Notes under the pieces: model-generated
What the model was told of the DNA's origin: nothing
Databases searched by the model: none
What the model saw: the letters and a program-made list of their open reading frames with translations, nothing else
In this document: positions 1-64,000 of the stretch, piece after piece
Layout of the letters: every line of letters begins with the position of its first letter
Position numbering within the stretch: the first letter of the stretch is position 1
Translations under genes and position numbers: made by a program
Assembly: GCF_009914755.1 (NCBI RefSeq)
Contig: NC_060928.1
Strand: one strand, 5' to 3'
Length of the DNA: 64,000 bases
Origin: the human T2T-CHM13v2.0 reference genome, Homo sapiens

Positions 1-3000
1 AGGAACTTGCCAGTATCTCAAGTTTCATCTCCTGCCCTTCTGTTATAGCAAATGATTTGGCATTCTCTAAGCACTCCGTGTTTTTATGATTTTGTGCCTT
101 TTCCTCATGCCCCACCTTACATCCCCACCGCCTATGTACTGGGGAGCCTCTACTATTTTCAAAACGCAGATCAGGTCACTTAGGCCTGCTCAGGCATTCC
201 CTTCCTCCAGGCTGTGACTCCCTTAGAGGCAAGGCCTTTTTCTATAACATGGCACTTTTATATAGAGTACCTGGCATATAGTAGACCTGTAATAAATATT
301 CGGATAACAGAAAGGACAGTTCTTTTATCTTTTAATGATGCATATAAATAGTAACCTGAATGACAAATAACACTCATGATAAACCAGAGTATCACTGAAT
401 AAGCATTCCTTCTTGAGGACAGACCTCTTGATAGTTAAAAAGTAAAATGTCAAAAAGTTTATTACATAAATAACCTTGATCTACTCTGACTGTATTTTTC
501 TGTCTCACATAATTCTGTTACATTGTCACACCCTCCTAAAATGGATTTCTAGTCGTGCCATGGTAATAAAATGTTGTTCTAGGCTTTAAAATGATACATC
601 TGCCCTGAAAGCTTTGAGGTATTTTTTTCCCTGGGGTGGTTATTTTTTCAGATTGCCAAGAGAAGGTTATCATATACCAATCATAATGTATGTGTTGTAA
701 AGCCACACATTGCAATACTTTTTTTATGAGCTGTTATGTAAGCCATGCTTCAGGGCAAAGCAGGGATGCAGTGGAGGAAGAGCCGTTTTATGCATTTCCA
801 GCTGCACAAAGTAGTAACATTTCATGTGGCAGTGCTATATTCATTTTCGAGTTTCTCCCCTAGAGGGATAATAGGACATTGCTTTTTTGCCTTTCAAAAG
901 GGTATAACAAACATTCTCTCCCAACACAAATGCCACATTTGACCTCATTCTGCTCTCAGTCAGTAAAATGTTTTTCTTAGTGTCATAAGAATTATTTTCT
1001 GTTGGTGACTTTAATTTCCTATAAGGTTTTTAGGAAGGTTTGGAAATCATTATATGGTTTCACTGGGTTTGCCAGATGTGAAGGAGGATTAAGAATTAAA
1101 CTGTTTGCTTGGCTTTGGCTGGTATTAGATTATAAAATGCACTTTTATTGGAAACAAGAATCAAAGGATAGGCCTAAATAAGTACTTCCCTGGATTAAAA
1201 AAAAAAAAAAGTGTTAACAGTGTGGTCTCCAGGGATTGATATTCGGAATGCTATTTTAAAATATTTTAAAGAGCATCGAGAAAAGAGAGAGTCTTAGCTC
1301 TTCTAGGTACTAAAGTAGGGTTGATTGGCACAAGCTGAAAGTTCACTCCAAAACATTATGTGAGTGGGCAGAAGAGGAGCAGATGTGACCTCATTTTCAA
1401 TCAGTTCAGCTTTTAAGCCATTCCCCTTTCTCCACCTGATGAAATGCTGTGGTTATTCTTTTGAAGGGTCTGTTTAGCAGGGTTAATTTCTTATTATCCT
1501 ACTAAGCCATTTGGTTTTTAAATGTATATTTCCTCTCTCCATGTGCATACATAATATATATGCATACATAAATTATTCATATGTTTAAAATTTCTCACAG
1601 ATTTTATTTTACAATCTTTCTTTCATTACTTTGCTTTCATTTTTTTTCTCTTCACTTTCCCAATACCTTTCTTATTTTTAGACAGATCATTTTGTAGGAA
1701 TAATGTGGTAAGATATTTCTTGTAAAATATTGACTTCTATTAAAATATTTTGTGTAATTTATGATATCTCATCTTTAGAATAAAAATGCTACTTAGGAGC
1801 TTTCTTTTTAAAATTCAGGAATTGCTTAGTTCCTAAACATGAAGAGTTAAAATCTACTAGAGCCTTTTATTATTTCTAAAAAGTATAATTATCAGCCTTT
1901 TAGTAGCTATGAGAGATGGACTGTTCAGTGGCATTCATATGCCTTGTGTTTATAGGCCTGTCTTGTCATACGTGCTCTTACCACTGAAATGATGGCATAA
2001 ACTTTGACAAATGCAGTTTTATCACCTTTTGAAATATACTACAAAACGATGTATTAACTGTTTAATATTTATATGTGATTTTTTTCAAGTTCAGTTCAAA
2101 TCAGCTAAAGAGTTAATGTTAAATATTCACAATAAAAAATATTTTTTAAAACCTGTAATGCATATTTATGATTCAGTTGATGAGCCAAAGCATGAATTTT
2201 TATAAGGTCTCTGAAAGATAGAACTTACATAGATTTTATAAATATTTTCAAATTTCATGTGTTACATAGACTTCTTAATTAGTTGTCTATGATAACTTTG
2301 ATCTGCTCCAATTAAACAGTCTTAAGAATAAAAGTTTTTTTGTAAAACAATAATCAATTTGTTGTTTATTTTTCTGTTGCAAAAATTAACCTGTATTTTG
2401 GTCCTTTAATTACTTGCTTGTTTTTAAAATTTATTCCCACTTGAGTATTAACTCATGTTTTTCTGACCTGATTTAGCAGGGAACTGTTTGCAAGATAAAT
2501 TGGCCAAGAGAACTAAGACTAACATCAGCAGATTTCCTTTTTCATGTTTAAATAAAGTACTCATTTTCCTTGAAGTGCCAACATGATTTATCCAAATCTG
2601 AGGAAGAGAAGAAACTAAAAAAAGGATTATTCAAATTTTAGATTTGTAGGGAAATAATGTTTTCACTTATCTCATTTGGATTCCCAAAATGCTAGCTTAA
2701 ACCAAGCCAAGCAGTGGCATAAGATAATAGACCCAAAATCAGTTTATATTCCAGCAGGATAATAGATGAGCCACAGCTGGATGTTCTCCATTTACTCATC
2801 CATGAACAAACATGCACTGAGTACCTGCTGTCTACTAGGTACTCGGGACACACAGATAAATAATACACAGTATCTGTCCTCAAAGAGCCCTCACTTTGAC
2901 TGGGGAGAAACATACAGATACTAAGGCAATACAGAAGTGCAATGTTAGAAATATTCACACGTACGAAAGCCGAAAGTGCATCTGTGTAAACAAAACAAAA

Positions 3001-3758
3001 CAAACAAACAAAACAGGACCCAGGACCATGGGAGGAGGGCAGAGTTTCCCAGGAGCTGGTTCCTGAGTTTAAATGTGCTGGTTTGAACTATTGTGTAGTT
3101 AATGGTAAGTTCACATTTACAAAATAGAACATTAGACATTACAGTGTTAACACAAAGAAGGGTTTTGTATGAAATCTCCCTTTTTCCAGTAATAATTTTA
3201 ACTTATATGTTGAGAATCGGAAGTTTTTATTTTGTAATTTACCATGATGCCTTTAAAATATGCCGTGCATTGTTATGGTTCTTTAAAAGTAAATTTAGCA
3301 TAACTTTAGTAAATTTGATCACCTACTTTAGTTTGGATGAACTAAATTTTGTTCAAAATTGTACTATATACTTCTGAGTAAATATAACGGATTTGTTACC
3401 CATATTTACTAATATCACTGCCAAAACCACTTTTAAACTATACCTAATCACTGGAATAATCTAGAGTTCCAAAAGATCAAACTTGTGACTTAGAAGATTT
3501 TGTATTTCTGAAGTTTTTCTTCTTAATATAGCCTCTTATCTCTGAAACACTTTAAATAAATGTATATCATCTAAAGAAAGTTATACTTGTCCATTAAGAT
3601 TGGGTTCTGGTAAAATAAAGGTAATATTTCTTGTCAGTTGAAGAGCAATTTTCCTAAAGCCTGAGTGAAGAGGTGCCTCCCCACCAGAAAGTATATTCAC
3701 TCACAATGTCCAATGATCTGAGATTAAATGTCAAATACTTACTAATGTATCTACTTGA

Positions 3759-4103
<345 letters not shown>

Positions 4104-4522
4104 GAAACTAAGACTGGGGATACCATCAGTGCATAATTATTGTCCAAAGACAGAACATATGGGACTAATATGTCAGTGTTTTTTATATACTAAATTGAAA
4201 TAAATCTGGTGGGAACAAACCTGTTTAACCCTTGTTTGGCTTCTTCAATGATTTTAAATTCTTAGAATGGTTCAAAGTTTTTCACATTGAGATCCAGCTC
4301 CCCATCTTTCACCTGGAGGAAGAAGCTCTGTGGGGGGTTAGAAACAGGGGGATGGCTGTGCATGCTTTGCTTCTGTTTAAAAAGGGAATTCAGTCTCCAG
4401 AAGGGAGGGGATTGCACTGGATGCTTGGAGCAGGCATCAGAACATGTAGATGGTTTTGGATAATCTTCATATGAGGTTATCTTCAATAACTCAAAGAGTT
4501 GATTGACAAAAAATAGTTGATT

Positions 4523-4674
4523 AGCCAGGCACAGTAGTTCATCCCCTGTAATCCTAGCATTTTGGGAGGCCGAGGTAGCAAGATTGCTTGATCCCAGTAG
4601 TTCAAGACCAGCCTGGGCAACAAAGTGAGACCCCATCTCTATTTAAAAAAAAAAAAAAAAGAAAGAAAGAAAAG
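4523..4674 (+). mobile_element. Alu monomer (FLAM-like)
   Basis: Left-arm sequence plus A tail; TSD AAATAGTTGAT (4511-4521 and 4675-4685). Confidence 0.88.
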
Positions 4675-5073
4675 AAATAGTTGATATTTTTCTAATGAGC
4701 ATGTAGTATTTTTGGTACATTTAATTTTCCTGTTAAGTCAGGCAAATCACGAAATTATACTAATGATGTGGGAGAAATTGCATTAAAACTGGGGGAAAAG
4801 AGCCCAAGACTTAAAACTTACCTCATCTAGATATTCTGTAGTTGATCATAATTACTGTACAGAATGCAGAGATCTTTAGAAAATTATTGTGTTGATACAG
4901 ATGGGGACTTCTTTTAAGAATTCCAAATGGTAATGCATAAAAATCCTAAGATTGGTTAACAAGTTGCAAAATTGTGAGATTTATTGAGAGGCTCTTATAT
5001 AATGGAAATCTTCCTTTTATTCAGATGACTAGGTGATCAAAAATGTGATATAGACAACTTTTTAAGAAGATAC

Positions 5074-5151
5074 CTTTGTTTTTGAAACAGGGTCATGCTC
5101 TGGTCCCCAGGCTGGAGTGCAGTGGCACAATCATGGATCCCTGCAGCCTAG
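5074..5151 (-). mobile_element. 5'-truncated Alu (J-like) fragment
   Basis: caggctggagtgcagtggcacaatcatgg flanked by the direct repeat GAAGATAC. Confidence 0.75.
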
Positions 5152-7496
5152 GAAGATACTTATTTATTTCAGTATTCTTCATTATAGTACAGGATAGATC
5201 TGTATTATATACTGTATTATATATTTTGCTTGTTTGGTTAAAGGGGGGTGGCATTTAATTGGCTCAAAATGCCCCCTTAGAAACCCGATAAAATCTTCCC
5301 AGTAGGTGGCTAAAACTGCTTCACAGACTTGCCCACTTGTAACTGCAGTTACCATAGTATATTAGAAGTCTTGAGATAAAAATAAAAGATATAACTATTA
5401 GCTATTCCATAATAGGCATCACTCCATTGTCAAGAGTCCCAGTGTTTCAATCTGTAAAGTAACTTTGGGACGAACTGGTTTACTGTGTAGTACTCAGCCT
5501 GGTTACCCTGCTTAAGTTTAATATACAGTATTAGAGTTGCTGACCTTGATTTCTTTTAGTGGAGCATTATGATGTCAACTCTACTATTTTCTCTATTTTG
5601 TTACCCTTTGGTTTATATCTTGGCCTGATACTTAAAGAAAGGGAAAAAAAAGATAAAGAAGAATAGCAATTCCTCTAAGCGGGTCTATTTCTTTGAGCAG
5701 ATAATTCTTACCAGAATATCATACTTTAAGCCACACCTAGAGCTTATATAGAATTTTTATATTTCCATAGTTACCTGAAAGCATGCTTCATCCATTTTCA
5801 GTTCTGCCCTAGTTGCTAACAGAGGCATTGCCATTGGAAAGTGGCCTTCAATCTCTTTCTAGTTTAGGGATATTAAAATATACTTGGAAATGGGTCCTTT
5901 CCTGTATGGATGACATTCTAGATATTTAAGGACTGGTAAGGTCTCTGTTTAATCTTGGGCTTATCCATTTTAAGCCCTGATTAAGCACAAATTCCTTGAC
6001 CATGCCCAGCAGGGCTGCAGCTCCCAATGCAGTCATCGCTCAGTGCTCTGAAAGGAGCAAGACATGGAGCTCTTCAGTCAGCCGGAAATGTCTAGTCCAT
6101 CCAGCTGTAACTAAGCAGAGAGAAAGAAGGGTACTGAGGCTGGTGCACTCCACATTCCCACCCACATCCTGCCACATGTTGGTGAGAGTCTGGGGAGCCC
6201 CAGCCTACTGGCACGCCTTGTTCCCTCTGAATTTCTGGAGCTTATTTATTTTTACCACCTCCCTCTCTGCTTTCTGTGTCCATTCCTTCTGCTCCTTTTA
6301 GGTAACTGCAGCCAGAGAAAGGATGCTGATAGGATTTTTCTGAAGAAAGGTGTTTTTGATCAAGAGAGTTAAAATCACAGAATGAAGTTTGGCTTGTTAT
6401 ACCTTTAAATTCTGTGGCTCATGAAGCATGATAACCAAGTAGTGTGCATGTTGTTCAAGCAGTGGCCCTTTCCTAAAGCTAAGTCATCATTTCTCAAGAG
6501 ATCATGTGACTGCATAAGCTCATCATTAAAAGCTTAGTTTTCTAGGCTTCACCTGTGATTTCAAATTCAAACAAGCCTATGTTACTGTCATTTGCTCTAA
6601 AGACCATTTTTCTAAATCCCTTTGGATTTATATTATCTCTACCAAGGCATGGCCATCTTGGAAAAATATTACATATAAGCAGGATTTGGGGGTAAGAAGG
6701 GGCACTTTGTAAGTTGTAAGGTGGATGGTTACTAGCCTGACCTTACTTCTGGTAATCCATATTACCATCCAGTGATAAGTGGTTATATTTTTCAGTCCAT
6801 TTCCACCTTTATGAACATACTGATCTTGGAAAATTATCTACTCATCCTCTTTTCCATTTCTGTTTAACAGTGATTCATTAGTTTGGGCTGTAGAGTGGAT
6901 CAGCTGGTGTTTACGAAGGTATCATTGTACCAGTGAGTCACAGAGGCATCTACTGATTCTCATTCACTCTCAGAAAGGAGGAGTATGTAGCTTTCCTCCT
7001 CAGGGGAGTAAAGTATTACACCACTTTATAGCCGTTGTTTGAATCATATAATTAAGATTTGATGTGATTATTCTTAGTTGACTTGGGGTTAGACAGACAA
7101 TTCTTGTATTTGGTTTTGCCTTCCGATTTAATGACATGCAGCCTCTGAGAAGTGAGCAAATTCAATTTTTCTGGTGCTATTATATGGCATTATTAAAAGT
7201 ACAGTGCCGTGTAGGGAATATAGAGTTATGTTCTTGGTGAATTCATAAGGTATTGCCAGTACGGGTCTATCTGATTTAAGCCCTGCTCTCCCATTTTGTA
7301 TTTTCCATTCTTTATCTCCCCTTTTCTTTTCGGAGTCTATCTTACCACCAAAGCAGAAATTTTAGGATTCATTCATTTATTCAGTGAGTATTTATTGAGG
7401 AATTATGTGCCAGGATAAGCACTGGGCATGCAGTGGTGCGTACGATGGACATAGCCTCTGCACTTTCACAGAACTTACAGTCTAGTGCAGGGACTA

Positions 7497-7697
7497 GGGA
7501 ACCAAATCCAGCCCAACACCTGTCTCTGTAAATACATGGTTACTGGAACACAGCCATACCCATTCATTTACATATTGTCTATGGCTGCTCCCACACTGCA
7601 GAGGCAGACTTGAATAATTACCACAGGGACCCTGTGGTCTGCAAAGCCAAACATGTTTACTACTTAACCCTTTGAAGAAAAAGTTTGCTGACCCCTC
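7497..7697 (+). mobile_element. MER58A-like hAT DNA transposon, within L2 fragments
   Basis: ggaacacagccatacccattcatttacatattgtctatggctgc...aaaagtttgctgacccct; recognised by eye. Confidence 0.75.
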
Positions 7698-7904
7698 TCT
7701 CATGGATAGTGCTGAAGACATTTCATAAATGCAGTCTAGAACTGGAAAAGCCTTGCCAACCCCCTTGAGGAGTGTGTATTCTCCAGAGGGCAGTGGGCTA
7801 CTGCTGGAATATGGTAAGCAGGGAAAGAAACATGTTGATGTATGAATTTTAGAAAAGTCCCTGTGGCTGCTGTGTAGGAAGTATGTGTCAGGGCGAGAAG
7901 CACT

Positions 7905-8640
7905 AGGTCATAGTAGTTAAGAGTGTAGATCCTGAGCCAGACTATTTGGATTGAAATTTTGACTCTACTACATACTGATTCTAATCTTAGGTAACTTCCC
8001 TGTCAGATGTCCCATCTATAAAATAGACATGGCAATCATAGTACCTAACTCATGGGATTGAATAAGTTAATGTATGTGAAGCACTTAGGACACAGTGTTT
8101 ACCATCATCACTATTATTCCTATTGTAATCTTGTTCAGAGGTGAGGGTGCCTGAATTAAGGCAGTAGCAGTGAGGATGATAGAAAGAAGTGGCCAGATGG
8201 AGGCTCTACACAGGTGATAGAATTGACAGGAATTTATGATTAATTGGATGTCAGAAGGGTAGATAAAAGAGAATAAAAAGTTGAGGGTGATTGCAGGTTT
8301 TGGATTTCATCAGTTGAGTGAATGGTGGTTTCAGTCCCTGAAGTAAGGAGACAGTCAGTGAAACAGGCTTGTGATGTGAGGTGAATGATAGGTTCAGTTT
8401 TTGGTATGTTAAATTTAGGTACTAGAGAGATATGAATAGAAATGTTCAGGAAGAAGTTGCCTGTAAGGTTTTGAGTTCAGAAAGGTGATACGGGCTGGGG
8501 AAATGGATGTAGCAGTGATCACTATAAAACTGGTCACTGAGCTTGGAAGAGAATGAAATAACCTAGAATGAGGATGGAATGACAAATAGACTAATAACAG
8601 AACCCTGAAGAACACTAACAGTTTAAGATTAGACAAAGAA
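7905..8640. mobile_element. MIR followed by an L2 fragment
   Basis: MIR core (atctataaaatagac...atagtacctaactcatggg) then purine-rich L2-like sequence; boundaries approximate. Confidence 0.6.
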
Positions 8641-10420
8641 CCATTAAGTCAAAAAAAAAAAAAAACAACTTTTGGAGGAAAATAAACATGAATTTTTAAT
8701 CCATTAAAATTTCTGTCATTGAAATAGTTGAATTTGAAAAATATTTAAATTTGCAATTTTGGTATTAGCATAGGTCAACCTAAACTATGGCGTGTATTTC
8801 ACAATTTGATTTCATGTACTATCATATTCTATATTCTTCTAATATTCAATTTCTTCTCTATGGAACATTAGGTAACTTAGTGGATGCTATGGCTATGGAT
8901 GCTGACATCATATGAGCTGTTCCAACTACTCTTCTATATTTAATAACATTTCCTTACCTCCCTGTTTACCAATTCACTTGAGCCTGTGAAAGGAAAAACT
9001 GAAGTGGAGGAGAATGTCTTTCTCCTTTTTGTGTTATACTTGTTTCAGCATCAACAACTGGGAACCAGTTTGTTACAACATTTTATAATGATATCTCTAT
9101 ATTAATTTACTTACAACACTAACATAAGTAAGTATAATTTTGGAAGGAGCCAGGAGATAAATTGGAGAAACGAACACTTTTTCCATCATCAGAATCACCC
9201 CTTACCTCTCTCTTACAGTCATGCGTGCCTTACACTTTACTTAGTTAATTCCCAAGAGAATCTTCAGTTCTTCCTGAATATGATTTCCAAAAAAACAGCC
9301 TTCTACTCACTTACTCTGACCCTTAGTATGGCTCACAGGTTAGGCTCAAGCTAAGTCTCTGAGGTGGGACAATCAGAAGGCTGATCTAGAGGCTTTCTCA
9401 ACCCTGTACCACACATGCCTGAAGAAAGGCATCACATTTATACAATCAGGCTGTGTTGCCTTTTCTATTTAGGGGGGAACTTGTGAAAAACTTTGAAATG
9501 CTCCCAAAAGATGTCTGTCTAACTCAACTTTCCAGCTTATCTCACCCTTTCCTATTTTACAATCCTGGAAATTACAGAAAACTGAGAGTGATGCAAAGGA
9601 CTCTTGCCCATTGAAATGGAAATAGTTCTGGTGGAATGCAATTGATTATTGCCCTATGCAGAGTGACCAATTTAACCAGATTTGCATCTATTTGTAAATT
9701 CTTTGCAATATTCTTGATGTTTATGTTTGTCCTTTGGATTTATTTTTGAACCAGTTGTAATATCTTACAGGTTCCTTTTTTAATGAGTTAGTTAAAATTT
9801 ATGTCCCATCTTCAAAAAAAATTATCTTGTTATATATACACATGTATGTTTATACATGCATATCACATCTGTAGAAAAATTCACAAGAAGTTGGTAGCTG
9901 TAATTACCCCTGCAGAAGGAAAGGCAGGAAAGCTTGCTTTTCACTACATGCCCTTTTGGATGTTTTGAATTTTGTGTTGTATGCCTATGTTACCTAAACA
10001 AATAGAAAATTTTTAAAAATTTCTTTTTGAACTCTTGAAAATCAAGACTTAGCGATCCCTTGACTACTAATTTCACGTCTGAAATAACTGACTTTCTATA
10101 AAGGTTTTTGCCTCTAAATAAACTACTAATAGAGAGCAGCCTACACATCAACATCATACTTAGAGACTTACTTTTGTATTTTTTAAGGCAAACTAGTAAA
10201 CTTTACTTTTCAAGGTAGCTCTAACCCTGTAGAAAGATTTTGGTCGGGTGGTGCTAATTCTATGACTACTCTGTTGGGGAATCACACAGTTTTAGTGTAG
10301 AGGGAAGTGGCAGACCCATCAGCCTATTTTGCATTTATTCTGTATGCACCTTGCCTCTTCACCAGCTGTGTCCTCTATAATCCCCTTGTCTAATTATAAC
10401 GAGCAGCCCTCCCATTAAGC

Positions 10421-10574
10421 CAGTGATTCTCAGGCTTAGATGTATATTAAATCACCAGGAGTGCTTTTAAAAATCGAAATGCTTAGACCAATTGAATCAC
10501 AATGTCTGAGGGTAAGACACAGACATTGGCATTTTTTAAAGTGATCAAGGTGATGCCAATGTTGAGAAACAGTG
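10421..10574. mobile_element. MER5A-like MITE
   Basis: Ends cagtgattctca...ttgagaaacagtg; internal aatcaccaggga and ttttttaaag...ggtgat. Confidence 0.65.
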
Positions 10575-11411
10575 TCTTGTGCGAAGAATGGTACTGGCTT
10601 AGGAAAAAACTTAACAAATAATACCTCAGAAGCAAAAGCACTCAGGATATCTGACTGGAAGATCTGCATAGGTGATGAAGACGGCCCAAACAGAAAAGAG
10701 AGGCACCCTTTACTGTGAATGAATATCCTTGTACAAAGAATCTGTTTTGACCCATGCTGCTTCTGGAATGGGGCAAACTAGATATGGGGGAGTGGTTTAA
10801 AAGCCCGAGCTGACTTAGTTACAGATATTAGCTTTTTTTATACTTCTGATTTCAGATAAACTCTCAGTGAGTAAAAAATACCAAATCGGGACTCTGCATA
10901 TCCCCGCCTTGTTCCTCTGCCATTTGGGGCACTGAGCCAGCCTGCTGACAGTGACATCCATCTAATACCACTGCCACCATATGGTTGTGCTACCGACAAA
11001 AGGTTATATTTATCACACACGGTACAACTGGGAAAACCACATACTGTACAAACATGACCTATTAAGCATCTGTTTTAATCAAAGATTCTAGAACTTCTTT
11101 GCTCTAACCCTTAAAAATATGCTTTATTAAGAGGTCTTTGATAGAGAAGTAGATTTGTAAAGGGAGAAGTAAAAATGCATCCTTTCATTAATTTTGAAAT
11201 AGTAAGGCGAGGAGATAGCCTATTTCTTGGTATTTCTTCTCTACCCTGAAAGATATCTCCTAATGGGAAGTCCTGATTAATGGCCCGCTTGTATTCCAAA
11301 CTGTTTTATTGTTGCCTCAGCCTTTTTCAAAACCTGAAAATTGGTCTCATGAGCTCTACTGTGGTGGTTTGCCTTCATGTACTCATTGTATATCCCCTCC
11401 CTTTTGTATAG

Positions 11412-11872
11412 GAAGACAGAGATGTCAATGACCCCATGCCCAACCGAGGCGGCAATGGACTAGCTCCTGGGGAGGACAGATTCAAACCTGTGGTACCATG
11501 GCCTCATGTTGAAGGAGTAGAAGTGGACTTAGAGTCTATTAGAAGAATAAACAAGGCCAAAAATGAACAAGAGCACCATGCTGGAGGAGATTCCCAGAAA
11601 GATATCATGCAGAGGCAGTATCTCACATTTAAGCCTCAGACATTCACCTACCATGATCCTGTGCTTCGCCCAGGGATCCTCGGTAACTTTGAACCCAAAG
11701 AACCTGAGCCTCCTGGAGTGGTTGGTGGCCCTGGAGAGAAAGCCAAGCCATTGGTTTTGGGACCAGAATTCAAACAAGCAATTCAAGCCAGCATTAAAGA
11801 GTTTGGATTTAACATGGTGGCAAGTGACATGATCTCACTGGACCGCAGCGTCAATGACTTACGCCAAGAAGA
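11412..11872 (+). CDS. GALNT7: GALNT7 coding exon 2 (461 nt; stem region to start of catalytic domain)
   Basis: Acceptor cttttgtatag| and donor GA|gtaagc. Translates EDRDVNDPMPNRGGNGLAPGEDRFKP...FGFNMVASDMISLDRSVNDLRQE; FN..SD.ISLDR..D.R is the GalNAc-T family motif. Phase 0 start, phase 2 end, joining exon 3 in frame. Confidence 0.97.
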
Positions 11873-13037
11873 GTAAGCACACATCCTCTTCTTTCTAAAA
11901 ATGGGGCAACTGTTGTTTTCATAGGTTTTTAGGTTTAGTTAGATTGTTAGAATGAAGAAATAATTATTGATGCCTTTATTTCAAGGAAATAAGAGGATCT
12001 TTGAACAGCAAAATGGTCAGAAGGAGGCAGTCCCTCCATTTATGCCATTGTATTGAAGGTGGGCTGTATAAAATTCTGGGGCCCTCTACGTCAGTGCTAT
12101 TCAAAATATGGTCCCCAGACTGGCACTGGTCAATGAATTTTTTGTTACCAGTCCACAGTGAGAAAATGAGCTTGCACCAGGATGTAAGTCAACTACACTA
12201 TTAAATATTTTGTTTAGTTTAAGTGACAACTTTTTAATAGCAAAACTTCCTTGATTTGTTGATTTTCATTCTGGAGCAAGTGCCTTATCTTGTTGTGGAA
12301 CAATAGCAAACAGTAACAGTGTTCTGGGTGTCTCACATCATTAACTAGATTTATGTTTCCTTTAATTTTTTTCCTCAGTACTGAAACTGGAAATTGAAAC
12401 ACTTTACTATATGCAAAAGTAACACTCAGATAGATAAAACTGTGACCTAAGATTTCCAATTCTTTTCATGTAGTATGATTTTTAAATGAAGGATTTTCAG
12501 CTCTTAACTTTTGATGGATAGTGATTACTGAATGAACTCAAAGCTTTTCTCTTTCAGTTTATTCAATAACTGGTTCTACTACTATAGGATCTACATAGCT
12601 TTCATTAATGTAGTTGGAAATTTAATTCACTGCTACTAGAAAACACTCAAAATGTATTCCTGATGATGTATTGTTAGCATAATCTTCATTTTTAAAAGGT
12701 TAATACAGCAGGTGCTCACACTCCCATACCTGTTCACATACACGTATGCATGTACACACACACACTCACACCTATTCACCAGCATTCTTTATGACCGCTA
12801 AGTAAAATCCTGTGTCCAATATAATGCCATTTAATAGACTTTGAGCATTCCTGTACATTTACTGGTAAAAGTGAGAAGAGATGAGTGAAATGTGCAAAGA
12901 AGGTAGGAGTGGAAGTGCAGCAGTGTGATGGTGAGTGATACAACCTCTTATACAGAGAACAGTCAGAGCATCTCCCAGGGCTGTGAAGGAAGAATCTTAG
13001 AGTAATTTATTCCCAGTAGAGACTTGCCTAGTCATAG

Positions 13038-13223
13038 ATAGCATTGCCAGATTTAGCAAATAAAAATACAAGATGCCCAATTAAATTTGAATTTCAGATA
13101 AATGGTTAAAAAATTTAGTATATGTTCCAAATATTGCATGGGACATACTTAAAAATTTTTTTAAATTGGATTTCCCTGAAATCCAATTTTAACTCGGTGT
13201 TCTGTGTTTTATCTGGCAGTCTT
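13038..13223. mobile_element. MER53 palindromic MITE
   Basis: ttgccagatttagcaaataaaaataca...tgtgttttatctggca inverted arms with internal ttaaatttgaatttcagataaa. Confidence 0.75.
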
Positions 13224-13869
13224 AGTCAGGAGATAAAGATGGTTGTTAAAGAGTTACAGCTGCCATGTGAGGACCCTTTAGGACCCCTAACAGGATCTCG
13301 AGTCCCTCGTCTAGAACGTGTCTCAGTTATCCTCAGTGCAGCACTCAGTCAGATCCCTCATCTCTGTTACAGAGGTGCTTTGCGAAATGACTGGTGGCAT
13401 TTCATCACTGTAATGAGGGAGAAGGGAAGGGACTTTCTGCTGCAGGCTGGGACTTAGTATAAAGTTATTGAATTCTCACAACCAAACTGTGAGAGAGCTC
13501 TTACCTGTGTGTGTGAAGTCTGAGGCTCAGACAGAGTTGTGACTTCTTTGCATTTACCTAGAAGAATGGCAAAACTGTGAGTCGCCCCTAGGTGATTTGG
13601 TGTGAAAGCCCCTTTGTCTCCATCACTGCACACCTGAGGTATATATCTCTCTCTCTGAGTAGTGTACCTCAGTGCAGATGTTACAATCAGAGGGTGAGCT
13701 TAACAGTGTGGAAACAAGAAATTTTAGCACATAAACTGTTTATTTAAAAATATGTCACTTAAAACACCAATATAAATATAGCTAACTTTTCAATATAAGA
13801 AATAAGAAAATTAAATGATGTACAAGGCTTAAAGCAGGGCACAGGATTTAGAGACATCCTCTGTGCCTT

Positions 13870-14600
13870 CCTCCCCTTCACCCCTCACATCCAGTCCATC
13901 AGCAAGGCCCCTTGGTTCTGCCACCAAAATGTAGCCCAGATCACTTCTGAGGTCCGCTTCTTTCCTCTCCTCTACCTCCACCTGAGGCCATGCAACCATC
14001 ATCTCTCCTGGAATCCTGCAGAAGTCTCGTTACTGGTCTTTCCATTTCTACTCTTGCCTCTTACTGTCTTTTTTTTCAGACAGAAATCAGTGTGGTCTTT
14101 TAGAAACCCAAATCTAAAACCATTCTGTGCCTTCCCATTGCACTTAAAACCCAAACTCCTAACGTGCAGCAGCCCCCACGCTGTGGCCCTTACCCACCTT
14201 GCAGACCTCTTCTTGCTACTATACTTCTTGCCCACATAGTCCAGCTGTGCTGGCCTGTCTCAGGTCTTCTGCATATGCTCTTCCCTCCTCCATGAATGCT
14301 TGTTCCTTTCTTCCCATGACGGGCTGGCTCCTTCCCATCCTTTAGGCCTCTCTTGCACTTCTCTAACCATGCTGTCTAATTTGCTAAGGCCCCACTTTAT
14401 TCTCTATTACTTCTCTTTAGCCATTTTCTTCATGGTATCTATCAAATTTTATAATTAGATATTGGTTTATTAAGTTGTTTATTGGCTGCCTTTCTCATTA
14501 GATAAGTTCCTAAGAGCAAGAACTATGCCTATTTGTAAGCCTAGTAACTGACAAGTAGGAACTCAGTAGTAGTACCCAGTTGGTAAATATCTGTCGAGAA
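13870..14600 (-). mobile_element. L2 3' fragment
   Basis: Pyrimidine-rich degenerate L2-like sequence ending near gaatgaatgaa; boundaries approximate. Confidence 0.55.
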
Positions 14601-16335
14601 TGAATGAACGTGTGAATGAAATCAGCCAGGGTTCAAACCTTGATGCCATCACTAGATGTGAGATCTTTGACCAGTTACTTGTCCTCTCTAACCCTCAGTT
14701 ACCTAAACGTTAAGACAGATCTAACCATACCAATCTCTCAGGATTAGCATTAGAATTAAAATGACATAATTGACTACAAAAAGTCTTTTATTAGCCTGTT
14801 GGTTAGAAACCTGAGTATTATTAGCTGTTTTTACTGCTATGGTATTTTCTTCCTTACCTTGTTGTCAACATTCGAATGTTTTCAGTTACTATTTAGCTTT
14901 GATAGGCTCTGTTGCTTTTTGGAAAACATAAATGTCACACATTGCCTTGTCTACATCCTCTTGCTTCTACTAGTACCTTCCATGATGCTAAAGCCTTCAT
15001 TTCCTTTGAAAATTTCAGACACACTGATTTCCATGGGAACCTCGCATCTCTGAGTCCTCCTTGCACCCCGCAGTTTCCTTCCTGTCTCCTTTCTTTCCTT
15101 CTTCCATGCCTTGCATAGCCAGTTCTGTCCCGTGTTCTTTCCTCTGGCACAACTGGAGCAGTGCCTAGAAATAGGACATTGCATGTTTTTGTGTATTATT
15201 TCTGTAAATATTGTGTCTCCAGTAAAATTAAAAGGCCCAAATCTATTTTAGTAAATGCTCCTAAGCCTCTCTTTGAAATCCTATACTAGTGATAAAAGTC
15301 ATTTTTTAATATTTCAAAATGCCCAAATATAATAAATCCCAGAAACTTTTTTAAACTGAATCCAAATTATTTTTTAAACTGGATTCTTTCTCCCACTTAA
15401 AAAAAATGAGATAGGCTTCATTCCTTTTTGAACACTTACAATTCAGTGTAGAGTATAACATACTTTTCTAAGTAAAATTATTTATACTTTAGAATGTGGA
15501 CAATCTTTGGAATTTTTCTCTAAAATAATAACCAACCATGAATAAAAATCGCCTAAGTGTTGCATATTACCTAATATGCATATTAGCACTTGTCTGCTTT
15601 TACTAGCAACATATTGAAAACATATCGCACATCCATATTGTGCACATGAGGATGCACCCTTCCTCATCCTCATCCCTCATGGGGAATGTGCTTGGAGCCC
15701 CTCAGAAGCTGGCTTGCTGTGGCTGGCTTTTTGCCGCTTCAGAACACAGGCCCTAACAGCCTTGTTCTCCTGCCTCTGTCTGTCATAGAAATGAGGCACC
15801 TGCATAGCTTAGAGACCAGGCTTGGGCTGTTTGTCCAGCTGTGACATCTGACACTGTGGTTAGCTTGTTCGTTCTTGCGGCTGTTGTGTAGTCTTTGTAG
15901 ATGAATGTTCTCTTCCCTAGAAGCAGGAGAGAACTGTCCAGCTGCTGGCATGACTCACACTTCTGTATGTGATAGCTTTGAATTACATTCACTGACTGAG
16001 TAATTTATTGGCTGTTGATTGCGTGTTAAAAGGGTGAGTAACAGTATTTTGAGTGAACTGGAGGCCTGCTTCTTTTTTAAAGACTTGAGCCAAGAATGAC
16101 TTCACCTGCCTTCACACTTTTTTCTATAAAATACAAATATGATTTTCTTCACAGTTCAACAGATATTGAGTATCTCTAATATGTAATGCACTGTCCCTGC
16201 CTTCAAGGGGCTCACCATCTACCACTAGGGAGAAAGGAAAGAATGCCATAATGTAAGGCAGAATGTAAGAACCATTAGAAAGGTATTTTAATAATGTGGT
16301 TCAGAGGAGTGAGAGGTCAAGTTACAGGGGAGTCA

Positions 16336-16833
<498 letters not shown>

Positions 16834-19800
16834 TCACAGAGTCTACATTGAATCTGGTATTTGGGAAGACCCACTGAAGGTTTATAAAGAGAACTTTGGG
16901 GATTTCAAACTAGTAGAGGTGTTAGAGTAGATTAGGGGGTGGAGGCCTGTTAGAGGGTTAGTGGCATTTGAGTGGGAACTCCAGTGGAGGTTATAGAACC
17001 AGAAAAAGGAGATTCAGTGTAAGAGAACAAAAGAGTTAGAAGCAGTAGGCCTTGGGAGGTGATGGAGTGGAAGGGGAAATCAAAGATAAATCCAAGGCTT
17101 TGAAGCTCAGTAACACAAAGAGGAGTGGTGCCATTAACAGAAAGAGGCTGGTTAGGATAGAACAGTCCACTCTGCCCAAAGCTCGTTTACCTGAACTGGT
17201 CTGCTGCCCGGTTTAGATGAATTCATGCAGAGCCAGTCAGGATAAGGAGCCTGTTTATGGGAAGAAGTAGAAAATTCTGTTTGTGGATAGGTTAGATTTT
17301 CTTCTGATAAAGTTTGGGATTTTATTTCCTTTTACTGTGAACTGCTGATGCAAACACTTGGAAATATTCTTACCCTTTTTTTCTGCCCAACAAAGCAGAC
17401 AATCGGAGGTATTCTGATTCAAACAAATGAATTAAATATTTTGACTTATTGAATGAATTCATTTGCTTCTAATATTTAACCTTTTCTCCCACTTACACAC
17501 CTTTTGCATTTCTGTTTTGTAGAAAAGCTATCTTAGTTGCAATTACAAAGTGAGATGATAGATGTAAAAGTGCTTTGAAAATTCTAAGAGCTATGCACAT
17601 GTTAGTAAGATCGTTAATATCTTTCTTAAGCTTGTCTATGGGAAATATTTTTTAAAAAGATATTTTACATTTACACTCATGCCTTATATGCCAGATAATT
17701 CTCCTCTTACCTGAGTCCAAAATAAATATTAATTCTTATACTGTAATTTTATCTAAGGTGAATTGTGTTTGTGAGGTTTTCTTATTCTCTATCCATATTA
17801 AAGGTTCTCTTTGATATCTACCAAGCTATTTAGAATGTATTGCTATAATTTATAAAATGGTTGCTATTTTTAAAACATTGATTTAATTGGAATGCTATAG
17901 CTTTCCTTTTAGTTTTGTTTTATGTATCTTGATCCATAGATTTCAGCTAGAGCTAAAACCTTAAACTACTCATAAAACATTAAGACAAATATTTAGAATA
18001 TATAGAAATCATACATACACATACATATATGAATCATGTATATGCAGAGGTATTTGTACTTTGCCCTAGTTTCTGTTTTTGGAATATGTGGTGGTTCTAT
18101 GTGACCATCCAAACTAATTGATGACAATTTTTCACACACAATCCCTTTTTTACATAGATTGCCCAAAACATATTTTATTTTTCAGACTACAGTTTGGCAA
18201 TTTTAGGTCTAATGTTCAGAAAACACATTTGAAAGTGGTTTCACATGACCCAAGATGGACATGTTGCTTACTGACCTGAAAATTTTTACTCTTGGAAACT
18301 AGACTACTTTGTGAATTCAGGGGTTTTCCAGATTTACTTTAAAATAAGTCCTTGTGTTCTGATGTCTACTTTTCTTCTTCACACACATATAAACACAAAA
18401 ACATATACACATTGCATGTTAGAATTTTCTCAAGTTGATTTTTGTTTAAGGTTCTGGCTAACAACAGATGCATTTAGACAAACTGAAATTATTTTAAAAA
18501 ACAGGAGTTAACTTACGTTACCCCCATTTCTACAGCAGTTTAGGGAGGTACCATATTTATTTCAGTGAGGCTACAAAAACTGGAAATCAAGGTAACTTGT
18601 TTCTCTAAACTTCCATTAGCAGAGTAGCAGCAATCTTGAATCCCTCTCTCCCTGAAGTGCCTTCTTACCCTTGATAGGTTCTAGATGGCTCCCTTCCCTT
18701 GGTGGAAACGTCCTTCTGCTGCCCAGACCTCATTTGGTTGATGAGAGCCTTCCCACTCTCTGGTTATTGTCCAAGTTGCTCTATTGACAGAGGATTTATC
18801 TTCATTTCCCCTCTCTTCATCCCTCTAGCTCTGCCACCAATGTTACAATTCACAAAGTATGCCTGATAAAAAGTTATAAACTCACGTTGCATTTATTGTA
18901 TTTTCACAGACCTCTACCCCCAACTACGAATTTAGAAAAAGTTTCCTGGAGACTAGTTTGAAAAATATTTACGGTGGCACCACTAGATATCCCATAACAA
19001 CCCACCCCAGTGACAGACAATTTCAGGAAAACCTTGACTCTTTTTTTCTCTCCGAATAAGTCTTTTGCCCATGGGAAACACCAACACAGAGATTAAGGGA
19101 TGTTTTTTGTACCCTTTCCTCCTAGAGCATCTCAGTGTTTGAGCTAACAGTCTTTTCAAAGTATTTAGTCATTGTTCTCTGCCAAAAGGTGATCAGTTCC
19201 TTCCGAAAGACAGCCTGTGCCAATAGACCCAGACATGCTAGAGTGCAGTGTGCATGGCGGAACACACGCCCCTTTCCCTCAGTGGGTCAGCATGGTCACC
19301 TTTGGTAATTTAGCTCAGACTATTCCAGAACCATTAGATACAGGCTGTCTACTACAATATATGTTTCTTTGATGCATATTGGCTCCTGTGTGTTTGGTAA
19401 ATAGGGAAATTATATCAATTCAGTGTGTAAGTTTTTGTGGTTCATAGATTTCCTCTTGCATATTAATGTTTGGAAGTGATCAGGAATAAGGTTTCTCACA
19501 GCTAAAGAGACAGCCATAAAAAATTATTTATGAAGACCTTAAGGGGAAAAAATTCTCTTCTGCAGAAGTGTTTTTATTTAGTGAAAGAAATGGGGAGTTT
19601 ACCGGCTTTAAGACTCACTCACTGTAGTTGCCGCTATATTTAGCTGTCTGAAGAAGCTGCACGTGCATCCAAAGAAACTGAGAAGGAAACTGATTGATGA
19701 AGAAGGCCATCCTTGGATCATACTTTTAATTTTGGTGAAATTGCTCTGTTATTAGAAATGAATGTCTCCAAAGACCTACAAAAAGGAAAACACAAGCCTA

Positions 19801-19963
19801 TGGGTTTTAAGTTTGCAAAGGATGGACTGTCATACGAAATGCAAAAATTAGTTGCAATTTTAACTGTGCTGATTGGTTTTGGTTTCTTTAGGGCTCTGGT
19901 CCCAAAGTTCCTAAAGTTTGTGTGGTCTGGTCATTGTCCCTATTTTTTTTTTAAGTCCTATTG

Positions 19964-20061
19964 CCCTCCCTCTCTCCCTCCCTCCCTCCCTTCCTTCCTT
20001 CCCGTATTTTTTTTCTGAAGTCTTTCTTTCTTTCTTTGTTACTTTCTTTGTTTCTTTCTTT
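19964..20061. repeat. (CCCT/CCTT/CTTT)n pyrimidine microsatellite
   Basis: Directly visible. Confidence 0.85.
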
Positions 20062-22350
20062 CGCATACCCTTGCAAAACAGAGATTGCTAGGACTACATA
20101 TACGAGGCAGAAATGCCTATAATTGCACCTAAAAGGTAGGCATAGCCAGACTGCTGGGCTTAGGGCTATGCTATGACTGCTTTGCATAATATAGCCATAA
20201 TATAAAAGGAAGAATGGGAGATATTTTCTATATTTTAGATTAATAATTTACATGACACTGTCTAGCTGGTAAACCAAGCATAAACCAACACTTATATAGA
20301 AGGAATATCCCCTACCTCTCCATTTATTGTAGAAGCAGAGCATCTATTCTGAAAAATAGACGACTCTCAATAGACAGCAAGGATTACATATGGCCACAAT
20401 GGGGAGAAACTTGGCCCAGTTTAGAGCCAGGACTCAATTTTGCCATAGTCGGCTATAAAACTCCAGATGACTTCACTCTTTACATTTACACATGTAGATC
20501 TTTACCTCTGGAATATCTGGTAAAAGGACCTGCGTTGGAGAGAAGGCAATCTTTAAAAGTAGTTGAACCAGGCTAGAGGCAGTTAGGGGAGGCTTCCTTC
20601 CTCTCATTCTGAGTTTAAAATTGACTTCAACTCCTTGATCTATAGGAATCATTTGTGACAGTTTCCCCATGGTTAAGGCAAGTCATTGGAGAGAGCTGTA
20701 AAGCAAGATCATAAGCACCAATTTTTTTTTCTTCAGAAAGGATTGTAGAAGTAGTAATATGAATAATGGTTGAATAATTGTTATATAACTTCTTGAATGC
20801 ACTTATAAATAAGTTAATTATCTTTGCTCATTTTAAGCTGAATATGTAAAAGGTACACTTGGTATATCATAAATAGATTTAGTCTTTCATCATTTTTGCA
20901 AGATACAAGTTGAAAGTGCTAAGAAGGAAAAAGGGCTTAGCACCAAAGCCAAGCTAATTACATGAGTTAAAATTATATAAATAATATAGTTTAATTACAT
21001 TCAGTAAACTTTTAGTCTGTCCCTGGGAAATGACCTGTAGCTTTGCTTCCCTCTTCACTGAATCCTAGGGGAGATTCCACTCTTCAAAATGTAGCTATTG
21101 TATAGGAGGTAAATCACATTTTTAATAGCCTGGTGACTTATTTTAGAATGAACCCTGCCATTTTAATCAAATGGAAAATATTCGTGCATTCTCCAGAGTA
21201 GAAAGGCCCAGTGAGCGAACTAAAACCATGATAAGGGCTCTAGAGAAAGATTTGAGAATCTAAACTCCACATTCTTAAGACCCTGGAGATTCACAAGTGT
21301 CACTTTAAAGGAAAGTGTTGTAGTCTTCAGTAGAAGGATGTACTTCAACTTTTGTGAGGCAGGAGCTCCCTCCAGAGTCCACACGTGGTAAGCTGCAGGC
21401 CTGCTGGAGTGGGTCCCCATCCAAGGAAGATATTTAAGGCTGATTTCTTCTCCCAGTGAGATTGAGTTGGGGAAGGGGTATTAAAGGAGGACAGAGAAAC
21501 TCTCTTGAAAGCTTCTATTGAAGTCTGTGTAAACACAACTACTTAAGAAAGCAGCCTTGGGTATTCTTATTTAAATCAAATACAAAGAAGAATCTATCTA
21601 TCTTCTGGGCAGACAATAATGTAACCTAGACTAGAGTTTGGTTGGTTCTTGACCTCATATCTTCTGTCATTGTGGTACTAGTCTCTGGCTCCAGGGTCAT
21701 ATGCCAGATGTTGAGGCTGATGAGTGGAAGGGCTGGAATTAACAGTGTGCTAAGGGTGTGCACCAGTAGACATAGAGTGGCCCAGAAAGGGTTCAGCCCT
21801 AGTGTACTTATTTACACTTGTTTATATGGTTTTCAGGAATACTTCTCGATCACTTCAAATGAGGTCTAAGCTGTGTCTTCCACTTCCACATAATTAACTC
21901 TGTTGCTGTGACTGCTGCTTTTCTTATCTCTCTGTTGCAGCAGCTGATGGAGATGGGGGGGCCTCAGTCAGTGACAGTAAGGATCAGCAGCATCACTGTC
22001 CCTGTGTTACACCTATATGCCTAGCAGTATGCTGGGTTTTTAAATGTACTATCTCCTGTGCTTATAACCATACTGAGATAGTATATTTTCAATTTCACTA
22101 TATTTTTGGATGATGAAAGTGAGGCTCAGAGAACTAGAAAACTTGCAGGTCACGTAACTCGAAGATGGAGATCCTGGGACTCAAATTCTGGCATATACAC
22201 CCATTGCCTTGTTAGGGATGCTAACAGCCAAGAGGTTGTGTTCCAGTTTGCTACAGGACATTAACTTCTTTTTACAGGGAAAGTTAGAAAAAGGTAAAAG
22301 GCAAAGGTTTAGTGTGTCATTATTGCAGAATTTTTTCTTGCCTCCTAAGA

Positions 22351-22576
22351 CAGGGTTTCACAATCTCGGCACTTGACATTTGGGCCAGATAATTCTTTGT
22401 TGACAGTTCTTTGTCCTGTACATTGTAGGATGTTTAGCAGCATCTGTGGCATCTACCCACTAGATGTCAGGAACACACACATCCGCTTCCACCTCCCTAG
22501 TTGTGACAACCAGTTCTCCAGATGTTGCCACATGCCCCCTGGGGGGCAAAATCACCCCTGATTAAAAATCACTGCT
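22351..22576 (+). mobile_element. MER20 hAT DNA transposon
   Basis: gacatttgggccagataattctttgttg...aggatgtttagcagcatc...ggggcaaaatcacccctg. Confidence 0.8.
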
Positions 22577-22925
22577 GTAAGGGGTTAATTGAGGTAATGT
22601 TATGGGAGGAGGGTGTGACACAATGAAAATAACAGAGATGGATTTATAGGATTAAGGGGAAGAATTGGAACAGATTGATGAAATGGGACAAATAGATAGG
22701 AAGACTTTGTCCTAAGATGAAGATAGTTGTTAGATTAGTGGAGGGGGTTACATGCAGGTTCACAGGCTCCATCATGGCAGATCTGAATATTGTTGGTGGT
22801 AGTACAGTAATCATTCATGGATGCATTTATAACTCTTTCTCTCTTCTCCCTCCTCCCGCTTTTTTTTTTTTTAATAACAAATACCGGGAGTGGAGAAAAA
22901 AGATCCAATCCTGCTATTTCTCTAG

Positions 22926-23387
<462 letters not shown>

Positions 23388-23614
23388 TAGAAGAATTGCT
23401 AATACCTGTGGGGGGAAATTATTTGAAGTAACAAGAAAAATATCAATCATGCTTATTTTATTAACCTTCAAAGACAATTTTACAGTATACTTATCAGGAC
23501 TATTATAAGAAATTCACTTATAAATATTGTAGTTACATACCATCGAATGCCAGAATGAATTATACAAAGGTAAAGTACGTAACAATACTATGAGTCCTTG
23601 CTCAGTGTCTTCAA

Positions 23615-24890
23615 TAGGTTCAGGAAGAAGATGTACAATGAAGCTAATTTTACCATAGGCAAATTGATATTGTTGACTGAAGGAAAAAAATTTAAGCTTT
23701 TAAATAATTAAAGTTAGTTCTATTTGGAAGTCTTACTGAGGACTATAGACTGAGGCTTATAACCCAGAAGCAATTCTGTCAGGCTGTTTTAAGGCAGTAT
23801 TTTAGTTTATGGTTTACATGTAGGTGGTGAAGATTTAATATGTGTAAAATTATATCTAAGTTTCAGTGTAAGAGTATATTTGGTGATAGGTTATAGAAGT
23901 ATAATCATTAATTTTGTCAAATGTTATTTTATGTATAGGAAAAGACAAGGACTAGGATCATTGATCTTTTAAGAAATGTAGTGACTGAGGCAAGAGTTGT
24001 GGTGGGGCCATGTGTTTTATTTTGTTTTGTCTTTAAAGTATTTTTTACAGAGCTGTATGTCATCACTGAATCAAGAGCTTTGTGAAATTATGTTGGCAAG
24101 TAGAAATGAGCATGCCTTTTTATGTTTGTTATTGTGCCTTACAACATAAACAAGAGTCAAGTTCCTATGGCATGTTTCTGGTCACAAAAATATCACCAAA
24201 CTTCTAAGTAAGGACCAAAATACTTCTAATATTAAATATTGAAATAAATGTGAAGTATGCATACATTTAATAAATATTAATAAAAACAAGTAAGATGATG
24301 ATTTACTCAATTTTTGGTGAACCCATGAGTGATGGTACTCATAGTGGTGGTGAATTTAATCAACGAGTAAACGTTTACGAAGCGAAAATTGTCAGGAGTA
24401 CCTTCCACCACCATGCAGTTCAAAAACAAGCAATAACAAATGTGGGGAGCTTGCTGAGCGCTTCTGTCCCACATCATTTATTGTCCTGCATCTGTATAAT
24501 TGTCGTCTACATTACACATTTTTATTTCACAGTAATTTGTATTTATTCATATAATTTGCAATCCACTCATTCCAGTTTAGGGTGGTGTGCAGCCAGAACA
24601 AATTCTGGCTGCTGAAAACACAAGATGGGCACCCTCCCTGGCCAGGACGCCATCCTATCACAGGTGTACTCAGACACACCCATACTCATTCACCCTAGGC
24701 TATGTAGACACAGCATTTCACCTAATGGGCACAGCTTGGGGATGTATATCCAGAGAAAACCCATGCAGACAAGGGAAGGGTGTGCAAACTCTACCCAGAC
24801 AGTGGCATCAGTTTTTTTTTGTTTTTTTTTTTCTCATCAGCATTAAAACAAAACAAGGTTGAATGAGGCAATGTTATTCAAGGACCTGCA
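23615..24890 (-). mobile_element. MER6-like (Tigger family) DNA transposon, split by a solo LTR
   Basis: aattttaccataggcaaattgatat | aaacaagagtcaagttcctatggca rejoins across the LTR; end ...gttattcaaggacctgc. Left boundary approximate. Confidence 0.7.
23671..24143 (-). mobile_element. Solo ERV1-type LTR (~470 bp), strongly C-depleted on the + strand
   Basis: TGT...ACA ends; imperfect 4-bp TSD ATAT/ACAT; interrupts the MER6-like element. Orientation is inferred. Confidence 0.65.
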
Positions 24891-24964
24891 CTACACTTAT
24901 TTAATAACTTGGCTTGTCAGAGCTTACAGAGCACCCTTTAACGTGCTTAAAAAATAGATAGCTA

Positions 24965-25275
<311 letters not shown>

Positions 25276-25289
25276 ATAGATAGCTGCAA

Positions 25290-26640
25290 ATAATTAGGCT
25301 TTTATTTATGTCAGTTAACTATCAAAATATACAACATTGAAATTAAAATAAAATTTTAATCGTTAATTCATTTAAGAATAATAATTTCATTACATATTAC
25401 ATATTTTATGAAAATAATTTTTTTAAAATTAAAAGAAACGAGTATCATTGTCTTAGATTTTTACCAACTTCTGTAATGTCTGGCTTATAGAAGATAACTG
25501 AATTCCAACACCTACCTCTGCATTCAGTCTATGCCCCTGGGTTGTTTTAGTTGAAATATATGAAGAAAATCTGGCCTCACTCAGATATGTAATTGCAAAA
25601 GGGGGGAGCATTTTAATAGCTTTTTTCAAGTAATTGTGGATACTCCTTTTTGATACTGTACTAAAAACTAGTGGTAGTTTTTTAAAAAAGTAGCTGCAAT
25701 ATAGAATCTGAAAGCATAAAAAAGAACCTTTAGTACTGTTTCTAGTCTGTCTTGCACTTTAACAGGACATTTTACCATTGTATGATGCTGTAATATCAGG
25801 AGTTGGTCATTTGGAAAATATTGGTTTCCCAAGTAATGCAGATCTTTTAAATATTGACAATTTCATTATATAATGATAAGAACAATACATTTGTTAACAT
25901 CATCATCAGTCTCATTGGAAAGGCCTTAACTCCTGAGAAACTGTCATATTTCCAAATTTCTTAGTTTCGCCTGAGAGCTCAAGTTTTGTCATTGGCAACA
26001 AGTGATGTCAGTTGTTTTTGTTGAAGTGACAGGCTCCCTTCATTCATGTTCAAAAAACTTCCAGATAACCAATCTCAGTGACCATAGTTTGTCCTTTGTT
26101 TCTTTCAAGTGAAAATGGCATTCTATTAAAAAATAAATCATAAAAACTTATTCAGCATACAGATCAGTCTCAGACGCTTTTCCTTGACACACCCATCATA
26201 GTTGAATATCTAATAGAAGTCTTTCATGCATACTTCCCATTTCGTCTCACAGAATATTAAAAAGGCATACACTCAAGGGATTTAATAAAATTAATAAATC
26301 TTCATCAAGGAAGACTTACTGCTTCATCAAGGTCATTCAGTGTAAGTGGTATGTGTTTTATATTTAGGGTATATTTATGAAGGTATATTAAGTATATTAG
26401 GGTATATTATTATGAAGAATAACTTAAATATGGGTACCATTTGGTGTCATTGCCTTGATTTATGCTAAGGCACCAGCAGTTTTACCCACTTTGCTTTGGT
26501 ACCATCAGAGTAAATATCCACACAGTGAAAAAGATAGTATCTTCATATGATCAGCAAAATAATTTTGACCTCACCAAACTTCAGAAAGGGCCTTGGGGAC
26601 CCCACAAATCTGTGGATCATACTTTGAAAAAGCCGCTGCT
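25290..26640. mobile_element. Charlie1-like hAT DNA transposon relic
   Basis: ctggcttatagaagataactg...tatgaagaaaatctggcctcac...ttttaatagc...aattttgacctc; recognised by eye, boundaries approximate. Confidence 0.65.
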
Positions 26641-29015
26641 ATAGATTTTAGAATGAAGAAGGTGAATAATAAGTTTCCTCAGAAAAAGTTTGTCATCAGC
26701 AGTCTTCCAGTTTGATTATTGACAAATACAGCATTATTTTATAAAGTAAAATTTAATCTCTTATACTTGATTTACTGGTAATTTCAGAGATTCTGTGCTT
26801 AGTGATGATTTAGATAATTAAGATGCTCACTTACTCAAAATTGTATTGAGCTCTATTTTAATTAACTGATACAGAAGAAAAACTTGATTTTATATTGCAG
26901 AAGTGCAGTCAACATCTGCACAAACATAGATGGCCGGATAGTATGAAATCCTATCTCTACACTAATTACTTAGGATTGATGGATAAAATAATAGCAAATC
27001 GGCCAGCTTTAATATTCCTGGGACTAAAATGGTTTTAAATGGTATAGGGCAACCAGCCTCCAAACTGGAAGGAGTAATTTATTTTACCATCATCCTATTA
27101 ATTAAAATTAAAGGAACTCATGGGAACAAAACCCAAGGGTTCAAGGTTCATCAATTTATTAGTTGGGTATTTTATTATAATATCAGTATTTTGTAATGAT
27201 TGCTTTTGGAATGCCAAGAATTCATTGAACAGGGTTCCCAAAAGTTGTCCATATTTTTTAAAGTCTAGAGATAGTGCTAAGATAAATATAAACACATCAT
27301 AAAATAAGATCAATGGTATTTACATGATGAATACCTGTGGTCAGACATTAGTCTGATTACCTAGGTTCTAAACTGCTAGCTCATTGGTTTGGAACATCTG
27401 CAAAGCTATTCCACGCAAAGCCTTCCCCCTTTAGCAAGTTACTTTTATCAATAAGTAGTGATATACATAGACAAAATAATTGTTTTAAAGTTAGTCTTAG
27501 GACCAAATTTTCAGTAGGAAAATAATATACCAACCTGAGGGCATATTTCGATTTTTCCACCCCCTCCACCCTTCCCTTTTCAAAAGAAAAATATCTGCTA
27601 TATGATACCTGAGTAAGCAGTAACTTACTGTTTGTATTCTAATGATTGTAAAACGTTAAGCAGATATATAATGGAATCAGAAGAATTCACCCAAAGCCAG
27701 AGTAACTAAGATATGAGTGGTTATGATACCAGGCAAAATGTTATAAGACAAAGCCAACCTTGCAAGATGATAAATTGTCTTATTTTTCCCATCAGTGTCC
27801 ATTATAAGGTATAATGTGTGAGTCTACACACTGTGGTGTTGATTCTTGTATCTCTGTCCCAATACGGTGTGAGTTCTCTGAGCACACAGTAGGGTTAGAT
27901 GGGTATTGCTCTTCCGTATTATCCTCTGAGTCTCAATTTTCTTATCTGAAAAAGAGGGAGTCGTCAATTTTTCTAACTTGTTTTAACCACAAGAAGCCCC
28001 AGAATCCTTTTTCAAGTGACTTCCTAGGCAACTCTATGCTTTTGTTCTTGGCACCTTCTTTAAATCCGTGGGCTCCTCCAACAAGTTTGGAAACCTGAGA
28101 CCTAGATGTTTTCCCAGGTCTCTCTCATTTTAAAATTAAGTTTTTCTGTGTTTCTACATTCTCCCCTGGGTGTTCCACAATTGTTTCTCTAGATAAAAAA
28201 GCTGAATAGAACCAGCCAGCAAGCAGCTGGTGTGCAGCTGTTATCACTCGAGCCTGAACTTTGTGGCATGCTTTCTTTTGTGGTATTGCCTCTTCCTGCA
28301 TCCTGGAGGGGGGAGTGGCTTCACAGCCCTTGGGCCACTGCCAGGTGCGACAGCTCTTTTTGGAAAATAATGATAGATGTGGCATCTATTTACTTGGCTA
28401 CCTAGTATTGGTGCAGAAGCAAATGCTGCTTTGATCCCAGCACTTTAGCAACTTGCACTGTTTGGCAAAACTTGCGCTTCATGTACAAGCCACTCAACAC
28501 TGTGCCCATCCTGGCAAGGAGAGCATCAGACGCAGCCAGGATACCAGGCTTGCCCTTCTTCGGTTTCCCCAGGAGCAGGCAGGGGACCAGATGGATTAGC
28601 TGGAGGACAGTCAGCCATTTTATATTGCCAAGCTCAACCATGCTAGCATTTCCAGGATATAATCCTGTTATGAGAATGTCTTCCTCTATTAGCCTTTGTT
28701 TGTGCCAGCTCCAGGGGTGGAGGAAACCCATTTTGCCTGACATACTAAGAAGTGACCTTTCCAGAGCCAGCTACTGTTTGGTGAATAGTTGTCATGGTCT
28801 TTCCCCATATCTCTGTATATACATTCATGACTTTTAGAACATAGAAAACTTATTTTTTGTTCTAAAAGCTTATCATCCCGTATATTTCCTTATCCTTTAC
28901 CCTTACCAGCCTTCTCTACATGACCTCAGGTTTGTGACATGTTTAGCTCACCACCTAGCACATGGTAAGCAGCAAGTACATGCTAGCTGTTTTACTAGCA
29001 GTGATGGTGGCGTAA

Positions 29016-29018
<3 letters not shown>

Positions 29019-29055
<37 letters not shown>

Positions 29056-29062
29056 GTCTCTC
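29019..29062. repeat. (CT)n microsatellite
   Basis: Directly visible. Confidence 0.95.
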
Positions 29063-29404
29063 CACCCCCAAGACCCCCTCATTCCCCCCAATCTCCCTCC
29101 CTCCCCCACCCCCCACCCTGTCTCTCTCCCTTCTTCCTTCTCTGAAGCAATATGGGATTGTCTTGAATTTCTTCCACATGTCTTTTCAGAGTTTTTACCT
29201 TTTTCATTTCTTTTTTCTGAGTCTAGCGCTTTGCTTTCATCTCAGTCTTCAAATGGCCCAGATAAACTGCTTATCAGAATGGATGGGAGCCCAGTGCATA
29301 AGATTGCACTTTGGGAGTCACATGGTAGCTTTTAAAGGGAATGGCTTGGACGCTTCAAGAACCTTGCTCATAATATATTAAATGTGTCATAGAATTTTAG
29401 AACT

Positions 29405-29721
<317 letters not shown>

Positions 29722-30124
29722 TTAGAACTGAAGGGGGCCAGAGGGGTTCCTTGGTACTGTGAGAGATCCCTCACTTTGTGGATAAGGAATCCCAAGTATA
29801 AACAGTATGTGATCATCCAGGATTAAATTAAGTGGCTGAGAAGAATGAATCCAGGTCTTCTAGGACCGACCTTTCACTATACCAGACAAAAGAGCACGAA
29901 AGTGTGTTGATCAGAGCAGTAGTTTTAATTGTAGTATTTTTGATACATTTGTGAAACATTTTATAGTAATAAAAATTTTTACTTAGGAGCAAAAGAAGTA
30001 TGTTATCAATCCCAAGGTAACTCTTTTTAAATGTGGACATATAAAATTCCAATTATATGTAGAAGGGCCTCTGCTTAAATCTAAGTTGTAAGAAGTTATA
30101 CTATTAATAAGAGAACAGATATAA

Positions 30125-30293
30125 AAATAATAAAATCCTGCCATTTTCGGCAACATGGATGAGCATGGGGGACATTATGTTAAAAATAAGCCAGGCACCG
30201 AAAGACAAGTATTGCATGTTCTCACTCACGTGGAAGCTAAAAAATTTGATCTCATGGAGGTAGAGAGTATAATGACGGCTACCTGAGGCTGGG

Positions 30294-30349
<56 letters not shown>

Positions 30350-30650
30350 AGGGCTGGGATGTGGGATAAAGAGGGGTTGGCTAATGGCTATAAACATACA
30401 GTTAGCTGGAAGGAATAAGTTCTAATGGTCAATAGGACAGCAGGTGACCATAGTTAACAACAATGTATTGTGTATTTCAAAAGGGCTAGAAAAGAATATT
30501 TGGGATGTTCCCAACACAAAGAAATGATAAATGTTTGAGGTGGTGCATATCCTAAATACCCTGCTTTGATCATTACCCATTATATGCATGTATCCATATA
30601 TCACATGTATCCCATAAATAGGTACTATTATCATATATTAATTTTTAAAA
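30125..30650 (+). mobile_element. L1MA-type 3' end containing a (GT)n microsatellite (30298-30348)
   Basis: aatcctgccattt...caacatggatgagc...gacaagtattgcatgttctcactca...aggaataagttctaa...tcacatgtatcccataaata. Confidence 0.85.
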
Positions 30651-31580
30651 GCCACCTTAGTATGGCCTAGAAGTAGAGGATCAGTGTTGAGGGTATGGGC
30701 AAAATTTACCATTGTACCATGCCTGTCACTTAGATCACCCTCCAGCCTGGCCCCTGAAACGCGTACCTGAATGCTAGGGAGATACACTGAAAGAGCATTC
30801 CATTAAAATGCCTGTCAAACTGAAGGATGGCAAATTTCTGTACTTGAGGGTTTGTGGACACCCATAGGCAGATTACCAGCCAGTGGCTTCTGCAGCGCCA
30901 GGAAACCATGCCTGGGCACAGACCAGCAAATGTCATCAGCAATGGCCATTCCTTAGAATAGGCACAGCAGGGGGACCAGCTTCACAGGACCAGGGGCCCC
31001 TTTGCAGCAGAGTCTTCACCTCAGCAAGCAGAGCTCACAGAAAATGAGGGGTGCTGCATGGTATCCGAGAGTGCCAAGTTCATAAATACACATGAGGTTC
31101 ACTTTGGGAATCCCATACAGAGCTGAAAGAGTGATGAGCATGATATTGAGCATTTAGGGAGCTTTGGTTTCCTCTTCTAGCAATTGTGGATAATAATACT
31201 TGGCTTGTAAAGTTATTGTGGGTAACAAATGTGCTAAAGGACATAAAAGGCATATCACACATGAGCTCCACCGGTTGGAGGTCACAGTTGTTGGAGGCCA
31301 CCTTCATCCCTTGTGTGGCATAGAGAAGCTTCAGAAGCTCTTTTTTCTGTATAGGCCTCTCATCATGCCAGGTGTGTGGTATTCAGCCTTATCTTTAAAA
31401 TATGGTACCCTCTTCATTGTATTTCATCCTGCCGTCTTACTACAAAAGAGGAGGAGTCCTAAAGGAAGTTAGTAAATACAAAGAAGTTCTTAAGGTCAAC
31501 CTAAGATAAAGAAATGCTTGCTTGTAAGTGCTGGGTGATTGAATCTATAATTTGCGTCAAGAGAAGTGAAGAAAAATGTT

Positions 31581-31654
31581 AGGGTGGTGCAAAAGTGATC
31601 GTGGTTTTTGCAATTTTTTAATGACAAAAACCACAATTACTTTTGCACCAACCT
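31581..31654 (+). ncRNA. MIR548T: MIR548T precursor hairpin (MADE1 MITE-derived, intronic)
   Basis: Near-perfect inverted repeat. The 5p arm CAAAAGTGATCGTGGTTTTTG (31590-31610) and 3p arm AAAAACCACAATTACTTTTGCACCA (31626-31650) match miR-548t as I recall it. The miR-548 family is known to derive from MADE1. Confidence 0.85.
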
Positions 31655-31664
31655 AACCTTGTTT

Positions 31665-32310
31665 TAGGCATGTATCTATTTAAAGACACTTTATTTTACC
31701 TATAACGTTGATGGGTTTACATTGAACTCAGGGCCAATAGCACTGTAACTCGCACCCAAACAAAGCTTGTCTCACGTGGATTTTCTGCACAGGACACAGC
31801 ACAGCATCTTTGTGCTTAGGATACCAGGTAGCACACTGACATTATTCTCGGGAGGCTGTTTTAAACAGCAAAATTACCAACTAAAAGCACAAAAATGAGA
31901 AAATCTGTGGCACCAAACAAACTGCAAATAGGACACTTGTTTTCTCTCTCGTTTTTTTTTTTTTTTTTTTTTTTTTTTTGAGATGGAGTCTCGCTCTGTA
32001 GCCCAGGCGTGGCGCCATCTTGGCTCACAGCAAGCTCTGCCTCCCAGGTTCACGCCATTCTCCTGCCTCAGCCTCCCGAGTAGCTGGGACTACAGGCGTC
32101 CACCACCACGCCCAGCTAATTTTTTTTTTTTTTTGTATTTTTAGTAGAGATGGGGTTTCACCGTGTTAGCCAGGATGGTCTCAATCTCCTGACCTCTTGA
32201 TCCGCCCTTCTTGGCCTCCCAAAGTGCTGGGATTACAGGCGTGAGCCACCGCACCCGGACACTTGTTTACTCTATGAGCAGAAACAAGAAACAGAACATC
32301 CTCGTGTGCA
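31665..32310. mobile_element. MER47/Tigger5-like DNA transposon interrupted by an AluY
   Basis: gaactcagggccaatagcactgtaactc...ttttaaacagcaaaattaccaac; family assigned by eye. Confidence 0.55.
31943..32258 (-). mobile_element. AluY-like element with a small internal deletion
   Basis: caagctctgcctcccaggttcacgccattc and gtgttagccaggatggtctc are AluY diagnostics; TSD ggacacttgttt. Confidence 0.92.
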
Positions 32311-34857
32311 TGCCCATCAGGCATCTCCAATTGCAATCCACATTTGTGGACGTAGAATCCACAAATAATAAGGAGCCACTGAATTTTTGTATATTTAGTA
32401 TGGGGCTCAGGTTAATCACAGAAATATTTACTATATAGTTAGTGGGCAAAATGCCCAGTACCCCATTATAATAAACCCAAATCTCAGTAACAATGAAGAT
32501 GTTTCTCAGAGGGGCATGGCTCCTCTGATGTTTGTCAGATAAGCATGTCTTATTATAGGGGCACTCAGACAACAGAGGCACAGAACAAAACAAAATATTT
32601 TTTGTCTGTTAATTTATTTCAAAAATGAAATCTGATAATGGCTTTTAGAAATGTGAAGACCAAAAAGCATCAAATTTTGTTTTTCCATTTAAGGAATAGA
32701 AATAAAGTGGCCGAGTTATTATTATATGTTCCGCCCATAATTCATCTTTCCTTGCTCCTTCCCACCCCTCCCCACTTTATCTTCCACCTCCTTTTATAGA
32801 TACCTAACTGCTAAAATGGGCTTGGGAAGGCAGCTGGAATCATGCCAAGGTGTACCCAACAGAAGCTGCTGCAGTTAGTGACATGAGCTATGGAACACAG
32901 GAGGTCTTTTGCACTGATTGGAATATTTATTAGATTTAGTGCTGAAATAGTCTCTGCTGATAAGCAGACCTAATCTGAATTTCAAAGGTCCTTATGACCA
33001 CGTAAATGTGATAGTATCATATCCTCAGGCCCCAAGTGCATCACCTTTCCTAAATGGTTGGATGCTGTATTGAATCTATTTAATATCCTGGTAACTAGCT
33101 TTGACTTTTTTCAGGAATACTTAATAATTTTAGATTTAATCTTCCCTCCTCCTCCTCCTCCTCAACAGAAGTAATTTAAATTCTTTCCAAGTAGTCATTG
33201 CACCTGTTTCTTACTTCAATCTTGGTCTCAAAGAAATATACAACAAACTCCGATAGACCACGGCCATAAAGTCCAATTTTATAATCATGCAGGAAAAGGA
33301 ATGCTTCTTGAGGATCAAAAGTTGCAGTCATGATGCTAGGATGTTTCATATCCAGTAAAACTAGAGACACCCCACCTCATCAGCTGATTGTGGGAGAAGT
33401 CGTTTACAAAAGTCCTGTGAAGAAAGAACTAGATGATATAAATGTATGCATATTTCTAGAACCTGAAAAATATAAAAAGATAATCAAGTGTACTTGGACC
33501 CATAGCCACTGGTTTTAACCATTCTGCAGAAGTATAGCGCAATTATTATTGGCAATATGTGAAGATATGGATGATTTCATGGGGAAATCTTTGAAATTAA
33601 AGTGGGATAATTTGGAGGTACAGGGGAAATGTTTTTCCCTTTAAACTGTGGCAATAACCCTTGTAATTGCATGTGCTCTCCAGAATAAAGATATAGCAGA
33701 TTGACATCAGCTTCAGAAAATGAGACATTAGGTACCTGAGGGATTCAGTCAAATTGCTCCTATGAAATCTTGAGTTTTGAAGATTGAAAAAAAAATGCTT
33801 GTTTTTGTGACAAGTGTTTTGGGGAATATTTTAGGGGATAATTGATGTTCTGCATTCCAATACCTTAGGTAATGAGGAAGCTGTGGAAACAGCCTCCTTT
33901 CTTTTATGAAGGCTTTCGTATTCAAGATCACCATAGAGGTCAGTGCTGTGAAGCTAATCTTGGACGCCTATCTCAATTGCTTCAGAGTATTTAGGATTTC
34001 TAAGGTTTTTGATGGATTTTTTTCATCAAAAGATATAATTTTTCCTCCACATGAAATGCTTTAAAGTGGTGATAATTAAACATATTTACTCAGTAATATT
34101 TGGAACATTATACTGGAATTCAGAAGCTCTGGCTTTCCTCTTTGGATTTATAAACCACCAAAAGTTGGCAACTGGCCCTTGTAAAAGATTTCTTCCAGCA
34201 GAGCTCTTGTATCTTTGTTTGTGTTTTCCTTTCCCGCTTAAGCACATTTATCTTTGCTTTTAGCTGCTGCAGCCCTCTGAGAAACAGCAGTCTTCTTGGC
34301 AGCTGCATTCTGTGCAGGCTCCTGCTCTATCAGTATGACAGCTATCTAGAAGGACTATATATTAGATGGAATAACCAGCTGATATCAGAAGGGAAAAAAC
34401 TGGCAGCAACGAAGCACAAAGTTCCCCTCAGTATAATTTGCAAATCTTTCAATTAACCTATTGAATCAAAATGAGAATGGGTATAAATAGTAATGATTTT
34501 TAAAATATGCCCTTGCTTTTTAGAATAGATGCATTTTCAGCAAAGCCATCTGCAAAGTGAATACGAAAATTTGGTCTAATTCTGTTAGTAAGTTGACATT
34601 GTTGTTCTGGGGAAAGCTTTAATGTATTATTTTTTATGAGAATAAAGGTATCAGGCTAGATTTTTTGCCCAGGGGTTTGCTGATTATGAAGCTGCCAGAG
34701 TAATGTTCCATTCACTTGTAGTTGTCTTAAGTAGCAACTTTAAATATTTTGAAAAAAGGAAAGAAGTATTTATGTTTAGTAGAATATTTAAAGGAAGAAA
34801 GTAAAAACAATCACCTGTAATCCTACCAGCCAAGTAATACATATATTTATGTTAAAC

Positions 34858-35178
34858 TGTTTGTTTGTTTGTTTATTTATTTATTTATTTATTGAGACAG
34901 AGTCTTGCTCTGTTGCCCAGGCTGGAGTGCAGTGGTGGGATCTCAGCTCACTGAAACTTCCTCTGCCTCCTGGGTTCAAGTGATTCTCCTGCCTCAGACT
35001 CCCGAGTAGGTGGGATTTCAGGTGTGCACCATCAGGCGTGGCTAATTTTTGTATTTTTCGTATAGATGGGGTTTCACCACATTGGCCAGGCTAGTCTCGA
35101 ACTCCTAACCTCAGGTGATCCACCCACCTCAACCTCCCAAAATGCTAGGATTATAGATGTGAGCCACTGTGCCTGGCC
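34858..35178 (-). mobile_element. Alu (S-type) with (TTTG)/(TTTA)n tail
   Basis: Reverse-complement Alu consensus. Confidence 0.93.
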
Positions 35179-37899
35179 CCAAGTAGTATATTTTAAAAAT
35201 ATGAGGTCATTTTAAAAGATGAGGTTAGATGTTATATATTATTTCTAAAATTTTATTAAAATTGTTTTTACACATTTTTATGTATCTTTAAATATTTTTT
35301 GTGCAACACCATTTTGCTAGCTATATGATCTGCTGCATGGATGACCACAATTTATTTCATCCATCCTTTATTTTGGGACATTTGGATTATTTTCAGGTTT
35401 TCACTATTGTAAACAATGCTGTGAGGAACCCGCTTATGGCTCAGTCTTTGTGCCCATCATTGATTATTTCAAGAGGACAAATTCCTAGTGGAATCACTAA
35501 ATCAAAGGATTAATAACTGGTTCCTTTTACTTGGTAGTGTTTTGTCAACTCTGGAGTCTCTCCTCTGCTCTCCATCCCTGTCCCTCACTGCTTCCACTTC
35601 ATACAGAATATATTTGTTTTGCCCTTTTCCATTTTTCTCTTTTTTTGTCTCCTTTGGTAATGGTCTCCCCCTGTATATGGACTATCTGTAGACCATTAGA
35701 AATTGAGGGACTCTCAAGAGAGAATGCAACAAACTGATACTATTTCAAGATGACAGTTGACCATAGCTTACATGCAGTGTTCACATGAGTTAAGTCATTG
35801 GGTTCCCTGCCAGATTTTAAGTGAACTAAAATGTTTTCTAAAATTTTGGTTTGAGATTTTCTGGCATCTGCCTCTTTCAGAGTGAGAATTAACATACCAT
35901 CTCAGTTGTTATAATTCCATCCCATCTTTGAGCCATAAACTATTTGATAACTAACTTCAACTCACTCTTCGTGACTCACTCGCCTCAGAAAGATTTGATT
36001 TTCTGGAAAATTACAATGAAGCAGAGATGTAAAAAGATAAGTAAAGATAACTCAATTGATTCCGGAAATGAGGTAGACTACCGCAATAATTTTTTGAAAT
36101 AGTATTACCAAATTTTCTCCTTTACAACGTTTTTAAACATCTCATATGTATCAATTATATGCTAATGAACTACTTGTTTCCTAATATCTTTAACAAGATA
36201 AATTACTAAGTGTAGCCAACATATATTCTTACTAACCCCAGAAAATGTCTGTTCTGTGAGTTAATAAATGTTAACTGTTGTATATTACATACTCTTTTCC
36301 ATATTTGTTTTACAGTGGAGAGGGTCTTCAAAAAACGATCTAGTACATCTCTTCATTTTGCTATAGGGCCATTACTATCAATGTTTAAGACTTCTGTAAG
36401 TAAATATTACAACCTGTCTTGCAACCAATCCTGTAATATCTAACAATTCTCTTTTGAGAAATTATTTACTAACTCCAGCCTAAAGTTATCATGCTGCTAC
36501 TGTAAGACTGTACCTCTTCAGTCATTAACAGTGTTGAAATTTGCTTTTGGAAATGTAAGTCCTCCATATGGTTGATGTCATTTCCTCATTGTAATTAGAG
36601 TACATCGAGAAGGCATATAATCACTCACTGAGTGATGAAACATGGATTGGGAGAGATGACTCAATAAACATTTTAAGGAATGTTTGTAAAGTGTGATTTT
36701 CAAATCTGTGTTGAACTTAAATTCCCAACTTGTTCTCTGCACAACTGTTTTTTACTGACTTGCACCTTGGTACAATGCCATTGGTCTCCATTGAAGTCTT
36801 TATGGAAAACAGCACAGTGAAACTCTTTACTGTGTTTACCATAAGGAGGCCCCTGTTGTTGTTGTTTAAAAACAACAACAAAAAATCCCATCCGATCTTC
36901 ACGCCATGAATATTGTACTTCTTCTGAACAACTGGTTTGTTAAACACAGACCTCACCAGGTTTTCTTGCTAGAAAATTCAAGCCAATATTGTGATTTACC
37001 CATAAGAAGTATTTGGTATACCCAACCCACCATGCTACTCACTTGGGGTGGTGCGTTCATAGTGTGCTCATTGTCAGTCGTACCCCAGAACTGTGCACAC
37101 AGGAGCCCTTGACCCTCTGGTATATACTTCTAAAACCTCATTCTTGATTCCTCCTTCTTTTTCCTCTCATTCTTTCTTTATCCATCTTTTTCCCTCCTTC
37201 TATTTTTAACTTTTGTAATACTGTTTTATTCTGTGTGTCTTTGTAAGCTGCTCAAAGTCCTTGTGGAATAAGGTGTAGCATAAGTTAATAACTAAGTCAA
37301 AAATGCAGACCTTTATTTGCTCAGACTGTTAAGTTATCTATACATCCATGCATGGTGCCCAATGTTGATCCTTACTCCTGTTGTTTCAGCTCAAATATAT
37401 TGGTGTTTGATAAGCTGGTACTTCTGTAACACAGAATATGGCATGTAAGCTCATATTTGAAATGAGAGTCCAATATAGCTATAAACATATGGCTTACACT
37501 GTGAAATGTTCTTTTTTTCCTTTCCCAGGGAGTTTTGAAGAAATATACAAGAACATATGTCCAGTCCTAGGAATCCCTGCCAGATTTTTTTTCTCTAAAT
37601 TGTGGTTTGAGATTTCAAATCATTAACTGGATACATCTGTCTGAGTATGTTTTCCTTTTCAAAAAAAGAAAATTTGAAAATAGCTACCCAAAAGACATAG
37701 TTCAGTATTCTTAATTTTCCATAACATAGTTAGTATCCTCAACCTTTAAAATTAAACTGACATTCTCTGAGCTGTGTGCAGTCATTTTGTTGGTGGCCAT
37801 GTATTTCCTGGGTATTGGGTGAAAATAAGGAATTTATTTTCCTGTATGTTGTTTAAGCATATATTTGTGTGTAATTCTTAGTAAACTTGTAGGTTTAAG

Positions 37900-38110
37900 G
37901 AAAGAGCCTTCAAATTAGAGTCAAAGGATTCATTTTTAAATCTTGCTGCTGTCACTAACTGTGTGACTTTAAGCAAATCATATAACCTAACAGAGCCTCA
38001 GTTTCTTTATATATAAAATGAATAATAATAATAATGCCTGCCCTTTCTATTTCACAGGGTTACTGTGAAACTCACATGAGATAACATGTATTAAAGTGCT
38101 TTGAAACTAA
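37900..38110 (+). mobile_element. MIR
   Basis: ctgtgtgactttaagcaaatca...gagcctcagtttctttatatataaaatg core. Confidence 0.75.
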
Positions 38111-41100
38111 TAGCAGAGCTATTAGAACTGCATTGCCTCAGTCTGGGATAAAAGGAGATCACAATAACTAATAGCAAAATCACCATTTATTTGGCTTAAA
38201 TACTATCTACTCTGCTAGAATTTTAACTCCCTCAAATTCACAACTAGTTCTGGGAGTCAGCCGGGGATGTTGAACATATGCTTGGGAATGGATCCTGTTG
38301 GATTCCTCATGGATGCTCATGTGCCTTCTCTGTGGCTCACTGCTGTCGTCTCCTCTGCTGCTCTTGCAGCCAGTGCTTAGTGACTCCACGGTCATAGGAC
38401 CTGACGCCTCTAATGTCCTCACCAAAAGGAAATACAGTCATCCCCATGCAGCCACTCTTAACAACTGTCAGCTGTGAAGTTCTCACCTACATCTTCTCTC
38501 ATGGTATCTCAACATGGGGAGCATAACTTTCTCATTTTTGGGGGCTCATTAGGACACTAAGTGAGGAGGAGCATCAGGGGATGGCTGAGACTGAGGTGTT
38601 CTCTAAAACTGTATTCGAACGTTTCTGTCCCAGAGTTTATACACATTATTTAAGGTTATAGTAGAGACTGCAAGCTGAATGGTCCAATGACGATGTGACC
38701 TTTAAGAAGCCTCTGGCTTCCTTCGTGAATTCTAACCGTACCGTTACTGTGTTTGAGGATCACTGGCAGCCGAGCTCTGAGTGGGGAACTGAGATAAGAA
38801 AGGTGTTGTCATGATAACACCTGGACAGCTGCATCCCACAGACTATGGGAGTGCCAGGAAACTGGCTACCTCACAGCAGAGTAGAGAAAATGGAAATAAA
38901 CACAAATATAAGCTTTTCAGTGAGCTGTGGGTCAGAGAAGGCCACAAGTGGTCTGGCAGATCATGGTGCAGCTCTTTGTTTCATGAGCTACGTGCAGCAG
39001 TAGTTTTTATGAGCTCTTTTTGTAGCTTTCCAGCCCTAGGATTCAGCCATGGTAAGGTGGAAAGTTTCTGGTACTAGCCCTGCTGTTCTGCTAACAATGG
39101 TCCACTTTCCTCCAAACCCATTGATTATTTAGACATGAAATAAATCTATGCATCTCAACTCTCTGCCTCAGAAAATGAAATCTGTCCCAGGAAAAGTTCA
39201 GATGCAGTAACCTGCTAGGAACTAGGGATGCTTGTCTTAAAACCCTACACACATGGCAAACACTGTTTTATTTAGATTGAGCTGATTGGGAGGGGTGGAC
39301 CTGATAGGGATATGGGCATGATGAGCTAAAGCCACCAACTGGCGCTACCTTCAAAAATGGGTCCTACCTTCCAACTATGGCACCATACAGTACACTCCAA
39401 AGCAAGGATTGTAGTTAACAGCCATACTTTCTTAATTATCTAGTTTCATCCTGAAAGGCAGACCCATCCATTAATTCCATGAGCATTGATTTTGACTTTC
39501 AGCCTTAAATAGAGCAACAAGTAAACATTTTTTATTCCCCTTTTCATTAATATTTAATTCATTAATGAGGACAGTGGGTAATGTTCTGTGATATAGTACT
39601 CGTGTGACAAAGGAGTAGTCCCAGGAAAATTTTTGGAATCAAATCAACAAGTATGTATTGAGTTTTGACATAATACATGAAAATGCTGTTTTGGCTAAGA
39701 GCAGAACTTCTGATGATTAGTTTTGCTGACATTTTAATCTTGGAGATGATAAGGTAGAATTATAGGCTTAATTTTGACCTTCACGGGGATTGATTGATAA
39801 TAACATTGGAAAAAGGTAACTAGGTTATCTTAGAGTCTCTATTAGCCAAGGAAAAGAAGAGAAAGTCTTCAAGGAATTGAGGCATTGTTTGAGAAAATGA
39901 TTAAATAAAAAACTATAACCACAGTTTTATTTTGTCTAGTTAAAATAAAGAATATATAGTATTATCAAGAAAAGAATAGTCTACATGGGGGTTAGAATAA
40001 GGGAACCTAAGAAAAGATGTGATTATTGTACCACTAGCTATCCATCAGAGAGGGAGCTTGAGTCAGTCAGTATAAATTTAGTCTGTTCAGCACACCCTAT
40101 TGTGGAGGAGGAAGCAGGGAGCTTCAAAACTGTAAGGCATCAGCCATTAAAACAGATTCTGTGTTTGCCAAGCAACCTTCTCATTGTGACCAGAGTTTGC
40201 AGGCAGAGTTTCCAGTGATGACTAGGTTGCATGAAAATTTTTTTTTTCTCATTTCAAACAGTATTTTATGTATCAGCTTCTTGTTTGGTGAGCATGTGTA
40301 ATTCTCTTAAGTTTAATTAATTTTGCATATTTATAACAATTTTTAGGACCTTCCAAGTAGTACCATCTCTGTCTCTAGCTTACCTTCCTGTAACTTCAAC
40401 AATGACCATAGAGGAAGATCTCCAATAATCTCAAATTTAAAGAGACGATAGATAGATTGATTGATAGATTGATTGATTAAAACTTAGTGAAAAGCTCTCA
40501 GTTTAACTCTTAGTTCATTAATATATAATAAACTAAAATTTACAAAAATATCAAGTGTAGCGTTTAGACATGGATTATTTGCCCATAAACAAATCTGTTT
40601 AACTAGTTTAACCTTAAACAAAAAAATGTGGAGCGGGGTGGTGCGAGCTACTAGTTGAAAGGATATATGAGTATCTCATAGAACCCAAGGTCAGGAAGTA
40701 CACATGGTGGCTGTGGGAGACTCGGAAGTACAAACTGAAAAGTTGAGAACTAAAGTCACATGCTCTGTCTTTCTCAGAGTTCATGAATTCTCATCTCTAC
40801 TTCTTTCTCTCTGCTTCTGCATGAAAATAGCTGTCCAGTCCTTGCCTGACAATGCAAGAGCCTAGTAGAAACCAACAAGAGTTCCAGAAGCTCAGAGTTT
40901 GCAGAGAAGGACTCTGATTGGCACTTCTCAAACAGGTGTGCACTCTGAGTCCATTTTGATGGCCTAGGGATGACGTCACATGGTTGCTTTTTCTTGGGAA
41001 CTGCTGTTTAAGGAGATTCTTAGAGAAGGGGACCTCAGTAGGGCCAAGTGATGGAACAGCTTTCAGAAAAACAGGAGACATTCTAGATATGTATTCCAAG

Positions 41101-41329
41101 TGTTGTCTGCAACGATTAAAAAATTGCTTTAAATTCTGTTCAGAGTAAAATAATGAAAAAGCAAAGAGTAGGCAGATTATTAGGGCAAATTATATGATTT
41201 TAACGTATGAGAAGAAAGACAGATGTGCAATACTTTTTTGTTTCCTTCTTAGTTATCTGCAGGAGTGATTTCCATATTGAAAGTATTATAACTGACATCT
41301 TAAGAGTGCACTAGATTTGTTAAAGCCTT

Positions 41330-42290
41330 TAAAGCCTCTTACAGCACCAGCTATTGAGGAACTTGCCAGATGAGTTTGAGAGGAAGTACTGTCAGTAATC
41401 CTCAGGTACTGGAGAGAAGAGGAGAAATTTTAGGAAACTGGAGGTGGGAAAATACTACCTTATATTTTTCAAAGGGGAGAGAGAAAACTTGTTCTTGGAA
41501 ACTTGTCACTGATACACAGTATTTAAGGGAGATCATTTAAACATATTTAAAAAGTAGCCATCACTAGGTACCAGCATGGGGCTATGAAAAAGAGTCAGAC
41601 CAAAGTCACAGCTACACCTAAAAGAAGACATGTGTTTACCTTAGTAGACCAGGAGACTGTGTGATAGATACCTCCTGCAGTGTGAGTTAGCAAGATATTT
41701 GAGTAAAGTGTTCAGATCCCCGTGGAGAAGAGAAATAAATATAGTTTGAATGATAGTGCAATTAGGTGAAATTGATAAATGGAGTGATATCAACCTCTCA
41801 GGGAAAACACATAGCTTTAAAACAGTATTTGACCTCATATTCCTCCATATAAACAGTAGATAAAGTGGAATCATATTAGTCCAATTTTCAACATAGAAAA
41901 CTGGGAGGGATGGTTATACACAACAAATGACAAAAACCAAAGAGGGCAGAACCTGCTGGAACATGCACCTAAACCAACAATATAAAATGCAATAAATGTA
42001 AACATGGTATTTTATACTAAGTTCAACTGCTGAAATATAAAATGGGAAACATTGGACTTAACAGTAATTTGGGGAGAAAAATTTTAGGGAATTGTGAGAT
42101 AGCAATATGATATAGTTGCAAAAATACAGTGCCAATATAATTTTAGATTATACTTTTAAAGGAATTATATCCAGACTAAGAGTTGTAGCGTTGATCTCAT
42201 ATATTGTCCAGTCCACATCTGAATTATTGTAGCAGTCCTTTTTGGGAAAGATGTTGACAAAATGGGGCATTTCCAGAGAGGGATAATGAG
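41330..42290 (+). mobile_element. Ancient L3/CR1-like LINE fragments
   Basis: Degenerate CR1-RT-like stretches (gaaactggaggtgggaaaat...ttttcaaagggg; atcactaggtaccagcatggg); weak. Confidence 0.4.
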
Positions 42291-42492
42291 GAATTTTAAT
42301 CTATAAATTTCTTTCGAAGCTTAGATTTTTTATTTTGCTATGTGTAATGCACTGTATGGAATAAAATCTACCATACTGTGTTCCCAAGGAGCATACTTTG
42401 TGTCATTCCAACCAGTGTCCATAGAAACTGAACACTTGGGTAAAATTCACTCCCCTCAGTCTATTGATTCTGATAACTGGGTTTAACAGTGA

Positions 42493-42902
42493 CGTATTAG
42501 GCCATTCTTGCATTGCTGTAAAGGAATAACAGAGACCGGGTAATTTATGAAGAAAAGAGGTTTAATTGGCTCATGGTTCTGCAGGCTGTACAAGCATGGC
42601 ACTGACATATGCCTGGCTTTGGGGGAGGCCTCAGGAAGCTTACAATCATGGCAGAAGGCAAAGGGGGAGCAGGTCTCACATGGTGAGACTGAGAGCAAGA
42701 GAGAGTGGAGGGTAAGCTACACATTTTTAAACAACCAAATCTCACCAGAACTCACTGTTGTGAGGAGAGCACCAAGAGGATGGTTCTAAACATGAGAAAT
42801 CCGCCCCCACGATCAAATCACCTCCCACCAGGCCCCACCTCCAACACTGGGGACTACATTTTAACATGAGATTTGTGGGGGGCAAACATCCAAACTATAT
42901 CA
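42493..42902 (-). mobile_element. MST (MaLR) solo LTR
   Basis: gtattaggccattcttgcattgct...aagaggtttaattggctcatggttctgcagg...catccaaactatatca; 5-bp TSD AGTGA. Confidence 0.9.
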
Positions 42903-43066
42903 AGTGATAAACTGTCTTTTCACTGAAAATGTATATTGATTTCTGAATGCTAAATTAAACTTTGTATTCTACATTAGTAACATATTCAAGTGTCAGCACT
43001 GTTTCTTATAAATTGTAAGCATTTTTCCACTTCCTTTTATGATGAAAATGAGCAAAAGAGGTTTTA

Positions 43067-43431
<365 letters not shown>

Positions 43432-45299
43432 TCAGTGTTTCTCAAATTGAGGATTTGTTTCCTATGCCTAAAGAATCTTCCTGGTTATATTTACTTCAGA
43501 ATTAAGGGGAGAGAATCAAAAATGACTCTTTGTCTTGAGACTCCTAGTGAATGGTCTAAAAGTAAGAAACAACCTTTAAGAGGAGCGAGAGATGAGTAAC
43601 TTCCACACACCAAATACACAAAAGCATGCACACACACATTATTGTAGATTAATGATAGTGTATATTGAGTGCAGGGACTCGCAGCCTCAAAATGTTACGT
43701 TTTTCATAGTCTGCTGAATTAGATATTATTTATTGATGAAGTCTAAATATAACAAGGTTTTATATTAAACTACAGATGTTAAAAACATAGCTGATACAGA
43801 GAAAATGCAAGTGAGACATTTCATTTTTATTTTTGAAATCTATTTTTTAAGTTATTGGAAAATCACTATGGAAATTCATTATTCTCATATTTTCTGCTAA
43901 TGCCAAGCACCTGACCCAGATAGCTACCCTGAAAATATTCTGTAAAATTACTCTAAGAATAACTCTAATCATTGCAAGCCTGTAATCTGAATGTGAGTAT
44001 ATGTGATCAGAGCAGTTCTACAATGTAGCTGAACCAGTACTGTCCTTGGTGTTAGAGGATTTTAAAGCTTTCTTGGGAAATGAGATACCAAAGAGGAGAA
44101 ATTAGTCAAAAATATATATCAGGGCCCATCCATTTAAATGTTGTCCTTCTTATTAGAACTTATTACAAATTCTACACCAGTAAAGTGAGAGGAATGATGC
44201 AGAATAGGGGGTTTTACCTCAATACAATGGGCATTTCTTTCTTACTAAATCTTAATAGCAAGGCTTTGTGTATTATAAATACTACTTCTGTGTGCTCTAC
44301 CCAGTGGCTTCATCTCACAGTGACAAACCAGAAAAGAGCTAAACTTTAAGATCCTGCCTTCAGGTTGACGGTGGCAAATGAAAGCTTGTAATTGAAGGTA
44401 GCTCAATTTGTGTTGGGCTGAAGCTTTCATTTGGGATAAGTGTCCAATCCAGTCGGCCCAAAATTCAGACTCCCTCTCTGGGCTGTTTCTGTGCTCCAGA
44501 GGGTCTCTTTTCCTCTCTTCCTTTTCTCTCTAGCATCCTGGTGACAGGAGGATTGTGCACCCTTGAGGAACATGTTTTAGATGGTTCTGGCCTGCTTACC
44601 TCTGTCTCTGCTGCCTCCTCCTGGTTCTGGGTAGGTGTGCCTGTCTTCCCGGGTATACTGGCACCCTTTCATCTGCTGCTGAAGGAACCCCTGCTGCAGT
44701 AACTTCTATTCAGTTCTCTTGCTGCCTTTGGGACCAACGGTCCTTTCCTCACCAGACCCACTATGGGGACTTGTCTCCATTTTGGCCCTCACTGGTACTG
44801 TGGATCCTCTGAAGCCCGCTTGTCTACAAGAGCCTGTCGTGTCTTAAGCCTTCCATCCCATAGAGTTGCCACATGTCATCCTATTCCTTATTACTGTGAC
44901 CCCTGGCAGGCCACTGGCTCTCAACTCTTAGCTACCATCCATGTTCCCCACTGGAAGCATGTGGAAACGTCTGGGCTCCCTGGCTGCACCCTACAGCCAA
45001 GGGAGACTGCACAGCAGATGTGGAAAGGGAAGTTGTCTCTAGGTCTCCTGCCCAAGTACACTTCAGCATGGTTTCTCTTTCACATGGCAACCACCTTCTA
45101 TTGGATAGTCTCCTCCAAAGCTGGGAAATGGAGGCTGCGCACAAATCCGTTCCTTCATCTGCTTTTGTTACCTTCTATCCCCTTGTTCCCTCCAGATTTC
45201 CTACCTCTCCCTAGTAGAAGAGCTTCTACTTCCCTTTTCTGTGGAAGAGGAACATGTCCTCCTCCACAGAATGTGGAGCCATGTGGACTTAACTTGTTC

Positions 45300-45934
45300 T
45301 GTTGCAGTTTTGCCAGTGCACCTTAAAGTAGCGGTTTCTCGTTGTCTGAACAAGTACCCGGGGTTCTTTGTCCTGCATCCAAAAAAATTAAGGAGCATGG
45401 ACACAAGGGTGGGGGTGGAGTGAAAGTTTAATAAGCGAAAGAAAGCACTTCGCAGCGGAGAGGGGAGTCCGAGTGGATTGCCGAGTTACAGCTGACTCCA
45501 GAAGCTTTTATAAGAAACTCTTCTCATCTCTGTAGCAGTTTGAGTAACTTCTCCTATCAGTAAAGCTGTCTGTGCAACTCCCCTTATCTTATGCAGCTGT
45601 GGGTATGTCTCTAGGCAAGCACAAAGCGCCACTTCTCTTTTCTGTATAACTGTGGGTTTGTTTTAGGTAAGCCCCCGTCTTCCCTGTGCAAGTTTCTGTG
45701 GAGCCCACCATGTATATGCCTCAAAAGGGGAGGAAACTTTTTCCTGGGAGCTTGCTAATTATACGAAGAACAAACGGCTTCTTTTCTGGACGCTGTCTGC
45801 TTCTCTGTGTGCAGGTGCAGCCTGAGTTTTTGTCCCAGATTGTTTTGTTTTTGCCCATTGCTGTGACTTTTCAGGCAGACCGCTTCTACACTGTAAGTTT
45901 GCCCCAACTGATTTTTTCTTTTCCCTCACCCTCA
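45300..45934 (-). repeat. 3' LTR of the provirus
   Basis: Preceded on the minus strand by the purine-rich tract GAAGTGGGGAA. 9 mismatches in the first 60 aligned nt versus the other LTR. Confidence 0.9.
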
Positions 45935-46094
45935 TTCCCCACTTCAGAAGTGGGAACTCTAACTGCTGTTAGGGAGATTGGGCATTGATCTTTCTGGCTA
46001 TTTCTTGCTGGAGAGGAGCATTGTGTGAGGAACAGCAGCTAGGATTCCTCCCGAGGCTGGTTTAAGGGTCCTCAGAAAAAAGGTGCGTTTAATG

Positions 46095-46145
46095 TGTGGT
46101 TCCATTTACTTTACCATTTGGAGCTTGATGGCCTCTAGATGAAAA
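46095..46145 (-). pseudogene. ERV env cytoplasmic-tail relic
   Basis: Minus-strand HLEAIKLQMVK*MEP resembles the gamma-type Env tail (EA.KLQM), just upstream of the PPT and 3' LTR. Confidence 0.6.
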
Positions 46146-46763
46146 AAACAATTTGGGTTATTAGACAACATGTATTAAAATGAGACAAGGAAGGAGGTAA
46201 GGATAGCTTAAAAATCATGAGGCTGCTGACATGCCCTGATAACTGGTGGCTATAGTTAACGTCTGTTAAGATTGGGTGTATGGGGCTTGGCTTTGGTTAG
46301 CTTCCTTGGTTTGACCTTCCCCAAAAAGGAAACCTCCAGGTTATGGGGGCACTTTATTTACTCTTATTACCTGGCAGAATTTGTAGGATAATTGCCCAGA
46401 ACTAGAATATTGTTCCAGATTTTGACATTACCCATCCCTTTCTGTCTCTCTGAGCTGCAGCCAGAGATGGCTGGTTGGTTTACAGGAATAAGCAGGGTTA
46501 GTCTAAAATGTAGGCAAGAACTTAAAAATCACTAATGAGACTAGAAATTAATGACCACTGTATGATAAGTTTTGAAACATAATTTCCCTCTCTCCAGTCC
46601 TCCTTTTTGTTAAAAACAAATCATGATAGGACTGAGTTGTTTGCAAAATAGACTTTAGTTTTAAACTTGGTCTGATTATTTACATAAGTGCAGCAAGAAT
46701 CCTTATTTTTACATAGGCCTTTTAGATTGGCTTTGATGGAACTTTGTTCCACAAGGAATCTTA

Positions 46764-47093
<330 letters not shown>

Positions 47094-49619
47094 TCACCAC
47101 AGGTTAGGAACCCTGTACAGGGGCTGTGTAGACAAGGTATGAGGCCGGTTTTCCAGGAGGCTTTTACTGGCTCTGCAAGTCGAACTTGACTCTTTAAAGG
47201 GAAACACACCCTTTCAGTCAAAGCCTTGGTAAAACAACGAGTTTTTCCAATTGTGTTTTGTTGCAAAATAAAGTAGATTCTTATTGCGCTGATGCAAACA
47301 ACTATATTGTTATAAGTCAAGAATACTTACAACCAGTTTCTGAATTCTAGAGAAACCAGGCAGAGAGAAACAAACATGTTCCAAATTTTGTTCACAGGAG
47401 TATACCTTACTTAGTTGTTAAAAGCTCTAGCTAATTTGAAAGAAAGTTTCCTTGACTCTGAAAAACAAAACAAGAATTAGCAGTGTTCAAAGCAAAAATC
47501 AAAAAGATTCGTTTAGTTTTCTATTAGGTTAGTCCATTCCATTAACTCTTGTTCTGCTTAATATTTGTAAACATTTCAGCTTTTCATGAGTCCTTTACAT
47601 TTTTCTATTATCAGAAACCTGCATTCAAGAGTACCTATTAAAGTTCCACAGTGATTATAAACCATTTTTTGAAGAAGATTAAAATAAGACAACAATTGTC
47701 TGTAAATGACAAAATGTCCAGGGTGGTTACAGTCAAGAACATGATTGACAAATTTGGTTATTTCTGTGGCATACAATAACCCAACATAACAACCTTAATT
47801 GTGATTGATAGCAAATATTCAGACATTAGAACCTTAGACATCCCATACAATTTTGGACATATGTTAATATTTTTCCCTAAAACATAACCTGAAGAATATT
47901 AGACCTCATTTTGGCAATCCCATGTACCTAAACATGTTAAATAATCCTGTTTACCTCTCTTCAGCATGCTCCAGGGACCCTTTGTAGCACCCAAAAGCAA
48001 GGGGCCAGGAAAGACAACCTTGAGACTGAAGTTTAATTTTGGGAAGCCTGTGAAATATGTTAGAGGCTTAAAACACTGGATATTATGAAATAAAATTTTA
48101 CCATAAGTCATTTGTTTTGCCAAAACAATGACTCAAAAATTTGAAAAAAAAAACAACAACAAAAAAAACCTTTTCATTAGCCCTTATTACTACATGAATA
48201 GAGAGCCAAATTTACCCTTGCATTAGTCTACTATTAATGTTAACCCCAGTTTTTAATGAAGCCTTATAGACAATCCTATTCAATCTTAACCAGTTTGACC
48301 ATGAGGTGAGATTTTTACATACATTTTTTTGTATGGTTATTTTATAACCCTTTACAAGTTTTGCTGAAGAGTAGGTCAGCATCGTAAGAAAACCTTGTTG
48401 TGCTTTTATTTCAAAGTTTAATTTACAGAAAAAAATATATAATACCCTTTTGAATTTAGTCAATATGTTCACACACATAGTTTCCTTTGCAAGATTAATA
48501 TTTACAGTCTTTTCACAATTTGCTTAAACCTTCTGCTTTATTTTATCTAATTTAAGACAATCCTTTATCTCTAGGCAAAATGGACATTTCCATGCCTTCT
48601 TATAATCTTTTAACTAAAAACACATTTTGCTGTTTTTACACACCTTGCATGCAAATCCATGTTCAGTAGTCTCAATTACATGTCATAATGGTAACTCTTA
48701 GCGATTTTTAACTTTAATGTAAAGCCTGGTAAGTTGTTTTAATTATGTGCTAGATGCAGATAAAGTCTGATTCCTTTCAGCGTAGTTAGGAGCATGGTCA
48801 CTTCTATTTGTTCCCAGACCATACTAATTGTGAAGCAGGCAAGTTGACAGTTTTTAAAAGGCCAAAGAAGCAGTTTGCAACCTTAAAACATTTAGCAAAG
48901 CTAGTATCTGACCTGCATAATAAATTAGACCACATTTTTACACCTTGAAGACGTTTGTATTTTACCAATAATTCTTGTCTGTTTTTATTTTAAATATTAA
49001 AGTCATATGAACTGAAAGGTACCACAGCTTTTACTTTTACTGCAAAATATTTTATTTCAGTGCTTATTATTCTTAGGCCAATTAATTGGCCTTTTTATAG
49101 ACTTCACATATATATCACATGTATGACTACACAGACAGACAGAAGAAGATCCAGCAGCTCAGGGTGGAGCCCTTTTACGAACAGGGGTATGAATATAGTT
49201 TTCAGGGCTTAATAAACAAGCACAGCCAGAAGACAAAGACAGATGTTGAGAGGGGCTTATCCACCTCTAATTCCAGGGGTTCCATGAGGAAAACAGGGAT
49301 TTCTCCAAAATGGGATTTGTGGCACCTTAATCTATTTCCCAGGGAGTCCCAGGCCACCAGAAGTCATTCTAGGGTCTTTCACGTATGCATCAAGAATGAT
49401 AAGACACAGTGGAAAAAAGTAATTCAGTTGACTGAAAAAAAACAACAACAACAAAAAACCTTTTCCAGAAAAACAAGATCTATGAAGAGAAAAACATAAA
49501 GGCCTTTTACATATACCCATAGCTCGGATATCCACTTTGAGGTAAGCTGAGCATTCTTTAAGAAAATCCTTTCTCATTAATTAAAATTTTACAGAGAATG
49601 TAAACAGTGATCTTCATCA

Positions 49620-50490
49620 TTCCTTTTACTGGTTTGCACCACTACCTTTTCACAATCATGTTCAAGTTCTCCAGTTTCCTTTGGGAGAAAATGGCTCGGC
49701 TCTAGCAAGGGCAGGTTTTCCTCTGGACCACAGATCCCTCCAGTAGCAAAGCTTGATAGTTAAGGAGGCGATTGTCTGTTAGCCAGGGACTTTCCTTAGA
49801 GGGCAGCACTCCTGCTATATTGTATGGGTTGTAAACAGTTGTTTCCCATGGGTAACCCAGTGGCCTCTGGCACCAACAAAGCTGCCATTGTAACTGCTTA
49901 GAGGCAGGCTAACCAGCCTTTAGCCACCAAGTTAAGTTCCTCACTTAGGTAACCCACTGGCTGTTGAGCTGGACCTCAAGCTTCAGCCAGAATTCCCAGG
50001 GCCATTTCCTTCTTTTCTGAAGCATAGAGACTGAATGCTTTTCCTTTGGGAAGACTGGGGGTTGATGCTTTAAGTAAGGCTTGCTTTAGTTGGTTAAAGG
50101 CAGGTTCCCAAGTTAGTGAGTGAGTTTTAACTGCTTGAGTTTCGTTATGAGGTGGTATAAAGGGCAAGCTATTTCACGGTATCCAGGTACACACAGTCTG
50201 CAAAATCCACTAATGCCTAAGAATCCCCTCAACTGTTAAAGGAAATGGGCATCCTTTCTTCACCTGATGCTCTAGTCCCTTCTGATAAGACTAGACCTAG
50301 GTACTTTACTGAAGTCTGACAGAGCCAAGCTTTAGATTTTCAGACCCTATATCCCCTTTCAGCTAAGAAACTGAAGAGAGCCTCAGTGCCTCCCTGAGAC
50401 TTCCTTGGTTGGGGGACAGAGGAGAGTGTTATTTATGTACTGCAAAGTTTCAACTCGAGGGTGAGAAAAATTAGATCTTTGGACAGGGCC
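49620..50490 (-). pseudogene. ERV pol (RT C-terminal half and connection region) relic
   Basis: Minus-strand TLQYINNTLLC at ~50416-50448 (degenerate LQYVDD.LL), plus [46 protein letters not shown]. Frameshifted. Confidence 0.8.
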
Positions 50491-50562
50491 TGTTTCAGCA
50501 ACTTTCTTCCCATATTAAGGGCTGTCTGAGTAATAAACCTGTTCTTTATTGAATAAAAAGGT

Positions 50563-50860
50563 TTAAAGATTTTTATTTAGCTTTTGGACTATCATGGAAA
50601 GCTTGGAAGAGTTAATAGGTTTGGCTCTAATCCCCTGCAAGTTCTCCAATATACACATTTGAAAGAGTTTCCTTCCCCATTTTCTGATGCTATCATCATG
50701 GTCCCATTTATGGTCCTCCAAGGGCACTGGTATTTTCCCCACTTGCTTCTCCATCCCTGGAACATCCAGGAGAGTTTAAATACTTGGGTTAAATCTTGGA
50801 AGGCCTCTATACGGCAGTGAAGTTGGGGCTTGCCCCGAGTGAACTTTAGGGTCTGAGGAC
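50563..50860 (-). pseudogene. ERV gag (capsid) relic
   Basis: Minus-strand ORF ...DHKWDHDDSIRKWGRKLFQMCILENLQGIRAKPINSSKLSMIVQ resembles HERV-W/ERV9-type capsid (W..........W......C.LEGL.....KP.N.S....I.Q). Confidence 0.7.
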
Positions 50861-51423
50861 TAAAGGAGATCCAGGCTGCACTCAGGGGTAGTGCAGACTT
50901 GAAGATGGGGTGTTATCCATGTAGAAAAGAGGCAAGAGAAGAGGCATCCCTCAGTCTCCTTCTCTTCAGAGTGACCCAAGATGGAGGGAAAGGCTGGAGG
51001 GGCATCCCCCTTCACCCCCTTCCTCCCGTCCTTTGGGTCCCAGTGACCATCCTTCATAGGTGCCGCCCCATGTTTGCAAGTATGACCTTCATTTATGGTC
51101 CTGGAGAAGCTAGTCAGCATAACTAGTCATGCTCATCTGCTTATGGCCTTGGCCCTTCACCCTTGCTGGTTTCCTAGACCTACTTTGCCCATAAGGTTCC
51201 CAGGGTACCCTAAGGGTCCAGGAGAGATTGTATTTGGGCAAGACACCTTAATGGAATGGAGGAAGTCTTTTAATATTATCTCTGGCTTCCCTTGCTATGG
51301 CCCTAGTGAAACATTGAAATCCCAGAGAATGGGACCAATTGACTTCCAAATATAAAATCCCCTTTTTGTTTAAATGCCAATGTAGTTGGATGTAGAACAG
51401 GTGCCTCAGAAAAGAACATATGA

Positions 51424-51851
<428 letters not shown>

Positions 51852-52706
51852 CTAGAGGTTTTCGACAAACAGCCAGCAAGACTCCCCATGGAGAAAAAAA
51901 TCCCATCCCACTAGGTGGCGCTGTAGGATCTGAGATGTTAGGTAAAAACTCTGACTCCATCTATCCAGGCAGAAGTTAGAGAGGTTTGGGGTTTAATAGG
52001 CTGTCCCCAGCGGAATAAAATTAACTTGTCTCATAAAGAAACTGTTTAAATTCATTGGGCAGTGCTGAGCTTTCACGTGGAGGGAAGAAATAACCCAAAA
52101 GGAGAAGGAAACAATCCAAATGGAGAGGGAAGAGGATATTCACTTGGGGTGAAATATCCCCTTATATAGTGCCATCAGTGTCTATCATTGAGGACAAAAA
52201 GCCCTTACTAGGTGAAAATTTAAACTGATCTTGAATTTACCCTGTCTCCAGGAAATCACAAACACAACAACTCTTTGTCTTAGTAATCAGGAATGTAACT
52301 CAAAGAGTTGTTGTGTTTGTCAGTTGGTGTCTTAGTAATCAGGACTGACTCTACCCAGCAAGACTCTGTCTCTAGGATGCAAAAACACCTGTAACATTGC
52401 ATAGAAAGAAGGGATAAGAGGCATGATAGCCCTGAAAAGAAAGAAGGAAAATGCAGTAGGAAAAGACTGGAGGTCCTTGTGCCAGCACCCTGACGGCTGT
52501 CGGGGACTGGAGATAATACTGAGGGGTAGCCCCAGCCAGAAACCTTCAGTTGCCCTAGGACCTCCTTCCAATCCCATGCAATGTCTGGGCCCTTTGTGAA
52601 AGGAAACTGGATTGGAATAGACAAGAAACCTCAGAAATGAAAGTAAAAGGGTAGAGGTCCGCTCTTACTCACCCTTCTGATGATCCCTTCTTCCTGCACC
52701 TAAATA

Positions 52707-53338
52707 TGTTGTAGTTTTGCCAATGCACCATAATGTAGCAGTTTCTTGTTCTCTGAACTAGTACCTGGCTTCTTTGTCCTGCGTCCAAGAAAATTGAGCA
52801 TGGACACAAGGGTGGGGGTGGAGCAAAAGTTTAATAAGAGAGAGAAGAAATGCTCCACAGCAGAGAGGGGAGTCCGAGTGGATTGCCGAGTTACAGCTAA
52901 ATCCAAAAGCTTTTGTAAGAAACTCTTCTCATCTCTGTAGCAGTTTGAGCAACTTCTCTTATCAGTAAAGCTGTCTGTGCAATTCCCCTTATCTTATGCA
53001 GCTGTGGGTATGCCTCTAGGCACGCACAAAGTGCTGCTTCTCTTGTTTAACTGTGGGTTTGTTTTAGGTAAGCCCCCATCCTCTCTGTGCCAGTTTCCAT
53101 GGAGCCCACCATGTATATGCCTGAAAAGGGGAGGAAACTTTTTCCTGAGAGCTCACTAATTATGGAAAGAACAAAGGGCTTCTGTACTGGACCATGTCTG
53201 CTTATCTGTGTGTAGGTGTAGCCTGAGTTTTTTTTTTCCCCAGGTTGTTTTAATTTTACCTGTTGCTGTGACTTTTCAGGCAGACCATTTCTGCAGTCTG
53301 AGTTTGCCCCAACTGATTTTTCCTTTCCTTCTGCCTCA
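52707..53338 (-). repeat. 5' LTR of the provirus
   Basis: Paralogous to 45300-45934. Minus-strand ATTAAA near 52830-52835. Followed on the minus strand by a degenerate PBS-like tract and a GGGTGAGT splice-donor-like site (~52667-52674). Confidence 0.9.
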
Positions 53339-53544
53339 GTTCTAGAGGGTATCTCAAAGTAGAAAGATTGTGGGGTGAAGAATAGACATTACTGAGAACA
53401 AAATATAAGAGGCATTTCAAAAATATTATCCCCAAAGCAATTCAGGAAAGAACTATGGAGCCGCTGTTATGTGTTATATGCTGGGAATATGGTAGTGAGC
53501 AAAATAGCTGAGGCTCCTGTCTTTAATGAGCTTACAGTCTTGAA

Positions 53545-54140
53545 AATTTTGTAGGGAAGATTTCTATGCAAGGGCATAGAGGTATATACAAAAGGATGAT
53601 TATTGAAACATTATTATGAAATCAACAGAAATGCCCATCAATAAGGAAGTAATTCAGTAGACTATGGAACAGCCATACTATGGAACAGCCATACTATGGA
53701 ATATTCAATAATGTATTGAAACATTATTATAATGTTTTCATTCTTATTAAAAGAATTATGTAAGTCTTATACATGCTCACATGGGAGAAAAGTCTATACG
53801 TACTCATCTGAACATGTATTCTATATACATACCAGACATGTCTACATGAGTAGACAAAATATTAAAAACTATATACAGCCAACTATTAACAATGATTTCC
53901 TCTAGGAGATGAGATTTGACATCTATTAGGGGATATCTCTCCTCCTCAGAAAAGGGAAGTAGAAGCTCTTTTAGGGAGAGGTGGAAAATCTGGAGGGAAC
54001 AAGAGGATTGAATGTGACAAAACCTGCTGAAGAGAGGCAGGGAGGGAACTTTCACCTTTATGTCGTAAACTTCTATGTTGTTTGAATTTTGTACAACAAA
54101 CTATGCATTACTTTGTAATTCTTAAGACAAAGAATATAAG
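53545..54140 (+). mobile_element. Old L1 (L1ME-like) 3' fragment
   Basis: tacaaaaggatgattattgaaacatt...aaatgcccatcaataagg...atactatggaatatt; degenerate. Confidence 0.55.
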
Positions 54141-55529
54141 TAAGAAAAACACATACCAATAGAGTTATTCTGGCACACAACCTGGTTTACATTTTTTGAA
54201 TTATTATTTCTAAACTATACATTGGTGAAAGGAGATGGAAACATTATACAACACACAACACAAAATTATGCTCTATTCCAGCTCTGTTGTCACCTGTCCT
54301 CTGTAAGAACGCAAGGCCTGCAGATGTTCCCCAAATGGAGGTCCCTAGGACAGCAAAGGTGCCCCTCACCACCTTCTGTCACCTTCACCCCACCCTTTTC
54401 CTCCCTCCTTCAGCCCCTTGATGTTTCTAATTCCGTCCTGTCTCCCATTCAAAGTTTCTATCTTGCCCTTTTCCCCAAGTTGCTATCTTCTGCCTTAGAA
54501 GCAAGTCCCAAATTTCCTTTCATGTTTTACGTATTTTCACCAATTCTGGTGTCCGTTGTAAATCAAAATTGCTGTCTTTCTCACCCAGTTCTGCTGTTTT
54601 AAGCCCAGTAGTTAGGGTCAGAAGAAGAAAAATGTTGCCTGAGTCCCCATCTGGGTTATAGTTTGTTTGGGGGGATTATTATCCTCACCCATCTAAAATT
54701 AGGCATACCTTGCTCTGCCTGCTTCAGTTTCTCTCCAGAAACATTACATCTTCCTACAAGATCTGCTTTTCCCTACTACTGTGTTTTTGAACTTATCCTG
54801 AAAGAGTGTTTGTTCCCTCCCAACTTTGGGTTACACTGCAAAGTACTCTTTCAGAATCAAAATGAGTCTTTACCAGTCCCTGTTTGGGGTTTCTTCTATT
54901 TAGGAAGAGGCTTCTGGAAACTGTACTCCTGCTACAGTTGTTTCAAATAGTTGTGTAGAACAACTAAGCTCTTTAGCTAATTTAAAAGCTCTAAACAATA
55001 TTATCACTTTGTTCATTCCACAGTAAATTTCTGAATGCTTGCTATATGCCTCAGGTCAACCTGTTTAATATCTTTCTGAATATTTTAGTAAAACATAGCA
55101 ATATAGTGTGTTTAGCTTTCAAACGCAGTAATATAATGGTTTATTTAGCAAGTGAAATAAATCTCTTGTGCCAAAAGCTCATTTCAAAAAGGAAAATAAC
55201 TAAGGTCCAGGTCATGAAAAAAAAAAAAAAAAGCCAACCACCTGATAGCTGTAAATACTATCTTAAGTGTCCTCAGCATAAATTCACAAATTAAGTCTTT
55301 TTATTACAGAATAAGTATTGGTTATGCAGTAGCTTTACCTAGGAGTAACTTTATCTCATAACAGCTTCTCTCTTTTATCTTGCATTTCTGTTAAATTTTG
55401 AAGGCTATATTTCATTCACTTACCGTAGTTAAGTCGATAGTATGTAATCCAATCAGCAAATATAGTCAGCTTGGAGCCAAGCAGTATAGATTACCTGTAA
55501 ATAAATATGATGAAATTTTCTCTTTACAG

Positions 55530-55696
55530 ATGCAAGTATTGGCATTATGATGAAAACTTGCTCACTTCGAGCGTTGTCATTGTCTTCCATAATGAAGGAT
55601 GGTCAACCCTCATGAGAACAGTCCACAGTGTAATTAAAAGGACTCCAAGGAAATATTTAGCAGAAATTGTGTTAATTGACGATTTCAGTAATAAAG
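55530..55696 (+). CDS. GALNT7: GALNT7 coding exon 3 (167 nt; start of GT-A fold)
   Basis: Acceptor tctttacag| and donor G|gtaatg. Translates (E)[55 protein letters not shown], with the canonical GalNAc-T FHNE and EI.L.DD motifs. Confidence 0.97.
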
Positions 55697-57094
55697 GTAA
55701 TGGCTGTGAAACTCACATTTTGTCTATAAAATAAGTTAAGCATGAATAATTGCAAAAAGGTGATTTCAAAATAATTAGCTTTAAAAAATTAATAGCATCT
55801 ATTGATAGCATCTGTTATCAACAAGTTGACACTGTGCCAAGCATTGTATGTGAGTTATTTTGTTTAATACTAACAGTAATCCTTTCAGTGGATATCATTA
55901 TGTCCATTTTACACGCTCAGAGATGTACAAGTAGTACACAAAAATTTGGTTGTACACAAAAATTCAGTAAAGTATACCACTGATTATAATGTTAGAAGCG
56001 AAGATAAACATAGGTAGCATGAAAATATCGTTCAAAATGGCTTTATAAAAAAGCTTCCTCCAAAATTTAATTGAGAATTCTTGCAGTCTGGATAAACCTT
56101 TGCTGGTTTTGCAAGGACATGATTAGAATCTTGAAACTGTACACATATGTTAGCACGAATAAATAGAAATATGGCCTATTTTTCCTTTCATCTCTGTGCA
56201 GCTGATCCTTTTATTAACTAATCATTTTTAAGTATCCTAGAGAATGTATAGCTTTAAAATTTTTAGCCATATCAAATGCCTTTAGAGTAGAGGCTTTAAG
56301 ATACTTTAAAACTTTTCTTCAGTTCTCATGTTAATGTCAAATCTAAAAGCTTTTAGGCACAACATTTTATGTATGTCCATTTTGTTTATGTCCATCTTTG
56401 TTGTGAATTTCTATAACAATAATGTTTTCATTAAAATACTATTTCTATCTCAAGACAAATGATACTGTTGGTACAATAATAATTGAGATGAACAAAAATC
56501 TAAATGTATAAAATAACTTTTCAAAATCGCCCAATTTTACTAATTTTAAGAACCTCTATATTATTAATACCAGTAAAAGTTTATCATATCCTAAAAAAAG
56601 TGAAGATACACCAAAAGGTATTTAGCATCCTAAAATAACTGCTTTGCCAAAGAAAAGAACACAATTTTGGACCTCAGAGTATTCTGTATTTTTTTACTGT
56701 TGTCTTTTTTTTTTATCTTTACTTCTTTTACAAATCTCTAATGAAGACAATCATGCAGGTCCCTTGAGTTTAGAGTAGGCAGAGAAGTTTGGGCTACCCT
56801 TGAATGAAAGTACAGCTTTAATTAGTTTTTTCAATTTCAAAACAACCTGAAAATCTCAGTCCTATCCTTAGTAAAATTATATACTGTTTGGTTAATCAGA
56901 CTTGAGTGATAATTTGGTGTGTACTTTCCCTAATATATTCAGAAAGTAAAACTTTAAAGATTTTTCTTTTAAAGACTAAATGCATATAAAAGGAGCTAAC
57001 TCGTAATAGCACTTGGGTTTCTGGGCATCACAGTATCCTCTATAAAGGTTTGGAGCTTTTAACTGGAACAAATTCCTCACATACGTGTGCATCA

Positions 57095-57470
57095 GCTAAC
57101 TGCGACTGAGTTGGGCCGAAGTAAAAGCAAACCCACACTCTCAGTGGCTCGCACAACAAAGGGTTAGCTTTTGCTCAAACTACACGGTCCTTGTGGGTCA
57201 GCCTAGCTCTGCACCCCATCCTCACCACAGGACCCAGGCGTGCAGAGCAGCCTCAGCTCAGACACTGCCTGCAGAGGGGCAGTGGGAAAGAAGACACACA
57301 CAACCAGCCTCTTAATGCTTCTATGCGTGTGACTGATGTCATTTCCACCCACATCTTGTTGACCAAGGCAAGTCACACATGTCCTAGCCTGCAGTCAGTG
57401 GGTTAGGGAGGATAATTTTCATCCGAGGAAGGGCAGTGAATATTTTGAGCCCTTAACACAGTGTACCACA
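57095..57470. mobile_element. MLT1-type MaLR LTR relic
   Basis: actctcagtggctcgcacaacaaagg...cacatcttgttgaccaaggcaagtcaca. Confidence 0.55.
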
Positions 57471-58817
57471 GTGTGAAATACAAGGAAGCCAGAAGGTATT
57501 GGATGCACCATTTCCCCCTTTGGTCCATGGTAACCAAGAATCAAAACTTGAAACATAGGCCATCAATTCATTTCTGTCCATAAAAACTTAAGATGTGTTT
57601 AACTTGTATATGCAAAAAATCCTCCTAATGGAATTCAAAAAGGCTTTAAAAAAATAATTTAGGACTGCACTGGACTTTAAAAAAGAGGATAAAGGCTTTT
57701 TTTTTTTTTAAGTTGAAGGGAAAATTACTCAGGTTTTCTGAGGGGAAAAAACATGATTAAGCACGAGAATTTTATTTATAATACTTATTAAAACTGGGTA
57801 CCAAAATAGAAAGTTTTTTTTCTCAATTCCAGATACCCACGTGTATCTTACTAATAATAAATGCCCTAAAATGAGTAAAATATTAAGTATACAGTCTGAT
57901 TTGCCCATTTAGCCACTAACTCATCTCTAAATACAGCAATTTTCCTGTGATTGCATATTCATGGGCCAAATTTTTAAACAATTTTAAAACAATTGAGGAC
58001 AATGCTTGTGTCCTCAAGAAGCATCTTTTAAATGATCTGCAGCTCATTCTGACCGTGGTGAGCTAATTTCATGGGCTCATAGTGATACAAACAAAAGCTG
58101 TTCTCTTGTAATGGGAAGCCAAAGATGGAAATTTTGCCAAATGTGTCTGGTTTTTATAACACAAAACTTCCTCTACTAAATTACAAACACATATATACAT
58201 ATATGTATGTATAATTAGAATTATATTTATAATGTATAATTATACACTTGATGCTTAAGATAAAGAGAAAATGAGATTTTTTTCTTATTTGCCAACTTGG
58301 TGGGAACCATATTCATCATACCAAGGTTACAGCTTTCAACACTGATTGTGGTTGGGGAAAGATGTCCCAGAAAAAAATGTTAAATAACCTATACCCTGTG
58401 TGGATTCCAGTGCAATTGTATAGTATTGTTAGTAGGCAGTGCATCTTCAGAAACCCTAACCATTGCTTCTGTCAACAGCAAACAAAATGTTGTTCCTGAA
58501 AGCGTTCAGATTTGACATTAACATGTGAACAGGAACAAAAATTTTAATATGTCTTAAAACCTTAACTGTCAATTCGAATAATCATTGTTTAGAAGGGTGT
58601 TTGATAATTCTCAGACTAACCAGTTCTCTGTAGGCATAGTAAACTCAAAATTAACTTAAATAATATACTTCGCCTTCCTTCTTGATAAAACGTGCAATCT
58701 GGTCCATGTAAAATTACTGTCTACCCAATGCACCTGTATTCTTGTTTCCTGAGAAAAATAATAACTAATTGGTTTCTATTCGTCTAATTTATAATATCGA
58801 TTGATTTTTCTTAACAG

Positions 58818-58948
58818 AACACTTAAAAGAAAAACTGGATGAATATATTAAGCTGTGGAATGGCCTAGTGAAGGTATTTCGAAATGAAAGAAGGGAAGGT
58901 TTAATTCAAGCACGAAGTATTGGTGCTCAGAAGGCTAAACTTGGACAG
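58818..58948 (+). CDS. GALNT7: GALNT7 coding exon 4 (131 nt)
   Basis: Acceptor ttcttaacag| and donor CAG|gtagga. Manual translation (E)HLKEKLDEYIKLWNGLVKVFRNERREGLIQARSIGAQKAKLGQ includes the REGLI.AR..GA motif. Not in the ORF track. Confidence 0.96.
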
Positions 58949-59185
58949 GTAGGAAGCATTTGATATCTACAATGTCAACATTTTGGGTTTGGTAACTAAA
59001 TCATACACATTTTTAATCATTCTTCAGTTTTTTTAATTGAAATGAGAATGCTGGCTTAAACAGATAACTTATGTGTCAGAATTGACTATAATGCTAATTT
59101 TTATTAGCATCTAATTTTAAATTGTGTGTAATATATGATGTAACGTATATGAGGAGTATTCTTTCACCTGCCTCTTTTTTTTAAG

Positions 59186-59265
59186 GTTTTGATATACCTT
59201 GATGCCCACTGTGAGGTGGCAGTTAACTGGTATGCACCACTTGTAGCTCCCATATCTAAGGACAG
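59186..59265 (+). CDS. GALNT7: GALNT7 coding exon 5 (80 nt; DXH Mn2+-binding motif)
   Basis: Acceptor ctttttttttaag| and donor AG|gtaaca. Translates VLIYLDAHCEVAVNWYAPLVAPISKD(R); LDAHCE is the DXH motif. Confidence 0.97.
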
Positions 59266-59959
59266 GTAACATTACCTTGCTTTTTTTCTTTCCTGGTTGA
59301 AAGTAAACCTTGTCCTAGAAGGGCAAATAATATTTTCATCCTTTGATTCCAGCTCCATTCAGTGCATCGAGTGTGCTTTAGTGTTATCCCTCATCTATTT
59401 GTTTCCTTGGGTGGAGCTAGACTGATACTGTGGACTGATTTAAATGTAGGCAGTCTGGCATTTGGGAGAAACCTAGGGTTCCTCACTCAAGAATCATTTT
59501 GTGGTTGGGTTATTAAGACCCCTCTATCTCCAGGCACTTTCTCTAAGAGTTATATGAATTGCTCCCTCTAAACTGGGGTGAGAGTTCTAAACACTTGAGG
59601 AACCATGCTTTGATATTATACCTGTTGATTTTTGTGCCTTTTAAATTAGTACTTTCAATAGTAAAGACCAGGTGTTACTTGTGTCAAGGTTTTGGGTTCC
59701 TATAGAAACTTTAAAGTTTAGAAATAGACAACTATTCCATGGAATTGTGACAATCACCATTAAATTTCCAGAAATGTCTAAAACAACATAAGGCACCATC
59801 AGTTTTCTATCTCCAAAAGCCTTCCTTGCTTCTAGTCCATAATTAGGAAAATAAAACACGTCCATGTGGCAAATGGCAAATGGCATGAATCAAAGGCAGA
59901 ACTTTGGAGGATTTAATCATGAGAGGATTTAATGTGAAGGCCGAACATGAACATTTTTC

Positions 59960-60110
59960 ACATGCTGTCTGATTTAATCCTCACAGCAACCCTGCAAGAT
60001 AGAGATTATTAGCCCCATTTGACTGAAGAGGATACTGAGGCTTAGAGAAATTAAGTAATTTTCCCCAAATCAGAGAGCTAATAAACTGTCAGACCAAGGC
60101 CTCCCTGGGA
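59960..60110 (-). mobile_element. MIR
   Basis: atttaatcctcacagcaaccctgcaag...actgaggcttagagaaattaagtaattttccc. Confidence 0.75.
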
Positions 60111-61216
60111 AAGTTTACACTGCACCATGTATTTAGGAATGTGAAAATCATAAGTGAGGACAGTTAACTGACCAAGTGTCAGGTAACTTTCTCTAGGTGA
60201 ATACCAGCAGGCTTCTGGGCAGTGAGGAAGTGGTTTTCCAGATTCCAGTGGCAGATTCCACAAATCTGACAATGACCCTCCAGTTCACACTCTGGAGAGA
60301 AGGAAGCATCTTTCTGGACTTTACTTCCTCCATATTAAAGTTCTAAGCACTGTAGGTTTTCCCTTTTCCTTGGTTTTTAAACTTCTGAAAAGCAGCTTGA
60401 CCTGGATATAAAAAGCTGTCATTTTCATTTTAGGAAAATAGATTTTAAAATCCTTTCTGACGAGATGAACATTGTAACAAGCAGGGTACCAGATAATCTT
60501 TGTAATGTCACTTTGACATCTAATTGGTTATAGAGTACTAGCATTTTCGTGAAGCCCAAATATAAGAGATTTTTTGATCCAAATTCTCAGACCACTTCTG
60601 AAGTTCTTCAGCAAGTTTTGAGGGATTTTTTTTGCTTTTTTTTTTTAAAGCAACAATACCTTTTTTTTTTGTTTGTTTTGCAATAAAAGCTGTTTTCTGC
60701 AGTTAGAGGAGTGAGGAAGATCAAGTAAAAGTACAGAAACACATTTTCATAACTGTTCCCAAGAAATAGCAACAAAGGGTTGAGAGAACCGCTAAGAATG
60801 TGGCAAGTACTATCTGTGACCCCACACACACGCACACGCATGCACACGCACACGTGAGCTTTTTCATGGGTGATAGGGAAAATAACAGGCAAGAAAATCT
60901 TATAAATAAGGTAAAATTACCAAAAGAAAGTTGCCTTTAGGACCAAAGCGAAAAGGAGAAAACTCTATTAAGCTCAGTGATATAGTTCTTTGTCCCTGAC
61001 ATTTGTCTGTAAGCCTAGGGGGAAGTCTCCTCTCTCCTGCCCTTACGTAAACAGGCTTTTCGGCTTTTATGGGACATTCATTTACTCTATTTCCCATTAG
61101 ATATTAAAGTCCCCTAGTGCACAAACAAATCAACAACAAAAAGAGATAACGTAGTTAGGCATGCTGAACTAGTCTTGGGTTCTTAAATGCTTTTTCATTT
61201 TCTGTAAATGTTTCAG

Positions 61217-61399
61217 AACTACATGTACTGTGCCTCTAATAGATTACATAGATGGGAATGATTATTCCATTGAACCACAGCAAGGTGGGGATGAAGATGG
61301 TTTTGCCAGAGGGGCCTGGGACTGGAGTTTACTATGGAAACGTATTCCTCTAAGCCACAAGGAAAAGGCCAAAAGAAAACATAAAACTGAACCTTATCG
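61217..61399 (+). CDS. GALNT7: GALNT7 alternative exon 6 (upstream paralogous copy, '6a', 183 nt); candidate mutually exclusive exon
   Basis: Acceptor gtttcag| and donor CG|gtaaag. Translates (R)TTCTVPLIDYIDGNDYSIEPQQGGDEDGFARGAWDWSLLWKRIPLSHKEKAKRKHKTEPY(R) with no stops or indels. Same length and phase (2/2) as 61537-61719. Not in the ORF track. Confidence 0.88.
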
Positions 61400-61434
61400 G
61401 TAAAGACTATTACTTTATTTTCTTATGTTGAATG

Positions 61435-61536
61435 TTTATCTAAGTTCTTTTTTTTTTCTTCCCCATGAACTCGTATAAATGTGTGGGTCCATACATACGC
61501 TTCCATTTGATCTTTGCTGCCATCAACACAATACAG
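61435..61536 (+). promoter_or_regulatory. Candidate distant branch point, polypyrimidine tract and AG-exclusion zone for exon 6b
   Basis: TTTAT/CTAAG (A at 61438 or 61443) is directly followed by a pyrimidine run at 61445-61464. There is no AG from 61445 until the acceptor at 61535-61536, and the sequence next to the acceptor (catcaacacaatacag) lacks a U-rich tract. Confidence 0.6.
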
Positions 61537-61719
61537 AACCATTTGCACTGTGCCGCTTATAGATGTCATAAATGGCAACACATATGAAATTATACCCCAA
61601 GGGGGTGGTGATGAAGATGGGTATGCCCGAGGAGCATGGGATTGGAGTATGCTCTGGAAACGGGTGCCTCTGACCCCTCAAGAGAAGAGACTGAGAAAGA
61701 CAAAAACTGAACCGTATCG
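61537..61719 (+). CDS. GALNT7: GALNT7 exon 6 (downstream copy, '6b', 183 nt; the version in the reference protein as I recall it)
   Basis: Acceptor aatacag| and donor CG|gtaatc. Translates (R)TICTVPLIDVINGNTYEIIPQGGGDEDGYARGAWDWSMLWKRVPLTPQEKRLRKTKTEPY(R), in frame with exon 5. Confidence 0.95.
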
Positions 61720-62987
61720 GTAATCACTAAATCACTTACATATTTTTCTTTTCTCCAGTTGCTGCTAACCTATTAACCTCTTGCCAAGCTAAAGATTCGT
61801 TATTAAAACTGTAGATGTTGTCTCAGATTCTGAAAGAACATCTTTCCTTACACTGTTTCAGAGCTTTCAATCTGCTCCATTTGCTCCATTGTAATTGCTT
61901 TTACCCTAAATGTGATGTCCACTACTGAGACGTACACACTTTCATTGGGGAAAGAAAAATAATGTAACATGGCATTTGTTCCACGTACAAGTGAAAAAAA
62001 GATAAAATCTTAGTTATCCTGTCCTACTGGATTAGACATCAAATTTTATTCTTTTGATGACAGTGTCATTCTATAAATTTAAAATACATAAATTACTTTA
62101 ATCCAACCAAGACTTTTATTTCCACGTTCATGCCGTGGGTATAATGTTAACAATGAAGGGCACTAGCAAGAGATTTCTGGGTTTTTCTCCCCTTTTGCTG
62201 TTATGTTAACTCTCAAATACTAATTTTGTACTAGTTAAATCTGATGAATCACAATACATGACTTTAAAAAATGTTACATAGAATCCTTTATTGCTTCATT
62301 CTCAGAAAAGTGATTGATTAAAAGAAAACTCTATTCAAAAATCAGCTTTTGTCCCTTCTTGTGGTTCTTTCAGTAGAACAACTTATGCTACTCTCTTCTT
62401 TTGATCTTGTAATTAGAACATTTTACTGTCTCTGTAAAAAGTGACCCCAAATGAAATGTTTGCTCAAGTGTTAGTATAGCCTTCTCCTGAATGTGTCTAA
62501 TCTTATTTTTCTGATCCTATGGTTCTGCTTTTGGTCTCTCTCTCCCTGTTACACTGCTGGTGATGTTAGAACTCTGTTTTGGGAAGGTGCTTCCAATGTT
62601 ATGGAAACGCTGTGGGATTTGGGCATGTCATGATATCAAGATACTGAATGGCAAACATAAAGAAGTTATAGCACTTAATTAATCATAGTAGCTTAATTGG
62701 ACATTTACCAAATTTTTTTTGGTAAATTTCTTATTCAGAATAGTCCAGGAATCAACTGCTTACGTGCTTAACTTAACAAATAACTGTGGGAGAAAAAAAA
62801 TAAAGGGTGCTGAGCAAATTTATATTTCTGTTAATTCCATAGGCCAGTAAAGAAAATTTTTAAAGTGACCTAGAAAAATTAAAGGGAGGTTATCTGTTGA
62901 TTAACTCACTGGTGACCATGTTAAGATGCATTTTCAAGTATATACTGAGATGAATGGGAACATATTTGAAGAAAAATAAACCCAGCT

Positions 62988-63365
<378 letters not shown>

Positions 63366-63610
63366 TTACTGTGTTAGGCAGCATATTTTAAGAAGAAAAA
63401 GCATGAGAGAACAACTTTTTTCTGATGCTATTTTCTTCTAGTATTGAAAATATTTCTTGATTCATTATCCACTCAACAAACGTTTATTGAATGCTTACTG
63501 TATGCCAAGCACTGTTTTCTGGGGATACATTTTTAAAGATATGTTTCCTCATTGAATTTAAAATACAGTGAATCAGACAGAAATTAAACAGATAACTGCA
63601 TAAATAACCC

Positions 63611-63780
63611 TAAAATTAGCCTGGTGTGGTGGCACGTGCCTGTAGTCCCAGCAACTCAGGAGACTGAGGCAGAGGGATTGCTTGAGCCCAGGAGTTCAAG
63701 GCTTCAGTGAACAATGATTGTGCCACTGTACTGCAGCCTGGGCAACAGAGTGAGACCCTGTCTCACAAAACAAACAAAAC
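63611..63780 (+). mobile_element. Alu right-arm monomer (FRAM/AluJ-like) within an L2 fragment
   Basis: aaaattagcctggtgtggtggcac...gattgcttgagcccaggagttcaagg; L2-like flanks at 63465-64000. Confidence 0.8.
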
Positions 63781-64000
63781 TCTGGAACAGCAGCTGTGAT
63801 AAGTAGTATGAAGAAAAATCACAGAGTACATGAGTTTATGGAAAGATGAACCTAATCCAGCTTGGGAGATCAGGAAAGGCCCTTCTGACAAAGTGTCATT
63901 TAGGCTGAGACCTGAAGGATGAGGGACCAATTCTGTGGAAAAGGAGAAGGAACATTTCAGGATCGTGAATAACATGAATGAAGGCCTTAAGACAGAAAGG

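What the first reader, a model, noticed from the sequence alone, without database searches (positions are those of the whole stretch)
61244..61390. The exon swap alters residues around the acceptor-binding region: a possible splicing switch for O-glycosylation specificity
Seen: the 16 substitutions mostly cluster in two patches, YIDGNDYSIEPQQ versus VINGNTYEIIPQG (three acidic residues versus one) and SHKEKAKRKHK versus TPQEKRLRKTK. The ARGAWDWS.LWKR core is retained. Established: this segment lies between the DXH and Gal/GalNAc-T motifs and corresponds to the GGFDW...F.W stretch that lines the peptide-binding groove in GalNAc-T1/T2. GalNAc-T7 is a glycopeptide-preferring follow-up enzyme, and exon swapping in the lectin domain of Drosophila PGANT9 changes substrate charge preference. 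Inference: the 6a and 6b isoforms may glycosylate different substrates.
Basis: inference. Interest (0 to 1): 0.7.

Follow-up and report, generated by a model that had tools for sequence, protein, structure and literature searches.

The report
Ancient GALNT7 exon switch near groove
The human sugar-adding enzyme GALNT7 has two alternative copies of one exon, both kept from sharks to humans, and the rarer copy always carries a bulky tyrosine at a position that aligns with the substrate groove of related enzymes, which likely changes which proteins get sugars; the exon pair is already catalogued, but we found no test of its function.

Summary
Real and already catalogued; I found no functional test in the papers searched. 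Exons 6a (61217-61399) and 6b (61537-61719) are 183-nt tandem duplicates differing at 16 of 60 residues, listed as event 84 in PMC8373072's supplement. The 'two patches' are not significant (p about 0.16). Across 67 distinct 6a and 85 distinct 6b vertebrate sequences, only residues 332 (Tyr versus Val/Ser/Ala) and 344 (Gln versus Gly/Ala/Trp) never overlap. The acidic shift in patch 1 is conserved; patch 2 shows almost no charge difference. Residue 332 aligns to GalNAc-T2 Val255, a peptide contact, and to T12 Val259 of the catalytic GalNAc pocket; 344 neighbours T12 Asn270. Five other pocket-equivalent residues are invariant. Tyr is rare here in the family (2 of 129), and 6a is the derived, better-conserved copy. 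In mouse epidermis 6a is about 5% of transcripts and rises to 26-29% on Esrp loss. A distant branch point 39-44 nt from the 6a donor probably enforces exclusivity, but this is unmapped. A specificity switch is likely (about 0.55) and untested.

The parts
61217..61399 (+). GALNT7 exon 6a, alternative copy (residues 323-382); derived and more conserved; minor form in mouse epidermis
   Evidence: RefSeq row 'exons of other transcripts'
61245..61247 (+). Tyr332 codon, invariant in 6a; aligns to GalNAc-T2 Val255 and T12 Val259
61281..61283 (+). Gln344 codon, invariant in 6a; adjacent to the T12 Asn270 / T2 Ala266 equivalent (Gln343)
61353..61385 (+). Patch 2 (residues 368-378), with a short predicted helix at 369-373; basic in both exons and variable between lineages
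61400..61536 (+). 137-nt intron between the copies (140 nt in mouse), with no AG in the 90 nt before the 6b acceptor
61438..61443 (+). Candidate distant branch-point adenines, 39 and 44 nt from the 6a donor (predicted, unmapped)
61445..61464 (+). Unbroken 20-nt pyrimidine tract, the only run of 8 or more pyrimidines in the intron, about 72-92 nt upstream of the 6b acceptor
61497..61510 (+). Rival conventional branch-point candidates at -40 and -27, followed by a weak pyrimidine tract
61537..61719 (+). GALNT7 exon 6b (NM_017423.3; the form in PDB 6IWQ/6IWR); keeps ancestral-like Val332 (61565-61567) and Gly344 (61601-61603)

Best explanation
GALNT7 carries a tandemly duplicated exon pair, spliced as alternatives and conserved from sharks to humans, in which copy 6a has a fixed Tyr332 and Gln344 at positions aligning with the substrate pocket of related enzymes, so the swap likely retunes which (glyco)peptide sites the enzyme accepts. 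Shown: duplication, conservation, the fixed residues, their alignment to T2/T12 contact positions, and regulated use in mouse (one published table row). Inferred: that Tyr332 faces the groove in GalNAc-T7; that it and the more acidic 332-344 hairpin narrow the pocket C-terminal to the acceptor and favour more basic substrates; that 6b is the epithelial form and 6a the form used when ESRP is low; and that a distant branch point under 50 nt from the 6a donor sterically blocks joining 6a to 6b.
For: Residue 332 is Tyr in 67 of 67 distinct 6a sequences versus S39/V31/A15 in 85 6b; residue 344 is Gln in 67 of 67 versus G78/A5/W2. The same split holds in the 20 database proteins where order, not similarity, identifies the copy. 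T7 296-335 aligns without gaps to T2 219-258, so 332 = Val255, which is listed among the hydrophobic peptide contacts (PMC4432651 passage). T12's catalytic GalNAc pocket V259/L268/N270/Q275 (PMC6789641 passages) maps to T7 332/341/343/352; 341 is Glu in all 6a and variable in 6b. Family-wide, 106 of 129 called positions are V/I/G/T/S/A and only 2 are Tyr, one being a 6a isoform itself. Four unnamed single-segment T7-like relatives have V/S/V/I and A/G/A/G, so 6a is the derived copy; 6a forms one group in the tree (82/89). 6a is closer to its human counterpart than 6b is in 20 of 20 pairs. The model of a gibbon 6a isoform is confident (mean pLDDT 87.7; exon blocks 89-98) and matches 6IWR at TM 0.98 of the target. 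Mouse MXE row: PSI 0.056/0.054 in wild type versus 0.256/0.289 in an Esrp mutant, FDR 3.6e-5; the Fgfr2 row shows that inclusion means the upstream exon. Precedent: one residue in a spliced catalytic region shifts PGANT5 kcat/KM about 2.7-fold.
Against: No kinetic, glycoproteomic or structural data on 6a were found, and the catalogue's proteomics cell is blank. Five of seven pocket-equivalent positions (343, 352, 362, 364, 366) are invariant. One of two fixed sites hitting the 7 pocket positions has chance probability 0.22, and both landing within one residue of them 0.09. T12 Val259 contacts GalNAc through its backbone, so a side-chain change need not matter. The T7 neighbouring-GalNAc site is itself unknown (PMC9996832 passage). 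No coordinates were available, so distances were not measured. Sequences come from the top 120 of 220 and of 275 hits, are teleost-rich and are not independent. The Esrp effect appears in one of three blocks of the table with low counts, and the UGG-rich 6-mers tested occur only inside 6b, not where direct ESRP control would predict. For exclusivity: the AG-free zone is unremarkable against shuffles of the T-rich intron (P = 0.086), conventional branch candidates exist at -27 and -40, and 20 gene models carry both exons in tandem.
Confidence: 0.55

Rival explanations
1. The swap tunes overall activity, stability or donor kinetics of the enzyme, not acceptor choice.
For: Most groove residues are identical. 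The strand carrying 329-332 aligns to the region of T2 Ile253, the residue changed in the I253A/L310A structure (title only); its role at the donor site is recalled. In PGANT5, helix substitutions changed activity regardless of substrate.
Against: The fixed change sits at a named peptide-contact position and introduces a residue almost absent there in the family. The conserved 2-unit charge shift is local to that hairpin.
Confidence: 0.25
2. The conserved 6a surface serves a protein partner, lectin-domain packing, oligomer state or Golgi placement rather than substrate binding.
For: 6a is unusually conserved over its whole length, including surface residues (identical in human, turtle and alligator), which resembles an interface. 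Near-fixed differences also occur in the 373-377 helix and loop.
Against: The only absolute differences lie at pocket-equivalent positions or beside them, and patch 2 varies within 6a.
Confidence: 0.12
3. 6a is a minor, near-redundant copy kept for RNA-level reasons; its protein does nothing distinct.
For: It makes up about 5% of transcripts in wild-type mouse epidermis, and the catalogue gives no proteomics support.
Against: Amino-acid conservation exceeds that of the major exon in 20 of 20 pairs, back to sharks, with copy-specific invariant residues.
Confidence: 0.08

Closest known systems
GALNT7 tandem exon duplication-derived substitution, event 84 (PMC8373072 supplement; gene id also in a PMC7954323 supplementary list)
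   Same: The same two exons and translations; ENST00000265000 versus ENST00000505308; last common ancestor given as Vertebrata.
   Different: A catalogue row only: proteomics cell blank, and no main-text hit for GALNT7 in the search listing. The residue-level mapping was done here.
Drosophila PGANT5A/B (bioRxiv 10.64898/2025.12.22.695686; abstract and sections 7, 9, 11 read)
   Same: Alternative splicing inside a GalNAc-T catalytic domain, where one residue and local charge shift substrate preference.
   Different: It affects the flexible loop and the following helices of a T1 orthologue. The GALNT7 exon covers an earlier region, the Val255-to-Trp282 wall, and arose independently.
Drosophila PGANT9A/B (PMC6115407; abstract and outline seen)
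   Same: A splice switch that changes charge near the active site and thereby substrate choice.
   Different: A charged loop acting through the lectin domain (passage). In GALNT7 the conserved net shift is only about 2 charges and the key changes are steric.
GalNAc-T12 catalytic GalNAc (+3) pocket and GalNAc-T2 peptide groove (PMC6789641, PMC4432651; passages seen)
   Same: Pocket residues align to T7 332, 341, 343 and 352.
   Different: T7 has a longer loop after 344 and Arg at the T2 Trp282 position; its own GalNAc subsite is unsolved.
OGDH exons 4a/4b, distant-branch-point mutually exclusive exons (PMC7969005; passages seen)
   Same: Short intervening intron, long AG-free zone, U-rich tract behind a candidate branch point under 50 nt from the donor.
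   Different: OGDH branch points are mapped experimentally; GALNT7's are only predicted. GALNT7 was not found in that paper's text or held supplement.

Membership tests
Tandem duplicated mutually exclusive exons | Adjacent homologous exons of equal length and phase with canonical splice sites | tested here: met
   183/183 nt, 44 of 60 aa identical, AG/GT ends
Tandem duplicated mutually exclusive exons | Both copies conserved across species | tested here: met
   Both are found from sharks and skates to primates
Tandem duplicated mutually exclusive exons | One and only one copy per mRNA | tested here: inconclusive
   Annotated alternative transcripts and a mouse MXE row support it; 20 gene-model proteins hold both copies; no reads were available
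Distant-branch-point steric exclusion (OGDH type) | Extended AG exclusion zone, with the pyrimidine tract beside a branch candidate under 50 nt from the upstream donor | tested here: met
   90-nt zone versus 27-62 at the five other acceptors; tract at 61445-61464; adenines at +39 and +44; shuffle P = 0.086
Distant-branch-point steric exclusion (OGDH type) | Branch point mapped to the distant site | not testable with these tools
   Needs lariat RT-PCR; rival candidates at -27 and -40
Distant-branch-point steric exclusion (OGDH type) | Intron length and layout conserved | tested here: inconclusive
   137 nt in human, 140 nt in mouse, from table coordinates only; no other vertebrate DNA was available
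Splice-switched GalNAc-T specificity (PGANT5/PGANT9 type) | Substitutions at substrate-contacting positions | tested here: inconclusive
   332 aligns to T2 Val255 and T12 Val259; five other pocket positions are invariant; alignment only, no distances
Splice-switched GalNAc-T specificity (PGANT5/PGANT9 type) | Conserved charge difference between isoforms | tested here: met
   Patch 1 -2.84 versus -0.82 (ranges overlap: -3..-1 versus -2..0); not met for patch 2
Splice-switched GalNAc-T specificity (PGANT5/PGANT9 type) | Cell-type-biased use of the isoforms | tested here: inconclusive
   One published table row: 6a about 5% in epidermis, up on Esrp loss
Splice-switched GalNAc-T specificity (PGANT5/PGANT9 type) | Measured difference in substrate preference and isoform-specific rescue | not testable with these tools
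   No such data in paper searches

The most novel reading that the evidence does not exclude
Exon 6a encodes a second, essentially unstudied vertebrate GalNAc-T7. Its Tyr332/Gln344 wall rebuilds the catalytic-domain GalNAc pocket, so it changes or drops the need for a neighbouring prior GalNAc. ESRP-linked splicing then switches cells between an epithelial mucin-filling enzyme (6b) and a non-epithelial enzyme with other targets (6a). The reported GALNT7 'exon 6 skipping' in endometriosis would be this switch, and the Val/Tyr pair would locate T7's unknown GalNAc subsite.
Probability: 0.2. Interest if true: 0.78.

Novelty: new member of a known kind. Interest (0 to 1): 0.5.

Why it matters
How GalNAc-T7 and T10 recognise a neighbouring GalNAc was stated to be unknown in a 2023 account (PMC9996832). 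A natural isoform pair with just two absolute differences, at and beside pocket-equivalent positions, gives a direct two-mutant test. Both solved T7 structures are the 6b form, so a shark-to-human conserved enzyme form may be missing from current specificity maps. It would extend splice-controlled O-glycosylation specificity from two fly enzymes to a human one, and link it to epithelial splicing control. It also bears on disease studies: equal-length exons are invisible to size-based RT-PCR, and 6b-internal primers read a switch as a loss.

Tried and rejected
Two-patch clustering as a signal: not significant. Patch 2 as a charge switch: rejected (+4.1 versus +3.75). Nonsense-mediated decay as the exclusion mechanism: rejected, because each exon is 183 nt, so double inclusion and double skipping keep the frame. 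Direct ESRP control from motifs: the three 6-mers tested occur only inside 6b, the wrong place for the observed direction; RBFOX cores at 61159 and 61634 are ambiguous. Gain or loss of an N-glycan sequon: none in either exon. The primary T7/T10 specificity reviews, the T4 short-range structure paper, the surface-charge paper and an ESRP paper were not held, so T7's subsite position rests on secondary passages. Four of 239 segments with mis-spliced starts were dropped before the counts. No complex prediction was run, since the substrate is a glycopeptide. No earlier scan findings were available.

Full report
Observation. Two 183-nt exons lie at 61217-61399 (6a) and 61537-61719 (6b), with AG/GT ends and the same phase. 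They encode 60 whole codons that differ at 16 residues; 20 further codons differ silently. Exon 6b matches PDB 6IWQ/6IWR exactly, as residues 323-382. The two-patch clustering (12 of 16) is within chance, p = 0.16-0.19.

Already known. The pair is event 84 in the supplement of PMC8373072: internal, ancestor Vertebrata, proteomics cell blank, flagged as present in Lam et al. (supplement rows seen). The gene id is in a supplementary list of PMC7954323. It was not found in the held supplement of PMC9741552. Seven literature searches bearing on function (listings seen) returned no functional comparison of the isoforms. The library lacks most subscription papers, and three of these searches listed only the top 25-40 of many hits.

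Which differences matter. Two homologue searches (top 120 of 220 and of 275 hits) gave 216 proteins and 239 exon segments. Four with mis-spliced starts were dropped, leaving 67 distinct 6a and 85 distinct 6b sequences. Only two columns never overlap: 332 (Tyr 67 of 67; Ser 39, Val 31, Ala 15) and 344 (Gln 67 of 67; Gly 78, Ala 5, Trp 2). Positions 337, 360 and 377 are nearly fixed; 334 and 341 are invariant in 6a but variable in 6b. Human differences at 324, 365 and 370 are lineage noise. Patch 1 is consistently more acidic in 6a (-2.84 versus -0.82); patch 2 is basic in both (+4.1, +3.75). 6a is the more conserved copy (mean entropy 0.38 versus 0.59; closer to human in 20 of 20 within-protein pairs). 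Copies were classed by nearest neighbour, which uses these columns, but the 20 proteins holding both copies in order show the same split. The sample is teleost-rich and not independent.

Polarity. Among 150 family representatives, the residue 31 positions after the DXH aspartate could be called 129 times: 106 are V/I/G/T/S/A and 2 are Tyr, one of them a 6a isoform. Four unnamed single-segment T7-like proteins have small residues at both 332 and 344. In a 60-column tree, 6a from shark to gibbon is one group (82/89) while 6b is unresolved at its base (few columns, long outgroup branches). Inference: one duplication before the shark split, with 6b staying ancestral-like and 6a fixing new residues.

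Where they sit. T7 296-335 aligns without gaps to T2 219-258, so 332 is T2 Val255, one of eight residues said to govern peptide binding by hydrophobic contact (PMC4432651, passages). The T12 paper (passages) names V259, L268, N270 and Q275 as the catalytic GalNAc pocket at +3, and equates N270 with T2 A266. Using T2-like and T12-like orthologues numbered from the DXH motif, these map to T7 332, 341, 343 and 352, and T2 L270/F280/W282/Y284 map to 352/362/364/366. Of these seven positions, 332 is fixed-different, 341 is partly different and five are invariant; 344 is next to 343. This concentration is not statistically strong (0.22 and 0.09), and T12 V259 binds through its backbone. The -1 pocket of T2 lies beyond this exon (bioRxiv 10.1101/2020.06.25.171371, passages). 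An AlphaFold2 model of a gibbon 6a isoform is confident through the exon, with 332 at the end of strand 324-333 and 344 in a loop. It matches 6IWR (TM 0.98 of target, rmsd 1.7). This argues weakly against an unfolded 6a, since such models follow the alignment.

Use and regulation. In the Esrp knockout epidermis data (PMC4566030; passages and supplement rows seen), mouse Galnt7 appears as an MXE of two 183-nt exons 140 nt apart. PSI is 0.056/0.054 in wild type and 0.256/0.289 in the mutant, FDR 3.6e-5. The minus-strand Fgfr2 row shows that inclusion refers to the transcript-upstream exon, so these values are for 6a. The row sits in the second of three stacked blocks, probably the Esrp1-null Esrp2-heterozygous comparison (my inference from the Fgfr rows), and it is the only Galnt7 row in the file; read counts are low. 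ESRP 6-mers are not placed as direct control predicts. In PMC13039441 (passages and supplement seen), GALNT7 exon 6 inclusion falls in endometriotic lesions. The text says the primers flank the exon, but both listed primers map inside 6b (61553-61570 and 61680-61697), so that PCR cannot separate skipping or lower expression from a switch to 6a.

Exclusion mechanism. Both exons preserve frame, so decay cannot enforce exclusivity. The 137-nt intron has no AG for 90 nt before the 6b acceptor (27-62 nt at the five other acceptors; 17 of 4470 gaps in the window are as long). Its only long pyrimidine run (20 nt) directly follows adenines 39 and 44 nt from the 6a donor, inside the roughly 50-nt steric limit described for OGDH (PMC7969005, passages). 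Against this: shuffle P = 0.086, conventional candidates at -27 and -40, and 20 gene models with both copies. I put steric exclusion at about 0.6.

Comparison and verdict. It works like PGANT5A/B (abstract and three sections read) and PGANT9A/B (abstract), but in a different part of the enzyme and by independent origin. Membership among specificity switches is untested. T7's glycopeptide preference and putative catalytic GalNAc pocket are confirmed from passages. The exon pair is known; new here are the reduction to two fixed residues at or beside pocket-equivalent positions, the polarity, the ESRP-linked direction and the branch-point layout. Specificity switch 0.55, activity tuning 0.25, interface or location 0.12, redundancy 0.08. 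Interest 0.5.

Noticed in passing
window 61553-61570 and 61680-61697: Both 'exon 6' RT-PCR primers of PMC13039441 lie inside exon 6b although described as flanking, so the reported skipping in endometriosis may be a 6b-to-6a switch or lower expression.
   Followed up: partly
P0001-P0021: Twenty database proteins carry intact 6a and 6b in tandem, including named isoforms from turtles, alligator and fish. These are either gene-model artefacts or real double inclusion outside mammals.
   Followed up: no
window 61371-61373 (residue 374): This Lys/Leu difference aligns to position 297 of a T12-like protein; T12 R297W is a colorectal-cancer variant in a semiconserved loop.
   Followed up: no
window 61159 and 61634: RBFOX-type GCATG cores lie 58 nt upstream of 6a and inside 6b (window rate 0.24 per 250 nt).
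   Followed up: no
6b sequences of sharks and rays, e.g. P0150-P0152, P0163: Their 6b ends resemble 6a (His377, Lys/Arg374), suggesting these states are ancestral and that 6b's Thr377 came later.
   Followed up: partly

What the first reader, a model, noticed from the sequence alone, without database searches (positions are those of the whole stretch)
61217..61719. Tandemly duplicated exon 6 of GALNT7: an intact candidate mutually exclusive exon pair in the catalytic domain
Seen: two 183-nt exons with starts 320 nt apart, both cag|A...CG|gtaa, phase 2/2, stop-free and indel-free. Manual alignment gives 44 of 60 residues identical, and 20 of those 44 use different synonymous codons. The flanking intron sequences show no visible similarity. 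The ORF track misses the upstream copy. Inference: high silent divergence with conserved protein and splice sites implies an old duplication under purifying selection on both copies, so one gene may yield two equal-length GalNAc-T7 isoforms. Including both exons would duplicate, and skipping both would delete, core GT-A elements. The isoform may already be annotated, but it would be invisible on size-based RT-PCR or western blot.
Basis: partly seen in the sequence, partly recalled or inferred. Interest (0 to 1): 0.92.

Follow-up and report, generated by a model that had tools for sequence, protein, structure and literature searches.

The report
Known alternative exon pair in GALNT7
Human GALNT7 carries two ancient, tandemly duplicated copies of exon 6 that give two equal-length versions of the enzyme; the pair is real and strongly conserved, but it is already annotated and listed in published catalogues, and only what the swap does remains unstudied.

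Summary
Exons 61217-61399 (6a) and 61537-61719 (6b) are both 183 nt, in the same phase, stop-free and indel-free. They share 44/60 residues, and 20 of those 44 use different codons.

The pair is not new. RefSeq and Ensembl (ENST00000505308) annotate 6a. It is event 84 in Martinez-Gomez 2021 (NAR), and the gene is in a supplementary gene list of Lam 2021.

What I add:
- **Age.** The duplication predates jawed vertebrates. The exon tree splits cleanly into 6a and 6b groups (support 97).
- **Constraint.** 6a is the more constrained copy, 60/60 identical from human to alligator and turtles.
- **Signature residue.** 6a carries a derived, near-invariant Tyr332. This site is homologous to the peptide-groove residue Val255 of GalNAc-T2.
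- **Splicing signals.** The 137-nt intron between the exons has a ctaAg motif and a pure 20-nt pyrimidine tract 44 nt from the 6a donor, followed by a 90-nt AG-free zone. This suggests, but does not show, a distant branch point that sterically blocks 6a-6b joining.
- **A published assay.** The "exon 6" RT-PCR primers in a 2026 endometriosis paper both lie inside 6b, so that assay cannot see a switch to 6a.

No RNA or protein data could be examined here.

The parts
59186..59265 (+). GALNT7 exon 5. It ends with AG, which takes the first base of either exon 6 copy to make Arg. It encodes the DAH (DxH) metal-binding motif region.
   Evidence: hub annotation table.
61217..61399 (+). Exon 6a, the upstream and alternative copy. 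It encodes residues 323-382 of the 657-aa isoform and carries the signature Y332, D334, E341, Q344, L360, H377.
   Evidence: The peptide is identical to the ENST00000505308 exon in PMC8373072. The hub table lists it as an exon of other RefSeq transcripts.
61400..61536 (+). The 137-nt intron between the two copies. Its donor is gtaaag. It shows no similarity to the other flanking introns.
61438..61444 (+). Candidate distant branch-point motif atctaAg. The A at 61443 is intron position 44. This is predicted only.
   Evidence: it is followed by 20/20 pyrimidines. All motifs upstream of the tract lie under 46 nt from the 6a donor.
61445..61464 (+). Pure 20-nt pyrimidine tract (ttcttttttttttcttcccc).
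   Evidence: it is one of 11 runs of 20 or more pyrimidines on the + strand of the 64-kb window.
61445..61534 (+). The 90-nt AG-free zone that runs up to the 6b acceptor.
   Evidence: it is the longest of the six annotated acceptors in the window (the others are 27-62 nt). Only 17 of 4470 AG-to-AG gaps are 90 nt or longer, and this is the only one of those that opens with a pyrimidine run of 15 nt or more.
61506..61512 (+). Rival, conventional branch-point candidate atttgAt, 27 nt before the 6b acceptor, with a weak downstream tract (12/20 pyrimidines).
   Evidence: One search shows that the 6b acceptor has the poorest proximal pyrimidine content of the six (11/20).
61537..61719 (+). Exon 6b, the downstream copy used in NM_017423.3 and in the crystallised enzyme.
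   Evidence: It is 60/60 identical to PDB 6IWQ chain residues 263-322. Hub table.

Best explanation
Exons 6a and 6b are the two copies of a tandem exon duplication that arose before the last common ancestor of jawed vertebrates. They are used as alternative homologous exons. GALNT7 therefore makes two 657-aa GalNAc-T7 isoforms that differ at 16 of 60 positions (residues 323-382) inside the GT-A catalytic domain. The exon structure, the homology, the age, the constraint on both copies, the domain location and the prior annotation and cataloguing are shown here.

Two further steps are inferred. First (my odds about 0.45), joining of 6a to 6b is prevented sterically. The branch point that serves 6b would lie just upstream of the 20-nt pyrimidine tract, at most 44 nt from the 6a donor and below the roughly 50-nt threshold. 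This is the arrangement described for alpha-tropomyosin exons 2/3 and OGDH exons 4a/4b. Second (my odds about 0.5), the swap retunes the acceptor (glyco)peptide groove rather than donor binding or catalysis. The residues homologous to GalNAc-T2 Phe280, Trp282 and Tyr284 are the same in both copies. The residue homologous to the groove residue Val255 is a derived, near-invariant Tyr in 6a and Val/Ser/Ala in 6b.
For: Structure and homology.

Prior knowledge: PMC8373072 supplementary table, event 84, pairs ENST00000265000 with ENST00000505308. It is classed as internal, with last common ancestor Vertebrata, and is flagged as present in Lam et al. Its exon peptides are identical to my translations, and its GRCh38 coordinates are 320 nt apart. 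ENSG00000109586 appears in supplementary file 5 of PMC7954323. The hub table lists 61217-61399 as an exon of other RefSeq transcripts.

Age and constraint: 220 of 221 candidates matched 6a (120 listed). In one search, 276 of 278 matched 6b (120 listed). Heterodontus, Leucoraja and Amblyraja each have separate X1 and X2 isoforms of the two types. The tree of 52 exon peptides puts upstream and downstream copies on the two sides of one branch, SH-aLRT 97. There are 71 unique a-type and 85 unique b-type peptides, with mean column entropy 0.43 against 0.61.

Domain: PF00535 spans 210-397 in both isoforms. PDB 6IWQ carries 6b.

Groove: the alignment to GalNAc-T2, read with the passage in PMC4432651 naming Val255, Leu270, Phe280, Trp282 and Tyr284 as peptide-groove residues, puts Val255 at exon position 10, which is residue 332. 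That position is Tyr in 69/71 a-type peptides and Ser/Val/Ala in b-type. It is never Tyr in the 34 more distant relatives that have a residue there.

Splicing: see the distant-motif, pyrimidine-tract and AG-free-zone entries under parts. The roughly 50-nt steric threshold and the distant-branch-point arrangement are taken from passages of PMC7969005. Two teleost models that read through the intervening intron translate it as 77 and 88 residues. F/L/S/P/C make up 46 and 47 of these, and K+E+Q only 1 each, which implies a pyrimidine-rich, AG-poor intron in fish too.
Against: No RNA-seq, cDNA or lariat data could be examined, so exclusivity and the branch point are not shown.

The 2021 catalogue has no proteomics flag for this event.

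Among the 120 proteins listed for 6a, 23 contain both copies in tandem. Many are 'hypothetical protein' predictions. Some are named isoforms: Carettochelys X3, Natator X3 (a 718-aa cluster of 68 members), Alligator X2 and Clarias 3-T3. Co-inclusion may therefore occur in some lineages, or predictors may add both open exons.

A conventional branch-point candidate exists 27 nt before 6b. If it is the one used, there is no steric block.

The GalNAc-T2 alignment is weak overall (E 0.04-0.13). Only the P-I/L-I-D-V-I anchor that places position 10 is secure, and the Leu270 equivalent is uncertain.

The more distant relatives are unnamed, so their orthology is unknown.

pS is near saturation, so dN/dS is rough.
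Confidence: 0.9

Rival explanations
1. Mutual exclusion is not steric. The 6b branch point is the conventional one near 61510, and the choice between 6a and 6b is set by competing RNA structures or by tissue-specific RNA-binding proteins on the pyrimidine tract.
For: There is a candidate atttgAt 27 nt before the acceptor. Both donors are weak, each matching 5/9 of the consensus, as is usual for regulated exons. Models holding both exons exist in other vertebrates. A purine-rich element at 61936-61965 is complementary to pyrimidine tracts at 59280-59309, 61450-61464 and 61741-61751.
Against: The proximal tract is the poorest of the six acceptors (11/20), while a perfect 20-nt tract sits 72 nt further upstream at the head of a 90-nt AG-free zone. 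Folding of 61380-61560 is no more stable than shuffles (z +0.99, 169 of 200 shuffles fold at least as well). The best long-range duplex (-24.3 kcal/mol) is ordinary among 110,685 window pairs, where many reach -27 to -37. The duplex between exons 6a and 6b is matched by 224 of 400 codon permutations.
Confidence: 0.45
2. The two exons are often included together, giving a 718-aa protein with a duplicated segment. The pair would then be a constitutive internal duplication rather than an alternative pair.
For: Inclusion of both keeps the frame (junction codon CGA). 23 of the 120 listed models hold both copies, including named isoforms in turtles and alligator.
Against: The RefSeq Select transcript and the crystallised protein have 6b alone (hub table). 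Lam et al. admitted only pairs that never occur together in one Ensembl transcript (passage in PMC8373072), and this event is flagged as present in their set. The both-exon model breaks the PF00535 match at profile position 132 of 168. Single-exon 657-aa clusters are far larger (298, 574 and 804 members).
Confidence: 0.04
3. Exon 6a is a decaying or unused relic that is annotated only because it stays open.
For: There is no peptide evidence in the 2021 catalogue. No paper in the library describes the isoform's activity.
Against: 6a is 60/60 identical from human to alligator and turtles and 53/60 to a shark. It is more conserved than 6b (50-52/60 to turtles). Both of its splice sites are intact. 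Isoforms carrying it are annotated from sharks to primates.
Confidence: 0.02

Closest known systems
Tandem exon duplication-derived substitution events in human genes (Martinez-Gomez et al. 2021, PMC8373072; Lam et al. 2021, PMC7954323)
   Same: This is one of them: event 84 in the 2021 catalogue. It is an internal pair of equal length and phase, homologous and ancient, as for most internal events in that catalogue (100 of 111 were found in fish, passage).
   Different: Nothing differs in kind. It lacks the proteomics flag that 81 events have. It is not in the Hatje et al. set according to the catalogue, nor in the three Hatje supplementary files held.
Mutually exclusive exons enforced by a distant branch point: alpha-tropomyosin exons 2/3, alpha-actinin, OGDH exons 4a/4b (PMC7969005 and its references 35 and 36)
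   Same: The intervening intron is short, a long pyrimidine tract sits near its 5' end, an extended AG-free zone runs to the downstream acceptor, and the candidate branch adenosines lie under 50 nt from the upstream donor.
   Different: The branch point here is predicted, not mapped. The tract is 20 nt, whereas OGDH has a 'megaPPT' and an AG-free zone of about 280 nt. A conventional candidate also exists. I could not see Tables S6/S7 of that paper, so I do not know whether GALNT7 is among its 41 predicted introns.
ATE1 exons 7a/7b (competing RNA structures; PMC7797038, seen in the search listing only)
   Same: It is also an enzyme with a homologous internal alternative exon pair.
   Different: No docking/selector complementarity beyond chance was found around the GALNT7 pair. 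Cross-species conservation of such structures could not be tested.
GALNT13 homologous-exon event (event 83 in the same catalogue)
   Same: It is in the same enzyme family and is also a tandem duplication-derived substitution.
   Different: The GALNT13 event is C-terminal and dated to Chordata. The GALNT7 event is internal, in the catalytic domain.

Membership tests
Tandem-duplicated homologous alternative exon pair (mutually exclusive exons) | Adjacent exons of the same length and phase with significant sequence homology | tested here: met
   183/183 nt, same phase, 128/183 nt and 44/60 aa identical, no indels.
Tandem-duplicated homologous alternative exon pair (mutually exclusive exons) | Each copy has its own acceptor and donor | tested here: met
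   cag|A and CG|gtaa at both copies.
Tandem-duplicated homologous alternative exon pair (mutually exclusive exons) | Both copies are kept under purifying selection in other species | tested here: met
   The 6a and 6b groups are separated by one branch with support 97 across 26 taxa. Identity of 6a is 60/60 to alligator and turtles.
Tandem-duplicated homologous alternative exon pair (mutually exclusive exons) | Transcripts carry one copy or the other, and never both or neither | not testable with these tools
   No RNA data are on hand. Indirect support: separate single-exon isoforms are annotated, and the event is flagged in the Lam set, which excludes pairs seen together. Against: 23 of 120 listed models hold both copies.
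Exclusion enforced by a distant branch point (steric) | Branch point less than about 50 nt from the upstream donor | not testable with these tools
   Motif candidates only: branch A at intron positions 18-44, the best being atctaAg at 44. A rival lies at position 111.
Exclusion enforced by a distant branch point (steric) | Long pyrimidine tract after the branch point and an extended AG-free zone up to the acceptor | tested here: met
   20/20 pyrimidines at 61445-61464. The AG-free zone is 90 nt, against 27-62 nt at the other five acceptors.
Exclusion enforced by competing RNA structures | Docking/selector complementarity beyond chance | tested here: inconclusive
   Nothing in the human sequence exceeds chance. 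Conservation across species could not be examined.
Exclusion by U2/U12 spliceosome incompatibility | One of the donors is of the U12 type (RTATCCTT) | tested here: not met
   The donors are gtaacatt, gtaaagac and gtaatcac.
Exclusion enforced by frameshift and nonsense-mediated decay | Exon length is not a multiple of three | tested here: not met
   183 = 61 x 3. The 6a-6b junction codon is CGA, and no stop is created.
Polypeptide GalNAc-transferase (GT-A catalytic domain plus ricin-type lectin domain) | PF00535 + PF02709 + PF00652 in both isoforms | tested here: met
   P0033 (6a type) and P0133 (6b type) both give PF00535 at 210-397, PF02709 and PF00652 above the curated cut-offs.

The most novel reading that the evidence does not exclude
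The 6a form of GalNAc-T7 is in effect a separate and so far uncharacterised isoenzyme. It is the more strongly conserved of the two forms and carries a derived, invariant Tyr332 (with Gln344) on the wall of the acceptor groove. It would therefore select different (glyco)peptide substrates from the crystallised 6b form. The choice between the two would be hard-wired by a distant branch point that makes 6a-6b joining sterically impossible. Published 'exon 6 loss' in disease tissue could then be a 6b-to-6a switch rather than skipping.
Probability: 0.3. Interest if true: 0.55.

Novelty: already known. Interest (0 to 1): 0.25.

Why it matters
GalNAc-T7 is one of the two 'follow-up' enzymes that extend mucin-type O-glycosylation on peptides that are already glycosylated. 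All biochemistry and the crystal structure I could find use the 6b form. An equally long second form, conserved for more than 400 million years, would escape size-based assays, and several of its residues that distinguish it from 6b lie in or near the substrate groove. Glycoproteomic substrate maps for GALNT7 may therefore be incomplete. At least one published splicing assay measures only 6b. As a genome-scan result, though, it is a re-discovery of an annotated and catalogued event.

Tried and rejected
**A third, decayed exon copy.** A 3' splice-site-like repeat at 61843-61865 lies about 320 nt after 6b. However, 61862-62044 has stops in all frames and only 51/183 and 46/183 identity to the two exons, and no local alignment in the flanks beats shuffles. 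Rejected.

**RNA structure as the exclusion mechanism.** Local folding, inverted repeats, duplex scans and the duplex between exons 6a and 6b against synonymous-codon nulls gave nothing beyond chance.

**U12 incompatibility and frameshift/NMD.** Neither condition is met.

**Which copy is ancestral.** More distant relatives are mosaic. D334, L360, I365 and H377 of 6a match the majority of those relatives, while Y332 is found only in 6a. No clear answer.

**Literature on isoform function or tissue use.** Searches found none. PMC5665647 has no GALNT7 in its main text. PMC6225866 concerns a different GALNT7 exon. The GALNT review PMC8472655 does not mention isoforms in its GALNT7 section.

**Catalogue checks that came back empty.** The three held Hatje 2017 supplementary files have no GALNT7. 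The Lam preprint main text has none. The held supplement of PMC9741552 has none.

Full report
**Observation.**
- Both exons are 183 nt with starts 320 nt apart, and both are bounded by cag|A and CG|gtaa.
- Exon 5 ends in AG, and the first base of either copy completes AGA (Arg). Sixty whole codons follow, and CG is left for the next exon.
- Only that frame is open in both copies.
- The ungapped alignment has 128/183 identical bases and 44/60 identical residues. Of the 44, 20 use different codons. Differences fall 13/12/30 on codon positions 1/2/3.
- Nei-Gojobori gives pS 0.72, pN 0.19 and a ratio near 0.09. pS is close to saturation, so the ratio is only a rough figure.
- The repeat finder reports one 196-nt direct repeat at 71%. 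It extends 3 nt upstream and 10 nt downstream of the exons, so the introns have lost all likeness.
- Each exon lies in a stop-to-stop frame of 76 or 70 codons that ends at the TAA formed by the donor.

**Already known.**
- The hub's RefSeq table lists 61217-61399 as an exon of other GALNT7 transcripts.
- The supplementary table of Martinez-Gomez et al. 2021 (PMC8373072; I read part 1 of the table and matched passages) lists GALNT7 as event 84. It pairs ENST00000265000 with ENST00000505308. The event is internal, gene family age Bilateria, last common ancestor of the event Vertebrata. It has no proteomics flag, is not in Hatje et al., and is in Lam et al.
- The two exon peptides printed in that table are letter-for-letter my translations. 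The GRCh38 coordinates (chr4:173297795-173297977 and 173298115-173298297) are 183 nt long and 320 nt apart.
- Supplementary file 5 of Lam et al. 2021 (PMC7954323) contains ENSG00000109586.
- According to a passage of PMC8373072, Lam et al. did not admit pairs that occur together in one Ensembl transcript.
- The three Hatje 2017 supplementary files held have no GALNT7. The Lam preprint main text has none, and its supplements are closed.

**Age and constraint.**
- Searching with each 60-residue peptide among longer proteins gave 220 of 221 (6a) and 276 of 278 (6b) candidates at E <= 0.001, with 120 listed each and 216 distinct proteins in all.
- 6a-type and 6b-type 650-660-aa isoforms are annotated separately from sharks and skates (Heterodontus, Leucoraja, Amblyraja, Rhinoraja X1/X2) to primates.
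- Human 6a is 60/60 identical to alligator and two turtles, 58-59/60 to birds and snakes, 56/60 to coelacanth, 53/60 to Heterodontus and 49-54/60 to ray-finned fishes. Human 6b is 50-52/60 to the same turtles and alligator and 45-48/60 to teleosts.
- Across all 239 exon-like segments there are 120 of a-type, 118 of b-type and 1 tie. That gives 71 unique a-type and 85 unique b-type peptides, with mean column entropy 0.43 against 0.61.
- A maximum-likelihood tree of 52 peptides puts all 26 upstream copies on one side of a branch and all 26 downstream copies on the other, SH-aLRT 97. Two models with irregular spacing, P0020 and P0023, were left out.
- For 44 rows the label is positional. These are the 21 two-exon models plus human. 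For the 8 rows from Heterodontus, Leucoraja, Amblyraja and Polyodon the label came from which human exon they resemble, which is partly circular.
- The duplication therefore predates jawed vertebrates, and the copies have evolved as orthologous lineages since. The mammalian 6b branch is long (0.15).

**What the swap changes.**
- The exon encodes residues 323-382, inside the PF00535 match 210-397 of both isoforms.
- The solved GalNAc-T7 structure (6IWQ/6IWR) carries 6b.
- Shared invariant positions include the G-G-D, A-R-G-A-W-D-W and L-W-K-R-x-P-L blocks.
- The a-type has near-invariant Y332 (69/71), D334 (70/71), E341 (71/71) and Q344 (70/71). The b-type has S/V/A, N/H/D, E/V/I and G (78/85) at those positions, plus invariant M360 (85/85).
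- The phmmer alignment to GalNAc-T2 (weak overall at E 0.04-0.13, but anchored by P-I/L-I-D-V-I) equates T2 Val255 with residue 332, Phe280 with W362, Trp282 with R364 and Tyr284 with P366.
- A passage of PMC4432651 names Val255, Leu270, Phe280, Trp282 and Tyr284 among the residues of the T2 peptide-binding groove.
- So the groove residues in the second half of the exon are common to both forms, while the Val255 equivalent is one of the positions that differ most consistently between the two types.
- In 37 more distant, unnamed relatives from the representative library, that position is A/V/G/S/I and never Y, 0 of the 34 that have a residue there. Tyr332 is therefore a 6a novelty.
- At positions 334, 360, 365 and 377 it is 6a that keeps the majority state of those relatives. 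Each copy thus has its own derived states.
- I infer that the swap tunes acceptor choice. This is inference, not shown.

**How the choice might be enforced.**
- Frameshift/NMD cannot do it: 183 is a multiple of 3, and the 6a-6b junction codon CGA creates no stop.
- None of the three donors is U12-like.
- RNA structure gave nothing beyond chance. The intron region folds no better than shuffles (z +0.99). The best long-range duplex involving the region (-24.3 kcal/mol, 59280-59309 with 61936-61965) is ordinary among 110,685 window pairs. The duplex between exons 6a and 6b is matched by 224 of 400 codon permutations.
- The 137-nt intron does have an unusual layout. The 6b acceptor has the poorest proximal pyrimidine content of the six acceptors in the window (11/20).
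- The nearest upstream AG is 90 nt away, against 27-62 nt at the other five acceptors. Only 17 of 4470 AG-to-AG gaps in the window are that long. This is the only one that opens with a pyrimidine run of 15 nt or more, here a perfect 20-mer at 61445-61464.
- That run is immediately preceded by atctaAg, with the A at intron position 44. Any branch point that uses this tract lies less than 46 nt from the 6a donor.
- Passages of PMC7969005 describe the same logic for OGDH exons 4a/4b and cite alpha-tropomyosin and alpha-actinin, with a steric threshold of about 50 nt.
- Two teleost models that read through the intervening intron translate it into 77 and 88 residues. F/L/S/P/C make up 46 and 47 of these and K+E+Q only 1 each, which is what a pyrimidine-rich, AG-poor intron would give.
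- Against this, a conventional candidate (atttgAt) lies 27 nt before the acceptor.
- Also against it, 23 of the 120 proteins listed for 6a hold both copies in tandem, among them named isoforms in turtles, alligator and a catfish. Predictors may simply include both open exons, but I cannot exclude real co-inclusion in those species.
- I put the steric mechanism at about 0.45.

**A published assay that overlooks the pair.** PMC13039441 (passages) reports reduced inclusion of GALNT7 'exon 6' in endometriotic lesions, from rMATS skipped-exon calls and RT-PCR with primers described as flanking the exon. The two 'Exn-6' primers in its Table S1 both map inside exon 6b, at 61553-61570 (+) and 61680-61697 (-), with no mismatch. 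Neither matches 6a within three mismatches. The 145-bp product reports the presence of 6b only. It cannot separate skipping, a switch to 6a, or lower expression.

**Verdict.**
The pair is already in both reference annotations and in the published catalogue, and the gene is in a second published gene list, so the novelty class is 'already known'.
- Three things remain open: the enzymology of the 6a form, its tissue use, and the exclusion mechanism.
- I found no paper on any of these in the library. The library lacks most subscription journals, and I could not read several supplements.

Noticed in passing
window 61553-61570 (+) and 61680-61697 (-): The two 'GALNT7 Exn-6' RT-PCR primers in Table S1 of PMC13039441 both lie inside exon 6b and do not match 6a. 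That paper's 'exon 6' is therefore 6b. Its assay cannot tell skipping from a 6b-to-6a switch or from lower expression.
   Followed up: yes
P0001-P0023 (proteins): 23 of the 120 listed protein models carry both exon copies in tandem. In 21 of them the 6a-type copy is followed 61 residues later by the 6b-type copy. They include named isoforms of 718 aa in turtles (one cluster has 68 members). These could be real co-inclusion or an artefact of gene prediction.
   Followed up: partly
P0020 residues about 373-449; P0024 (unnamed): Two teleost models appear to read through the intron between the copies. The 77 and 88 extra residues are dominated by F/L/S/P/C and almost lack K/E/Q/R. This implies a pyrimidine-rich, AG-poor intron in fish as well.
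   Followed up: partly
window 59280-59309 and 61936-61965: An element just after the exon 5 donor and a purine-rich element about 220 nt after exon 6b are reciprocal best duplex partners (-24.3 kcal/mol). Pairing would loop out both exon copies. The energy is not exceptional among all window pairs in the 4.7-kb region, and conservation could not be checked.
   Followed up: partly
window 61843-61865: There is a 3' splice-site-like copy of the 6a acceptor region about 320 nt after 6b, at the spacing of the duplication. What follows it has stops in all frames and no likeness to the exons, so there is no third exon.
   Followed up: yes
exon 6b lineage, tree: The mammalian 6b branch is long (0.15 changes per site), while 6a is unchanged across amniotes. 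The 'canonical' human exon is the faster-evolving copy.
   Followed up: partly

What the first reader, a model, noticed from the sequence alone, without database searches (positions are those of the whole stretch)
61400..61536. The 137-nt spacer looks built for steric exclusion: a distant branch point about 40 nt from the 6a donor
Seen: the long U-rich tract (61445-61464) lies ~70-90 nt upstream of the 6b acceptor, directly after branch-like TTTAT/CTAAG (A at 61438 or 61443, the 39th and 44th intron bases). No AG occurs from 61445 until the acceptor. Established: in alpha-tropomyosin exons 2/3, a branch point ~41 nt from the upstream 5' splice site physically prevents the two exons being joined. 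Inference: both exons are multiples of 3, so NMD cannot remove double inclusion, and this geometry would supply the exclusivity instead.
Basis: partly seen in the sequence, partly recalled or inferred. Interest (0 to 1): 0.78.

Follow-up and report, generated by a model that had tools for sequence, protein, structure and literature searches.

The report
GALNT7 exon 6a/6b distant branch point
The short intron between two alternative copies of GALNT7 exon 6 appears to use a branch point so close to the first copy's splice donor that the two copies probably cannot be joined, a known trick (tropomyosin, OGDH) seen here in one more gene.

Summary
GALNT7 exons 6a (61217-61399) and 6b (61537-61719) are both 183 nt. 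They are separated by a 137-nt GT-AG intron.

- **Spacer layout:** the intron carries TTTAT/CTAAG at 61435-61444, a 20-nt pyrimidine run with T10 at 61445-61464, and no AG from 61445 to the acceptor.
- **Reading frame:** including both exons stays in frame with no stop codon.
- **Branch point:** a public lariat-read catalogue (Pineda and Bradley 2018, hg19) lists one at chr4:174219170. I map this to window 61440-61441, the 41st-42nd intron base, about 95 nt upstream of the 6b acceptor. No row falls in the proximal part of the intron in the files I could search.
- **Known parallel:** in the human TPM1 exon 2/3 spacer, fetched here, the known GGCUAAC branch A is the 42nd intron base, and the pyrimidine run starts at the next base.

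Still inferred: that this distance, below the roughly 50-nt threshold proposed in the literature, is what keeps 6a and 6b from being joined. I did not see the lariat's 5' splice-site partner. A weak proximal candidate (TTGAT, A61510) exists. No vertebrate comparison was possible.

Verdict: a new member of a known kind, of moderate interest.

The parts
61217..61399 (+). GALNT7 exon 6a, the alternative copy (183 nt, 60 whole codons plus split codons)
   Evidence: The hub annotation lists it as an exon of other transcripts. Its frame is open; it is 128/183 nt and 44/60 aa identical to 6b. It is listed as a tandem-duplication substitution event, ENST00000505308, last common ancestor Vertebrata.
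61400..61408 (+). 5' splice site of exon 6a (TCG|GTAAAGACT). It is U2-type and lacks G at +5.
61435..61444 (+). Branch-site cluster TTTATCTAAG, with A61438, A61442 and A61443. The lariat-derived branch call falls at 61440-61441 (41st-42nd intron base).
   Evidence: Candidate table. The Pineda and Bradley row is; it was mapped through. A mapped branch point of the same CTAAG type (HTR4 exon 3, cactaAgca) appears in Corvelo 2010, Table 1.
61445..61464 (+). Branch-associated polypyrimidine tract TTCTTTTTTTTTTCTTCCCC (20/20 pyrimidines, 14 U). This is the presumed U2AF65 site. It contains UCUU-type motifs.
   Evidence: It is the best 20-nt pyrimidine window within 100 nt of any of the six acceptors in the window.
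61445..61534 (+). AG-free zone between the distant branch site and the 6b acceptor (90 nt)
61506..61512 (+). Rival proximal branch candidate ATTTGAT (A61510, 26 nt from the 3' splice site). It is the only adenine 10-45 nt from the acceptor with U at -2.
   Evidence: It is followed by a poor tract (Y 0.62, U 0.29). No catalogue row was found in this part of the intron.
61535..61536 (+). 3' splice-site AG of exon 6b, preceded by the purine-rich CAACACAATAC
61537..61719 (+). GALNT7 exon 6b, the copy in the selected RefSeq transcript NM_017423.3 (183 nt)
   Evidence: Hub annotation. Its peptide is identical to residues 263-322 of the solved GalNAc-T7 chains 6iwq/6iwr.

Best explanation
GALNT7 exons 6a and 6b are a tandem-duplicated, mutually exclusive pair. 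Exon 6b is spliced through a distant branch site at about 61438-61443, which sits directly upstream of a strong U-rich pyrimidine tract (61445-61464). After lariat formation, the first usable AG downstream is the 6b acceptor, 92 nt further on.

This branch site lies only 39-44 nt from the 6a donor. That is below the roughly 50 nt proposed as necessary for U1 and U2 complexes to assemble on one intron. So the 137-nt spacer cannot be removed as an intron of its own, and 6a cannot be joined to 6b.

A transcript therefore takes one of two routes:
- exon 5 to 6b, with 6a removed inside the lariat;
- exon 5 to 6a, then 6a to exon 7, with 6b skipped.

The stronger tract of 6b (20/20 pyrimidines, against 15/20 for 6a) would make 6b the default.

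What is shown: the sequence layout, the in-frame arithmetic, a lariat-derived branch call in the distant cluster, and the match to TPM1.

What is inferred: the steric block itself, the default choice by tract competition, and any regulation through the AG-free zone.
For: - **Layout and statistics:**
- **Branch call:** the Pineda and Bradley 2018 supplementary file 3 has the row chr4:174219170 (+), score column 4 (annotations on hg19).
- **Mapping, route A:** GRCh38 exon coordinates from the Martinez-Gomez 2021 supplement, plus an hg19-hg38 offset of 921,151 that I recalled, give window 61441.
- **Mapping, route B:** hsa-miR-548t at chr4:174189311-174189384 (table in PMC4121995), against MIR548T at 31581-31654 in the hub annotation, gives window 61440.
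- **Distal versus proximal rows:** the prefix 1742191 (window 61370-61469) occurred 12 times, about 3 rows of 4 numbers. The prefix 1742192 (window 61470-61569) occurred 0 times.
- **Threshold and precedents from passages I read:**
  - OGDH 4a/4b distant branch points lie 25-41 nt from the 5' splice site, in a 118-131-nt intron, 'below a proposed steric threshold of ~50 nts'.
  - Hatje 2017 used under 50 bp and found 57 of 629 clusters.
  - Branch points sit at the 5' end of AG-free zones, up to 7-8 nt upstream of the defining AG.
- **Positive control:** in the human TPM1 spacer (195 nt) the branch A is the 42nd base, a 28-nt pyrimidine run starts at the 43rd base, and there is no AG before the acceptor.
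- **Other mechanisms tested and not found:**
  - NMD: 0 stops in the double-inclusion frame.
  - U12 incompatibility: all donors are GTA-type and U2-like.
  - RNA structure: z = -0.05 for the spacer and +2.0 for 641 nt.
Against: - The catalogue row shows neither the 5' splice-site partner nor the confidence class. The score of 4 is probably a read count, but I did not see the file legend.
- The called base is C61440 or U61441, not an adenine.
- The supplementary file was cut when stored and file 1 was not searched, so the absence of proximal rows is weak evidence.
- Pineda and Bradley state that most introns use several branch points and are undersampled. Corvelo 2010 mapped canonical-position branch points alongside distant ones in introns with long AG-free zones.
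- A proximal yUnAy candidate exists (A61510), and TACATAC (A61497) pairs well with U2. A leak through these would allow 6a-6b joining.
- Taggart 2017 had no row for this intron.
- I saw no read-level data on 6a+6b transcripts, no proteomic support for the 6a isoform, and no cross-species sequence.
Confidence: 0.65

Rival explanations
1. Exon 6b mainly uses a conventional proximal branch point (A61510 TTGAT at -26, or A61497). The spacer could then be spliced out. Exclusivity would come from low or reciprocally regulated use of 6a through trans-acting factors, and the U-rich tract would be incidental.
For: A61510 matches yUnAy 3/3 at a canonical distance. A61497 TACATAC has the best U2 pairing score in the canonical zone. 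About 96% of predicted human branch points lie between -15 and -55. Several branch points per intron are the rule. The 6a isoform has no proteomic support, so rare 6a use alone could make double inclusion rare.
Against: No catalogue row falls in window 61470-61569, whereas about 3 rows fall in 61370-61469. The proximal tract is the weakest of the six acceptors. The 90-nt AG-free zone and the 20/20 pyrimidine run at its 5' end would be unexplained.
Confidence: 0.2
2. The U-rich tract 45-65 nt downstream of the weak 6a donor acts mainly as an intronic regulator of 6a. It could enhance through U-binding proteins such as TIA-1/TIAR, or silence through PTB. It would not be the branch-associated tract of 6b.
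For: The 6a donor lacks G at +5. In OGDH, TIA-1/TIAR and PUF60 reciprocally control the exon pair through U-rich sequence in the same position. The tract contains UCUU-type motifs.
Against: This reading is compatible with the best explanation rather than an alternative to it. It explains neither the AG-free zone nor the lariat call directly upstream of the tract. No binding data were examined.
Confidence: 0.1
3. Exclusivity is set by competing RNA structures (docking and selector sites), or by a hairpin that hides one exon.
For: This mechanism is known in insects and has been proposed for a few human clusters.
Against: The spacer folds no better than shuffles: -15.9 kcal/mol, z = -0.05, with 95 of 200 shuffles folding at least as well. 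The 641-nt region folds worse than shuffles: z = +2.0, with 20 of 20 shuffles at least as stable. Only 641 nt were tested; distant intronic partners were not.
Confidence: 0.03

Closest known systems
TPM1 (alpha-tropomyosin) exons 2/3 (Smith and Nadal-Ginard 1989). I did not read that paper. I saw it in reference lists and as summarised in Gooding 2013, PMC3643581.
   Same: Both are tandem homologous exons separated by a short spacer. The branch site of the downstream exon lies about 42 nt into the spacer: the human TPM1 branch A is the 42nd base, and the GALNT7 call is at the 41st-42nd base with adenines at the 39th, 43rd and 44th. A long unbroken pyrimidine run starts 1-3 nt after it. No AG occurs from there to the acceptor. 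The downstream exon with the stronger tract is the default.
   Different: - TPM1's spacer is 195 nt and GC-rich, with a CU-rich tract and many UGC/CUG motifs (4 TGC and 10 CTG in its tail). GALNT7's is 137 nt and AT-rich, with a U10 tract and only 2 TGC and 1 CTG.
- TPM1's block has been shown by experiment. GALNT7's has not.
- TPM1's exons are 126 nt; GALNT7's are 183 nt.
OGDH exons 4a/4b (Kralovicova et al. 2021, PMC7969005; passages and section 25 read)
   Same: Both are in-frame-type duplicated exons. The spacer is 118-131 nt in birds and mammals (137 nt here). Distant branch adenines lie 25-41 nt from the upstream 5' splice site. Both have a long U-rich 'megaPPT' and an AG-free zone. The upstream copy uses a canonical branch point and the downstream copy a distant one.
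   Different: OGDH has a mapped cluster of four branch adenines, tested regulators, and a documented intron-size restriction across vertebrates. None of these is known for GALNT7. That paper linked the layout to Ca2+-regulated and mitochondrial proteins; GALNT7 is a Golgi glycosyltransferase (named in the hub annotation; Golgi location recalled).
Genome-wide predictions of sterically hindered mutually exclusive exons: Hatje et al. 2017 (57 of 629 clusters) and Kralovicova 2021 (41 introns of 60-500 nt)
   Same: They use the same criterion: a predicted branch point under 50 nt from the donor of the upstream exon.
   Different: In the Martinez-Gomez 2021 table the GALNT7 event is not flagged as present in Hatje et al. 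It is flagged as present in Lam et al.. GALNT7 was absent from the 3 readable Hatje supplements and from the one readable Kralovicova supplement. The main lists (.xls, PDF, Table S6) could not be read, so I cannot exclude that GALNT7 appears there.

Membership tests
Distant-branch-point, sterically enforced mutually exclusive exon pair (TPM1 2/3 and OGDH 4a/4b type) | Two adjacent homologous alternative exons of equal length and phase | tested here: met
   Both exons are 183 nt and share the same frame. They are 44/60 aa and 128/183 nt identical. In the whole genome the 6b peptide matches only itself, 6a, and one distant exon. The event is listed as a tandem-duplication substitution event.
Distant-branch-point, sterically enforced mutually exclusive exon pair (TPM1 2/3 and OGDH 4a/4b type) | [quoted passage not shown] | tested here: met
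   The lariat-derived row at hg19 chr4:174219170 maps to the 41st-42nd intron base. Caveats: the 5' partner and confidence class were not seen; the called base is not A; one step of one mapping route is recalled.
Distant-branch-point, sterically enforced mutually exclusive exon pair (TPM1 2/3 and OGDH 4a/4b type) | A strong pyrimidine tract directly downstream of the distant branch site, and an AG-free stretch from there to the acceptor | tested here: met
   A 20/20 pyrimidine run runs from the 46th to the 65th base. There is no AG in 61445-61534.
Distant-branch-point, sterically enforced mutually exclusive exon pair (TPM1 2/3 and OGDH 4a/4b type) | No efficient branch point further than about 50 nt from the upstream donor | tested here: inconclusive
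   The proximal tract is the weakest of six acceptors, and no catalogue rows fall there. But the candidates A61510 and A61497 exist, and the catalogue file was incomplete.
Distant-branch-point, sterically enforced mutually exclusive exon pair (TPM1 2/3 and OGDH 4a/4b type) | The two exons are not joined in mRNA, and lengthening the donor-to-branch distance allows joining | not testable with these tools
   This needs read-level RNA data and a minigene. The hub table shows only that the two exons belong to different transcripts.
NMD-enforced mutually exclusive exons | Double inclusion shifts the frame or creates a stop | tested here: not met
   183 = 3 x 61. Exon 5 + 6a + 6b has 0 stops in frame.
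U2/U12 splice-site incompatibility | One flanking intron has U12-type signals | tested here: not met
   The donors of exon 5, 6a and 6b are GTAACA, GTAAAG and GTAATC. None resembles the U12 donor consensus, which I recalled. The exon 7 acceptor lies outside the window and was not checked.
Competing RNA secondary structure (docking/selector) | Stable, specific base pairing between intronic elements | tested here: inconclusive
   No excess stability: z = -0.05 for 137 nt and +2.0 for 641 nt. Distant partners and covariation could not be tested.

The most novel reading that the evidence does not exclude
GALNT7 6a/6b may be a purely sterically enforced, in-frame exon switch that has been kept since the vertebrate ancestor. 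On this reading the spacer is length-locked, as reported for OGDH intron 4a. The AG-free zone would hold a small repressor module (UCUU motifs in the tract, UGCUGCC at 61515-61521, UGUGUGGG at 61480-61487). That module would decide between two forms of the catalytic-domain segment of a glycopeptide-preferring GalNAc-transferase (substrate preference is from a reference title seen). This would extend the layout beyond the Ca2+-regulated and mitochondrial gene set to which Kralovicova et al. tied it.
Probability: 0.25. Interest if true: 0.55.

Novelty: new member of a known kind. Interest (0 to 1): 0.42.

Why it matters
It would explain how an in-frame exon pair that NMD cannot police avoids producing a GalNAc-T7 with a 61-residue duplication inside its catalytic domain.

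It would add a case supported by lariat reads to the short list of human exon pairs where branch-point position alone enforces exclusivity.

It has practical consequences:
- Variants or insertions in 61400-61445, or new AGs in 61445-61534, should be read as potentially splice-altering even though they lie far from the 6b acceptor.
- Studies that score GALNT7 'exon 6' as a simple cassette exon, such as the endometriosis study, should consider the 6a/6b switch.

The mechanism itself is textbook, so the gain is one well-defined instance rather than a new principle.

Tried and rejected
**Literature searches**
- GALNT7 with 'mutually exclusive' gave 30 papers, of which I saw 20 listed. With 'branch point' it gave 4, all irrelevant. 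With 'MXE' it gave 1. With 'branchpoints' or 'lariat' no paper held GALNT7. With the exon-duplication terms, none of the 15 papers listed (of 214) held GALNT7. None discusses the mechanism.
- One search was a poorly framed search and gave nothing useful.

**Supplements**
- Hatje 2017: no GALNT7 in the 3 readable files; the main .xls and PDF files are unreadable.
- Kralovicova 2021: one small file searched; Table S6 not seen.
- Martinez-Gomez 2022: no hit in one file.
- Taggart 2017: no GALNT7 and no coordinate hit in the files searched; file 1 was searched in neither call.
I therefore could not read the other two presumed rows, the 5' partner or the file legend in Pineda and Bradley.

**Coordinate check**
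- A search for the expected hg19 exon boundaries found no paper.

**Sequence-only branch scoring**
- U2 pairing and yUnAy counts did not separate distal from proximal candidates: scores of 3-4 occur in both groups. I rejected this as a discriminator. Only the tract features differ.

**RNA structure**
- No support.

**Genome searches**
- A DNA-level search of the genome with 6b found only itself.
- The protein-level search found no second tandem pair.

**Not possible or not used**
- Vertebrate orthologues could not be fetched with the collections on hand, so conservation of spacing, spacer length and the AG-free zone was not tested.
- No structure prediction or complex prediction was run; none was needed.

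Full report
**What is there**

The window is part of human GALNT7. Exon 6a (61217-61399) and exon 6b (61537-61719) are both 183 nt and share the same phase.
- They encode 60 whole codons that are 44/60 identical; the DNA is 128/183 identical.
- Between them lies a 137-nt GT-AG intron (61400-61536).
A61438 in TTTAT is the 39th intron base. A61443 in CTAAG is the 44th. Bases 61445-61464 form an unbroken 20-nt pyrimidine run containing T10.
- The intron's only AGs have their A at 61404, 61443 and 61535, so 61445-61534 is AG-free.
- Exon 5 + 6a + 6b read in frame has no stop. Double inclusion would therefore not be an NMD substrate.

**Is it more than chance?**

- The AG-free stretch before 6b is the longest of the six annotated acceptors in the window: 92 nt from the previous AG to the acceptor AG, against 29-64 for the other five.
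- 17 of 4470 AG-to-AG gaps on the + strand reach 92 nt.
- A first-order Markov model of the window gives AG-free 90-mers 0.08% of the time. Mononucleotide shuffles of the stretch itself are AG-free 5.1% of the time, so low G content explains part of the effect.
- The 6b acceptor has the poorest proximal pyrimidine tract of the six: Y 0.53, U 0.21.
- Its best 20-nt pyrimidine window (20/20 Y, 14 U) starts 92 nt from the intron end.
- The 6a acceptor is conventional. Its best window is 15/20 Y, starting 27 nt from the end, with branch-like TTCTTAAAT at -29 to -31.

**Branch-site prediction from sequence alone is not decisive**

Counting U2 pairing and yUnAy matches gives similar scores to distal candidates (A61438, A61443) and proximal ones (A61497, A61510). 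Only the downstream tract separates them. I therefore looked for experimental data.

**Lariat evidence**

The Pineda and Bradley 2018 supplement contains the row 'chr4 174219169 174219170 4:174219170:174219170:+ 4 +'. Their annotations are on hg19/GRCh37. Branch points were called from lariat-spanning RNA-seq reads that carry a mismatch at the branch (passages).

I converted the coordinates by two routes.
- **Route A.** The Martinez-Gomez 2021 supplementary table gives GRCh38 chr4:173297795-173297977 for 6a and 173298115-173298297 for 6b. So window position = GRCh38 - 173,236,578. With an hg19-GRCh38 offset of 921,151, which I recalled and did not obtain from a call, the branch call is window 61441.
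- **Route B.** A table in PMC4121995 gives hsa-miR-548t at chr4:174189311-174189384. That paper used miRBase 18; that this release is on GRCh37 is recalled. The hub annotation puts MIR548T at 31581-31654. This gives window 61440.

The two routes differ by 1 nt. A small indel between assemblies within 30 kb would account for that. A further check: a GRCh38 GALNT7 end of 173323967 agrees within 1 nt with the window annotation plus the offset.

What this shows:
- The call sits on the C or U of AUCUAAG.
- The prefix covering window 61370-61469 occurred 12 times, about three rows of four numbers. I saw only one row.
- The prefix covering 61470-61569 occurred 0 times.

Limits of this evidence:
- The file was cut when stored, and one file was not searched.
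- I saw neither the file legend, the confidence class, nor the 5' splice-site partner.
- The called base is not an adenine.
- Only 'score 4' supports it.
- Taggart 2017 has no row for this intron in the files searched.

**Comparison with the precedent, done here**

I located human TPM1 exons 2 and 3 in the same genome using a Pfam tropomyosin search and one fetched region.
- Their spacer is 195 nt.
- The branch motif GGCUAAC, quoted in Gooding 2013, has its branch A at the 42nd intron base.
- A 28-nt pyrimidine run starts at the 43rd base, and there is no AG before the acceptor.
- GALNT7 has its branch call at the 41st-42nd base, its pyrimidine run from the 46th base, and no AG thereafter. The geometry is nearly the same.

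Passages I read state the following:
- The Tpm1 exon 3 branch point is close enough to exon 2 to prevent their joining, and the strong branch point and tract make exon 3 the default.
- OGDH 4a/4b uses distant branch adenines 25-41 nt from the donor, in a 118-131-nt intron, below a proposed threshold of about 50 nt.
- Branch points tend to sit at the 5' end of AG-free zones, up to 7-8 nt upstream of the defining AG. A CTAAG-type branch (cactaAgca) was mapped in HTR4.
- An AG is only used as a 3' splice site if it lies more than 8-12 nt downstream of the branch. This explains why the AG at 61443-61444 is bypassed.

**Mechanism proposed**

U2AF and U2 assemble on the 61438-61464 branch/tract unit. 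The exon 5 donor can use it, removing 6a within the lariat and ligating to the first usable AG at 61535-61536. The 6a donor, only 39-44 nt away, cannot use it. When 6a is included, its donor must therefore pair with the exon 7 branch site, and 6b is skipped.

The stronger tract of 6b would make it the default. This fits its presence in the selected RefSeq transcript and in the solved GalNAc-T7 structures 6iwq/6iwr.

Shown: the layout, the frame arithmetic, a lariat call in the distal cluster, and the match to TPM1. Inferred: the block itself, and the default choice by tract competition.

**Rivals**

- A proximal branch point (A61510 or A61497) could be used as well, or instead. It would permit 6a-6b joining.
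- The tract could mainly regulate the weak 6a donor.
- RNA structure found no support: z = -0.05 for the spacer and +2.0 for 641 nt.
- U12 incompatibility and NMD are excluded by the sequence.

**What is known and what is new**

The exon pair is already catalogued. It is event 84 in Martinez-Gomez 2021, ENST00000265000 against ENST00000505308.
- It is an internal event with last common ancestor Vertebrata.
- It has no proteomic support and is not shared with paralogues.
- It is flagged as present in Lam et al. but not in Hatje et al.

The mechanism class is well known, and genome-wide predictions exist: 57 of 629 clusters in Hatje 2017, and 41 introns in Kralovicova 2021.

No paper found by my searches ties GALNT7 to a distant branch point. 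The gene lists behind those two screens could not be read, so prior listing cannot be excluded.

My verdict is a new member of a known kind. Its interest is moderate, and the functional step is still untested.

**Not done**

I made no vertebrate comparison, because no collection on hand holds vertebrate DNA. I saw no RNA read-level data and no protein-binding data.

Noticed in passing
window 61480-61487 and 61515-61521: The AG-free zone between the distant tract and exon 6b holds UGUGUGGG and UGCUGCC (two overlapping YGCY motifs). In Tpm1, UGC clusters in the equivalent position bind MBNL and help PTB repress exon 3. In MXE introns, UG-rich tracts went with PUF60 responses. Here there are only 2 TGC and 1 CTG in 72 nt, so this may be chance.
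   Followed up: partly
window 61217-61719 (GALNT7 'exon 6'): A 2026 endometriosis paper (PMC13039441; passages read) scores and deletes GALNT7 'exon 6' as a simple skipped exon. It does not mention the 6a/6b pair. Skipping both copies is in frame (183 nt), and a 6b-to-6a switch gives a product of the same size. Flanking-primer RT-PCR and rMATS SE calls at this locus may therefore need re-reading.
   Followed up: no
G000:C4:176152977-176153108 (+), locus L004, about 484 kb upstream of the window's exon 6: This is the only other genomic match to the 6b peptide (45% identity, E = 0.0028). It is presumably the homologous exon of the neighbouring paralogue; the name GALNTL6 is recalled, not from a call. 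No tandem second copy was reported there.
   Followed up: no
window 58731-58817 (intron before the exon starting at 58818): This acceptor also has its best 20-nt pyrimidine window far upstream: it starts 87 nt from the intron end with 16/20 Y. Its previous AG lies 64 nt before the acceptor AG, the second longest of the six. A somewhat distant branch site is possible here too.
   Followed up: no
window 61150-61790: The 641-nt region spanning both exons folds less stably than all 20 dinucleotide shuffles (z = +2.0). It is unusually unstructured for its composition.
   Followed up: no
window 61538-61717 versus 61218-61397: The solved GalNAc-T7 structures (6iwq, 6iwr) carry the 6b form at residues 263-322. 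No solved chain with the 6a form was returned. The 16 differing residues cluster at both ends of the segment, around a conserved GGDEDG.ARGAWDWS.LWKR core.
   Followed up: partly
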